Source of the DNA: Chrysemys picta bellii
Lineage: Eukaryota
Length of the DNA: 64,000 bases
Reading direction: 5' to 3'
Assembly (NCBI RefSeq): GCF_011386835.1
Contig: NC_088791.1
Coordinates: 88,660,001-88,724,000, forward strand
Shown here: positions 1 to 64,000 of the stretch, one piece after another
Numbering within the stretch: position 1 is the stretch's first letter
How the letters are laid out: each line of letters begins with the position of its first letter
Notes under the pieces: generated by a model
Told to the model about the DNA's origin: nothing
Databases searched by the model: none
Seen by the model: only the letters and a program-made list of their open reading frames with translations
Translations under genes and position numbers: made by a program

Positions 1-41
1 AAAATTCACAGGGGGAGTGGTTGTCACACAAGCATGTAAGG

Positions 42-865
42 TAAGCTTGCCAGGTGTCCGGTTTTCGACCAGAGCACCCAGTTGAAAAGGGACCCCGGTG
101 GCTCCGGTCGGCACTGCTGACCGGGCCATTAAAAGTCTGGTTGGCGCGGGGCTGGCAGGCTCCGCGTGACTCCCTAGAAGTGGCAACTTGTCCCTTGGCT
201 CCTAGGAAAAGGAACTGCCACGGGGGCTCCAGGCACTGCCTCCGCCCTGCTTTGGCCAGGAACTGCGGCCAATGGGAGCTGCAGGAGCGGCACCTGTGGG
301 CAGAGGCAGTGCGCAGAGCTGCCTGGCCACGCCTCTGCCTAAGAGCCAAGGGACATGTCACTGCTTCTGGGGAGCCACCTGAGGTAAGCACTGCCCGGAG
401 CCTGCACTTCGCACCCCCTCCCATGCCCCAGCCCCCAGCCCTGAGCCCCCTCCTGCACCCAAACTCCCTCCCAAAGCCTGCACCCTGAACCCCCTCCTGT
501 GCCCCAATTCCCTGCCCCAGCCCAGATTCCCCTCCCGCATATTGAACCCCTCATTTATGGCCCCACCCTAGATCCTTCACCCCCCCACCCCAGCCAGAGG
601 CCATACCCAATCCCCTGCCTCATCCCAGAGCCCTCTCCCATACTCTGAACCCCTCTGCCCCACCCCCCAGACTGAAGCCCCCTCCTGCATCCCAAACCCC
701 TGCTCCAGCCTGGTGAAAATAAGTGAGTGAGGGTGGGAGAGAGCAAGTGACAGACAGAGGGGGGATGGAGTGAGTGGGGGTGGAGCCTTGGAGAAGGGGT
801 GAGGCAGTGGGTGGGGCTCATTAAAGGATGGGAAAGGGGTGGGGCAAGGGTGTTCAGCTTTGTGG
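42..865 (+). mobile_element. Non-autonomous hAT-type DNA element (TAGGGTTGCCA-like terminus), right end missing
   Basis: Begins TAAGCTTGCCAGGTGTCCGG, a degenerate TAGGGTTGCCA terminus. GC-rich cassette and C/G-run interior. Cut at ~865 by the Tx1 3' end. Confidence 0.5.
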
Positions 866-869
866 TGGG

Positions 870-1665
870 GTGATCCTGTTGGGATCCGGGAAGTGAGTGG
901 GTGGGAAGGACCTCCCCCAGCCTAAGGGGAGGATCCACAAGGTCCGGGATCTCAATTAAGTACAGGGGACAACTAAAGATATAACAGGAATGGGAGTGAG
1001 GTCACAGGGCTAAACGAAGGGAACCTGATGGGGACACCGAGCAGAGAACCCTGGACAGCACCCACTGCTCCTTGAAGGTGTCAAGGGAGCCAGCGGACGC
1101 CGCCCAGAGGAACTCTGCTCGGATGCATGAGCAGACGGAGGATCGGAAATAGACTCTACAGTCGCAGAAAACCCCATTGGCCAACCTCCTCTCCCTGGTT
1201 TTGTAGATGGCCATTTTGGCCAATGCTAGGAGGAGGTTGACAAGGAGGTCCCATGATTTGGTGGGGCCATGGATAGGTAATGCATAGGTAAGGAGGTAAG
1301 GGGAAAAGTGCAGCCAAAAACGTAACAGGATATCTAAGAGGAGCCGGAATAGGAGCTGCAACCTGGCACACTCCAGATACACGTGCGCCAGGGTCTCCCT
1401 CAGACTGCAGAAGGGGCAGGTGTCCAGGACAGGGGTGAACCATGCCAAGAACATGCCCGTGCTCACGGCTCTGTGAAGGAGCCGTCAACTAATATCCCCA
1501 GAGGGTTTTGGGACCAGGGTGGAATATAGGCTGGCCCACTAGGGTTCCTCACCCTCCAGAGGTGGTAGGAGGTCCCACCACTTCGTGTCAGGGCGGGAGG
1601 CGAGGGTGAGGACGTGAAGGGGGTGGAGCATGAGTGTGTACAGATGTCTCCTTGGCGTGGTCCGG
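870..1665 (-). mobile_element. 5'-truncated Tx1-clade LINE (ORF2 C-terminal zinc finger + 3' UTR)
   Basis: ORF 1002-1466 has CPFC..ETLAHVYLEC (zf-RVT CCHC) and LLVNLLLALAKMAIYK. The upstream part continues in frameshifted frames to ~1665. No poly(A) tail. Confidence 0.8.
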
Positions 1666-2315
1666 ATGTACGGCACATACATTCCTATTTTGGCAGCAAC
1701 CCATCTCGCCACAGAGTACATCAATAGAAAGGGCTACTTTTTATGGTTATGCAAATGTTGGTGGATCACTAGGGACATTTCATTGACATCAGTGTGGGTT
1801 GGTCAGGAAAGATGCATGATGCTTACATCTTCAGGCAAGCAGGACAGTTCAGAAAGCTAAACGCTGAAACATTCTTTCCTGACAGGCAGATTATTGTCAC
1901 TGGTAACATTGCCCTGCCAGTAGTGATCCTGGAGGCTTCACCATACCCCTTGCTCCCCTGCCTCATGAAGCCATACACCGGCCATCTCACTAGCACCAAG
2001 GAAAGCTTCAACTACCAGCTCAGCAGATGCAGAATGACAGGCGAACGTGCTTTTGGAAGTCTGAAAGGATGCTGGCAGTGTTTACACAGAAGAATGGAAT
2101 GCAGTGAGAAAAAATATCACAGTGATTATAACTGCCTGTTGTGTCCTTCATGATATCTATGAGGCAGAGGGGGAAGGGTTGCCTTCAGGGTGGAGGTGAA
2201 GAGGCTGTCTGCTGACTTGGAACAGGCAGATACAAGGGCCAGTACAAGAGCTCAACATGGAGCTATGTGGCTGAGGGAGGCCTTGAAAGAGCACTTTAAT
2301 GGTCAGCCACATTAA
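1666..2315 (+). pseudogene. PIF/Harbinger transposase, C-terminal half (copy 0, divergent family)
   Basis: GTYIPIL..EYINRKGYF, GKMHDAYIF, PYPLLPCLMKPY and SRCRMTGERAFGSLKGCW across frameshifted frames. Confidence 0.9.
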
Positions 2316-2699
2316 TGTGCTATGGCAGCTGGCCCTGAGGTTTGGGGGACTGTTAGGAATTGTATAGTGCTTGCTGTACATTTATAATTATTATACTGCA
2401 TGTTGCACTGAACCTATGAGTTCTGTGGTCCTGTAAGATTACAAGTAATAGGTGCATGGAGTAGTGCTAAGCATTCTGCAGCATATGTTGTGACATAATA
2501 AAGTTGAATTTATTAAATAAATAAATACATAAATAAAGTAAATGTATTGCATACCAAAAACAATGCAAAGAAAAAGTGCAATTAAAAACAAAACAATACA
2601 ATACCAACTTCTACAACAAATTAATGGAATAGAACTTTAAAATTAGAAAGGTGGAAACACTCCTGTCTATTTCAGTCCATTTTGGCTACACATACATCA

Positions 2700-3140
2700 G
2701 CTGTAGGTCTCACAAGTCAGTGTATGAGAAGCTGTGGTTGTTCTGTCTGTCTCTTAGCATAGGGTGGTAGGAGTAGGAATGCAGCCCATGATGCCACGTG
2801 GAATGTTGAGGGGTATCGGGACCTGTTAAACTGGCATACTCCAGTGACTGCAGAGGGTGGCGAGGCTGTGGTTGTTGGGCCTGTAGGTCAACAAGAATCT
2901 GCAGCATTTTGTGTTCGCTGTCTGAGAAGTTCCATTATGTCTTGGTGAATCGCCCTCTCCTCTTCCTGCTGGGATTCCTGGGCCTTTCTCCTGTCCACTC
3001 TTTCCTTCTGCATTCTGTCTTCCATATTCACCCTCCAGGCCCTCTGTTCACCCTCTGATGCACTTCTTTCTCCCTCTCATCAGGGCCAGGCATTCCACAA
3101 GAGGGGGTTCCCATCAAGGACGCAAAGGCAGCAGCAACAG
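2700..3140 (-). pseudogene. Harbinger Myb/SANT gene, coiled-coil 3' exon (copy 0)
   Basis: Peptide AWRVNMEDRMQKERVDRR..IMELLRQ..LQILVDLQAQQ..RHPLQSL is colinear with exon 2 at 28953-29440. Convergent to the transposase. Confidence 0.6.
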
Positions 3141-3434
3141 ATAAAACAGACAGCTCTATTGTCACAATGAAAACAGAAAATCAAGTTTCAGACTTATTCC
3201 AATAAAAGTTTTAAATAAGACATGCTGATTGATTGACACTTCAACTTTGGTGTGCTTCTGCACAGCACCATTCTCCCCATCCATGGTCAGAACGGCCCAT
3301 AAAGGGGAAGGAGCAAAGGGGAAAAAGATGAGGACAGAATTTTTCTGTCACATGGAACAATAAAATGTCAACCCCTATTTCCATGGGTATGAGTACAGGG
3401 CAATGGCACCAAGTATTGGCACTATTTTCCACAG

Positions 3435-3763
3435 GTGGTAGTGATTTTGAGCTGATATTTCACTCTTGAGGGTAACAAAGGCACAGAGACCACAGCTGCT
3501 GCTGGAGTTCTGAAGTAGCCCAGGTCTCTATGCCACTAGCCTATTTACTTCAATGGTGCCTGCCAAAGTCATTGCAGAATGATGTGGGAAAGTGTCTGAT
3601 CATGGAGGAAGAAATAAGGCAGCCATCTCTAGAAAAGCTTCAGGAGAGGATTGCAAAGTACGTCCATGGAAGTTCCATTGAGATCTTGCAGGAGGATACA
3701 AGGGATAGGTATGTAAACTGCCATGCATGCCCCCGCCCTCAACCTAGCCCTACAGGGGAATGA
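3435..3763 (+). pseudogene. BEN-domain-like exon nested antisense in Harbinger Myb intron (copy 0)
   Basis: Acceptor TTTTCCACAG|G at 3434/3435. Reads DISLLRVT..LLLEF*SSPGLYA..MVP..GKVSDHGGRNKAA..KYVHGSSIEI..ED..YVN, with 2 stops and 2 frameshifts. Confidence 0.65.
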
Positions 3764-4069
3764 AAAGCAGATAACAACACTACCTCTGTTTGTTGTACCT
3801 CTATCTCTTCTCATACAAGTAAAACAATGAAAAGTGTTTTACAGGGATCCTCTAAGTCAGATATAAGCATAATAATTCACTGAAGGGTGACATGTGAGTT
3901 CTCTGTTGAGAGCCAGTAGCCCACTGGTCATCATAATCACTGCAAAATATACATATGCATACTACTTAAAATTATGTTCTTAAGGCAGGTAACCAATATG
4001 TGACATATCTCAAACAGGTTCCTTTCAAGCAGGAGGTAACAGATGCTTTTATCTATGTCTGGTCATGGG

Positions 4070-4830
4070 TGTATTGGCATTACATGTCTCACAATGGATG
4101 ATAGTTTGCATACTGTGCCACATGCTAATCAAGAGATTGCAAAATCTTCAAGAGAAGACATTTACAGAAAGAAATAAACAACAGAAGGAGATACTGTTTA
4201 TGAATAAAGACAATGCATTGTTGGGATATATGTAGTGGTGTAGAGCTACAGCTTGGATCCTTACCCCAGGATGCAAGCTAACAATGTGCCTTTCTTATGA
4301 ACAGAGGGCCACAGCCAAGCCTGGACGTAAAATGCTGGAAGGACTTAGTCTATAAGACATGAAAACATCAAGTTAAGTTAATCATGGTTCTAGAATGTGT
4401 CTTATTATTTTACTTTATATGTAATCATTTGTTTCCACTTGAATCTCTGTACATTGTTAAATAAACTTTTAGTTGTTTTTGCCATAAGCATATCTAAGTG
4501 CGGTAATCTGAAGGGAACTGGGCAAGCTGGGATTTACTGTCTCTTTGGAAGCAGCAAATCTATGAATACTGCGAGTGTCCAGTGGAACATGGACTAGACA
4601 CTCCCGGAAAGTTATTCAGAGGGCTTGGGGGTTGGCGAGTGCCTATTGCCACCCTGTTGTGAGAAAGCACGGCCTGCATAGACCTAGGGGGCAGTGCTTG
4701 TTTGCCCGTTGCTGGTGGAGTTGGGAAGATGATCTATGGCAGGCACAGACAAGGCTTTCTCATGCTAAGGGCAGGGGGTAGTGAGGTGCCTCAGAACTCT
4801 GGGTACCCGTGGGGAGCATCGCAGCCACCA
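4070..4830. mobile_element. Probable solo LTR
   Basis: LTR-like composition with an AATAAA followed by a U5-like region. Boundaries approximate and no TSD resolved. Confidence 0.4.
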
Positions 4831-5179
4831 CAACCTGAAATAATGTAAGCCACATTCTACCAGTGTTTTGTTTTGCTACCTTTCCCCCCATCCCACCCCT
4901 ACGCCCTAAAAGCCCTTGCCAGATTAATTGTGTTATATAAGGTACAGGAGTCACTTGCCATTGTCTTGCTCAGAAACAGGAAACCTGGCACACAGCAGCC
5001 AGCAAACAGAAAAGCATAAGGATGAAATGGAATGGCAGATAGTAGTTCCAGTTTCTGCTTCACTGTAACTCAGAGTGAAGGGGTAGACGCTTGTTTCTTG
5101 GAACAAAATCCACAAATAAATAAAAATAAAATAAAATATCATTGCCTTTCTTTCCATGTCGGTCAAACAGGGAAGGACA

Positions 5180-6130
5180 GTCTTTCTCTGAGGAAGCCCC
5201 TCATGGTGAGACAAAGGCTGCTGAAGCTTTGCAACAGCAGAAAAAGAGCCAGAATGAACTGCTGCAGGATGTGCAAAAGGAATTTGGCAGCTGGTTAAAG
5301 CAGTGTCCGAGTCCTAAATTCCAGAACATGGGGCAGTGGGAGGCCCTGAAAAAGAAGTACTGGAAAGCAGGGCAGTGGGAAGCCCTGGGAGGGAGCAAAA
5401 GAGAGCAGGCAGTGACTCCCTGCAGAGTCCCTCCCATCCTCACTTCCCCCTATCTGTTCCTTGTTCCTGCTCCCATGAAGATCCATTGTTTGGGTGGCTC
5501 CATTACCTGGTTCCTGACATCACTAGGCTCCGGCTCCAGCTCCGCCTATGTTCTCAGTGACTCTAGTCCCCGTGCTCCTCTGCCCAGTCCTAGCTGCAGT
5601 ATCCCTGGCACCCTCTGTGCTCTCCTGCTACCGAGGGCCTGGGCCTGGCATCAGAAACTGCTGGCTCAGAGGCTGCTCTGCAGCCAGGGACGGAAAGGAC
5701 ACACATGGCCCAGGACCAGAAGTACTGGAATACTCTGAGTCTGCAAAAAAGTGCCAGAATGGCATTCCAGAGCATTCCAGCACAACTTGAGCACTGGGTT
5801 AAACAAGCGTTTTGAACTGGATCTGAAAAAACAGGATGCAAAAGAGAAGATGCTGGAGTGGAAGGGGAAAAATGGTGGCAGATTCTCTACAGCATTATTG
5901 GGAGATGTGGTGAAAAGACTGGGAAATGAAAGAAAGAATCAGTAAACAACAGAAGGGCATGTCTGGGAGACTCTTTGGTATGCTTGTCTCAAATCCTGGA
6001 TTCCTCTGAACCCAGGGCCAGTCACAGCAACTCCAGTCATGTTGGCACCACACTGCCATGTGCTGCAACTGATGAAGAACTTGGGGCGGGTGGAGGGGGT
6101 TGAGCCATTTCATGTATAATGGAGGTGCAT
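5180..6130 (+). pseudogene. Possible degenerate Myb 3' exon of a further Harbinger family
   Basis: Acceptor-like CTTTCTTTCC..AAACAG, then RQRLLKL/QKKSQNELLQDVQK, resembling SQRLAKIRRLKK..DEMFSELMQ of other copies. Confidence 0.3.
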
Positions 6131-6383
6131 GTGATCAATTGTGCCGTGCCTTCACCAGGGAAAGAGAACAGACATGTGACAACATGTAATTCCATTACAT
6201 TTGACATTACACTTTAATTTCCTAGTTTTTGCACTTTTGTTTCCATTTGTGTTTTTGAGGTTTGTTGAGTGTTGGTTATTTTGTTTAGGGTTAGCAGGCT
6301 TTGGAATTGCATCTGTCAGGTGGAAGGTTCCCAAGGTTGGGAAGAGGGATCCCAGCCATACACCTCTGCAGAAATACCAACCC

Positions 6384-6446
6384 TTGAACTCACAACCCTG
6401 GGTTTAGCAGGCCAATGCTCAAACCACTGAGCTATCCCTCCCCCCC
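6384..6446 (-). mobile_element. tRNA-derived head of tortoise-type PolIII/SINE (truncated after B box)
   Basis: GGGATAGCTCAGTGGTTTGAGCATTGGCCTGCTAAACCCAGGGTTGTGAGTTCAA, identical to the head of the SINE at 8857. Confidence 0.85.
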
Positions 6447-7680
6447 AAGACGACATGCTTTCCAAGAGGACATGCTGAACCCCTTCCGGGCACGTCCTCT
6501 CCCAGCCTAACCACTGAGCAGCCACGCCGTGAGGTGAAGTGCTGCTAGGTTGGGATGGAGGAGGTGGCCCTGGTCCTGGGAGAGCAGGTCCGGGTGGGAC
6601 GGCAATGGCCATGGCGGGGCTACTGCCAGGCCCAGGAGGGTCCCATACCAATGCTGCCTGGACCATGCCAGGGTGATCAGTAGGATCCGGGCCCTGTCTG
6701 TTTTTATCTTTTCCAGAATCTTGCCTATCAGTGAGAATGGGGGGAAAGTATAGAGAAACTGGCCGACCAGGACAGGAGAAAGGCATTGAAGATAGCGCCC
6801 CTGCCCCAGCCTCCCACCCGGCGCTGAACCAGGGACAGCGACGGTTCTGCTGAGTCGCAAACAGGTCCACCTGGGGTGTTCCCCACTCTTGGAAAAGTCT
6901 GTACACCACCTCTGGGTGAAGAGACCACTCGTGTTGAGAGGAGAAGTCCCTACTAAAGTGATCCGCCCACGAGTTCCGGGTGCCCGGTAGGTGGTAGGCC
7001 TGTAGGCAAATGTTGTGGGCTATACAGAAGTCCCACAGCCTGAGGGCTTCCTGGCAGAGGGCTGAGGATTGGGCCCCGCCATGCCTGTTGATGTAAAACA
7101 TTGAGGCCGTGTTGTCAGTGAGAACCCTGGCCACCCAGCCCTCCAGGTGTGAGCGGAAGGCCATGCACGCCAGCCGCACCGCCCTGAGATCCTTGACATT
7201 TATGTGGAGGGCCAGGTCCTGCGCAGACCACAGACCTTGGGTCTGAACGTCCCCCACATGGGCTCCCCAACCCAGGTCCGATGCATCAGACACCAGTTCC
7301 ATCGACCGGGGCCTGCCTCTGAATGGGACCCCATGGAGCATGTTTCCCGGGGAGGACCACCATCATAGGGAGGCAATCACCGGTTTGGGCACAGTGAGGA
7401 TTTTGTCCATCCTGTCTCTGGCCTGGGAGAATGCCAAGGCCAACCAGAGCTGGCGGGCCTCATCCTGAGTCTGGCGTGGCAGATCACATACGTGCACGCT
7501 GACATGTGACCCAAGAGCTGGAGGCACGCTCTGGCTGTTGTCACTGGAAACCTTGTGACCGTGTTGATAAGCCCTTTCAGGGTCTTGAAACTGTCCTGAG
7601 GGAGGGAGGCTCTGGCCGATGTGGCGTCCAGGACCGCCCCTATAAACTCTATGCGTTGTACTGGGACTAACGTGCAAGGA
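6447..7680 (-). mobile_element. DIRS-type retrotransposon fragment: RT end, RNase H, methyltransferase-like domain, start of recombinase ORF
   Basis: SDASDLGWGAH..HINVKDLRAV..TDNTASMFYINRHGG..HLPG..WADHFSR (DIRS RNase H). VDLFAT and FPPFSLI..WSRQHWY..LTAW (MT-like domain). Confidence 0.9.
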
Positions 7681-8049
7681 TACCAGGCTCTATTTAGTTG
7701 TCAATCAACATGTTTTAATGGTTATATCAGCCAATGAAAATGCTCCTTTTCTTTTAGCCAATAACTGAAGTATAAATGGAAAAGTTGATTAAAATTGATG
7801 ACTTAAATCAAGCCTTTGCCCTTGATGATTTAAATCACCTTGATTTAAATCAATCCATCATGGGCAAAAGACGATAAATGATAGATAAGATTAAAGTTAT
7901 TTTTAGGCTGAATAGTCTTACGATTCATTAGGCCAATGAGGACTGAGATGGATTTTCTTATCCTTAACCTCTGTGGTGGTGACAGGACCAGGCCTCAGGA
8001 TAGCAGAGTTTTATTTCTGGCTCGACTGGTGGCTTTCTGGGCAATTCAT

Positions 8050-8800
8050 TTTGGGCTTGATCCACAAAGGGACTTTGATGTCTGACTGGAAGTTTAGACT
8101 CCTAAATCCAACATTTAGGTGCCACTGAGTTCTTCAAGATTTCTCTTCAGCTGCTGTCTAACCCAGGAGGTGCTAAAATTTCCACTGGTAAAGGCTCCAT
8201 GCTGATTGTTTTTTCTCAGTGAGCATGCACAAAGCCACCTAAATCCTGATGCCACTGAGCTGCTTATACCTAAATCCCAGCAGGATTCACAAATTAGGCA
8301 TTCCTCCACCTGGTTTGCTTGTGTGGCCAATCCAGTAGACCTGCTCTGAATTTAACCAATCTGCACAAAGGACAGCCAGGATGTGGTGCTGCTCTCCACC
8401 GATAGGCCAGTGGTTATAGCATTCACCTGGGATATGGGAGACCGAGGTGCTAATCCCTGATCCAAATCTTGCAGAGTGGGAATTCCAATCTGCATTTCCC
8501 ACATCCCAGGTGAATGCTCCAACCACTGGCCTGCTGGTGGTGAAGAGCACCATCCTCTCCTCCTCAGTTTTTTACAAGAAAAGGCTGATGTGGTTTAGGT
8601 GCCTAACTCCAGGAAAGGGGTCATGACTGTGAATTTCAAGTGGAGAGGAACCTCCCTACAGCCTGGAGTGGTAGACTAACTCTCTGAAAGAAGCAGGGTT
8701 TAGGCCACACCCTTCTCCTATGCATTTCCTATTGGCTAGTTTAGGGAGTTCCCAACTCAACAAGCTGGCTTCTGTGAATCCCATTAACCATCAGGATACC
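8050..8800. repeat. Old palindromic MITE-like repeat with TTAGGCACCTAA-type motifs and a central tRNA-like hairpin
   Basis: Recurrent TTAGGTGCC/CCTAAATCC motifs in both orientations and an inverted repeat at 8404-8532. Confidence 0.45.
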
Positions 8801-8856
8801 TAAAAGTTAGGTTTTGCAATGCTGGTAATTGTAATGGTAATGGTAAGAGCACTCAC

Positions 8857-9055
8857 TGGAGGGATAGCTCAGTGGTTTGAGCATTGGCCTGCTAAACCCA
8901 GGGTTGTGAGTTCAATCCTTGAGGGGGTCACTTGGGGATCTGGGACAAAATCAGTACTTGGTCCTGCTAGTGAAGGCAGGGGGCTGGACTCGATGACCTT
9001 TCAAGGTCCCTTCCAGTTCTAGGAGATGGGATATCTCCATTAATTATTATTATTG
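8857..9055 (+). mobile_element. Full tortoise-type PolIII/SINE (tRNA head, CR1-like 3' end)
   Basis: A box TAGCTCAGTGG and B box GAGTTCAATCC. CR1-like GATGACCTTTCAAGGTCCCTTCCAGTTCT tail ending in (ATT)n. Confidence 0.9.
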
Positions 9056-9549
9056 TCAAGTGTCTCACAGATTCATAGCCTTTAAAGCCAAAAGTGACCA
9101 TTGTGACTGTCTAGTCTGACCTCCTGTATGCTACATGCCATAGAACTCCCCTGTAATAATTTATGTTTCAATAGCTGTTCTTGAACTACAGCATATAGTT
9201 TAGGAAAATCTATCAATCAGTCAATCTTGATTTAAAATTTTCCAGTAATGGAGAATCCACTGAAACCCTTGGCAAGTTGTTCCAATGATTAATTGCCTTT
9301 GCTGTTACAGATGTACACCTTATTTCTAGTTTGAATTTGTCTAGTTTCATCAACTTCCCAATTGAAGCACTCTCTATTATCACATTTCTGACCCCCATTT
9401 AGGTATCAATAGACTGTGATCAAGTGACCTCTTAACCTTATCTTTGATAGGCTAAATAGTCTTTCAACTATAAGACATGTTTTCCAATCCTTTAATCATT
9501 CTTGTGGTTCTTCTCTGAACCCTCTCCAATTTATCAACATCCATTTTGA

Positions 9550-9750
9550 AGGGATCATTCAAGGTAGAATGGCCCGTTAAACACCTCTGCAGTCATAGGA
9601 CAAAAATAGGGGGGTAGTGGGTTACAGATTGTTGTAATAAGCCATAAATTCAGTGTCTCTGTTCAGTCCTTGAGATTTTTAGTGTCTAGCAGAATTATGA
9701 ATTTAAGCTCCCAGGCCCGTCTTTTGAAAGTGTTGTCCAGGTTTCCTTGT
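9550..9750 (-). mobile_element. Penelope-like element, GIY-YIG C-terminal fragment
   Basis: Minus strand reads GNLDNTFKRRAWELKFIILLDTKN..LNRDTEFMAYYNNL*, homologous to the 46.6-kb PLE C-terminus. Confidence 0.7.
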
Positions 9751-10017
9751 CTGCCTATAGGTGGACTGTGGGGTAATGACCATAGTGCCTTTGGCAGGAT
9801 GTCTTCTGCTGGTTGAGCTCCCATAATCTTATGGGCCTTGGTGCTACTGGATGACTTGCACCATTGTAGCTACACCAGTAACTGAACACAGTATTCCAAT
9901 AGTGGTCACACCAGTGCCAAATACAGAGGTAATATAACCTCAGCTCCTACTTGACATTCCTGGTTTTATATCCAAGGATTGTATTAGCCCCTTTGGCCAT
10001 GGCATCACACTAGTAGC

Positions 10018-10262
10018 AAGGGCTTAAATTCCCTTACAATATTTCCTGGAAGTCTCCCCACCCCCCTCAGCTGCCCCATTTGGAGCTCCGGGTTTTAGCC
10101 CCTGCAGAGCAGGCAGTCTCAGGGCTTTAGGCTCACAGGGGCATGCCAGGGCTCAGGGCTTCAGCCCTGTAGGAGGCACAGTGGTTCGGGGCGTCTGCCC
10201 TGCAGGTTTGAAATATTTACTGGAGTGCCACTCCAGATAGCTCCAGCTACATTTAAGCCCTG
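10018..10262. mobile_element. hAT MITE
   Basis: TIRs AAGGGCTTAAAT / ATTTAAGCCCTG. 8-bp TSD CTAGTAGC / CTAGGAGC. Confidence 0.8.
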
Positions 10263-10930
10263 CTAGGAGCTCATTTTCAGCTGACTATCCACCATGACCC
10301 CCAAATCTTTTTCACAGTCATTGATTCCCAGAATAGATGTATGACTTTATATTTGAACATATTGAAATACATATTGTTTGCCTGTGTCGAGTTTACCAAG
10401 AGATCAAGATTGTTCTGTATGAGTGGCCTGTTCTTTTAATTATTTACCATTCCCCCAATCTTTTCGCCATCTGAAACCTTTATCATTAATGTTTTTATTC
10501 CAGGTTACTGATAAAAATGTTAAATGGTGTATGGCCAAGAACTAATCCCTGCAAGATGTCACTGGAAGCCACTCAACAACGATTCTCCATTTATAATTAT
10601 ATTTTGAGGCCTATTTGTTAACAAATTTTTAATTCAGTGAATGTCACCATCTTGATTTTATACTGTTCTAAGTTTATAAATTAAGATATCATGTGGTACA
10701 GAAGTCTAGATATATAACAATAACACTGTTATTGAATAGCATGATCAAAGAGGCACACTGAATGTTGAAGCTGTAGTTCCATAGAACAATGTTTGATCTG
10801 GAAACATAATCTAAAAATCACAAATAAATCATTATCTACCTTAATTCTACCTTAATTTCCTCCTTTGTAAAAAAACCTGTACATTGTATTCTAAAAGTAA
10901 TTTAATACCTTAATCATTTATGCCCAAAGC

Positions 10931-10932
<2 letters not shown>

Positions 10933-10979
<47 letters not shown>
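10933..10979. repeat. (GT)n(AT)n microsatellite
   Basis: Direct inspection. Confidence 0.95.
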
Positions 10980-13204
10980 GCAATTTTTTTCTCAGTTTAG
11001 AATTCCTGAAATAGCTTTTGTTCTGATCCTAGTGTGCATATATTTCAATAGGCTTTTACTGTATTGTTACCCCTTTTGAACTAAGTAGTTAGCCAAATTT
11101 GGGGTATGGTGGGTTGTTCCAGTTGTGAGGAGAGATTGATGATATAGCCATTTTCTTTGATGCAATCTTCTTTATTTACAAAATTATACATAAAGTCCTG
11201 TTTCCCCAATCACAGGAGGAAATCAAATCGCAAGAGAGAGTTTGCTGACTTTTCCAAACCTGACTTTTCAGCCAGCACTCTGCTTAAACAGCTTTCTCTC
11301 TTAGCTTTGTCTCAGGGCTACATTACCAACATTTCTGTCTAACAGCAACACTAACTGCCTTTCTGCCTGCTTCTGACTCTGTGTCCTGAATGCATCTCAC
11401 TCCTCCTCTCCCCCCAAACACACATACACAGTTATCCAAACAATGCTCAGCTAAAGTCCTCCTCATCATGATTAAAAATCCTGGGTGGACTGGGTGATTG
11501 GGTGGTGGTGGTGAGCTGCTTAACTATCTCTCACCACTATCTTAAAAGAAGGGTGGTAACTCACATCCATAACAAGGTTAAACCCAACCTACAACAACTC
11601 ATCCCTCCTAAGCTTTGTCCATCCTCCCAAAGAGGCTGAAAATGAAGATACAACAACGAATCCCAACCAGAAAAAAATGAAATAGTCCAACAAATTATAT
11701 TAATTATCTACTATGAACTATTTAGAGTGTCAGGGTGTTTTCACAAAAACAAAAAGGAGTGCAGTGGCACCTTAAAGACTAACAGACAAAGACTTCACAG
11801 AACTAAGCCAAATTAATTTTCTCACCCATATCTTTTTGGATTTTCCCCCCCTTTCAATCAATGTAAAGAGGCCTTTTTTCAATGAGCCCCTGAGGAACCC
11901 CTATTGTTTCTGTGGAATTTGCTGAGTGATATATACTGTGCTCATTTTGTTCTAATTGGGAATTCATTTATGTTACAGTATTATCACATAACAAGTGAAG
12001 AGACATAATTTTGAGTCTATGACATTATACAGTACAATAAAACAAATAAATTGAAATAAATAAAGTTCATTCTCTATTGTTGCCCAATTAGACTGTATAC
12101 ATAAAGACAATATGTATATGTTTTACAAGCCAAAGCTAGTTTGCTCCTATATTGACCTATGAATCAAACTTTTTGTTGCTCTTCTGTGATCAGAAATTTA
12201 AAGAAAATATTTTCATTTATTTTTGAGATTAAGTTAAAGTTGAAAGTATTAATCTTCTATAAAATGTTATAAAATATTTAAGAATATATTTTCTTCATCA
12301 GTTTTATTGTCTATGGCCTTAATATTTTAAACAGCCTTGTAGTCCCTAGTAGTAAGCAACTATGATCATGTATTAATCATAAGAAAATTAAGAAACTTTT
12401 TAGTTGTTAAAAGGTTAGTGAACATGAGAATACTTTATGGGAAAGATGACATTTTTTCTACTAAAGAATATGTTGACCAAATGTCTTGATAACCTTGCAC
12501 AAAGTATGAAAAATGAACATTCTTATGGCACCAAATTAAATTCTGTTTTGGAATAGACAGAAAAAAATAGTCTCACTAGTTCTATTCCTGATCTGAAAGT
12601 GATTCCTTCTCCTTTGGCCTTGAATTAAAAACTCCCTTCTCTTATTTCAGTTTCCCCTCTGTTAAGTGGGACAGTCCTGTTTGTCTACTGATCTCACAGC
12701 CATTTTGCCAAAATGAATTAGTAAAAGTTTGCAACCGTCTAAAAAGTACTGTATATGTGTGAAATGTTGTTAATATGGTTATGCACTATCATACTTCTGT
12801 GCATTATATGAATCTAAGGTGACCCACCTAATATGTACCTAACAGTGAAATATTATCTCTGTCCAGCAGACCTATGAACAGATGTTTAGATTGAAAGTTT
12901 CTGTGTTGAGCCAGGGAACGACTTGTGAATAATGGTCTAAATTTCATTGTTGCCAATACCAAGGGATTACAAAATACACACTCCTGTTTCACTTGGTAAG
13001 TGTGCAGTCAAGAGCTAACTCTGGAACTATCCTTTTGATTATTGTTATTATTATTATTAATTCTAGTAACGTGAGTCTTGAGCCAGCATGCAGAGACTTC
13101 CTTTTTCACTCCTCCACTCATCTCCCCCCAGCACCTCCCCCAGCACTGACACTCACCATTTCTTCAAAGCACCTAGCACGTTCTCTGGGTCTGCCTCCTG
13201 TGAA

Positions 13205-13340
13205 ATCAAAAACTTGTTTATCCAGGCATCTGAAGAAGTGGGGTTTTTTCCCCAGGAAAGCTTATGCCCAAATAAATCTGTTAGTCCTTAAGGTGCCACC
13301 AGACTTCTTGTTTTTGTGGATACAGACTAACACAGGTACC
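13205..13340 (+). mobile_element. Penelope-like terminal (pLTR) fragment
   Basis: Reverse complement of the PLE terminus at 45092-46400. An oppositely oriented piece lies at ~13466-13520. Confidence 0.8.
13225..13268 (+). ncRNA. Minimal type I hammerhead ribozyme motif (degenerate)
   Basis: GGCAU-CUGAAGA-A-GUGGGG/U6/CCCCAG-GAAA-GCUU-AUGCC. Stem I has 5 bp, stem III is palindromic, and G10.1:C11.1 is mismatched. Confidence 0.65.
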
Positions 13341-14329
13341 CCTCTGATACTTTGTCCCTGATAGAAAATGATAATATTCTGAATGATGGTAGAAATAATG
13401 GTGTCCTGTAGTCTTGTCAATAAGTATCATAGACACTCAACCTTTACTACCGTAACATTGTTTCAGGTTTCAGAGTAGCAGCCATGTTAGTCTGTATCCG
13501 CAAAAAGAACAGGAGTTGTTTCAGCTTATCAATTAAAAAAACAAAACAAACAAAAAAATCTGGGGCACAGCTGGGAACCACTGAAAGACTTGCCAGAAAG
13601 AGACAGGAGTGGAGGAGCTTCACAGCTACCCTGAGTAATGGGTACCAAGTAACATCTCTCTCGCGTCTCCTGCTTTATGGGGAGGGATGTTCACGCCTGA
13701 GAAACAAATTTGTGGTTTCCCGAGAGATCGCGTTTGCAGCGATTCACAGCCATGCTGACAATGTCACAAATAAACAACCAAAGCAGAAACGGCAATCAGA
13801 GTGAAATGAAGGAAAGAAGAGCACAGCCCCGCGCCCCGCTACCTCTACCGCCCGTGGCCTCTTTGCCGCATTGTCTGGCTCGCAGAGTAGCTCCCCCCTC
13901 CCTCCCCGACTCAAGCTGTGGAAAATGGCGGTGAACGGTAGAGACGGGCCAAGGAGAGAAGGGATGTGTCAGGAAATCTGATTGGTCATATTTTGCCGCA
14001 GCCCCCAAATCCTTGAAACCCAGAGAGGAGCATTTTTCAACCCAAAACAGCCGCAGACGCGCGGCCCTCGCTCGGCAGACGCACCAGAAGGGCACCGAGA
14101 CGAGCCGCATCGGAGTTTGAAAGCGGCTGTTGTTTTAAGCAAGGGACACGGGGGACTCCACTAGAATTCCCGGAGGTAGCGCTTGATACTGAGTCTCCGC
14201 ATCCTAACTGTGTGCGCGGCAGCGTCATAGGAAGCCGGGGGGAGGCTCCGTATTTATTTGACTAGAAAGCCTTGGGGAGTGTAACTCTTGCAGGGACAGA
14301 CACCGGCGGCCGGGGCTGGGGGAGGGGTG

Positions 14330-14400
14330 GGAGAGGCGGGCTAAGAGCCCACCCTTTTTCTTTTCAGTTCTCAATCAGGTCGCCACGCAGACAATATACC
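14330..14400 (+). promoter_or_regulatory. H4 proximal promoter (GC box, site II-like element, TATA-like)
   Basis: GAGGCGGG, CAGTTCTCAATCAGGTCGCC (similar to human H4 site II CGGTTTTCAATCTGGTCCG) and AATATA. Confidence 0.7.
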
Positions 14401-14443
14401 GAGACTTCATGCTTCGTCTTGGGAGTTGGTCGGTTGCGTGTGA

Positions 14444-14767
<324 letters not shown>

Positions 14768-14799
14768 ACGGGTCACTAAAGTCAGCAGGATAACACAAA

Positions 14800-14840
14800 G
14801 GCTCTTTTAAGAGCCACCCACACTTTCACAATAAGAGTTG
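14800..14840 (+). terminator. Histone stem-loop + HDE
   Basis: GGCTCTTTTAAGAGCC-ACCCA followed by AATAAGAGTTG. Confidence 0.95.
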
Positions 14841-15255
14841 TGATTCTTGTGTTCTCATGCTGTGATGTGAAAACTTAGCATAGAAAACGATTGAATTTAC
14901 ACATTTACACTAAATATGTTTAGATGTAAGGAACAATTAGCGCTTTGGTTAAAGTAGCATATGTGTTTTTCAGCCGTAAAATGGGTGGTGGCTTCCTTGA
15001 ATGAGAGTATTTGTTAGAGGAAAAAAATAAACGATAGAACTTTTACTGAAAACGAGTGGCTGCCTTTCGGTTGTAGATATTAATTTTTGCATTAAGAGCA
15101 TTTACTTGGAGCTAGTATACCTGATGACAGCTTCTGTGCCTCCAGATACAGCGTCTTTGTCCATTTCCCCTGGCGATGCGTCTCCGGCAATGTACTCAGA
15201 AATGTCATTTACAAAAGAGTTCATGATTCACATGGCCTTGGAAAAGATACCCGTG

Positions 15256-15385
15256 TCATAGAATCATAGAATATCAGGGTTAGAAGGGACCTCAGGAGGT
15301 CATCTAGCCCAACCCCTGCCCAAAACAGGACCTAATCCCCAACTAAATCATCCCCGTCAGGGCTTTAAAAACCTCTTAAGGAAAG
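15256..15385 (-). mobile_element. CR1 3' end fragment in the H4 spacer
   Basis: CATAGAATCATAGAAT octamer tail followed by GAAGGGACCTCAGGAGGTCATCTAG. Confidence 0.85.
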
Positions 15386-15918
15386 AGTGTCAGGGTGAAC
15401 TTGGTTCAGCACTTTGTAAACATAGATTGAATAACTTTCCTTCTTGGTCTTCATACGTTTTTTTGTCACTAAATCTATCACTATTAGAAGCTCAAATTAA
15501 ATTAAATCAAATTTAATTTCTTAGAAAATTATTTGTATCCGTAACCAAAAGCTCTTTTCAGACCTACTTTGCTTTTCATAAGAGTTGTATGTACTTTTCA
15601 ATTGATTTTTTAAAAACAAATTGCAAAAAAGTAACAAAATGTAGCGGGTTATTGGGCTTAAAAACCCAAATTTCGCTAATATTGTCCTTTGCAATCTGTT
15701 ACATATTGACAGCAATTTATAAGATTTTTTAAAAAATATTTGAACGTACAAGCATTTTTACACTGGATATTTTAAATTCCTAGTTTATCTGTACTGTAGA
15801 GATCTTCGCATTTAAAACAGGAATAGTAGGTATAAGAGCCTTAAAACATAAAAAAAAAAGAAAACCTTAAGGTCACAAGTTAATTTTAAGAGATGTCTCC
15901 TACATTATGAAAATAATT

Positions 15919-15959
15919 CAACTCTCATTGTGAAAGTGTGGGTGGCTCTTAAAAGAGCC
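15919..15959 (-). terminator. Histone stem-loop + HDE
   Basis: Reverse strand GGCTCTTTTAAGAGCC-ACCCA and AATGAGAGTTG. Confidence 0.95.
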
Positions 15960-15991
15960 TTTGTGTTATCCTGCTGACTTTAGTGACCCGT

Positions 15992-16315
<324 letters not shown>

Positions 16316-18159
16316 TCACACGCAACCGACCAACTCCCAAGACGAAGCATGAAGTCTCGGTATATTGTCTGCGTGGCGACCTGATTGAGAACTGAAAAGA
16401 AAAAGGGTGGGCTCTTAGCCCGCCTCTCCCACCCCTCCCCCAGCCCCGGCCGCCGGTGTCTGTCCCTGCAAGAGTTACACTCCCCAAGGCTTTCTAGTCA
16501 AATAAATACGGAGCCTCCCCCCGGCTTCCTATGACGCTGCCGCGCACACAGTTAGGATGCGGAGACTCAGTATCAAGCGCTACCTCCGGGAATTCTAGTG
16601 GAGTCCCCCGTGTCCCTTGCTTAAAACAACAGCCGCTTTCAAACTCCGATGCGGCTCGTCTCGGTGCCCTTCGGGTGCGTCTGCCGAGCGAGGGCCGCGC
16701 GTCTGCGGCTGTTTTGGGTTGAAAATGCTCCTCTCTGGGTTTCAAGGATTTGGGGGCTGCGGCAAAATCTGACCAATCAGGTTTCCTGACACATCCCTTC
16801 TCTCCTTGGCCCGTCTCTACCGTTCACCGCCATTTTCCACAGCTTGAGTCGTGGGGGGGGGGGGGGGGCTACTCTGCGAGCCAGACAATGCGGCAAAGAG
16901 GCCACGGGCGGTAGAGGTAGCGGGGCACGGGGCTGTGCTCTTCTTTCCTTCATTTCACTCTGATTGCCGTTTCTGCTTTGGTTGTTTATTTGTAAATAAA
17001 TACAGATTTTTGCATAATTATGAGATGATGAGCGTTGCTATGATTGATCACTCGGAAATGCGATTATTCGGAGACCTAAACTCCATCTCCATAGCAGCGA
17101 GGATGAGAAACCGAAGCTGTAAATTGAAATGGAAACAATTTTCCTCCTCCTGGTTGGAAGGGGCAATCAGTCCAGGTTCTGATATGATATGAAAATTATG
17201 TATATAGTCATCTTCATGGTTACAGTATAAGAATTATTTACAAACCTTTAGACTATTGAGAAACTTGGGTAAAAAATAATTGAATTGTGAAATAAAGAGC
17301 TAAGGAATATATCAGGCATTTCCAGTTTGGCCTCTGCTGCCATCTACTGGCTGTTTCAATTAATTAGTTTAAATCTTGGAGATTTTTAAAGAGTCATCTT
17401 TCTGTTCTGATATTTTATCGTTGTCAATAGTAGGATTACCTATGTGTTGTATACTGGATTGTTTTTCCCATCGAGAAAAAGAGAAAAGAAGGGTATAGAA
17501 ACTCAATGTATGATTTGTTTGAAATATATTAAATATAAAAATATGGCTATACACATTATTCCCTTATTTGAAATGTGTATACATTTTGATATATGTTCAA
17601 CATACTCACCAATTTACTGCAACAAAACAGTGTCAATATATTTTGTGCTAGACCTTATTTGTTAAAGGAATAAAGGTTGTGTGGAAGAGGTGGGGGAAAA
17701 AGATTTAAAATGCTAGTTTCCCTTAATTTCTCAAATAAAAAAAATATAGATGTGGCACATGACATGAAATTTCATAGTATTAGCATGTCATGTACTTGAA
17801 ATGCACCCATCAAAAATGTTCATCTCTTAGTTTGCATCCACATTTTCCGTTTCTCATTTAATTACACTATTTTTGGTATTCCTATTTCTGATAAATCTCT
17901 CAAAAAACATTCTCGCCCTCCAGTGTGATTTTCATACAAATTTCCAGTGAGATGATTTACCACTTAAATTTTAATGCAAGGCTTTATATTGCTTAATTTT
18001 AAATGAATGGTATGCCTTCCATTTACTTAAATGGATGAAGAATTAGGATCTCTGAATATTGTTCTCCTTTCTTAACTTTTTCTATTATGTTAATTTTCAT
18101 CTAGGAAACGTATTCATCTCCGATATACCAAAATAAGGAAATATATAACAGCTTTCAGT

Positions 18160-18560
18160 ATAAGGTGGGTACACAACTGGATGCAAGTTACCAATAGTTC
18201 TCCATCAACTTGGGATGATGCACTAGAGAGTTCCCACATGGGTCAGTCCTGCATCTGTTCCTATTCAATATTTTCATTAATGACTTGAATAATGGAGTGG
18301 AGAGTGTGCTAATAAAATGTGCAAATGACACCAAGCTGGGAGGGGTTGCAAGCACTTTAGAAGAGAGGATTAGACTTCAAAATGATCTTGACAAACTAAA
18401 GAATTGGTCTGAGATTAAATCCAATAAAAAGAAGTGCAAAGCACTTCACTTTCAAAGGTAAAATCTAATTCAGAGCTACAAATTGGGGAAAACTGGCTAG
18501 GTGGTGGTACTGCTAAAAATGATCTGAGTGTTATAGTAGATCACAAATAGAATGTAAGTC
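18160..18560 (+). mobile_element. CR1 RT fragment
   Basis: GGTCAGTCCTGCATCTGTTCCTATTCAATATTTTCATTAATGAC and GCAAATGACACCAAGCTG (FADD-like region). Confidence 0.85.
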
Positions 18561-19265
18561 AATGGTGGCTGGTGAGATGAAGGCAGCTGGGAGATGAAGG
18601 GAGTTAGCCAGTTGAATTTGCCTGCAGAGGGAGGTAGGGTTGTGGTTTTTGTTTTTGTTTTTTGTTTCCTTAAATTGCAGGTACTCTCCAAAGAAGAACC
18701 CGCCATGGGAGGAAAACTGTGTCACCAACACCATTTCTAGCTCTTCCCCTGCCTCCACTTGTGTGGGGGGGGGGGGAGCTCTGCCAGATAGGCATCCTGA
18801 TCTTCAAGGCTTCCACCCAGGCCCTGGTGTGTACTTATTGGGAATGCATCCTGTGTTGCCATGGCAATGAAAGCCAGGCAGGGGGGAACCAACAGGTGTA
18901 AGAGGTGTCTGTTAGTGGAGTCCCTCAGGAATCAGAAAAGAAAGCTGCAGGAGTAGATGGCTCATTTACATGTCATCCAGGAGCATGAGGACTTCTTTGT
19001 CAGGATGCACATGGGGACACCTGGGATGGTGGATGCTAGCTGACTACAGCTAACTGCAGCAGCACGAGAGGAGGAAGGAGAACTGGCTGTTCTGTGAGGA
19101 GGAGACAGGTTGCTGAACACCTTGAGTAGTAGACAGTTCTCCACCCACCACTCCCGTCCCCCATCCATTGAGCTAAAGAATCAGTCTGCTGTACTGGCAA
19201 CAGGAGCAGACCTCGATGACTGAGGAGGAGGAGCAATTTGTCCCCAATCCTGGGAGGCTCATGGC

Positions 19266-19749
19266 TAAGGCTACGATTTAGTCATGGGTGTTTTTAGTAA
19301 AAGTCATGGACACGTCATGGGCAATAAACAAATATTCATGCCCGTGATCTGTCCATGACTTGTACTATAAATACCCCTGACTAAATCTTAAGTGATCTGG
19401 GGGGCTCCAGGATGCTGCAGGTACTCGGGGGTGGGGGCTTCCAGCATGCTACCACTGCTGCTCCAGGGGGGCGGGGAGAGAGAGGCCCAGGGCCCTGACG
19501 CTGCTGCTCTGGGGAAGGGGGGTGGCCAGGGGCGCTGCTGTTGCTCCCAGACTGCTGCTCCCTGGCAGTGCCCAGGACCAGATGCTGGGGGCCACCTGAG
19601 CAGTGGCTGGTGCAACTGTCCCCGGGGCCACCCCAGCTGCTCGGGCAGCCCTGGGGTCAGCTTTGCCAGCTGCTGCAGAAGTCATGGAAGTCCCGGGAAG
19701 TCAAAGAATTGGTGACTTCCATGAACTCCATGAAAGACTCGTAGCCTTA
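19266..19749. mobile_element. hAT MITE inside CR1 ORF1
   Basis: TIRs TAAGGCTACGA / TCGTAGCCTTA. Degenerate 8-bp TSD CTCATGGC / CTCATAGT. Confidence 0.75.
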
Positions 19750-22012
19750 CTCATAGTCACTACACCCAAGAGGAGGAGTCAGAGTTCTGGTGGCTGGGGA
19801 ATCCCTTCTGAGGGGAATGGAGGCATCTATCTGCTGACCTGACATGATGTCCCAGGAAATGTGCTGCCTGCCTGGAGCTGGCATCCAAGACATCATGGAA
19901 AGGTTGCTGAGGCTCATCTATCCCTCTGATCACTACCCCATGCTGTTCATCAACATGGGCACTAATGATTACTTCCTGGTGTGATCCTGAGCAGATCAGC
20001 AGTGACTATAGGGCTCTGGGAGCTAAGGTGAAGGAGTCAGGGGTGCAGATGGTGTTCTCATTTATCCTCTCAGTTGTGGATAAGGCCCATAAATCTGGAG
20101 ATGAATACATGGCTGCACAGATGGTGTCAACAAGAGGGCTTTAGCTTCCTTGACCATGTGGTGTGGTTCCAGGCAGAAGGTTGGCTGGAAGAGATGGGGT
20201 CCACCTGACCAAGAAGGAGAAGAGCATCTTCACACACTGATTTGCCAATTTAGTAAGAAGAGCTAAAAACTAGGTTCAAAGGGTGCAGGTGACAAAAGCC
20301 CACAGGTAGGCATAAAGAAAAGTTAATATAGCAGAGGGTTAGATGTTGGTGGGAATATGGAAAATTACAATAGGGTCTAAAAGCAACAAGAGGGAAACCA
20401 GTGGGGGAATCTGCTCAACATCTTACATGTCTATACACAAATGCAAGGACTATGGGGGATAAACAGGAAGAACTGGAAGTGTTAGTATATGAAGTAAATT
20501 ATGACATTATTGACATCACAGAGACTTGGTGGGATAAGTTAAGATTTGATATTGGTAAAGAAGGGTATAGTTTGTTCAAGAAGGAAAGGCAGGGTAAAAG
20601 GGAGGAGATGTTGCATTATACATCAAAAATATATACACTTGTTCTGAAGCACAGAAGGAAGTGGGAGGCAGACCAGCTGAAAGTCTCTCTGTAAATATAA
20701 AAGGGGTAAAAAAGGAGTGACATCATAGTAGGGATCTACTATAGACCACCAAATCAGGAAAAGGAGATGGATGAGGCATTTCTAGAACAAATAATAGAAA
20801 TATCCAAAACACAAGACCTGGGGAATTTAACTACCCAGACATTTGCTGGGAAAGTAATATGACAAAACAGAAAATGTCCAACAAGTTCTTGGAAGTATTG
20901 GGGTCAACCTTTTCTTTCAGAAAGTGGAGGAAGTAACCAGGGGGACTGCCATTTTAGACTTGATTCTGACAAACAGGAAATAATTGGTAGCAAATCTGAA
21001 GGTGGAAGGCAGTTTGATAGATTTAATGATTCTAAGGAAAGGAAGGAGTGAGAGCAGCAGAATAAGGCCAATACAATTAAAAAAAGTAGACTTTAACAAA
21101 CAGAGAGAACTGGTAGGCAAGCTACCATAGAAAGCAAATCCTAGGGGAAAAGGGAGTTCAGGAGAGCTGGCAGTTTCTCAAGGCGACAATATAAAAAAAG
21201 GTACAACTGTAAACTATTTCAATGTGAAGTAAAAATGGACAAAATAGTAAGGTGCCAATATGTCTCCATCGGGAGCACTTTAATAACCTGAAAATCAAAA
21301 AGGAATCCTAGCAAAAGTGGACACATGGACAAATTACTCAGGAGGAATACAAAAGAATAACACAAGCAAGTAGGAGAAAAATCAAAACAGCTAAGGCACA
21401 AATTGAATTAGACCTAGCCAGGGCGATAAAAGGCAACAAGAAGAGGTTATTTAAATACACCAGCAGCAAGAGAAAGATGCAGGACAGTGTAGTCTTTTAC
21501 TCAGCAGGTCAGGAGAGCTAATAAGTGGTTACATCAAGAAAGCTGAGATGTTTAATGTCCATTTTCCTTCAGTCTTCACTAAAAAAATTAATGCTGACCA
21601 TATATTCAACACAATTAATATTCACAACAGGGGGGAAGTGATGCAAGACAAAATAGGGAAAGAACAGATTAAAGAATATTTAGATAAATCAGATGTATTC
21701 AAGTCATCAGGGCCACATGAAATTCATCCTAGGGTACTGCACCAACTAACTGAAGCAATTTCAGAACGATTAGCAATTATATTCAAAAGTTCATGAAGGA
21801 TGGGTTCGGTTTCAGAAAACCATAGAAGGGCAAACATAGTACCTGTCTTTAAAAAGGGGAACAGAGTACCCAGGTAATTATAGATGAGTCAGCCTATCTT
21901 TGATACCTGGAAAGATAGTGGAACAAATTATTAAACGATCAATTTATAAGCACCTGGAGGAGAATAGTCTTATAAGGAACAGCCAGCATGTATTTGTCCA
22001 GAATACATTTCA

Positions 22013-22263
22013 CTATAACAGGGATAAAAAAAGAACAAGATAAATTCATGGAGGATAGGTCCATCAATGGCTATTTGTCAGGATGGACAGGGGTGGCGTC
22101 CCTACCCTCTGTTTGTGGGAATGGGTGACTGGGGATGGATCACTTGATGATTACCTGTTCTGTTCATTACCTCTGGGGCACCTGGCATTGGCCACTGTCA
22201 GAACACAGGATGCTGGGCTAGATGGACCTTTGGTCTGATCCAGTATGGCCCTTCTTATGTTCT
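22013..22263 (+). mobile_element. 3' end of a different CR1 family nested in the CR1 RT
   Basis: Ends GGACCTTTGGTCTGATCCAGTATGGCCCTTCTTATGTTCT. Host CR1 resumes at AACAAATTATGCCAAACC. Confidence 0.75.
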
Positions 22264-23715
22264 AACAAATTATGCCAAACCAACCTAATTTCATTCTTTG
22301 ACAGGAATGCCATCCTAATGGATAGAGGGCAAGTGGTAGATGTGATCTAACTTGATTTTAATAAGGCTTTTGACACAGTTCCACATGACATTCTCATAAG
22401 CAAATTAGGGAAATGCGGGCTGGATGAACTTACTATAAGGTGGGTTTACAACTGGTTGAATGAACATACTCAAAGAGTAGATATCAATGATTCACTTTTA
22501 AACTGTGAGAGTGTATCTAGTGGGGTCCCACAGGGGTTAATACTGGGTCTGGTACTGTTCAGTGTTTTCATGAATGACTTGGATAATAGAGTGGAGAATA
22601 TGTTTATGCAATTTGCAGATGACACTAAGCTTGAAAGGGTTGCAAGCACTTTGGAGGGCAGGATTAGAAAGAATTCAACATGACATTGACAAATTGGAGA
22701 ATTGGTCTGAAGTCAACAACATGAAATTCAATAAAGATAATTGCAAATACTATACTCAGGAATGAAAAATCAAACACACAACTATAAATTAGGGAATAAT
22801 TGACTGTATGGCAGTACTTCTGAAAAGAATTTGGGAGTTATGGTGGATCACAAATTGAATTTGAGTCAACAATGCAATGTAGTTTGTACAAAGGTTAATA
22901 TCCTTATAGGTTGCATTAAGAGGAGTGTTTTATGGCAAAATAATAAAGTACTTCTTGTCACATCTAATATTTTATATGTCCAAAATCTGAGGAAAAATGT
23001 ATTTATACTTGTCTTAATATATTGTGTACAACAGATTTTCTAAATAAATAAATGAAATTTGTGCTATGTTTTGCATCTGGTTCATAGTTCTGTCTAGTAC
23101 CCCTCCCCCCTCCCTTTTTCCCCCTTCTAAATCTAGATTGTTATTCAAATAAATTAAAATGAAGCAAAAAGTAACTGCCGCTGACAATTTACAAATGCAT
23201 ACATCTTGGGCATTTCAAAATGGTCTGTGTCTTCATTAGAGAATTGAACTATTGGTAATTGGATACATTGGACTACACTAGTTTAAGTACCAATAGTGCA
23301 GTTTGTCCACAATAGACATGCTGTTTTGGGAGCAGTTTGCCACCATTAATACTACTACTGTACTGTAATAGATGCCCTCTACTCTTGGTACCTCTCTGTC
23401 CCACAATTCCTGGAACAGTTTACCGAAGCAGTTGGTTGTTGGAGATTTCAAAAAGCCTTCTGGGAATCTGAGGCCTACCTGGAGGAGATAACATCATATG
23501 CCTGAAATCCTTGGGAACCAATGCTATTTCCAGATCACTTTCCCTAAAGATAAGACAGGGTGAATATTTATGCAGTTTTCTCAGTGAGCAAAATTTCTGC
23601 TGGAGATTTTGTAAAGCAATTGAGAGGCATCTTCAGACCTCAGGGAGGGTATTCCAGTGGTAATTGTGGTGCGCTAGATATTGAGACTAGCAGTTCACTG
23701 ATTTATTGTTTCAAA

Positions 23716-23947
23716 CAGGGTCGGCTACAGTGTTTTGGCCACCCCAAGCAGCCAACCCCCCCCCCCCCCCCCCCAAAAAAAGCCGCGATCGCGATCTGCG
23801 GCTGCAATTCAGCGGGAGGTCCTTCGCTCCGAGCAGGAGTGAGGGACCGTCCGCCGAATTGCCGCCGAACAGCTGGACGTGCCGCCCCTCTCCGAAGTGG
23901 CCGCCCCAAGCACCTGCTTGCTAAGCTTGTCCCTGGAGCCGGCCCTG
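23716..23947. mobile_element. hAT MITE
   Basis: TIRs CAGGGTCGGCTACAG / CTGGAGCCGGCCCTG. TSD GTTTCAAA / GTTGCAAA. Confidence 0.85.
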
Positions 23948-24377
23948 GTTGCAAACTCCTTACTCCTACTTCTGAAGCAACTGGCTCTGTGCAGTACTTG
24001 ACCAGTATGTTCACTAGAGGGACACCTGTCTTGTGTCCTGACCACTACTATAGGCTGGTGACACTGAGTTTTTCTCAAAACCTGGGACAAGTAGCTGTGA
24101 ATGAATAATGTCAGAATGACACATTAAACATTTGTATACCCCTGTGCTGAGCTACCCTTATATTTTATAGCCTATGTTGATGAGGGCACTGTTCACTCAT
24201 CCAACTTTCACTCTAATGCAAAACTTTGACAGTGACCTCATATGCTATTGTATCAATTATATCAACACATCTGATTGCCACACAGTGAAAGCATTTTGGA
24301 AGTTATTCTGCCTTAACACTGCTGATGTCACTGTTAATATTTTTGTGATAAAGTGGGAATTTTCTGTAGTATTTATA

Positions 24378-25149
24378 TGATGTGTATATATGCCTCAGTT
24401 TATCCTATATGCTGCATTGTTACCTAGTGGGTGGAAAAGGTCTGTTTGCTCTTGGGGCAGACTAAGACACAGGTGTGAATGGCACCTAGCTGTCTGGGTC
24501 AAGTGGGCTTCAATCCCCACATCAGTGGAACAGCTGAGAAGACAATGGCAAATCCAGTCACCAGGACATTGATACCTAGAAATCAATGACCCAGAGGGAT
24601 ATGGACTTCCTCACCTCTCCTTAGGGAATATGAACAACAATGCCCTCCCAGCTTGAGATCTAAGGACAGGAGAGGTGTGAAACAGGTAAGGGTGGACTGC
24701 AGGAAGCAGTCAGGACACACACCTGGGAGTCTGATGTAGGAGGCCAGATGGACAAAAAGACAGAGCTTGAACAAAAGGGTTCACTACAGCGTGGTTGGGC
24801 TCCAGCTACCTAGAAAAAAATATGTTTTAACCTTCATTTTTCTATGCTAACCTAAGGACTTCCTATGCTGTGTTCCAGATGGCTAATTAACCCTTCTGTT
24901 TTGACAACATTGCATGAATGTCACTGCAAATGCTTGCTGAGGTGTATTGATCCCTGGAGAATGTACAAGTTTCATGTCTGAGTGGGACTAGCTGAACAGA
25001 GCTCACCATGTGAAGCAGGAGTACTGAAGGTCCAGAGGTCCAGTCTAAGGAGGCAGTGAAGCCACAGGGGGTCTGCCCAATGGAAGAGGTTCATCCTAGA
25101 GAATGTTCCAAAGCAGGGGCCATAGTCCCTATCCTGTGGATCCATGACA
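24378..25149. mobile_element. Probable solo LTR
   Basis: TG...CATGACA ends and LTR-like content. TSD not resolved. Confidence 0.45.
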
Positions 25150-26451
25150 GTTTTACATTAGACTGCAAGTTTAATGAAGTTGGTGTGTGTATTGGGTTTT
25201 TTTTTTTTTGCAATGTGGTGGCAATGGAAGTGAAAAAAAGGCATGGAGTACATCTTTGATGGCATTGCAGGCAGTGTGAAGGTGAAAGGAAGCCACAAGT
25301 CTGTCACTTTAACTTTTTATTGCCATTTAAAAAAAGTTTTGGGTGGATAAAATGTATCATGCCATATCCTGTATTGCCACTAAATATAGTATTTTTTTTC
25401 TAATTTACTAGATTTTTTTATATAGCTTTGGTGTACCTCAGTGGATAGGACCACAGAATCTGGGAAAAGGGAGATGCACCTGCCTGGGATTCAGAGGGGA
25501 ACAGTGAGACGCAGAAGCCACTTCTGATTATGCTGACCCTCCCGAGGAGTGTGAGCTGCTGCGATATGCCTCAGTAAATAATTTGTCTATAGCATTTTAT
25601 CCCTGCTAACGAGTTACTGAATATAAGTACTATTCTCCATGTGTAACAGTGATGACATAACCTGTCAGCTGGAGGAAACCTCTATGAAGGAGCTTTGGTC
25701 ATCACTCATATCACCATACACGCCATAGCCTCTCATGGAATTCTGGAACCTGAATACAGCATTTGCTTGCATTACACTGCCCTTTCATCTCGGTCCCTTC
25801 TCCCTGCCAGTATGAACATACCTCTCAACCTTCCAACATGTCAGTGTGGGAAAAGTGTAACACTCACTGCCTTGGCTGATGGTGGGGAGTGAACTGATGA
25901 CCTCAGGAGCTAAAAGCATATGCTTTTACATTTTGTGTTACAGAGTCCAACTTTTGAGTAGGCAACTGTCACAGACATGGCTGGGGACCCAAAGGGGATG
26001 CACCACACACATGCTGAATAATGGATTATACAGGAAAAATGTATGACGACTGAAATGTAAAATTATGTGTATGTCAGCGGTTTACAGCATAATTTACAGA
26101 GTATCATAGTTTTAAAGTACACAATCTGTTTTAAGGATGTCTTCTCATAGTGTGCATCACTACCCTTACTTCATATAGACCACCAGCAGGTTTAAATCCC
26201 TTGCTTAAACTCTTACTACCTGAGGTACAAGATTAATTGCTAGCCCCATTGTATACTAGCCACTGGAGGGGCTTTAACACACACTTTATCAGTGGGTTAC
26301 ACAGATATTTATTAGTCATCAGTAGAACATTGGTGACCAAGAATCCTGAATTCTATCCTAGGCTCTGGGAGAGGAGTGTACTTTGTAGTGATTAGAAACA
26401 GGATAACCAAAACTGCTTTATGTTACCCTTAAAGGTAATGGATAACACAAG

Positions 26452-26725
26452 GGCCTTGTCTACACTAGAAAATTAGGTTGTTTTTCCTACATTGGTCAGG
26501 GTGTGAAAAATCCACACCCCTGAGCAGCAAAGTTAAACTGACCTAAGTCCCTATGTAGACAGCTCTAGGTCAATAGAAGAATTCTTCTGTCAACCTATCA
26601 CCTCTTGGGGAGGTGGATTACCTATGCCAATGGGAAAATCCCTCCGGTCGCAGTAGGTAGTGGCTACACTGAAGTGCTGCAGCAGCACCACTATGCTGCT
26701 GTAGTATTTTAAGTGTAGACAAGCC
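26452..26725. mobile_element. Harbinger-type MITE
   Basis: TIRs GGCCTTGTCTACACT / AGTGTAGACAAGCC, sharing the GTCTACACT core of the large Harbingers. Confidence 0.75.
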
Positions 26726-27612
26726 AAGGGTTTGTTATGTTAGAGACCTGGCCTGCAGTGACCTCATGTGCTTGTTTGGGTTCATGACCTTAGTCAATAA
26801 TAAGGGTAATGAAGTGCATGGGAATTTAAGGAACAGTTAGAAAAGGTAAAATTGTAACTGCTAATCTCCTATATCTTTGATCTGGGAATTTTCTCCTAGG
26901 CTGCAATGGTATTTGAGCTCAGAGGTTCTTGTGTGTTTTTGTCCCCAAAAGTGAGCAATAGCATTCATACCACTGAAGATTTGTTATCAAATTCAGTGGG
27001 TTCTCCTTGATGCACATATTTATCATTATGGCTATAACATTATATAATTATCTATAGACAAATACAACCTATGTATAACAGATACTCTAGGATTCAGTCC
27101 ATAAGGAGCAACAATGTGGAGAAAGGTCAGGCCCTAGAAAAGTGAGACAACCCAGTGAAAAATTGCCCCCAAAGATTAATTTTACACTCTTATTCTTCTC
27201 TCTGTATTAGATTCTTAGACTTAGACCTGGTCTACACTACGAGTTTAGGTTGAATTTAGCAGTGTTGGATCGATTTAACCCTGCACCCATCCACACAACG
27301 AAGGCATTTCTGTCAACTTAAAGGGCTCTTAAAATCGATTTCGGTACTTCTCCCCGATGAGGGGATTAGCGCTGAAATCAACCTTGCTGGGTCGAATTTG
27401 GGGTAGTGTGGACGCAATTTGACGATATTGTTCTCCGGGAGCTATCCCAGAGTGCTTCATTGTGACCACTCTGGACAGCACTCTCAACTCTGATGCACTG
27501 GCCAGGTAGACAGGAAAAGCCCCACGAACTTTTGAATTTCATTTCCTGTTTGGCCAGCATGGCGAGCTGATCAGCACAGGAGACCATGCAGAGCTCATCA
27601 GCACAGGTGACC

Positions 27613-29440
27613 ATGCTGTCCCAGAATTTCAAAAGAGCTCCAGCATGGACCAAACGGGAGGTACTGGATCTGATTGCTGTTTGAGGAGATGAATCCGTGC
27701 TATCCGAACTCCATTCCAAAAGACGAAATGCCCAAATATTTGAAAAAATCTCCAAGGGCATGAAGGACAGAGGCTATAACAGGGACCTGCAGCAGTGCCA
27801 CCTGAAACTTAAGGAGCTCAGACAAGCCTACCAAAGAACCAGAGAGGCAAACGGCCGCTCCGGGTCAGAGCCCCAGACATGCCGCTTCTATGATGAGCTG
27901 CATGCATTCTAGGGGGTGCCCCTACAACTACCCCACCCCTGTGCGTGGACTCCATCAATGGATTCTCACACAACAGGGATGCGGATTTTGGGGACAAGGA
28001 AGATGATGATGAGGGGGACATTGAAGATAGAGCATAGCATGCAAGGGGAGAAAACTTTTTCCCCTGACAGCCGGGAACTCTTTATCACCCTAGACCCAGT
28101 ACCCTCCCAACCCACCCAAGGCAGGCTCACGGACCTTGAAGGCGGAGAAGGGACCTCTGGTGAGTGTACCTCTGTAAATATTGTACATGGTTTAAAAGCA
28201 AGCATGTTTAATGATTAATTTGCCCTGAAAACTTGGGTTGCATTCGCGGCCAGTACAGCTACTGGAAAAGTCTGTTAACGTGTATGGGGATGGAGCATAA
28301 ATCCTCCAGGGACATCTCAATGAAGCTCTCCTGGATGTACTCCCAAAGCTTTTGCAAAAGGTTTCTGGAGAGGGCAGCCTTATTCCGTCCTCCATGGTAG
28401 CACACTTTATCACGCCAGGCCAGTAGCACGTAGTCTGGAATCATTGCATATCAAAGCATGGCAGTGTATGGTCCCAGTGTTTGCTGGCATTCCAGCAACA
28501 TCCGTTCTTTATCTCTCTGTGTTATCCTAAGGAGAGTGATATCATTCACGGTCACCTGGTTGAAATAGGGGAATTTTATTAAGGGGACATTCAGAGCTGG
28601 CTGTTCCTGCTGGGCTGTTTGCCTGTGGCTGAACAGAAATCATCCCCGCTGTGCGCCACGCAGTGGGGGGAGGGGTGAAGCGATCATCCCAGATAATAGG
28701 GTGTGTGTATGTGGGGGAAGAGGGGCTTAGTTGGGTTTGTGCTGCACTTTAACCCGAAAACCGCAGCCCCTCCTTTTAAATGGCCAACCCATTTTAAATG
28801 GCCAACCCAACAGGTGCTTGGTATGGGAAATGAGGGTGCTGCTGTTTGAAACCATGTAATGTTAACAGCTTGGTTCACCGTGAAAGAGTCTACCCATTGT
28901 TCTCTAAAATGTGTCTTTTTAAATACTACTCTCCCTTTTTTTCCTCCCGCAGCTGCAAATGTTTCAACGCTCTCTATATCATCTGTGTCCCAGAGGCTAG
29001 CGAAGATTAGAAGGTTAAAAAAATGCACTTGTGATGAAATGTTCTCTGAGCTTATGCAGTCCTCCCACACTGAAAGAGCCCAGCAGAATGCATGGAGGCA
29101 GACACTTTCAGAGTGCAGGAAATCACTAAATGAACGCGAGGACATGTGGCGGGATCAAGATGATAGGTGGCGTCAGTGTGATGAGAGGAGGCAGGATGCA
29201 ATGCTGAGGCTACTAGAAGATCAAACTGATATTCTCCAGCATATTGTTGAGGTGCAGAAAAGGAAGCAGGAGCACAGACCGCCACTGCAGCCCCTGTGTA
29301 ACGAACTGCCCTCCTCCCCAAGTTCCATAGCCTCCTCACCCAGATGCCCAAGAACGCGGTGGGGGAGCCTCCGGGCACCCAACCACTCCACCCTAAAGGA
29401 CTCTCCAAGCAACAAAAGGCTGGCATTCAATAAGTTTTGA
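27613..29440 (+). pseudogene. Harbinger Myb/SANT-like DNA-binding gene, 2 exons (27613-28159, 28953-29440)
   Basis: KRAPAWTKREVLDLIAV*GDESV..RNAQIFEKISKGMKDRGYNRD..QCHLKLKELRQAY..CRFYDELH. Donor GTGAGT at 28160 and acceptor CCCGCAG at 28952. TGA at 27682. Confidence 0.85.
28259..28555 (-). pseudogene. BEN-domain-like exon (98 codons) antisense within the Myb intron (copy 1)
   Basis: Acceptor CCCCTATTTCAACCAG|GTG. VTVNDITLLRITQRDKERMLLECQQTLGPYTAML*YAMIPDYVLLAWRDKVCYHGGRNKAALSRNLLQKLWEYIQESFIEMSLEDLCSIPIHVNRLFQ*, with one internal stop. Confidence 0.7.
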
Positions 29441-29699
29441 AGTGCAGTGTAACCTTGTCCTTCCCTCCTCCACCACCCCACCTGGTGCTGTCCTCTTCCG
29501 CCACCCCTCCTGGGCTACCTTGGCAGTTATCCCCCCATTTGTGTGATGAAATAATAAAGAATGCATGAATTTAAAATAACAATGATTTTATAGCCTCTGC
29601 AAGCAGTGATCAAAGGGGGGAGGGGAGGGTAGTTGACTTACAGGGAAGTAGGGTGAACCAAGGGGACAGGTTTTCATCAAGGATAAACAAACAGAACTT

Positions 29700-31614
29700 T
29701 CACACCGTAGCCTGGCCAGTCATGAAACTGGTTTTCAAAGCTTCTCCGATGTGCAGCGCGCCCTGCTGTGCTCTTCTAACTGCCCTGGTGTCTGGCTGCA
29801 CTTAATCAGCGGCCAGGCAATTTGCCTCAACCTCCCACCCTGCCATAAACGTCTCCCCCTTACTCACACAGATATTGTGGAGCACACAGCAAGCAGTAAT
29901 AACAATGGGAACATTGGTTTCGCTGAGGTCTAATCGAGTCAGTAAACTGCGCCAGCACTAGGGTTACCATACGTCCGGATTTTCCCGGACATGTCCGGCT
30001 TTTGGGGGCTCAAATCCCCGTCCGGGGGGAAATCCCCCAAAGCCGGGCATGTCCGGGAAAATCGGGAGGCTCGGCCGGGGCCTCTTTGTGCGGGGCCGGG
30101 GTCGCGGGGCCGGGGGCATGGTGCCGGGCCGGGCGCCAGGCCGGGCCAGTCCCGCGGGGCCGGGGGCGCGGGGCCGGTCCGGGCCCGCGGGGCCGGGGAG
30201 CCGGTCCGGGCCCGCGGGGCTGGGAGCCGGGCCCGCGGGGCTGGGAGCCGGGCCGGGGTTGGGGAGCCGGGCCCGCGGGGCTGGGAGCCGGGCCGGGGTC
30301 AGGGAGCCGGGCCGGGGTCGGGGAGCCGGGCTCGGGGAGCCGGGCCCGCGGGGCTGGGAGCCGGGCCCGCGGGGCTGGGAGCCGGGAGCCGGGGGTGGTC
30401 GGCCGGGGCCGCGCCTCCTCCCCCCCACAACCCCCCCCCCCTTACCTGCTTCAGGCTTCCCGCGAATTAAATGTTCGCGGGAAGCAGGGGAGAGGGCGGA
30501 GACTTTGAGAGGGGCGGAGTTGGGGCGGGGGCGGGGCCCCCGGGAGTGTCCTCCATTAGGAGGCACAAAATATGGTAACCCTAGCCAGCACACTTTATAG
30601 GTTCAAAGGCAAATTCTACCACCATTCTGCACTTGGTCAGCCTACAGTTGAACAGATCCTGACTACTGTCCAGGGTGCCTGTGTATAGCTTCATGAGCCA
30701 TGGCATTAAGGGGTAGGCTGGTCCCCAAGGATAACTATAGGCATTTCAACATCCCCAACAGTTATTTTCCAGTCTGGAAAGTAAGTCCCTTGCTGCAGCT
30801 GTTTACACAGACCAGAGTTCCTAAAGATGTGAGTGTTATGTACCTTTCCTGGCAATCCCATGTTGATATTGGTGAAACGTCCCGTGTGATCCACCAGTGC
30901 TTGCAGCACCATTGAAAAGTACCCCTTTTGGTTTATGTACTGGCTGCCTTGGTGCTCTAGTCCCAAGATAGGGATATGCGTTCCATCTATCGCCCCACCA
31001 CAGTTAGAGAATCCCATTGCAGCAAAGCCATCCACTATGACCTGCACATTTCCCAGAGTCACTACCCTTGACAGCAGCAGGTCAGTGATCGCCTTGGCTA
31101 CTTGGATCACAGCAGCCCCCACAATAGATTTGCCCACTCCAAATTGATTTCCGACTGACCGGTAGCTGTCTGGCATTGCAAGCTTCCAGAGGGCTATCGC
31201 CACTTGCTTGTGAACTGTGAGGGCTGCTCTCATCTTGACATTCTTGCGCTTCAGGGCAGGGGAAAGCAAGTCACAAAGTTCCATGAAAGTGCCCTTACGC
31301 ATGCGAAAGTTTTGTAGCCACTGGGAATCATCCCAGACCTGCAACACTATGCAGTCCCACCAGCCTGTGCTTGTTTCCCAGGCCCAGAATCAGTGTTCCA
31401 CGGCATGAACCTGCCCCATTACCACCATGATGTCCAAATTGCCAGGGCCCATGCTTTGCGAGAAGTCTGTGTCCATGTCCTCATCACTCTCGTCACCGTG
31501 CTGCCATCGACTCCTCACCTGCTTTTGCAGGTTCTGGTGCTGCATACACTGCAGGATAATGCGTGTAGTGTTTACTGTGCTCATAACTGCCGCGGTGATC
31601 TGACCGGGCTCCAT
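29700..31614 (-). pseudogene. Harbinger transposase (copy 1), frameshifted and split by a hAT MITE
   Basis: MEPGQITAAV start, GGAIDGTHIP, YINQKGYFSMVLQALVDH and VILGD followed by a frameshift. Confidence 0.92.
29959..30583. mobile_element. Young hAT MITE with GC-rich tandem interior
   Basis: Perfect 13-bp TIR TAGGGTTACCATA / TATGGTAACCCTA. Perfect 8-bp TSD GCCAGCAC. Confidence 0.93.
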
Positions 31615-31984
31615 ACTTGCCGTGGTATGGTGTCTACACAGAAAAAAGGCGCGAAATGATTCTCAGCTGTTGCTTTCACTGAGAGAGGGGGGCCTGATGA
31701 CATGTACCCAGAACCACCCGCAATAATGTTTTTGCCCCATCAGGCATTGGGAGCTCAACCCAGAATTCCAATGGGCGGTGGACTGTGGGAACTGTGGGAT
31801 AGCTACCACAGTGCAATGCTCCGAAAGTAGACGCTAGCCTCGGTACTGTGGACGCACTGCGTCGACTTAATGCGCTTAGTGGGGACGCACACAATCGATT
31901 GTATCAAATCGATTTCTAAAAAAACGACTTCTATTAAATTGACCTAATTTCGTAGTGTAGGTCCCTTCTTGACTTAAAGGGTAT

Positions 31985-32900
31985 GTCATCATCATGATCA
32001 TCTAGTCAGACCTTCTGCACATTGCAGGCCACAGAACCTCATCCACCTGCTCTTGCAATAGGCCCATAACCTGTATCTGAGTTACTTAAGTCCTCAAATA
32101 TTGATTTAAAGACTTCAAAGTTGCAAAGAATCCACCATTTAATCTAATTCAAACCAGCAACTGACCCTTGCCCAACACTGCAGAGGAAGACAAAAAATCC
32201 CCAGCATCTCTGCTAATCTGACCTTGAGGAAAATTCCTTCCTGACCCCAAATATGGTGATCAGTTAGACCCTGAGCATGTGGGTCAGACCCACCAACCAG
32301 ACTCCTGGGAAAGAATTCTCTGTAGTAACTCAGAGCTTTCCCCATCTAGTGTCCCATCTCCAACCATTGGAGATATTTGCTAATAGAAATTGTGGCTGGG
32401 CCATATGCCACAGTAGGCTGGTTCAGAACTTCACTCCTCTGACGGTTAGAAATCTTTGTCTAATTTCAAGTGTAAACTTGTTGATGGCATGTGTATATCC
32501 ATATCTTCTTGTGCACCTTTAATCCTTAATTTAAAGAACTCCTCTCCCTCCTTGGTGTTTATCCCTCTGATGTATGTATGGACAGCAATCATATCTTCCT
32601 TCAGCCTTCATTTTGTTAGGTTAAACAAGCCCAGCTCCTTAAGTCTCTCTGGTAAGGCAAGTTCTCCATTCCTCTGATCATTCCAGTATAATTTTTCAGT
32701 ACCTATTCCAGAATGATTTAATCGTTCTTAAATATGGAAGAATAGACTTGAACACAGTATTCCAGTTGAGGTCTCACTAGTCCCTTGTACAATGGTAATA
32801 ACACTTACCTATCTCTATAGAAAAAACCTTGCCTGATTCATCCTAGGATTGCATTAGCCTTGTTCATGGCCACTTCATATTGGCAACTCATGGTCATCCT
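31985..32900 (-). mobile_element. CR1 3' fragment
   Basis: ATGATCATCTAGTCAGACCTTCTG 3' signature. AGATTTCTAACCGTCAGAGGAGTGAAGTTCTG on the minus strand. Confidence 0.85.
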
Positions 32901-33214
32901 GTGTTATTTATCAAATCACCATAAAAAAAATCAAAGATCCTCAGTGTTTATAGTCTATGTTTTTATTTTTGCCTTTTCAATGCAATTGTTACAAAGATCC
33001 TGTTTAAAGCTCTTATTAAACTGAACTTTGTAATACAAACTTAACCGTGGTACAACTATACCATAATTGAAAAGGCTACCCCTCTAAGGTAATAAAGGTG
33101 TTAGTGGGTCACTGCCATTTCTTAACACATACAGAGGGCAGCTAGACACAATTATGACAAAACTTTATTTGTATTTAAAAATAAATAAATGCCCCCTTTC
33201 CGCCTACACACACC

Positions 33215-33217
<3 letters not shown>

Positions 33218-33261
<44 letters not shown>

Positions 33262-33265
33262 GCAC
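33218..33265. repeat. (CA)n microsatellite
   Basis: Direct inspection. Confidence 0.95.
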
Positions 33266-33469
33266 TGAGCAGACAATGAAGGACACTCTTCTCACCCTAC
33301 TACCTTACCATTAAGGCTGACTCTATACCAACAGTGATTCTGGGTGACCTAACATACCTAACTTTGCCACAGATCATGAAACTATAACCCAGTTTCACAG
33401 ACTTAGACACTGCTTCAACTACAATCTCCTTGTCATCCATATACACCTTTGCACAGTTGTCTGGTTTCC

Positions 33470-33990
33470 TACCTTCATGATCTTAACAGAAGCAAAGGTG
33501 TACATGAATGGGAAAGAAGTTGATCAGATAGAAGAGTCTTGGCTACCAGGGGATGTGATGATATTTGAAGGTGGCTGCCATAAAGATATTCATACAAGAT
33601 TAGAAAAAGTAAATACCACCTTTGGAAGGATGAACAACATCTGGGCAAACAGAGGTCTCCATACCAAACTAAAGATCAGACTATACTATGTGGTTGTACT
33701 GAACACAGTATTGTGAAGAGCAAAGATTTGGAAGATGACAGTGACTAACAAAAAGAGATTAGAAGCTGCCAATTACAGATGGTTGAGGAAGACACTACAC
33801 AATTAATGAATGTCCCTAATCAGTGGAAGAACTGGATTGCCTGATGTGTCAGTGGCTCAGGAGGAACTAAGGAAAGGTTACTGAAATAGAAAAATGAGAG
33901 GTTGATACACATAAGGCTGCTAAAAGCCTTCCTTCTATCTAAACAATGAAGGCACCTCCCAAAAACACACCACTCAGAAGTCCACCAAGT
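33470..33990 (+). mobile_element. RTE-clade LINE, RT C-terminal fragment
   Basis: VDQIEE..EGGCHKDIHTRLEKVNTTFGRMNNIW..KLKIRLY..W..KKRLEAA..RWLRK. Confidence 0.7.
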
Positions 33991-34214
33991 TGCGCATGTT
34001 AAGATTTCTGCTGAGATAAGAGAATTGTTAACATAACAGAGCAAAATGTTCTTATGATGACAATAAATATGCACATACAGATAATTGTTTTTATTGAGAA
34101 AACATTGCCATGGTTTTTTTGGACACTAGTTTTCTGGGAGTACTTGTCAACTTGGTTATGTGTGGCAGTGGGTATTACTAGCATCACCATCACATTATAT
34201 ATTTTAATAAACCT

Positions 34215-34760
34215 AAGTGCAAGGTTATACACCTAGGGACAAAGAATGTAGGACACACTTACAGGCTGGTTGACTCTGTCCTGGAAAACAGTGACTCTGA
34301 AAAAGGTAGGTAGCCAATTAAACAGGAGCTCTGAGTGCAATGCTGTTGCTAAGAGTTCTAACACAAACCTTAGATGTATAATTAGGGTGGTATTACTTCT
34401 TTATGTGGCTTTGGTGATACCATTATAGTAATTCTTTGTCTAGTTCTAGTGTCCATGCTCCAAAAAGGATGTTGAAAAATTTGGACAGGTTTCAGAAAAC
34501 TCCAAGAATGAATTGAAGCCTGGAACATCTACCTTACAAAGACACTTCAGAAATTCATTCTGTTTAGCTTATACAAGAGAAGAGTAAGGGTGTTCTGTTC
34601 ACAGTCTCCAAGCACTGACCTGGAGAGTTTTTGTTTGTTTTGTTTTAGTTTAGTTTATAGTAGAGGGCTCTTAAATCTAGCAGGCAAAGGTATAACAAGA
34701 GCCAATGACTCAAAGCCTATATAAGGTGTCATCTTGGAACCAAGAGGGTAATTGGACCAG
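34215..34760 (+). mobile_element. CR1 3' fragment
   Basis: AAGGTTATACACCTAGGGACAAAGAATG and AAGGATGTTGAAAAATTTGGACAGGTTTCAG. Confidence 0.75.
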
Positions 34761-36867
34761 TGACAGTGAAATAATGTCTGCCTCCTACCTCTAGTCTCAC
34801 CCACCTCCCAAAAAGAGTCCATTTCAGCCAACCAGAAAAAATGTAGCTCTGCAACACTTCATTGTAACTAAACCGAAAGCATCAGAGAGAAAAAGATGCA
34901 TTTTCCTATATTCTGCTCTTCTTTTCTATGTGTTTGGGATGTTTGGTCTTAAAATAGACAACCTTCAAAAATAAAGCCAGAATTGTTCCCTTTAAAAAAA
35001 CTATAAATATACAATTAACACATGTAGTTAAAATATTTTTAACACACACAAAAGAAGATAGGTTGCTTACAAAAGTGTGGTGTAAAAGTAAAACTAAGTT
35101 CTTGGAAACAATACCCCAAACACAAGTTACTGTTACTGTGTCAAAACAAGAGAAATAAAGGTTATTTAAATAAATCACAGAAATCCTATCTAATCCACAA
35201 CACACCTACCCAACCTATTGCCAAAGGTTCTCTTTGTGACTGTAGAGGTCCAATTGGTAAATCTGAGTGTAATAAACTGATGGCCTAGCACTGAATAAGG
35301 AGCATTCTAATTGTAATGGGACTCAAAGGAAAGATGCTTTACCTCAGCCTGGAGAGAGAGCTGTTGCATGGCAGCAGGAAGTTTGTATTTCACATCAAGG
35401 CTACATTTTGGGAGGATGAACACATTTATTTGGAGCTTGAGATATAAAAGTGGGAGGCTTTGAAACGAGGAGGTATGAATAGCACTCCCCACCCACAATA
35501 TCACTGCTACAAGCTACCTGCACAACCCCAGAGTTCCAAGCTCTCTCCTATCAACGTTGCTTACCCCCCTGGAGCATAGATAAGCTAGTTATCCTTCATC
35601 CCTGCTCTGCAGGGAGTCGATGCAGTAAAGTGCATTAAACATGCTGGAGATAAATTATAAAATGGATTGTGGGGGAGATGGCTAGAGATGGAGTTATAGG
35701 CACTTGAGCAGTTCCCCCATAGCTGGTGCTTTGGCTCACTTGGGCTGAGGGAGGAACTTTGATCCTTCGGGATTGCAGCCATGGTATAGGCGGGGAATCG
35801 ATGCAGAAAATACCGATGTATTGGCTCATTATGGGACTCTGTGCTCCCCATAAAACGAGGATCCCCACCACCACCTGTCGCCCTCATGGCAACTTCGGCA
35901 CTCTACGACACCGAAACAGCAGCGCTCAGTACATGTGAGCTGGGAATCTACTAAAACTCTGATAACCTCTTAACTCAGTTCTGCAGGGCGTACTCTTTGG
36001 AGCGCCTCAATCTCTTCAGTACAGAAGGTGAAAGGAGAGAATGAGGAAAATGGGAAGCGCCGCTGGTGATTGGGAGGAACGAGGGAGAAGAGAGAGAAGA
36101 AAAAATACAAAACGCAGCTGAGTAGCAACGAAATGAAAACGGCTGGAGGGTTTGAAAAGCCCGCCCAGTGCAGCAATTGATCAGTGCGGCCCGTGGCCAC
36201 TCATTTCTTCTAGGGGTTTTCCTCTAAATTCAACGCTTCATTGCCCAGTCCCGGTAATTTGAGAAGCTAGTTTGGTTTAACACACCGCACCTCTAGATTT
36301 CATTAGTTCATTTCCAAACCAATCTAAATTAAATCGCAGGAAAGCTTTATTCCCTTAAATCAGAGCACACACATAAAGAGAAGGAGATCTATGAATGCTG
36401 TTCAGTTTTCATGTAATACATGTATCTTGATACTTTTCGTCCTTTTTATTGTACATCCACCTCTTCTTGTGCTTGTGTTTCAGCCAATCCTCTAAATTCA
36501 TTCACGTCTCTAAGGATCCTTTGTCAGAGTGACCTTCAAGCTGATACATTTGTTTTAAGACAGGCAGAACGACCAGACCACAATAAAAGGACTGGGGAGA
36601 TGGGTTAAATACGGAACATAAATCGTAAAACCTCATTTCGGCTATTTTTAGTTTCCATATATTGCATCTTGAACTACGAACGAAGCATACACTAAATTAC
36701 AAAATTATATCAACAACACCTAGAAATTCATTGCAATACAGTTACTGGTAACTCGAAAGGTTGATTAAGGCAGAACGTGGGGAACCCTAGGAGAAAAACT
36801 ACTGCGAAATGAATGATTTTAAAACACAAAGCGTACTCACTTTGTTAAATCCGTAAGACAATAATTT

Positions 36868-36906
36868 AGCTCTTTTCTGATCCTGTGGGTGGCTCTGAAA
36901 AGAGCC
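36868..36906 (-). terminator. H2A stem-loop + HDE
   Basis: Reverse strand GGCTCTTTTCAGAGCC-ACCCA and AGAAAAGAGCT. Confidence 0.95.
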
Positions 36907-36971
36907 TTTGGGTTATTTTTTTTTCTTTAATTTTAAGCAGAGTCGGATCTCTCGTTTTTCCTAGATTAGTT

Positions 36972-38081
<1,110 letters not shown>

Positions 38082-38118
38082 AGATCTATGGAACTAATGC
38101 TAACATCTGTAACCCAAA

Positions 38119-38158
38119 GGCTCTTTTCAGAGCCGCCCACCTATTCTGTAAAAGAGCT
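38119..38158 (+). terminator. H2B stem-loop + HDE
   Basis: GGCTCTTTTCAGAGCC then AAAAGAGCT. Confidence 0.95.
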
Positions 38159-39024
38159 TTAACACTAAACCATGCATGGTGTTGTTTTGACACACGTACT
38201 CTATTCTGTATTTTTAGTATGGGTGTTAGTTATTGATTGATGCTGGAAATGTATTTGCCCTATTGAGGAACCAAAAGCCACATAAATACAAGAAGTAAAA
38301 TTGAAGTTTACTGTATACGAATACTCAAATGATGAAAGTAAAAGTGTTATATATATATATCCTTTGTCACTGTTTTCTCTTATCTTCCAGTTGAGTGTGT
38401 GCATTCAGTATCCATATAAATGCTCCTTACTACTTTTCTGTCGGTTTTGCGTTGATTAACTCAATGTTTGCCTGACCAAGGACTTCCCATAAATGAAAAT
38501 TAACTCAAAACTTTTGATGAACTATTGCGTGGCACTTGAAATAGTTTTTAGCTGGCAAGGTTTGCGTCAATATCAAAGAAATTATGTAATCCCAAACAGT
38601 AAACCTAGGATACATTTGTATTGTGAAATAAGAAAAATACGAGGAAACAGTTTATGGAAGTATTGTAAATGAATCCAGGTACATTCTCCATCTGTCCTTA
38701 ATCTACACGTTAAATATAACGAGAAGAATTGGTGGGTTCTGGATTACATACCCAATCAATCCGAGGGGAAAGGAGTTTTTAGCTCACTCTCCCCTTTAAA
38801 TCATTCCGAATTAATACAAGAATGGAAATATGAATACATAAAAAAAAACTGGTCTACCTCCATGCCTGTTCTCTGGGACTAGTGTTCAGAAGTCATAAAT
38901 GGGTCAGTCTGAACATGAAACAGTGAGACAAGTACAATATTTATATACTGTGTGAGAGAAAAGAGAAAAATAGATTTCAGTAATCGGGCAATAACTATGT
39001 AGTTGGGATAGGAAATGCAGTTTT

Positions 39025-39140
39025 GTAGCCGTGTCTGTCCCAGGATATTAGCGACAAGGTGGGTCAGACATCTTATGTTGTATCAAGTTCTACTGGTGAG
39101 AGAGACAAGCTTAAAAGATATTCTCACCCACCTTGTCTCT
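39025..39140. mobile_element. Penelope-like terminal remnant (second family), internally deleted
   Basis: GTAGCCGTGT..CCCAGGATATTAG..ACAAGGTGGGT with inverted end CCCACCTTGTCTCT. Family assignment is from recall. Confidence 0.45.
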
Positions 39141-39749
39141 AGTAGTTGGTGGAAAGTATTTGAAAGACGGATGCTTTAGGGGGATGGGGTTGGAAATAGG
39201 AAAATCAGGATCATTCAGGGAGCGAGCATTTAAAGGATCGGGGGTCATTGGTGACGAGTTTTTGTGATCAATCAAATCAGAGAAAGGGAAGGGCGCTCTT
39301 CTCTGAGCGCGCGGGGTTTTCAAAAATTTGGATGTATCCAATAAGATTTAGCCATATATGAACTATCAGCCAATAAGGAGGAGATAGCCAAACAGGACGG
39401 AGAAAGTTCGTAGTTTTCGGTTTCTTATTTTGTCAGTATTGGTCGAAATGGTTAGAACGAAACACTAGTCTAGAAATCTACAGGGAGCCAAGGACCCCGC
39501 CCCTAACCAGCTGACTCATAGGTACCTAGAACAGCGCCACCGTAAGGGGGTTTTATCGATAGCTGCCCGGCGCTACAACCGTCTTCTCTGTCTATAATCT
39601 TTTTTAATTAAAACTGCCCAGGAAGCCATCCCCAAGGGTACACCAGAAAGCGCGAGCATTAAATACACTCCCTGTACCCAACTTATGTAACAAAGCGAGT
39701 ACTCAGGATACTTTCCAACCACCTATGAAATTTCCGAGTGTCAGCGATT

Positions 39750-39791
39750 TTGCTCTTTTTCTGAAACTTGGGGGTGGCTCTTAAAAGAGCC
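39750..39791 (-). terminator. H1 stem-loop + HDE
   Basis: Reverse strand GGCTCTTTTAAGAGCC-ACCCC and GAAAAAGAGC. Confidence 0.93.
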
Positions 39792-39825
39792 GTTGGGTCA
39801 GAAATTTCCTTTTCAAATTTACACT

Positions 39826-40470
39826 TTATTTTTTGGGCGCTGCCCTCTTCGCCTTCGCTGTTTTGGCCTTTGTTGGCTTGGGCTTGGCGGCTTTTGGTTT
39901 CACCGCCTTAGCCGGGCTCTTAGCTGCTTTCTTGGGCTTGGCGGCTTTCACTTTTTTCGGGCTCTTGGCCGCTTTCTTGACTGCGGAAGCTGCTGGTTTC
40001 TTGACTTTTTTTGGGCTCTTTTTCGCCACCGCAGCCTTTTTGGGTTTCTTGGCGGCACTGGCGGGCTTCTTGGCAGCTGGTTTCTTAGGCTTTGCTGCTG
40101 GCTTTTTCTTCGGTGCTTTCTCCTTAATCTCACCAGGCTTCTTGTTGAGTTTGAAAGAACCAGAAGCACCGGTACCTTTTGTCTGCACCAAAATGCCTTT
40201 GCTCACCAGGCTCTTTAATCCTACCTTGATGCGGCTGTTGTTTTTCTCCACATCGTACCCTCCGGCGGCCAGAACCTTCTTCAGAGCGGCTAAGGAGAGC
40301 CCTTTGCGCTCTTTGGAAGCGGACACAGCCTTGGTGATCAGCTCGGTCACGCTGGGACCTGGAGGCTTGCGGGCTTTAGCACTAGCTGCTGTCTTCTTCG
40401 GCTTTTTAGCGGAGGTTTTTGCCCCAGGAGCGGAGACAGCAGGAGCTGCAACAGGCGCAGTTTCCGACAT
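39826..40470 (-). CDS. H1: Histone H1, replication-dependent, 214 aa
   Basis: [10 protein letters not shown]..globular domain [22 protein letters not shown]..Lys/Ala/Pro tail with SPKK motifs. The true ATG is at 40470 (the ORF track used an upstream alternative start). Confidence 0.98.
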
Positions 40471-40533
40471 GCTGACAAACGTTTTCAGCAAATCAAAAGT
40501 AATCGGGCTGGAGAGAGTAGGTCAGATGCCTGA

Positions 40534-40627
40534 ATTTATAGAGAAGAGCTGATCTGTGATTGGTACGTTAAAGAGCCCGCCCAGCTGCAAGCCAAAAAGA
40601 GCTCTTTTCTCCTCTCTGTTTGTGTTT
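40534..40627 (-). promoter_or_regulatory. H1 promoter: H1/AC box, GC box, CCAAT, TATA
   Basis: Minus-strand order AAACACA (40627-40621), GGGCGGG, CCAAT, TATAAAT (40540-40534). Confidence 0.92.
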
Positions 40628-42276
40628 CTTCGGAGTTAAAAAAGTGTATTTTTTGCAACATATCTATCATCAAATTACCTTATTTCTTAGCTGGGTGAAG
40701 GTGAAAGAGGGTATTTTCATTCAGTAGAGTTTCTTGTCCGAGAGAATAAAGATGAGGTAAAGAAGAACCAATAAACCCTGATACTTAGAGCTGGAGAGAC
40801 CTCTGAAGAGGGAAACTTTTGTTTTTCGCTGTAAATTAAAACTTTACCGTTGGTAATAAAACCACAACTACAATGAAATGTTGTTCTTTAGAGGGTTTTC
40901 TCCAATTCAGGGTATAAAGCCAGTTGTTTGAATGTATGTTGTCAATATAAATTGATTTTGAAAAGAAGGAAGTAACACAATCTCATTCCTGAACTGGGAG
41001 TATGGATTAAGAACTGCCTCCCTTATCCAAATCCTTTATCTCCTAAAAATACTAAATTCTGCTGAAATAGACCCCCATGCAGTACCACAGGGATCTGATT
41101 AAAGACTTGTAGAATGATGTTAAATTTCCAGACATGTATATGGAAGTAATTGTCTCACTGTATCTGGCTAGGTGTTCAAATGGAGCAGAAAGGTCATTTT
41201 GATGCTCTCTGAAGTAATTGTTCCTAATAAAATAAAATAACTTCTTTTCGTTAAACACTTTAGCAAAATTGACAACTAATGAAATTTATGCATTGTTTTA
41301 GTCTGAAAGAAAAGATAGATGTATGCTTTTATATCAGCATTCATTAAGATTTATAGCAAGACAGAAACAATTTTATAGCAATACTAATAATTAATAAGAA
41401 AAAAGTCCATTTTTCTATGTAAATTTACTACAGTACTATGCAAAACTAGCTTTTATAAATTGAATAATTCATTTTTCAAGTTATCTACTTTTATCTGTAT
41501 TATATTTTGTCTTCATGTTATATGCCACCCTTTTCAGGAGAAAAAAAATGCTTGAGAGAACTTTAATCTTTTCTGTGGCAGTAATTAAAAGTGATTTAGT
41601 TTTGTGTTTGTTTGGTCATTCATTTTTCTCAAGATGTAACAGAACCTCTACTCTTGGCAGAGTAAATTAAAAATTAAAAAAAACAATGGCTGAATTATCA
41701 CTATCCTATGATACAGGCACAACAAAATGTGAGGAATTGCAACCTCTCTTACTTTCCGGTAACAGTAGCCAGAAGTTGCTTTTGATTATCTTGATTTTAA
41801 TCAGTGAGAACTAGGCCACAATCAGCTCCTAAAGTACTGGGCAACAACCATCTTGAAAATGTGGTAATACGATAAACAAACTTAAAGATACAGAATAATA
41901 TTTGACCAGGTTGTAACTGGTGACAAGCAAATGTCTACTATGCAGAATGTCCATTGATTGTTTTAGAAAAGTAAGGTTCACCTCACCACATTCACATTAT
42001 ATTATGGATAGGGCTCTAAAACAGTTAGAAATAATAGATGTACCCTAAAGAAATGCCAATTTAAAGTGAGAAAAGTAATTTCTCTCTTTTAATCACTTCC
42101 TAAAACAACACCTTTGTTATTTTAAAAAAATGTATAAGCAAGAAAATCATTTTACTATAAAGAGGATATTGATAGAAAGAGTAAATGGAAGCTGTAAAGA
42201 TAAATAGTGAAACCTTCACCTTCTTTGTTTCATATGTAATCCTGATTTTATTTTGCTCTATTTGAATGTAAAAATT

Positions 42277-43924
42277 TAGGGCTGTCAAGTGATTAAAAAA
42301 AGTAATCGTGATTAATCACACAATTAAAAAAAATTAATAGCGATTAATTGCCCTGTTAAACAATAATAGGATACCATTTATTTAAATATTTGTGGATGTT
42401 TTCTACATTTTCAAATATATTGATTTCAATACAACACAGAATACAAAGTGTTAAGTGCTCACTTTATATTTATTTTATTTAGAAATATTTGCATTGTAAA
42501 AAACAAAAGAAATAGTATTTTTCAGTTCACCTAATACAAGTACTATAGTACAATCTCTTTATCATGAAAGTTTAACTTACAAATGTAGAATTATGTACAA
42601 AAAATAACTGCACTCAAAAATAAAACAATGTAAAACTTTACAGACTACAAGTCCACTCAGTCCTACTTAAGCCAATCGCTCAGACAAACAAGTTTGTTTG
42701 CATTTGCAGGAGATATTGCTGCCGGCTTCTTGTTTACAATATCACCTGAAAGTGAGAACAGGTGTTCTCATGGCACTGTTGTAGCCAGCGTCTCAAGATA
42801 TTTACGTGCCAGATGTGCTAAAGAGTCACATGTCCCTTCATGCTTCAATCACCATTTCAGAGAATATGTGTCCATGCTGATGATGGGTTCTGCTCGATAA
42901 CGATGACGCATGTTCATTTTCATCATCTGAGTCAGATGCCACCAGCAGAAGGTTGATTTTTTTTGGTGGTTTGGGTTCTGTAGTTTCTACATCTGAGTGT
43001 TGCTCTTTTAAAACTTCTGAAAGCATGCTCCACACTTTGTCCCTCTCAGATTTTGGACCGCACTTCAGATTCTTAAACCTTGGGTCTAGTGCTGTAGCTA
43101 TTTTTAGAAATCTCACATTGGTAACTTCTTTGCATTTTGTCAAAACTGCTATGGAAGTGTTCTTAAAACGAACATGTGCTGGGTCATCATCTGAGACTGC
43201 TATAATATGAAATATATGGCAGAATGTGGGTAAAACAGATCAGGAGACATACAATTCTCCCCCAAAGAGTTCAGTCACAAATTTAATTCATGCATTATTT
43301 TTTTTAACGAGCATCATCAGCATGGAAGCGTGTCCTCTGGAATGGTGGCCGAAGCATGAATGGGCATACAAATGTTTAGTATATCTGTCACGTAAATACC
43401 TTGCAATGCCGGCTACAAAAGTGCCATGAGAATGCCTGTTCTCAATTTCAGGTGACATTGTAAATAAGAAGCAGGTAGCAGTATCTCCCATAAATGAAAA
43501 CAAACTTGTTTGTCTTAGCGATTGGCTGAATAAGAAGTAGGACTGAGTGGACTTGTAGGCTTTAAAGTTTTACATTGTTTTGTTTTTGAGTGCAGTTGTG
43601 TAACAAAAACAAATCTACATTTGTAAGTTAAACTTTCACGAAAAAGAGATTGCACTACAGTACTTGTATGAGATGAATTGAAAAATACTATTTCTTTTGT
43701 TTATCATTTTTACATTGCAAATATTTGTAATAAAAATAATAATATAAAGTGAGCACTGTACACTTTGTATTCTGTATTGTAATAGAAATCGAAATATTTG
43801 AAAATGTAGAAAAACATTCAAAAATATTTAATACATTTAAATTTGTATTCTACTGTTTAACAGTATTGCAATTAATTGTTTTGAGTTAATCGTGTGAGTT
43901 AACTGTGATTAATTGACAGCCCTA
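42277..43924. mobile_element. Fold-back non-autonomous hAT derivative with two transposase 3' ends
   Basis: TIR TAGGGCTGTCAA / TTGACAGCCCTA. ATALDPRFKNL on the minus strand. hATC dimerisation motif (CPLEWW..YLA.PAT.VP) in both orientations. Confidence 0.88.
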
Positions 43925-45159
43925 AAAAAAATTGATCAGTGACTGGGATAAATGTAAGCTCTGTAATGCATGATCAAGGCAAATATCACCCAGAAAAGAG
44001 CCTGTAAGGATGTGTTTTAGAAGATTGGTTGTAAAACTGAAGCAAAACATGTGAGATATGGATGAAGGAGATAAATGGGGAAGATGGATGTTGAAGGCAA
44101 ATATGTTAAAATTATTAATCAAGAAAAATATATATAATCCATTTCCCATGCCAGTTATTTGTGCTCCGAATTCTGGGGACAAAGGTCTCCAATAATTTGA
44201 TTTAGGTCTGTCTGAAGTAAGCTGAAGAAATCTGGAACAGATGATTTGAATGGAACTAGCTCTTAAGGCCCCCTGAGGTATAGCAATGGAGCTTTGTTAG
44301 TAGTGCAAGCCTCCAGAGGGAACAGCTAGCAAAACCGACCAATTCTTGCCCTGCATGGGTCTGTCAAATTTGCTTACATTACACCTTTAAGTTTGTTTCC
44401 AGCAGACTATTGGAAAAGATTACAAAAAAAAAACAAAACAACAACAACAATAACAACAAAACCTAATGATGAATAAACAAAAATAAACAAACAAAACAAA
44501 AATAAACAAGGGGGAAAAGTGATTTTTCATTCACTTTCTTCCCTAATTTGTGTATTGCCACTGAAAAGCATGGCGGGAGAAGGGCCACCCCTTCATCCGA
44601 GCTTCAATTTTGTCACTCTTGCACCCCAGACAGCAACAAGTGGTTTCTTTGATGCTTGGGTATAGACACAGGCTATTGTTTACTCCCATTGACATTAATT
44701 TCCTTTTATTTGCTTGGGAGTTGGAACATATGTGGAAAGATTAACAGCTCTCATATTCTGAACTGACTGGACTACACTATGGCTATTTTTTGTTTGTGTT
44801 TTTTTTTCTTTTTCAATATCAGGTGTTTGTGATGTAGGAAGATATGATGGAAATATTGTAGGAGTAGAGGATATAGGTTCTGTTAGGACAAGGGTTGATT
44901 ACTCTATGTGTATAGGATCTCCATAAAGGAGTCAGAATGTGATAGGAGAACGGAAGGTTGGTATCGGATATTTTGACGCCTGACCAGCAAGGGTTAAACA
45001 TCCTGCAGGATGAATGACTCAAATTCAACCCTTAAAGACATATGGGGAGACTATATTTATGTTTTTTATGTATTCACATATATATGGTGACAGCTTTCAG
45101 AGTGGTAGCCGTGTTAATCTGTTTCAGCAAAAACAATGAGGAGTCCTTGTGGCACCTTA

Positions 45160-46319
45160 GGGTATGTCTACATTATGAAATTAGGTTGATTTTATAGAAG
45201 TCAATTTTTAGAAATAGATTTTATACAGTTGATTGCATATGTCCATACTAAGGGCACTAAGTCAGTGGAGTGCCTTCTCACTACCGTGGCTAGCATCGAC
45301 CTACGGAGCGTTGCGCTGTGGGTAGCTATCCCACAGTTCCCGCAGTCTCCGCTGCCCATTGGAATTCTGGGTTAAGCTCCCAATGCCCGATGGGGCAAAA
45401 ACATTGTCCCGGGTGGTTTTGGGTACATATCGTCAGTCGCCCCTCCCTCCGTGAAAGCAACGGCAGACAATCGTTTCGCGCCAGACACCAGGGCGATTAG
45501 AAGAGTACCGCAAGGCGCGCTGCGCATCAGAGAGGCTTTGAAAACCAGTTTCATGACTGGCCAGGCTGCGATGTGACAGTTGTGTGTGTTTCTCCTTGAT
45601 GAAAACCCACCCCCTTTGTTGATTTTAATTCCCTGTAAGCCAACCACCCTCCCCCCTTCGAAATAAGGTAACTATTGTTTTGAAACCGTGCATTCTTTCT
45701 TTATTAATTAAAAAAAAGAGAGAGATAACGGACAAGGTAGCCCGGGTGGGGTGGGGGAGGAGGGAAGGGACAAGGCCACATTGCTTATTGTAGCCACACT
45801 AAAAATCAAACTGTTTGAATGACAGCCTTCTGTTGTTTGGGCCATCCTGTGCAGTGGAGTGGCTGGGTGCCCGGAACCTTCCCGCCCCTTCCTCCCCCCA
45901 AACCCCGCATTCTTGGTCATCTGGGTGAGGAGGCTATGGAACATGGGGAGGAAGGTAAGCGGTTATACAGTGGATGCAGTGGGGGTCTGTGCTCTTGTTG
46001 GCTTTCCTGCAGCTCCAACAGATGCTTCATCATGTGCTTTTCCTCCCCCATTAGCCTCACATCCTGCCTCCGCTCTTCGCGCTCACTTAATTCTTTCCTG
46101 GCCTCTGCCACTGAATGTCTCCATGCATTAAGCTGTGCCCTATCAGTGCGGAAGGACTGCATGAGCTCAGAAATCATGTCATTGCGAGTGCATTTTTTTT
46201 GCCTTCTAATCTGCAATAACCTCAGGGACGGAAACGGTGTTGGTTGTGATGGACGCATTCATTTTTAAATAGACCTAACTCGGCTAAATTTGACCTAACC
46301 CTGTAGTGTAGACTAGGCC
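45160..46319. mobile_element. Internally deleted Harbinger (copy 2, same family as copies 1 and 3)
   Basis: TTA|GGGTATGTCTACATTA ... TAGTGTAGACTAGGCC|TTA, with TTA TSD inside the PLE terminus. Retains the transposase tail and Myb exon 2. Confidence 0.92.
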
Positions 46320-46343
46320 TTAGAGACTAACAAATTTATTTGG

Positions 46344-46383
46344 GCATAAGCTTTGGTGGGCTAGAGCCCACTTCACCAGATGC
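46344..46383 (-). ncRNA. Degenerate hammerhead motif of the PLE terminus
   Basis: GCAU-CUGGUGA-A-GUGGGC/UCUA/GCCCAC-CAAA-GCUU-AUGC, with core changes A6>G and G12>C. Confidence 0.55.
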
Positions 46384-47392
46384 ATGAAGTGAAAAATACA
46401 GGAGCAGGTATAAATACATGAAAGGATGGGGGTTGCTTTACCAAGTGTGAGGTCAGTATAGCGAGATAAATCAATTAACAGCAGGATACCAAGGGAGGAA
46501 AAATAACCTTTGAAGTGGTAAGAGAGTGGCCCATTACAGACAGTTGACAAGAAGGTGTGAGTAACAGTAGGGAGAAATTAGTAATGGGGAAATTAAGTTT
46601 ATGTTTTGTAATGACCCAACCACTCCCAGTCTTTATTCAGGCCTAATCTGATGGTATCCAGGTTGCAAATTAATTCCAGTTCTGTGGTTTCACGTTGAAG
46701 TCTGTTGTTGAAGTTTTTTTGTTGAAGAATTGCCACTTTGAGGTCTGTTATTGAGTGACCAGAGAGATTGAAGGGTTCTCCTACTGGTTTTTGAATGTTA
46801 TGATTCCTGATGTCAGATTTGTGTCCGTTATTCTTTTGCGTAGAGACTGTCTGGTTTGGCCAATGTACATGGCAGAGGGGCATTGCTGGCACATGATGGC
46901 ATATATCACATTGGTAGATGTGCAGGTGAACGAACCCCAGATGGTGTGGCTGATGTGGTTAGGCCCTATGATGGTGTCCCTTGAATAGATATGTGGACAG
47001 AGTTGGCACTGGGGTTTGTAGCAGGGTTTGGTTCCTGGGTTGGTGTTTTTGTTGTGTGGTGTGTAGTTGCTGGTGAGTATTTGTTTCAGGTTGGGGTGCT
47101 GTCTGTAGGTGAGGACTGGCCTGTCTCCCAAGGTCTGTGAGAGTGAGGGATTGTCCTTCAGGAGAGGTTGTAGATCCTTGATGATGTGCTGTAGAGGTTT
47201 TAGTTGGGGGCTGTAGGTGACTGCTAGTGGCGTTCTGTTACTTTCTTTGTTGGGCCTGTCTTGTAGTAGGTGACTTCTCAGTACCCTTTTGGCTCTGTCA
47301 ATCTGTTTCTTTACTTCATCAGGTGGATATTGACAAATCCATACTGGCTATTCCTTATAAGACTATTCTCCTCCAGGTGCTTACAAACTGAT

Positions 47393-47555
47393 CGTTTGCT
47401 CCGATCCCTCAGACAGAGACAAACACCTGCAGAATCTCTATCAAGCGTTCTTAAAACTGCAATACCCATGCACAGAACGCCACTAGCCATCACCTACAGC
47501 TCCCAACTAAAACCTCTCCAGCGCATCATTAAGGATCTACAATATATCCTGAAGG
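47393..47555 (+). mobile_element. Inverted Penelope RT C-terminal fragment
   Basis: CSDPSDRDKHLQNLYQAFLKLQYP, then RTPLAITYSSQLKPLQRIIKDLQ. The second part duplicates 47160-47240 in opposite orientation. Confidence 0.8.
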
Positions 47556-50500
47556 AAATTTTGAGTTGCAAAATTGAGGTCCCAGTTCAGCTGGAAGCAC
47601 CCTGAATATAATATTGGACATTGGACTATAACCTATGGACTAAATTCTAAAAGAACTCTTTGCAATTACAAAGCTCACCATCTCTGCTATGTATCTGAAC
47701 CTCAAGAATTGAACTCATGTCTGTATGTATATTGATCTTTTAACCATACTCTCTCTTTTTTCTTTTTAAATAAATTTTGGTTTTGTTAATAATTGGCTGT
47801 AAGAGTGTATTTGGGTAAGATCTGGTCTGGAATATTCCTTAACCTGGGAGGCAATGTGTCCAATCTTGGGATTGGTAGAACCTTTTATTTTATATGATGA
47901 AATAAGATTTTCATTAGTCCTCATCATATCTGACTCGGGTAACTAGGTGGAGGCCTGAGGCTGGGTTATTTTAAGGGAACTGTGTTGTTGGCTTCTGGGC
48001 AACCAGTGAGGTAATAAAGAAGCTGTTTTGTGCTGGCTTGGTAAATCTAAGTATTGAAAATATCCACCAGCTTTGGGGATTGTCTGCCCCATTCTTTGCA
48101 GTTCACCCTAATTGAGTGACCTCAGATGGTCCCCCTGGGACTCCGGTTACAGTAGGTAACTGGAAAAAAAAATAGTTTCTCTAACTCTATTCTGTCATGT
48201 TTCCTCTCTCCCTCCCCTCTTCCCCCTCAAATCCTCTCCCCATTACATTCTGTTTCTGTTTAAAATAAGATCCTGCCACCTTCCAGCCTTCTGGAAAATG
48301 TTAAGATTTCAGTCAATGAAAAGGTTCAGCAGAACCTAGTGGATCTAAAATACTGCAGTGTTTGCCAGTGACCTGGTATTACCAGTCTGGTTCACTCAGC
48401 TTCCCTATAAAGATAAAATTCTGCAAGGCATCCAACTCTAGGCCGAGATTGACCAAAATATTGAGTATTTAAAAAGCATAACATGTTGACTTGTATTTCA
48501 ATGTTTGTCCTCGCCTTTTTTGCTCTGGGAAAAAATACCAAAAGAATATATGCAGAGATCCAATTGATCCTGGGAAGCACTATTTATGCTTTACTTAACA
48601 CATGTAAACTTCATGCTGCTCGTTGCTATGGGTATGAGAGCCCGCATGCATACTGTTAAACTACTTTGCCCTGCGGCATCTCCCTCTATGTTTAAATCCC
48701 CCATGTGATACAACTCTTTACCGAGCCAAATGACCCTGCCACCTGCCAGAGTCCCAAACACCACCCTCCCACACATTCCATATAACACAGTTTCCTTGGG
48801 CAGCATCCTGACACACAGGTCCACACCCTTTTGCCCAAATCCAGACACCTCCGTGCTCCCAAATGCTCCGCTCCATCTGATCTTTATCTCTGCACCCACC
48901 ACTACCCCTTATATATCACAACCTGTCCAGGGACACAACAGAGGTGGGAGGGCCAGGGGGCTCATCCACCCTCTTCCCCCCCAACACTTGTCGATCTCAG
49001 AGCAGAGACCCAGCAGCCACAGCCTATTGTTTCATCCATGCCTGGTACAGCAACGTGGTGTGGCTCTGCAGCAGTGGTGGACCTACTGCCTGTACAGGAG
49101 GTAACAGACGGGCGCCCCCACATCCCTTCCCTGCCAGAGTCGTGGAGCTGCAATCTGGGAGGGGAGGTCCCAGCACTTCCCTGAACCCCATGAGCTGGGC
49201 TAGCGGTCAACATGTGCCAGCGTTTCCTTCTTTGCCTGAAGCCCTGCAAACCTGCCTGTGGCTGTCTGTGCCCTCTGTGAGCCTTGCTCAGAGCCATATA
49301 TCTGGCGCACTCTGCACCCTTACCTTCTTCTCCATCCCATTACAGGCACCCTACTAGAGAGGGGTCTCTACCTGGGTCTTCCTTAGAAAAGTTCTGGTTG
49401 CTTCCTGGACTTTCCTTCCTGGGCATACACCTTGTTCAACTGGTGTCTCTGGTCACTAGTGTAGCCCTGGTACCCCTTTGTAGGGGAAAATCTTTGGTGC
49501 TTAACATCATAGGTGCACCATCTTGAAATGCCTAAACAATGACTGGGAATCCATCTTGGTTGCCCTTCTTCCCCCTCTTCAGGTGTAGTTTCCTGCCCTT
49601 TCTACCAAAAGGCAGGAAGATTCTTTTAAATAGTCAGCAGTGAACTGAATATCTATTCTATTTGGCAAGTTTACTTCCCAATTGTTATGTTTGCCCTACT
49701 TGCATATATGAATTTATCCAGTTACTGTGACTGACTAACTTTCGTATTTGGTTTCTTTCTTCTAACCTAAGCTTATACTTTATTAACTTTTGGGAATATC
49801 AGTTCTCACCAAATGGATGACTGTGAAGTGCTCCAGCAGGGGAGTTAAGGGAACCCCTCATCCCAAACTGATCTCATAAGGGTGAAATGATTGTGAAAAA
49901 AATTATTTAAACTTGTGTATTAGCCATATTAAGTGCCTTTGCTCCTGTATTTGTGTTGGGGAATTAATGAAACATTTGGCAACATGCCTAATTGGCTAGA
50001 TCAATGTGAACCATCTGTTTGATTATGCAAGGTCTACGTGTTTAGCTCTGAACAGATGTACACCAAAGAGATCACCAGGGGGCTGTGCAGCTCCATGTTG
50101 CTCATTAGGAACATGAAGGCCCCAATTCCAATTTTTAAAACTGATGCCAATGGACGGGAGACCCGTCTGTGTCACCATGTCTTTCCACTGGGGGTCCTCA
50201 TAGCCTGATACAGTATCCTGACATTCCAAGTGCTGGAAATGCAAGAGATGTCCCTTCTCCCTGAAAGATGTTGTAGAAAGGTGCACAGGAGCTAACGGAT
50301 GTAGTTGTACCCCCAGTGGGCCAATGGAGCAGAGGAGAGGACCAACATGGGATGCTAAGTTACATGGACCAGTGATTTCTACACTTCCTATGATCTTCTT
50401 ATTCCTCCCTCCCTCCCACCCTGATCCTGTATGTCCCTTCCCCACTTCTCCCGCCTTCCTCTTACCCCCATGTTCTCCGTCCACTCCCACTCCCTTTACT

Positions 50501-50625
50501 CCCTCCTCTACTTCCCCACCCTCTTTCCCCCTGTTGCCCTGACTCCCTCCTCTTGAGTCCCCCCACCCCGCCCCAACTTCTTCAGTCCCTTTCCTGCCCC
50601 TAACACCCAGTATAAGCTCAGACCC

Positions 50626-50628
<3 letters not shown>

Positions 50629-50678
<50 letters not shown>
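50629..50678. repeat. (AT)n microsatellite
   Basis: Direct inspection. Confidence 0.95.
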
Positions 50679-50680
<2 letters not shown>

Positions 50681-51341
50681 AGTATGAAATATACAGAAGA
50701 GTCACTAACTGAATTGGATTGTTTGTTATGTTGTTTGGTACAGAACTTTACAATCTGTGAAAGAAGTTAGAATTCTCTCCTGTCAGTAATATATTCAATT
50801 AACATGGGGAGGGAAACTGAACATTTGGATGTAAATCAAAGGGAGCGTGGCATGCAGCTCAGGGAAAATAATCCCCACAACATTCAATGTCTCACGCAGT
50901 TCATCAAGCTGTATTATCAGTACTCTGGTGTTCAGTTTGGCAAACTGAAAAGATTACAATTAGGGGTAAACACAAAGCATATCCTTGTCAGACCCGGTTA
51001 AAAAATATCATGTTTGTGGAGTGTGTGCTACCTTTCACCTCCTTATGATGTTGTTACTACTTTGTGATCTGGGAATTATAGGCTTCTTGTTAAAAACATA
51101 ATTTAAATAATGGGCATTGGTGAAGCTCCCAGCCTGGATGGTGGGTCTTCCTGGTTCATCTCCTCTGCAATTTACAGCTGGTTTAGTTTTGTCTATAGAA
51201 TTATAGTTTTGTTTATAGAATCATAGGAAGGGAACTTGAGAAGTCATCAAGTCCAGCCCCTGGCAATGAGGCGGGACCAAGTAAACCTAAACCATCCTTG
51301 ACAGGTGTTTGTCCAACCTACTTCTTAAAAACCTCCACTGA

Positions 51342-52185
51342 TGTTGTAGATAAATCTCTGATAATTGTCATATGACTTTACATTGTGCCTCTTCATATAA
51401 CCTTGTGGTGGGTCTACCCACGTGTGACCTCTGTTTTCATGGGACTTTGTATCAAAGCCTCATTTAGAAACTTTGCATTGCCCTTGGTATAATATTATAG
51501 TCCCTAAGGATAGAATAAGATAGAAGAAAAATTTCTTTTTGCTAGCAGTAGAACAAGAGCTCTCCCCCCCTCACTCTTAATCAATTGCCCTGTTGAATGA
51601 ATGAGGTGTGGATGAGCAAGGCATGGAAGGCAGCACCTCCAGACAGCCTCAACTGTTGGAGAGGGGCTGGGAGCCAGACCCAAGGACAATAAAACGTGTC
51701 AAGTGGGCTCATTAAAGACAACCAGACATACCGATGGCCTCGGGGTTAGAAGCAAGCACCTTCTTTTGGAAACACCCTCTTTGCAGCATTGGGACAACAC
51801 TCAAAAGAAAGCAGCACAAAGGACCAATGGACACAGACACAGAGTTTGAATCTGGTATAGATTTGCATAAGAGGAAAGCTGCTATAAAAGTGAGGTGTCT
51901 TGCAGAGGACCCCGGGTCTTGTCTTGTCAACATGGGAGCATCGATCCAGATCGGCAGAAGCCCGGCTCCACCCCCTCCCCCATCTAACTCACCTGGCCAG
52001 TGAAGTTAAGGGGAGCAACTAATTGGTAACAACAAGACGGAGTGTGTTTGTGTGTGTGTGTGAGTGTAAGTGTAATATATTATATGCATATGATACAGTG
52101 TTAATGAATACATGTATTACTAATAAATGTGGCGTTTTGTCTTATTCCCCCTGAAAAGATCCTGTGCAGTACTTTAAGTACAACA
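51342..52185. mobile_element. Solo LTR A
   Basis: Inverted termini TGTTGTA...TACAACA. No matching TSD. Confidence 0.65.
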
Positions 52186-52188
52186 ATG

Positions 52189-53250
52189 TGTGATGCTTTC
52201 TTGGCATGCCCAGAACTATGGGTCACCTTGTTACCTAGACTTGCTTGGGTTAAACTGTGTATCGGTTCTCTAACACTCACAATCACTTAGCCACCCAAAC
52301 AATCTCCTCCAAAGCTCTGTTAGCCTTTATTTTGTCTTGCAGGTAACACTTGGCATACCTCAGTTCCAAAGCCCCCTGGAAGAGGGCTCCCCTGGAGTAT
52401 CCACCCCATGTTACTGGACACTCACAGAAATAATTACTGGTAAGTTCACGATCTCCAAAGAGACCATATACACACCAGCTTGTTTGATTAAACTAAGAAT
52501 TCACACCTTGCTTAATATTACATTAAAGAGATCTACTTGATAAAACAAAAAGAAGTTCATTAACAAAGATAGAGAATTGTTACTGAGTAAGGATATTGGA
52601 AACAGATATGGCTACAAAGAAAGCAAAAGTATAACAAATTTCTAAGAGACTAAACATAATTTTTGCTGGCTAAAATCTTTGTTTAAATTAAGCTTCTCAC
52701 CAAAAGCAACCTCTCAGTGTCACCAGCCCCCAGCCCCAGGATCCAGCTTTAATGGATGCAGAAAGCACTCTCCTTTTTTCTTCCACAGTAATGGATACCA
52801 AAAATATCTTTTTGCCTCCTTCTTATGGTCAAGTGAAGTGAACCTTTAAAATGTGTCCTGCTGTTTGTTCTCTAGCATGCTGGTGCCATGTTGCTTTTCT
52901 CATCCACTTATTAATTTGCTTTTCCCATTGACTTCAGATGCAAATGAACTCCCATTGTGTTTGTCTTATCCTGTTTACTCTGCATCACAGATCTAGGTAG
53001 ACAGTTAAATCAATATTCCTTTGACTGGGGGGGAAATTGTTTATCAACTTTGCCTGGTTACATAATATAAACATATTTTTAGTACGTGCATACAACTTCT
53101 TGACTGATGTCTACACATACCTCTCTCAGTGATTATAAGATTTTATTTGATATATTACACAACATTAGCAATGCGATAAGTGTAGTGCGTTTGTGAGTCC
53201 TGATAGAAGTTGTTGTTACATGACAGTGAACTATTTGCCAGTTGGCACCG
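52189..53250. mobile_element. Probable solo LTR B
   Basis: TGTGATG start, fills the gap before CR1 resumes. Right end approximate. Confidence 0.45.
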
Positions 53251-53508
53251 ATGCCCATAACCATCCTTAGAAAGCTATTCCAGGGTTTAATTACCCTTAT
53301 AATTGTAAAGTTTTCCCTAATATCTAATCTAAATTTCCCTTGCTGCAGATTAAGCCCATTACTTCTTGTTCTATGTCCAGTGGCACTGGACAACAATTGA
53401 TCACAATTCTCTGTATAACAGCCCTTAATATATTTGAAGACTGTGATCAGATCACCTATCAGTCTCCTTTTCGCAAAAAGAAATATGCCAGCTTTTTTTG
53501 TTTGTTTG

Positions 53509-56081
53509 TGTAAGGGGACTGTTGCCCCCTTACTAACATTCAGTGGGGTGTTTTGGTTGCTAGCTCCTAGCACTAAAAGGGGAAAGGTCGATGGCAAATC
53601 AGGACCCTGAGACTGACAGTCCCCAGGAACAATGGGGAGAGGCCAATGCTCCAGATCAGCCTGATTGACAGGGCGGGCAGGCTAATCAGGGAGTCAGGAG
53701 GCCGGGGGGGGTCCCGTCCTCCGTGTGAACTGGAATTGCCTGGCTCAGACAGAGTGGGGCCGAGCTAAGGAGAGAGCAGGGGCCCGAGCTAAGTTGCTGG
53801 AAGCAGAGCTGCAGCCCCAAAGCCAGAGCACGGCCCAGAGAGAGCAGAGCTGCCCTGGGAGCAGAGCTGCAGCAACCGGAGCCAGAGGGGCCAGAGAAGC
53901 AGCCCAGGGAGCTGAAGGCAGAGCAGCAGCTGCAGCCGTGCTGAGGCCGAGTGGAGCTGGAGCTGGGGCTGGGGCTGGAGCAGTCCGGAGCTGGGTGCGG
54001 TGAGCAGCTGGGGAGAGCGAGGGGGACCCTGGGCAGCAGGGCCGGCTTTAGGAAGTGAGGGGCCCAATTTGAACATTTTCAGTGGGGCCCCGACAGGGAT
54101 TACTTTAAAAAAAAGAAACACGTAAAAAACACCTTTCATTTCTTCCATGTATTATTTACTTTCCATAACTATATAAATAATAAAATTATATATTACATAC
54201 ATTGTGTAATGTATGTGGATGCATGCTAAGCCTACCTAAAGTTATTGACACACACCCCGGGACCCCAGCCCCATCCACCCCCCTTCCCTGTCCCCTACTG
54301 TCCCCTGCCACCCCATCCAACCCTTCCTCTCATTCCTGATGGCCCACTGGGACCCCTGCCCCATCCAACCACCCCTTCTCTCTGTCCCTGACTGCCCCTG
54401 GATCCCCTGCCCCTGACTGCCCCCCACCGCCCAACCCAACCCCTGCTCCTTCCTGACTGCCCCCCCCCCAGGACCCTTGCCCCCATTCAATCCCCCTGTT
54501 CCCTGCCCTCTGACCGCCCCAACCCCTATCCACCCCCCCACAACCCTCCGAACTCCCCTGTCCTCTTCCAACACCTGCTCCCTGCCCCCTAACCGCGCTG
54601 CCTGGAGCCGCTCGGCCGGGTCCGGGTCTGGGCCGGGTCTGCTCGGTCCGGGCTGGGTCCAGGGCCGGGTCCGCTCGGTCTGGGCCTGGGTCCGCTCGGT
54701 CTGGGCCTGGGCCGGAGCCGCTGGGCCAGGGCCAGGCCGGAGCCTCTCGGTCCGCTCTGGCGCCGGCGCCGCAGGGCCCGAGTTGAGCCGGGCCAGAGCC
54801 GCCCAGCCAGGTCCACGTCCGGGACGGGGCCGGGCCGGCGCGCCACTTGGCTGGGGCCGGCGCCGCAGGGCCCGAGCTGAGCCGGGCCAGAGCTGCTCGG
54901 CCGGGTCCACGTCCGGGCCGGGCCCGGGGCCGCGGGGCCGGGTCGGAGCCTCTCGGGCCGGGCCGGGGCCGCAGGGCCCGAGCTGAGCCGGATCAGAGCC
55001 ACTTGGCCAGGTCCACGTCCGGGCCGGGCCCGGGGCCGCGGGGCCGGGCCGGAGCCTCTTGGGCTGGGCCGGCGCCACAGGGCCCGAACTGAGCCAGGCC
55101 GGAGCCTCTCGGGCCGGGCCGGTGCCACTTGGCCGGGACCGGGCTGGGGGTGTTCGGCCGGGGCCAGACCGGAGGGAGCCGCGCGCTCGACCTGGGCCGC
55201 ACTGAGCCCCCCTGGAACTCTCCTCCACCCCCCTGCTTACCTCCTGCGAACATCTGATTCGCGGGGAGGAGAAGGTGGGTGGAGAGTTCAGGGGAGGAGG
55301 GGTAAGTGGGCTGTGGGCCGGATGGACAGCTGCGCGGGGCCCTCTAGGCGCGGGGCCCCATTCAGGGGAATCGGCATAAAGCCGGCCCTGCTGGGCAGTG
55401 GGCCCAGTGCAGGGAGACACCTCAGCCAAGAGGCTCTGCAGGTCATACTTGGAGGGGGATCTTAACCCTGTCAGGGCGGGGGCAACGCTGGGAAAAAGGG
55501 TCCTGCCACCTAGAGCCTGAGAGCGTGTGGCCACTGCCAGAGGAAGTGTCCAACCTGCAGCCTCTCTGCAGCACAGCCAGGGCCTGAGAAGGAGCCTGGG
55601 ACCTACAAGGAACAGACTGTGAACTGCCCTGACGTTCCAGAGACACTGTTTGTGATGTTCCCTGCCACAGAGCAGGGTGATGTGTTTCCTTTAACCTTTC
55701 CCATTTTTCCTTATTCTTTTTTAAAATTAATTGTTAATTAAGCAACTTGTATTTGCTTTAAATTGTATGAAATGATCAGTGGGTCAGGGAGGTGCCCAGT
55801 GCAGAGAGAGTACCTCGGAGTGGAGACACCCTAGCCCCTGTCCTGGGTGACCACAGCAGGGTTGGGGGTCGAGCCCCCCAGGAATCCTGGGCCCAGCCTT
55901 GTCGGGGTTTACAAGGACTCTGCCAGACAGGAGAGTGGAAGGGGAGTCCTCAAGGGCAGGGAGGCCTCTGGGTAAAGGAAGTCGGAGCGAGGACTCAGAT
56001 CCTTTCGCTAGCCCACTTCACTGGGGTAGTGCAGAAGCCAGGAAAGTTCCCCACAATAGCGGGACCATTCCCCCACTTACA
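53509..56081. mobile_element. Solo LTR C (~1.2 kb without MITE)
   Basis: TGTAAGGGG...CCCCACTTACA with 4-bp TSD TTTG/TTTG. CR1 is continuous across the site. Confidence 0.8.
54037..55390. mobile_element. Young hAT MITE with GC-rich tandem interior
   Basis: Perfect 14-bp TIR CAGGGCCGGCTTTA / TAAAGCCGGCCCTG. Perfect 8-bp TSD CTGGGCAG. Confidence 0.93.
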
Positions 56082-57099
56082 TTTGTTTTTAACCTTTCCT
56101 TATAGGTCAAGATTCCTAAACCCTTTTTTCTCCCCCACCCCCACCCCCCAGAATCTCTCCAATTTGTTCACATCAGTCCTAATGAGTGGTGCCCAGAATT
56201 GGACACAGTACTTCAGATGGGGCCTCATCGGTGCAAAGAGGAGCAGGACAATTACCTCCCATGCCTTATATAAGACACTCCTCTTAATACCACCCAGAAG
56301 GATATTAGCATTTGTATCAACTACATCACATTGTTGACTCATATTCAATTTGTGATCCACTATAACCCCCAGATCATTTTCAGCAGGACTACCACCTAGC
56401 CATTTATTCTCCATTTTGTAGCTGTGCATTTGATTTTTCCTTACTAAATATAGTATTTTGCAATTATTTTTATTGAATTTCATCTTGTTGACTTCAGACC
56501 AATTCTCCAGTTTCTCAAAGTGATTTGGAATTCTAATCCTGTTCTCCAAAGCACTTGCAACCCCTTCAAACTTAGTGTCATCTGCAAATTGTATACACAT
56601 ATTTTCTATTCTATTATCCAAGTCATTAATGAAAACACTGAATATTACCAGACTCCGTATTAACGCCTGTGGGACTGCACATGACACACCCTCACAGTTT
56701 AACACTGAACCATTGATAATTACTCTTCGATTACGGTCTTTCAACCAGTTGTGTACCCACCTTATAGAAAATTCATCCAGCTCACATTTGCCTAGTTTGC
56801 TTATGAGAATGTCATGTGGAACTGTGTCAGAAGCTTTACTAACATCAAGATAGATCACATTTACTGCTTGCCCTCTATACATTAGGCCATCATTCCTGTC
56901 AAACAAGGAAACTGAGTTGCTTTGGCATGATTTGTTCTTGACAAATCCATACTGGCTATTCCTTATAAGATTTTCTCCTCCAGTTGCTTACAAACTGATT
57001 GTTTAATAATGTGTTCCACTATCTTTCCTGGTATCAAAGTTTGGATGACTTGTCTATAATTCCTTGGGTATTCTTTGTTCCCCTTTTTAAAGACAGGTA

Positions 57100-57682
57100 C
57101 AGTAAAAGCTTTGTTATTGGGCATGTTGGGGGAATAGGGAGTGCCGGTTAGTCAAAAAATCCGGTTAACTAAGAGTTATATGGAGGGAGGGAATTTGGAT
57201 GTGGGAGGGGGCTCAGGGATGGAGGTTGGGATGCGGAAGGGGGTGCAGGGTGCAGGCTCTGGGGGGGAGTTTGGGTGTGGGAGGGGGCTTGGGGCAGGGG
57301 TGGGTCATAAGAGGGGTTTCGGGGTACTGGATCTGGGCGGTGCTCAACTCAGGGGCTCCCCAGAAGCGGCAACATGTCCCTGCTGCTCCTCGGTGGAAGC
57401 ATGACTAGGCAGCTCCGCACCCTGCCTCCGCCTGCAGGAACCGTCCCCGCAGCTCCCTTTGGCCACAGTTCCCGGCCAATGGGAGCTGTGGAGCCAGTGC
57501 TCAGGGTAGGGTGGGAGCAGCGCATGGAGCCCCCACAGTTGTTTCTCCACCTAGGAGCAGCAGGGACATATCACTGCTTCTCAGGAGCCACACGGACTCA
57601 ACCAGACTTTTAATGGGTATCAGAAATGCCGGTTTCTAGAGCTTTCCAGTTGGTAAAGTGCCGGATAACACAGCTTTTACTG
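57100..57682. mobile_element. Tc1/mariner (pogo/Tigger-like) MITE
   Basis: TA|CAGTAAAAGCTTTGTTAT ... ATAACACAGCTTTTACTG|TA, 17/18 TIR match and TA TSD. Confidence 0.88.
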
Positions 57683-58221
57683 TACTAAGTTTGCCCTTCT
57701 ACAGTCTTTTGAAACCGCATCCATCCTCCATGAGCTTTTGAATATAATTACTAAATGTTCTGAGATTGCTTCAGCTAATTGATGAAGTACTCTAGGATGA
57801 ATTTCATGAGGCCCTGATGACTTGAATACATTTAACTTATCTAAGGGTATGTCTACACTATGAAATTAGATCAATTTTATAGAAGTCAATTTTTAGGAAT
57901 CGATTTTATACAGTCGAATGTGTACATCCCCGCTAAGCGCATTAAGTCAGTGGAGTGCGTCCTCACTACCGTGGCTAGCATCGACTCATGGAGCAGTGCA
58001 CTGTGGGAAGCTATCCCACAGTTTCTGCAGTCTCTGCTGTCCATTGGAATTATGGGTTAAGCTCCCAATGCCTGATGGGGCAAAAACATTGTCACGGGTG
58101 GGTTTGGTACATGTCGTCACTCTCCCCTCCCTCCCTCTGTCCCTCCGTGAAAGCAACTGCAGACAATCATTTCGCGCCTTTTTGCCTGGGTTACCAGTGC
58201 AGATGCCATAGTACGGCAAGC

Positions 58222-59523
58222 ATGGAGCCCGCTCAGCTCACCGCTGCTGTTGCGAGCATTGTAAACACCTTTCGCATTATACTGCAGTATGTGCAGAACG
58301 TGGCTAAGACATGGCAGCACGAGGACGATTGTGATGAGGAGATGGACACAGACGTTCCTGAAAGCATGGGCTGTGGCAATTGGGACATTGTGGCGGCAGT
58401 GGGGCTGGTTGATACAGTGGAACACCGATTCTGGGCCCGGCAAACAAGCACAGACTGGTGGGACTGCATAGTATTGCAGGTATGGGATGATCCCCCGTGG
58501 CTGCAAAACTTTTGCATGCATACGGTCACTTTCCTGGAACTCTGTGAGTTGCTTTCCCCCACTCTGAAGCACAGGAATACCAAGATGAGAGCTGCCCTGA
58601 CAGTTGAGAAGCGAGTGGTGATAGCCCTGTGGAAGTTTGTAACACCTGACTGCTACCGGTCAGTCAGAAATCAATTTGGAGTGGGCAAATCTACTGTGGG
58701 GGCTGCTGTGATCCAAGTAGCCAATGCAATTGTTGACGTTCTGTTATCAAGGCTAGTGACTCTGGGAAATGTGCAGGTCATAGTGGATGGCTTTGCTGCA
58801 ATGGGATTCCCTAACTGGGGTGGGGCGATAGACGGAACACATATCCCTATCTTGGCACCGGACCACCTTGCTAACCAGTACATAAACCGCAAGGGGTACT
58901 TCTCAATGGTGCTGCAAGCATTGGAGGATCACAAGAGACATTTCACCGACATCAACGTGGGATGGCTGGGAAAGGTGCATGATGCTCGCATCTTTAGGAA
59001 CTCTGGGCTGTTTGAGCAGTTGCAGGAAGGGACTTACTTCCCAGACCAGAAAATTACCATTGGGGATGTTGAAATGCCAATAGTTATCCTTGGAAACCCA
59101 GCCTACTCCTTGCTCCCATGGCTCATGAAGCCATACACAGGCAAACTGCACAGTAGTAAGGAACAGTTCAACTATAGGCTGAGCAAGTGCAGAATGGTGG
59201 TAGAATGTGCCTTTGGACATTTAAAAGCTCGCTGGCACTGTTTGCTGACTAGGTTAGACCTCAGCACAACCAGTGTTGTTACTGCTTGCTGTGTGCTTCA
59301 TAATATCTGTGAGAGTAAGAGGGAGACATTTATGTCGGGGTGGGAGGTTGAGGCAAATCGCCTGGCTGCCAATTTTGAACAGCCAGACACCAGGGTGATT
59401 AGAAGAGCACAGGTTGCCAAGCTGTGCATCAGAGAGGCTTTGAAAACCAGTTTCTTGATGGCCAGGCTACGGTGTGACAGTTGTGCGTGTTTCTCCTTGA
59501 TGCAAACCCGCCCCCTTTGTTGA
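58222..59523 (+). CDS. Harbinger transposase, open frame but catalytic Asp replaced (GNPAY)
   Basis: MEPAQLTAAV..GGAIDGTHIP..GKVHDARIF..ILGNPAY..VVECAFGHLKARW. A 1-nt deletion near the C-terminus extends the tail. Confidence 0.85.
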   Translation: MEPAQLTAAVASIVNTFRIILQYVQNVAKTWQHEDDCDEEMDTDVPESMGCGNWDIVAAVGLVDTVEHRFWARQTSTDWWDCIVLQVWDDPPWLQNFCMHTVTFLELCELLSPTLKHRNTKMRAALTVEKRVVIALWKFVTPDCYRSVRNQFGVGKSTVGAAVIQVANAIVDVLLSRLVTLGNVQVIVDGFAAMGFPNWGGAIDGTHIPILAPDHLANQYINRKGYFSMVLQALEDHKRHFTDINVGWLGKVHDARIFRNSGLFEQLQEGTYFPDQKITIGDVEMPIVILGNPAYSLLPWLMKPYTGKLHSSKEQFNYRLSKCRMVVECAFGHLKARWHCLLTRLDLSTTSVVTACCVLHNICESKRETFMSGWEVEANRLAANFEQPDTRVIRRAQVAKLCIREALKTSFLMARLRCDSCACFSLMQTRPLC

Positions 59524-59714
59524 TTTTAACTCCCTGTAAGCCAACCACCATCCCCCCTTCAATCACAGCTGGCAAAGGAAATAAAGTCACTATTGTTTTG
59601 AAACCATGCATTCTTTCTTTATTCATTAAAAAAAAAGGGAGATAACTGATAAGGTATCCCGCGTGGGGTAGGGTAGGAGGGAAGGACAAGGCCACATTGC
59701 TTATTGTAGCCACA

Positions 59715-60178
59715 CTACAAATCAAAACTGTTTGAATGACAGCCTTCTGTTGCTTGGACCATCCTCTGCAGTGCAGTGTCTGGGTGCCCGGAGCCCCACC
59801 GCCCCCACATTCTTGGGTGTCTGGGTGAGGAGAATATGGAACTTGGGGAGGAGGGTAGGCAGTTGTACAGTGGATGTAGTGGATGTAGTGGCGACCTGTG
59901 CTCTTGTTGGCTTTCCTGCAGCTCCACCAACACCTGAGCATGTCCGTTTGCTCCCCCATTAGCCTCAGCATTGCATCCTGCCTCTTCTCATCGTACTCAC
60001 TTAATGCTTTCCTGGCCTCTGCCACTGAATGCCTCCATACATTAAGCTGTGCCCTATCCGTGCGGGAAGACTGCATGAGCTCTGAAAACATGTCATCGCA
60101 AGTGTGGTTTTTTTCGCCTTCTAATCTGCGATAACCTCAGGGATGGAGATGATAAGGGGAGCATAGAAACATTTGCAC
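59715..60178 (-). pseudogene. Harbinger Myb gene exon 2 (copy 3)
   Basis: Acceptor (C)nAG at 60179. LRLSQIRRRKK..MFSELMQSSRTDRAQLNVWRHSVAEARK..QDAMLRLMGEQTDML. Confidence 0.8.
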
Positions 60179-60676
60179 CTGGGGGGGGGGGGGATAAAAA
60201 GGGAGAGTAAAATTTAAGATGATACATTTCTGAGAACAAAAGGGAGACTCTTTCACAGTGAATCAAGCAATTCACAGCAGACAGCACATGTGCTTTAGAT
60301 ACAAAGTCACATTTTGCCTTTTATATTGAGCGCCTGCCGGTATGGTGACTCATCACATACGGCTGGGCAACAGAATTCGGTTTCCAAGCAGCCATGGTAA
60401 GCCAAAAGGTATGCAGGTTTGGCTTCTAATGCCTTGATAACATGTGGAAATGTTTTCAAACTGCAGCATCCTCCTTTCCCATAGCAAGCAATGCCGGCTG
60501 GGTTTCACATTTACAAGGAGGGGCTGCAGTTTTTGGGTGGATGTGCAGCACACACCTTCCCCCACCCCTCTGCGTGGCTATTCTCAGGGATGATCCCTTT
60601 TAGCCAAGCGCAAACAGCCCAGCATGAACGGCGTCCTTTTATTGTTCCCTTACAAAAATTCCCCTATTTTAACCTG

Positions 60677-60966
60677 GTGACCATGAATGATATCACTCTC
60701 CTGAGGCTAACGCAGAAAGATATAGACCGAATGTTGCTTGAATGTGACCAAAACCCAGGACCATTCACTGCCATGCTTTGTGCTGCAATGATTCCAGACA
60801 ACTGGCTTGGCGTGGTAAAATGTCCTACCATGGAGGACGAAATAAGGCAGCCTTCCCTAGAAACCTTCTGCAAAGGCTTTCAGAGTACCTCTAGGAGAGC
60901 TTCATGGAGATGTCCCTGGAGGATTCCCACTCCATCCCCAGATACGTTAACAGACTTTTCCAGTAG
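60677..60966 (+). pseudogene. BEN-domain-like exon antisense in Myb intron (copy 3)
   Basis: VTMNDITLLRLTQKDIDRMLLECDQNPGPFTAMLCAAMIPD[7-nt del]LAWRGKMSYHGGRNKAAFPRNLLQRLSEYL*ESFMEMSLEDSHSIPRYVNRLFQ*. Confidence 0.7.
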
Positions 60967-61065
60967 CTGTACTGGCCACGAATGCATCCCAAGTCTTCAG
61001 GGCAAATAAAACATTAAACACTATTGCTTTTAAACCCTATACTGTAGTTACAAATGTGCACTCAC

Positions 61066-61312
61066 CAGAGGGGCCTTCTCTGCCTTCAGGGTCAGGGATC
61101 CCGATTTGGGAGGGTATTGGCTCCAAGGTGATGAAAAGGTCCTGGCTGCCAGGGAGAATGGATTTACCACTTGTCTGCTGCGCATTCTCCTTCTCCTCCT
61201 CTTCCTCATTTACAAAATCCTCCTCTGTGTTGCGTGAGACTCCCCCCTTGCAGGTGTCCATGGACAGTGGTGGGGTAGTGGTAGGATCCCCCCCTAGAAT
61301 GCCATGCAGCTG
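61066..61312 (-). pseudogene. Harbinger Myb gene exon 1, 3' remnant (copy 3)
   Basis: LHGILGGDPTTTPPLSMDT..EEEEEKEN..SQDLFITLEP..EGPSG|GTGAGT. Confidence 0.85.
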
Positions 61313-61784
61313 TGTCACGGAGTATTGGGGAACTCAGGGCCCTGCACCCCCGGCTTCCTGCGATTCACCATGACTCTCAGCCAGCCAGTAAAGCAGAAGG
61401 TTTATTTGGATGACAGGAATACAGTCCAAGACAGGTCTTGCAGGCACAGACAACAGGGCCCCCCTCAGTTAGGTCCAGCTTGGGGTCCCAGGGCATGCCA
61501 GCCCACCCCCCTTGGGGGGTCAGAGCCATCTCTGCCTCCCAGCCATCTCTCCAGCCTGCTTCCAGCCTGCTTCCAGCACTCTCCTTCCGCGACCCCTCCC
61601 ACCGCCTTTGTTCAGTTTCCCGGGCCCCGGAGTCATCTGACCTCCAACCCCCTCCTGGGTTCTCATGTTACAAGCTCAGGTATGTTCCCTTGGGCCGGCT
61701 CCCATCCCCCGATGCAGACCATCCTAGTCACACTCCCCTGTCAGCATTCACACACCCCAGCAAGAACAGTCCCGGTTCGTCACA
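61313..61784 (-). mobile_element. 3' LTR (472 bp) of Gmr1-like Gypsy element
   Basis: Minus strand TGTGACGAAC...CTCCGTGACA. Polypurine tract AAGGGGGGAGAGA directly upstream (61785-61797). Confidence 0.9.
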
Positions 61785-61850
61785 TCTCTCCCCCCTTCGA
61801 GACCGAACTGAGCAGGGTCACTTTAGCCAGTGACCCGGGGAAGTTCGAAC

Positions 61851-64000
61851 CTACCCCCGTTCCCATGGATGCCCCCGCATCCCTCCAGTTCCTTGGTGAG
61901 AATTACACCAGGCCCCTTCCGTTCCACGCCCCCCCTTAGGTCGGGGGTGCTTGATGGCACTCGCAGTTCGCATGTGGGAAGGTTTATGCGGCCTGTGCCC
62001 TTTTCCCACCCCCATACCTCTGGGGTTCCAACTGGGCTGTGGTCTTCTCCCAGCGCTCCAGTCTGGAGGTCTGTGCTTTGGGCTCTCTTGGTTTAGAGCC
62101 GCCCTTTTAACCTTGGCCACCCTCTGGAAAGGATCCTTTATGCTGGGCAAGGGTCCTAAAGCTGTTTTCCCCTTGTCCCAGGCCTTCCTCCCCCTCTGAC
62201 AGGGGTCACAGGATCCGCAGTACTGTCGGACAGTAACAAAGACCCCAGGCCAGTAAAAGCTCCGTAGCAGCCTCTGCTGGGTACGCCAGGTTCCCTGGTG
62301 CCCTGAGAGGGGAATGTCATGGGCCCGGCACAGCAGCTGGCGGCGATACTTCTGGGGTACCACCAGCTGCCTCCTGATCCCCCCTGACTCCATTTTCCCT
62401 GGGGGAGCCCATTCTCGGTACAGGAACCCCTTCTCCCACAGGAACCTTTTCCGGCCACCTCGTTCCATGGTCTGTACCGCATTGAGGTCGGCCAGGTCCC
62501 TTATCTTCCGCAAGGAGGGGTCTCTCTGTAACTCGGCCTGGAACTCAGCAGCTGGGACAGGGATGGCCACCTGCTCTTTCTCGCCCGCTGGGTCCGAAGC
62601 TGCAGCCTCCCTGAGCCGCGTCCCTGGGCGTTCCCTCCCCACCAGGTTAGGGTCCTGCGCCTCAGGCAAGGCACCCCCCCCAAGGCCAGGGCGCAGGGCC
62701 CCTCGCCGGCTCTGACTGCGGGTCACAACCAGTGCCTTTTGGGGGTTGCTTGGCCAGTTCTCCAGGTCCCCCCCCATCAATACCTCAGTGGGCAAATACG
62801 GGTGTACCCCCACATCCTTGGGGCCCTCCTTGGCCCCCCACTTCAGGTGTACCCTTGCCACGGGCACTTTGACTGGTGTTCCGCCCACCCCCGTCAGGGT
62901 CAGGTAGGAGTTGGGCACCACCTGATCTGGGGCCACCACCTCGGGCCGGGCCAGCGTCACCTCTGCGCCCGTATCCCAGTATCCATTGACCTTCCTCCCA
63001 TCCACCTCCAGGGGAACAAGGTACTCTCTCCGGAGGGACAGCCCCGCGCCCACCGTATAAACCAAAAACCCTGAGTCTGGGGCATCCAGCCCCCTAGAGG
63101 AGCTGGCCTGGGGCCCTTCTCTCTCTTGAGCAGTTGATAAGCTGCCAGCCCCTCTTGCGTGAGAAGCCTGCCCCTCGTCCGTCTGGGCCTCTACCAAGTT
63201 AACCCTATGCGGGTTCGGTCTGCTCAGTCTGTCCTTGAGCTTGGGGCACTGGGCCCGAACGTGGCCTCTTCGGCCGCAGTAATAGCAGCTCATGTCCTGT
63301 GGGTCCCCTCGAGCCGGTCGGTTGTCCCTGACGCTGGGCATTCCCCGTGGGAGGGGATTCCCCATATTCCCTCTTTGGGAGGTCCCAGGGTGACTCTCTC
63401 TCTGCATCACGGCGGGCCTGTTCCTTTGGGGCTCCTCCCTGCCACCCCCTGACCGGCTCTTTACAAACTCATCAGCCAGCTGCCCGGCGTGTCGCGGGTT
63501 CTCTGGCTTTCTGTCCACCAACCACAGCCTCAGGTCGGATGGGCACCGCTCATACAGTTGCTCCAGTACCAGCAGTTTAATCAGGTCCTCCTTCGTCTGG
63601 GCCCCACCAGCCCACTTGCTGGCATATCTTTCCATGCGGACGGCTAGTTGCAGATATGAGATCTCAGGGGTTTTATCTTGACTCCGGAACCTTCCCCGGT
63701 ACATCTCAGGAGTCAGCCCAAACTCACGTAGCAGGGCCTTTTTGAATAGTTCGTAGTCCCCTTTCTCTGCCTCTCCCAGTTGGCGGTACAATGCCACGGA
63801 TTTGGGGTCCAGTAAGGGGGTAAGGACCCGGAGTCTGTCCGCGGGATCAACCCGGTGCAGCTCGCAGGCCGTCTCAAAGGCCTCCAGGAAGTCATCCATG
63901 TCCTCCCCCTCCTTGTATGGGGCCATGATGCACTTATCAAAGCTCCGTGCAGTCCTGGGTCCCCCCTCACTCACCGCAGCCGGGGGTTCGCTGCCCCTCA
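61851..64000 (-). CDS. Gmr1-like Gypsy polyprotein, internally deleted: SCAN-like Gag, CCHC knuckle, protease, integrase Zn finger; frame open past window edge
   Basis: LFKKALLREFGLTPEMYRGRFR..LVLEQLY, CYYCGRRGHVRAQC, WDTGAEVT, HDIPLSGHQG..CGSCDPC and PFQRVA followed by non-homologous sequence. Confidence 0.92.
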   Translation of the reverse strand, partial: RGSEPPAAVSEGGPRTARSFDKCIMAPYKEGEDMDDFLEAFETACELHRVDPADRLRVLTPLLDPKSVALYRQLGEAEKGDYELFKKALLREFGLTPEMYRGRFRSQDKTPEISYLQLAVRMERYASKWAGGAQTKEDLIKLLVLEQLYERCPSDLRLWLVDRKPENPRHAGQLADEFVKSRSGGGREEPQRNRPAVMQRESHPGTSQRGNMGNPLPRGMPSVRDNRPARGDPQDMSCYYCGRRGHVRAQCPKLKDRLSRPNPHRVNLVEAQTDEGQASHARGAGSLSTAQEREGPQASSSRGLDAPDSGFLVYTVGAGLSLRREYLVPLEVDGRKVNGYWDTGAEVTLARPEVVAPDQVVPNSYLTLTGVGGTPVKVPVARVHLKWGAKEGPKDVGVHPYLPTEVLMGGDLENWPSNPQKALVVTRSQSRRGALRPGLGGGALPEAQDPNLVGRERPGTRLREAAASDPAGEKEQVAIPVPAAEFQAELQRDPSLRKIRDLADLNAVQTMERGGRKRFLWEKGFLYREWAPPGKMESGGIRRQLVVPQKYRRQLLCRAHDIPLSGHQGTWRTQQRLLRSFYWPGVFVTVRQYCGSCDPCQRGRKAWDKGKTALGPLPSIKDPFQRVAKVKRAALNQESPKHRPPDWSAGRRPQPSWNPRGMGVGKGHRPHKPSHMRTASAIKHPRPKGGRGTEGAWCNSHQGTGGMRGHPWERG

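What the first reader, a model, noticed from the sequence alone, without database searches (positions are those of the whole stretch)
3435..3763. Same hidden exon is conserved at protein level in a divergent Harbinger family
This copy belongs to a clearly different family but has the same layout: transposase >, < Myb exon 2, hidden exon > in the intron. A hand alignment of 3451-3624 to the 28.5-kb exon is gapless, with about 25 of 57 residues identical (DIxLLRxT, LLE, GxY, MxP, KV, HGGRNKAA) and mostly conservative changes elsewhere. It also keeps a strong acceptor, TTTTCCACAG|G. Gapless amino-acid conservation across families is hard to explain for neutral intron DNA.
Basis: partly seen in the sequence, partly recalled or inferred. 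Interest (0 to 1): 0.7.

Follow-up and report, generated by a model that had tools for sequence, protein, structure and literature searches.

The report
BEN-like third exon, divergent turtle Harbinger
A decayed copy of a jumping gene from a divergent turtle Harbinger family still carries the same small extra protein-coding exon, which looks like a BEN-type DNA-binding domain, so this "third" coding unit is an old, selected part of elements usually described as having two genes.

Summary
Window 3451-3624 aligns without gaps to the 28.5-kb exon, with 25 of 58 residues identical, and TTTTCCACAG|G sits at 3425-3435. The similarity runs from 3435 to about 3712.

Copy A (1665-3835) and copy B share alignable DNA only in the transposase and in this stretch. 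The substitution pattern fits coding in the proposed frame only (p = 0.0004).

Eight outside copies, one of them from green sea turtle, have the same exon. It starts at a conserved phase-0 splice acceptor, has no conserved ATG, and is followed by a stop and, in most copies, a poly(A)-type hexamer. Wherever the contig reaches far enough, the donor of Myb exon 1 lies on the other strand. Between subfamilies dN/dS is 0.22-0.5.

Every named relative among 1.84 billion proteins is from a turtle. Pfam finds nothing. A structure model and a language-model search both point to BEN domains.

RefSeq and BGI gene models join the transposase N-terminus to this exon. Other RefSeq isoforms of host genes (PFKFB4, RAB3C, CDK6, TEDC1) end in it. 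I therefore read it as an alternative last exon of the transposase transcript.

Copy A itself is dead and truncated. RNA reads could not be obtained. This scan had already noted the BEN-like exon on other DNA of this genome. The new points here are the divergent family and the deep two-clade split.

The parts
1665..2315 (+). Copy A: 5'-truncated transposase remnant (C-terminal part only).
   Evidence: blastn to the B transposase gives 63-65% identity. tblastn gives 43-45% aa identity. Pfam DDE_Tnp_4 matches 1794-2150 at E = 3.2e-12.
2807..3152 (-). Copy A: probable remnant of Myb-gene exon 2 (C-terminal coiled-coil part). Its acceptor appears mutated.
   Evidence: There is a weak match to B Myb exon 2: 24% over 100 aa, E = 0.001 in a 600-nt search space. 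Positional homology with L004 12243-12025 and L002 280-343 supports it.
3420..3434 (+). Copy A: polypyrimidine tract and AG of the 3' splice site.
   Evidence: Read directly in the sequence. A pyrimidine tract plus AG stands at the homologous position in 9 of 11 copies from both clades, all in phase 0.
3435..3712 (+). Copy A: decayed BEN-like terminal coding exon. Lesions are a 1-nt indel before 3451, stops at 3511 and 3580, and a +1 nt insertion near 3637.
   Evidence: In the exon tree it groups with L003 inside the A-like clade (98/96 support).
3713..3835 (+). Copy A: diverged end of the exon plus 3' trailer with an AGTAAA hexamer. Homology to the relative L003 stops at 3835, so the copy is 3'-truncated before Myb exon 1.
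   Evidence: blastn of L003 against the window covers 3194-3835.
28259..28555 (-). Copy B: the reference 'hidden exon' with one in-frame stop (28451-28453). TAG stop at 28259-28261; acceptor tract at 28556-28570.
31337..31519 (-). Copy B: transposase N-terminal coding region holding two phase-0 donor candidates, CAG|GTGAGG (GT at 31518-31517) and CAG|GTCTGG (GT at 31338-31337).
   Evidence: The Chelonia model P0020 uses the first position. The RefSeq models P0005 and P0042 use the second.
27540..29440 (+). Copy B: Myb-like gene, exon 1 to 28160 and exon 2 from 28952. Its intron holds the hidden exon on the opposite strand.
   Evidence: Pfam Myb_DNA-bind_4 matches 27697-27909 at E = 6e-15. Sequence.
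57988..59523 (+). Copy C: uninterrupted 511-codon transposase ORF. The phase-0 donor candidate CAG|GTATGG has its GT at 58480-58481.
   Evidence: (DDE_Tnp_4 at E = 9e-33). RefSeq P0042 maps to 58141-58482 and then 60677-60975.
60674..60966 (+). Copy C: hidden exon with the acceptor AG mutated to TG (60675-60676), a 7-nt deletion near 60800 and a stop at 60892-60894. An AATAAA follows the stop.

Best explanation
Window 3435-3712 is a dead copy of a roughly 100-codon, 3'-terminal protein-coding exon that turtle Harbinger (PIF/Harbinger) transposons carry. It lies on the transposase strand, inside the intron of their oppositely oriented Myb-like gene. The exon encodes a BEN-like, all-helical domain of the DNA-binding type. 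It has no start codon of its own. It begins at a conserved phase-0 splice acceptor, ends in a stop, and in most copies is followed by a poly(A)-type hexamer just before the Myb exon 1 donor on the other strand. Most likely (inferred, not shown by RNA) it is an alternative last exon of the transposase transcription unit. A phase-0 donor inside the N-terminal transposase coding region would splice to it, skipping the DDE catalytic part and the antisense Myb exon 2. The product would be a short 'transposase N-terminus + BEN-like domain' protein. I infer that this protein acts as a DNA-binding accessory or regulator of the element, much as truncated splice isoforms do in other transposons. Because the exon brings its own acceptor, stop and polyadenylation signal, inserted copies can also be picked up as alternative last exons of host genes. 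The exon predates the split between the A-like and the B/C-like families and was kept by purifying selection in both.
For: Shown:
- A and B align only in the transposase and this stretch.
- The substitution pattern is frame-specific and protein-like.
- Between subfamilies dN/dS is 0.22-0.5 with a third-position excess.
- The phase-0 acceptor is conserved in 9 of 11 copies, and no in-frame ATG is conserved: the 'M' of the Logan ORFs is a GTG directly after the AG.
- Stop, poly(A)-type hexamers and the Myb exon 1 donor lie 100-150 nt downstream.
- The full layout is present in a green sea turtle A-like element, L004.
- The exon tree has two deep clades with 100/99 support, and A sits in the non-B/C clade.
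- BEN likeness: the AlphaFold model of P0003 (pLDDT 73, pTM 0.58, five helices) has BEN domains as the four best Foldseek hits. They are five of the six best of 48,161 chains with VIA-align (BEND3 BD1, Z 6.2). They are also all eight best on the second look (BEND3 BEN4: Z 6.8, rmsd 3.5, 81 residues). Twenty of 30 named ESM-Atlas neighbours are PF10523 BEN clusters (top score 0.95, 209 of 256 features shared).

Supporting the splice model:
- RefSeq Malaclemys XP_053864860/61 (P0042, P0005) join the transposase N-terminus, ending ...IVLQ, to the exon. They map colinearly on copy C.
- Chelonia models P0051, P0002, P0020, P0035 and P0045 make the same kind of join in three subfamilies.
- The donors at those positions are phase 0, matching the acceptor.

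Use of the acceptor by host genes:
- RefSeq isoforms of RAB3C and TEDC1 (Chrysemys), CDK6 (Malaclemys), PFKFB4 (Trachemys and Chrysemys) and a glycine-transporter-like gene (Mauremys) end in this exon.
Against: - The joins rest on database gene models, and those models use at least three different donors.
- Copy A lacks the 5' part of the transposase, so the join cannot be inspected in the copy under review.
- Pfam BEN (PF10523) does not match any member, even at E up to 10. A profile search of PDB sequences found nothing.
- The BEN Z-scores (up to 6.8) are below the level the tool calls safe for helical proteins.
- Copy C has an intact 511-codon transposase ORF but a thrice-broken BEN exon, so the exon is not needed for a copy to persist.
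- The regulatory function is pure inference.
Confidence: 0.6

Rival explanations
1. A free-standing third gene. The exon would be the main exon of a small gene with its own promoter and a tiny first exon inside the Myb intron, and would not be joined to the transposase.
For: - Earlier notes of this scan describe a two-exon, 99-residue gene; I did not check this.
- One subfamily (L008, P0048) has an ATG directly at the exon start.
- RefSeq P0003 has an N-terminus that does not match the element copies in this window.
Against: - No in-frame ATG is conserved upstream of or at the acceptor in the other copies. The frame closes 0-14 codons upstream of the AG in the A-like copies.
- Several independent gene models join it to the transposase N-terminus.
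- No promoter was looked for or found.
Confidence: 0.2
2. A captured host BEN-gene fragment that merely hitch-hikes. It would have been acquired once by an ancestral Harbinger, would have no role for the element, and its apparent conservation would reflect shared ancestry.
For: - The domain has no detectable relatives in Harbingers outside turtles in the protein libraries searched.
- Copy C keeps an intact transposase ORF while its exon is broken.
Against: - The exon is as conserved as the transposase across the deepest split: 41-45% against 43-45% aa identity for A-B, and 74% against 63% for B-C. The rest of the intron is unalignable.
- dN/dS is well below 1 between subfamilies.
- Acceptor phase, stop and poly(A)-type signals are kept in both clades.
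Confidence: 0.1
3. A conserved non-coding element. The stretch would be kept as DNA or RNA, for example an intronic enhancer or promoter of the Myb gene, a transposase- or Myb-binding site, or a terminator cassette. On this reading the open frame is incidental.
For: - The poly(A)-type hexamers and the acceptor are DNA/RNA signals.
- In the A-B pair alone, differences are spread 30/25/36 over codon positions, which is not significantly uneven.
Against: - Only the proposed frame shows protein-like substitutions (p = 0.0004); the other five frames look random.
- Third-position excess and low dN/dS are seen among intact copies.
- Frames of 99-117 codons stay open in six independent copies.
- The product has a recognisable fold.
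Confidence: 0.04

Closest known systems
PIF/Harbinger DNA transposons of vertebrates (two-gene elements: DDE_Tnp_4 transposase plus Myb/SANT-like protein; e.g. Harbinger3_DR, fish Harbingers in PMC9179366)
   Same: The copies here have a DDE_Tnp_4 transposase and a Myb_DNA-bind_4 gene, arranged convergently.
   Different: The literature I could search describes two ORFs and stresses their persistence (PMC9179366; PMC9392472). Here a third conserved coding exon sits antisense in the Myb intron. No paper in the held library links Harbinger with a BEN domain.
BEN domain proteins (BEND3, BEND6, NACC1, BANP, Drosophila Bsg25A/Insv; Pfam PF10523)
   Same: The size is about 95 residues, the fold is five helices, BEN domains are the best structural matches, and BEN clusters are the nearest language-model neighbours.
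   Different: There is no HMMER-level sequence match to PF10523 or to solved BEN chains. DNA binding is untested. The domain is encoded by a transposon exon rather than a host gene.
Host-transposase fusion genes formed by 'transposase capture' through transposon-borne splice sites (Cosby et al., bioRxiv 10.1101/2020.05.07.082677)
   Same: An acceptor supplied by a DNA transposon lets upstream host exons splice into a transposon-encoded DNA-binding-type domain. RefSeq isoforms of PFKFB4, RAB3C, CDK6 and TEDC1 end in this exon.
   Different: The captured module is not the transposase DNA-binding domain but a separate BEN-like exon. That paper's main text does not mention Harbinger, BEN or turtles. 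Whether any of these fusions is functional is unknown.
Truncated transposase isoforms made by alternative splicing that regulate transposition (P element 66-kDa and KP-type repressors; from my own knowledge, not checked here)
   Same: The proposed logic is the same: one transcription unit gives either the full transposase or a short N-terminal isoform without the catalytic domain.
   Different: Here the short isoform would gain a new C-terminal domain from a dedicated exon. Any repressor activity is pure inference.

Membership tests
PIF/Harbinger transposon | DDE_Tnp_4 (PIF/Harbinger-type) transposase | tested here: met
   Pfam PF13359: A 1794-2150 at E = 3.2e-12, B at 1.7e-14, C at 9.3e-33.
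PIF/Harbinger transposon | Second gene for a Myb/SANT-like DNA-binding protein | tested here: inconclusive
   Met for B (PF13837, E = 6e-15) and for the relatives L008 and L002. In copy A only a weak exon 2 remnant is left, and exon 1 is lost by truncation at 3835.
PIF/Harbinger transposon | Terminal inverted repeats and a 3-bp target-site duplication | not tested
   Copy A is truncated at both ends (1665 and 3835). I did not search for the ends of B or C.
BEN domain (PF10523) | Sequence match to the Pfam BEN profile | tested here: not met
   No BEN hit for 35 + 10 members or for the window pieces, even at E up to 10. A profile search against PDB sequences was blank.
BEN domain (PF10523) | All-helical fold of about 90-100 residues that superposes on solved BEN domains | tested here: met
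   Model of P0003: BEN chains take Foldseek ranks 1-4 (E 0.6-1.4), five of the top six of 48,161 chains (Z 4.6-6.2) and the top eight on the second look (Z up to 6.8, rmsd 3.5, 81 aligned). The Z values are modest and the model is of middling confidence (pTM 0.58). The A-like model P0008 failed.
BEN domain (PF10523) | Family-level likeness by an independent method | tested here: met
   ESM Atlas features: 20 of 30 named neighbour clusters carry PF10523, with best score 0.95 and 209 of 256 features shared.
BEN domain (PF10523) | Sequence-specific DNA binding | not testable with these tools
   Needs EMSA, SELEX or ChIP.
Alternative 3'-terminal exon of the transposase transcript | Conserved acceptor, matching intron phase with an upstream donor, no ATG of its own, stop and poly(A) signal | tested here: met
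Alternative 3'-terminal exon of the transposase transcript | RNA junction reads from a transposase donor to the acceptor | tested here: inconclusive
Only database gene models show the join: RefSeq P0005 and P0042, and BGI P0051, P0002, P0020 and P0035.

The most novel reading that the evidence does not exclude
Turtle Harbingers are three-product elements. One transcription unit makes either the transposase or, by alternative splicing, a transposase-N-terminus-BEN fusion that binds DNA and tunes transposition or silencing. The same self-contained acceptor-ORF-stop-poly(A) cassette has repeatedly donated a BEN-type domain to host genes (PFKFB4, shared by two emydid turtles, and RAB3C, CDK6, TEDC1). 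That would be a route by which BEN domains spread in animal proteomes.
Probability: 0.35. Interest if true: 0.78.

Novelty: new variant of a known kind. Interest (0 to 1): 0.64.

Why it matters
Vertebrate Harbingers are the textbook two-gene DNA transposon, with a transposase and a Myb-like partner. They are also the source of domesticated genes such as HARBI1, NAIF1 and the MSANTD family.

A third coding module that is at least as conserved as the transposase across a deep family split would add a new player to how these elements work. It would also give a concrete, testable example of alternative splicing producing a non-catalytic transposase isoform in this superfamily.

The module offers a ready-made exon that host genes are already annotated as using. 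That bears on where lineage-specific BEN-type domains come from.

The specific contribution of this window is the out-group. Copy A belongs to the other deep clade of the exon, so the module is ancestral to the known turtle families rather than a quirk of one.

Tried and rejected
- **Word search.** The word-based protein search with the 63-aa B piece found nothing, because of the length window and because the products are mostly fusions.
- **Pfam.** Searches on window pieces and on 45 relatives found no family. Only chance hits such as Casc1_N and DUF6206 appeared, below their cut-offs.
- **PDB sequence search.** The first profile (A2) was polluted by a Rab3 fusion partner. The cleaned profile (A3) found nothing.
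- **First structure model.** The A-like P0008 model (pTM 0.34) collapsed into one long helix and matched only coiled coils. I do not use it for or against BEN.
- **ESM Atlas with P0008.** No usable hit.
- **P0036.** This 1446-aa protein is an Ig/LRR protein and the hit is spurious.
- **Xpat.** It did not appear in either of my protein searches, and no paper links Xpat with BEN.
- **Antisense coding.** I considered coding on the Myb-sense strand and rejected it, because no antisense frame shows protein-like substitutions in A-B or A-C.
- **Joined model.** I did not search or fold the joined transposase-N-terminus + exon model. Exons were handled one by one, by reference.

Full report
**What is at the coordinates.** The first 4 kb of the window hold a fragment of a Harbinger element, copy A.
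- It has a 5'-truncated transposase on the plus strand (1665-2315). Pfam DDE_Tnp_4 matches 1794-2150 at E = 3.2e-12.
- It has a weakly recognisable remnant of the Myb gene's second exon on the minus strand, about 2807-3152.
- The flagged stretch follows on the plus strand.

3451-3624 aligns without gaps to the exon at 28.5 kb (copy B, minus strand), with 25 of 58 residues identical and the motifs listed. TTTTCCACAG|G is at 3425-3435. tblastn of the B peptide against the whole window finds A at E = 9e-12. It also finds a third copy, C, at 60665-60963 with the same layout.

The homology is longer than reported. It starts right at the acceptor (3435) and runs to about 3712. It is interrupted in A by a 1-nt indel before 3451, two in-frame stops (3511, 3580) and a +1 insertion near 3637. 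Against its closest relative (L003) copy A ends at 3835. It therefore has no Myb exon 1, and 'inside the intron' is an inference from relatives.

**Is it more than neutral intron?** Sensitive blastn between A and B aligns only the transposase (63-65% identity) and this stretch (61.6% over 245 nt). Myb exon 2 and the rest of the intron do not align.

In amino acids the exon is as conserved as the transposase:

| Pair | Exon identity | Transposase identity |
|---|---|---|
| A-B | 41-45% | 43-45% |
| B-C | 74% | 63% |

B and C are 75-92% identical throughout the intron, so that pair is no test.

For A-B the raw codon-position counts (30/25/36) are not significantly uneven, and dN/dS is 0.44. An amino-acid-aware test is clear, however. 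I kept the number of substitutions fixed and dealt them to random positions. The in-frame BLOSUM score is then 75 +/- 22, against 146 observed (p = 0.0004). For A-C the p-value is 0.004. None of the other five frames departs from random.

**Relatives elsewhere.** I searched a profile of the exon's second half against 1.84 billion representative proteins. It found 40 hits, 18 of them below 1e-10.

Every hit that carries a name is from a turtle: Chelonia, Caretta, Malaclemys, Chrysemys, Trachemys, Mauremys or Gopherus. One weak hit is a spurious Ig/LRR protein. No crocodilian, squamate, amphibian or fish protein appeared. That limits only what has been annotated as protein.

I fetched eight loci that hold A-like or other versions, L001-L008.
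- L004, from the green sea turtle assembly, has the complete arrangement. The transposase is on the plus strand at 10517-11745. Myb exon 2 is on the minus strand at 12243-12025. The exon is on the plus strand at 12553-12867. Myb exon 1 is on the minus strand at 13564-13250.
- L008 has a Myb_DNA-bind_4 ORF on the other strand right after the exon.
- L002 has a Myb exon 1 homologue.
- Seven copies show the reverse-complemented Myb exon 1 donor 100-150 nt after the stop.

A maximum-likelihood tree of the exon splits into two clades with 100/99 support. One holds B, C and L008. The other, A-like clade holds L001-L007, with A beside L003 at 98/96 support. The exon is therefore older than the split between these families.

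**Selection in the A-like clade.** Six outside copies keep open frames of 99-117 codons. Between subfamilies dN/dS is 0.22-0.5, and third positions change most. For example, L008-B gives 29/21/51 and L001-L002 gives 23/22/39. Four disjoint pairs sum to 117/110/172 (chi-square p = 2e-4).

**Exon anatomy.** A pyrimidine tract plus AG stands at the homologous position in 9 of 11 copies. C (TG) and L007 are mutated there. The frame is always open in phase 0 from the first base after the AG.

Upstream of the AG the frame closes within 0-14 codons in the A-like copies. No in-frame ATG is conserved. The 'M' of the Logan ORFs is a GTG called by a prokaryote-style gene finder.

After the stop most copies have AATAAA, ATTAAA or AGTAAA before the Myb donor. 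These are the features of a 3'-terminal exon that needs an upstream coding exon on the transposase strand.

**What it is joined to.** The RefSeq models XP_053864860 and XP_053864861 of Malaclemys (P0042, P0005) run from the transposase N-terminus, ending ...WWDRIVLQ, straight into the exon. P0042 maps colinearly on copy C at 58141-58482 and then 60677-60975.

Green sea turtle models P0051, P0002, P0020, P0035 and P0045 make the same kind of join in three subfamilies, but with other donors.

At those places B has CAG|GTGAGG and CAG|GTCTGG, C has CAG|GTATGG and L004 has CAG|GTCTGG. All are in phase 0 and match the acceptor.

The most economical reading is an alternative last exon of the transposase transcription unit. 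It would give a short N-terminal isoform that lacks the DDE domain.

This reading is inferred from gene models. I also did not search the joined model; exons were handled separately by reference.

**What it encodes.** Pfam finds no family in the window pieces or in 45 relatives. A clean profile finds no solved chain by sequence.

A first AlphaFold model of an A-like member was poor and uninformative. A second, of RefSeq P0003 with a 54-row alignment, has pLDDT 73, pTM 0.58 and five helices. Its structural matches are as follows.
- The four best Foldseek matches are BEN domains (NACC1, BEND6, BEND3), at weak E-values.
- In an independent all-against-all search, five of the six best of 48,161 chains are BEN domains. 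The best is BEND3 BD1 (Z 6.2, rmsd 2.8, 74 residues).
- On the second look all eight best are BEN domains. The best is BEND3 BEN4 (Z 6.8, rmsd 3.5, 81 residues).

A language-model feature search gives PF10523 BEN clusters as 20 of the 30 named neighbours (score 0.95, 209 of 256 features shared).

Each line is modest alone. Together they make a BEN-like domain likely; I put it at about 0.8. A-like and B-like versions are clear homologues (E down to 1e-19), so the assignment carries over to copy A.

**Host genes.** RefSeq isoforms of RAB3C and TEDC1 (Chrysemys picta), CDK6 (Malaclemys), PFKFB4 (Trachemys and Chrysemys) and a glycine-transporter-like gene (Mauremys) end in copies of this exon. 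This fits a functional acceptor. It also resembles the 'transposase capture' route to new genes, in which the transposon supplies the splice site (bioRxiv 10.1101/2020.05.07.082677).

**Known or new.** Papers I could search describe vertebrate Harbingers as two-ORF elements (PMC9179366 and PMC9392472). None links Harbinger with a BEN domain. Repbase annotations could not be checked.

Earlier notes of this same scan describe a BEN-fold third gene in Harbingers elsewhere in this genome, and at 28259-28555 of this window. I treated those as leads and re-derived the points above independently.
- My results agree on selection, on BEN likeness and on the host-gene capture.
- They agree with the one note that favours splicing onto the transposase start.
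- They do not reproduce the claimed similarity to Xpat.

**Verdict.** The locus itself is a dead, doubly truncated copy. Its value is comparative: it shows that the BEN-like exon is ancestral to two deeply split groups of turtle Harbingers and was kept by selection in both.

Noticed in passing
window 57988-59523 (+), with 60674-60966 and 61037-61408: Copy C keeps an uninterrupted 511-codon transposase ORF (DDE_Tnp_4, E = 9e-33). Its BEN-like exon has three lesions (acceptor AG to TG, a 7-nt deletion, a stop), and its Myb exon 1 region is badly decayed or truncated. That is an uneven pattern of decay for one copy.
   Followed up: partly
window 29959-30583, flanks 29951-29958 and 30584-30591: A 625-bp insertion interrupts the transposase of copy B. 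It has terminal inverted repeats starting TAGGGTTACCATA, a GC-rich internal tandem repeat, and an 8-bp duplication GCCAGCAC on both sides. It looks like a hAT-type non-autonomous element.
   Followed up: no
window 45383-45499 (+) and 45808-46235 (-): This is a fourth Harbinger fragment. A 5' leader-like piece matches the start of RefSeq P0042, and it lies next to a Myb exon 2 homologue. No transposase or BEN-like exon was detected between or beside them, so it may be an internal-deletion derivative.
   Followed up: no
RefSeq proteins P0016/P0053-P0056, P0004, P0006, P0007, P0017 (not in the window): Annotated isoforms of the host genes PFKFB4 (in both Trachemys and Chrysemys), RAB3C, CDK6, TEDC1 and a glycine-transporter-like gene end in copies of the BEN-like exon. 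PFKFB4 has five such isoforms, shared by two genera.
   Followed up: partly
window 1002-1466 (-) and 6316-7341 (-): A 154-codon ORF abuts the truncated 5' end of copy A and probably belongs to the retroelement that cut it. Further on there is a 341-codon ORF with an RNase H-like look. I examined neither.
   Followed up: no
L008 753-1424 (-) against 504-806 (+): In this metagenome-derived contig the called Myb_DNA-bind_4 ORF overlaps the end of the BEN-like ORF by about 50 nt on the opposite strand. This subfamily also has an ATG directly at the start of the exon.
   Followed up: no
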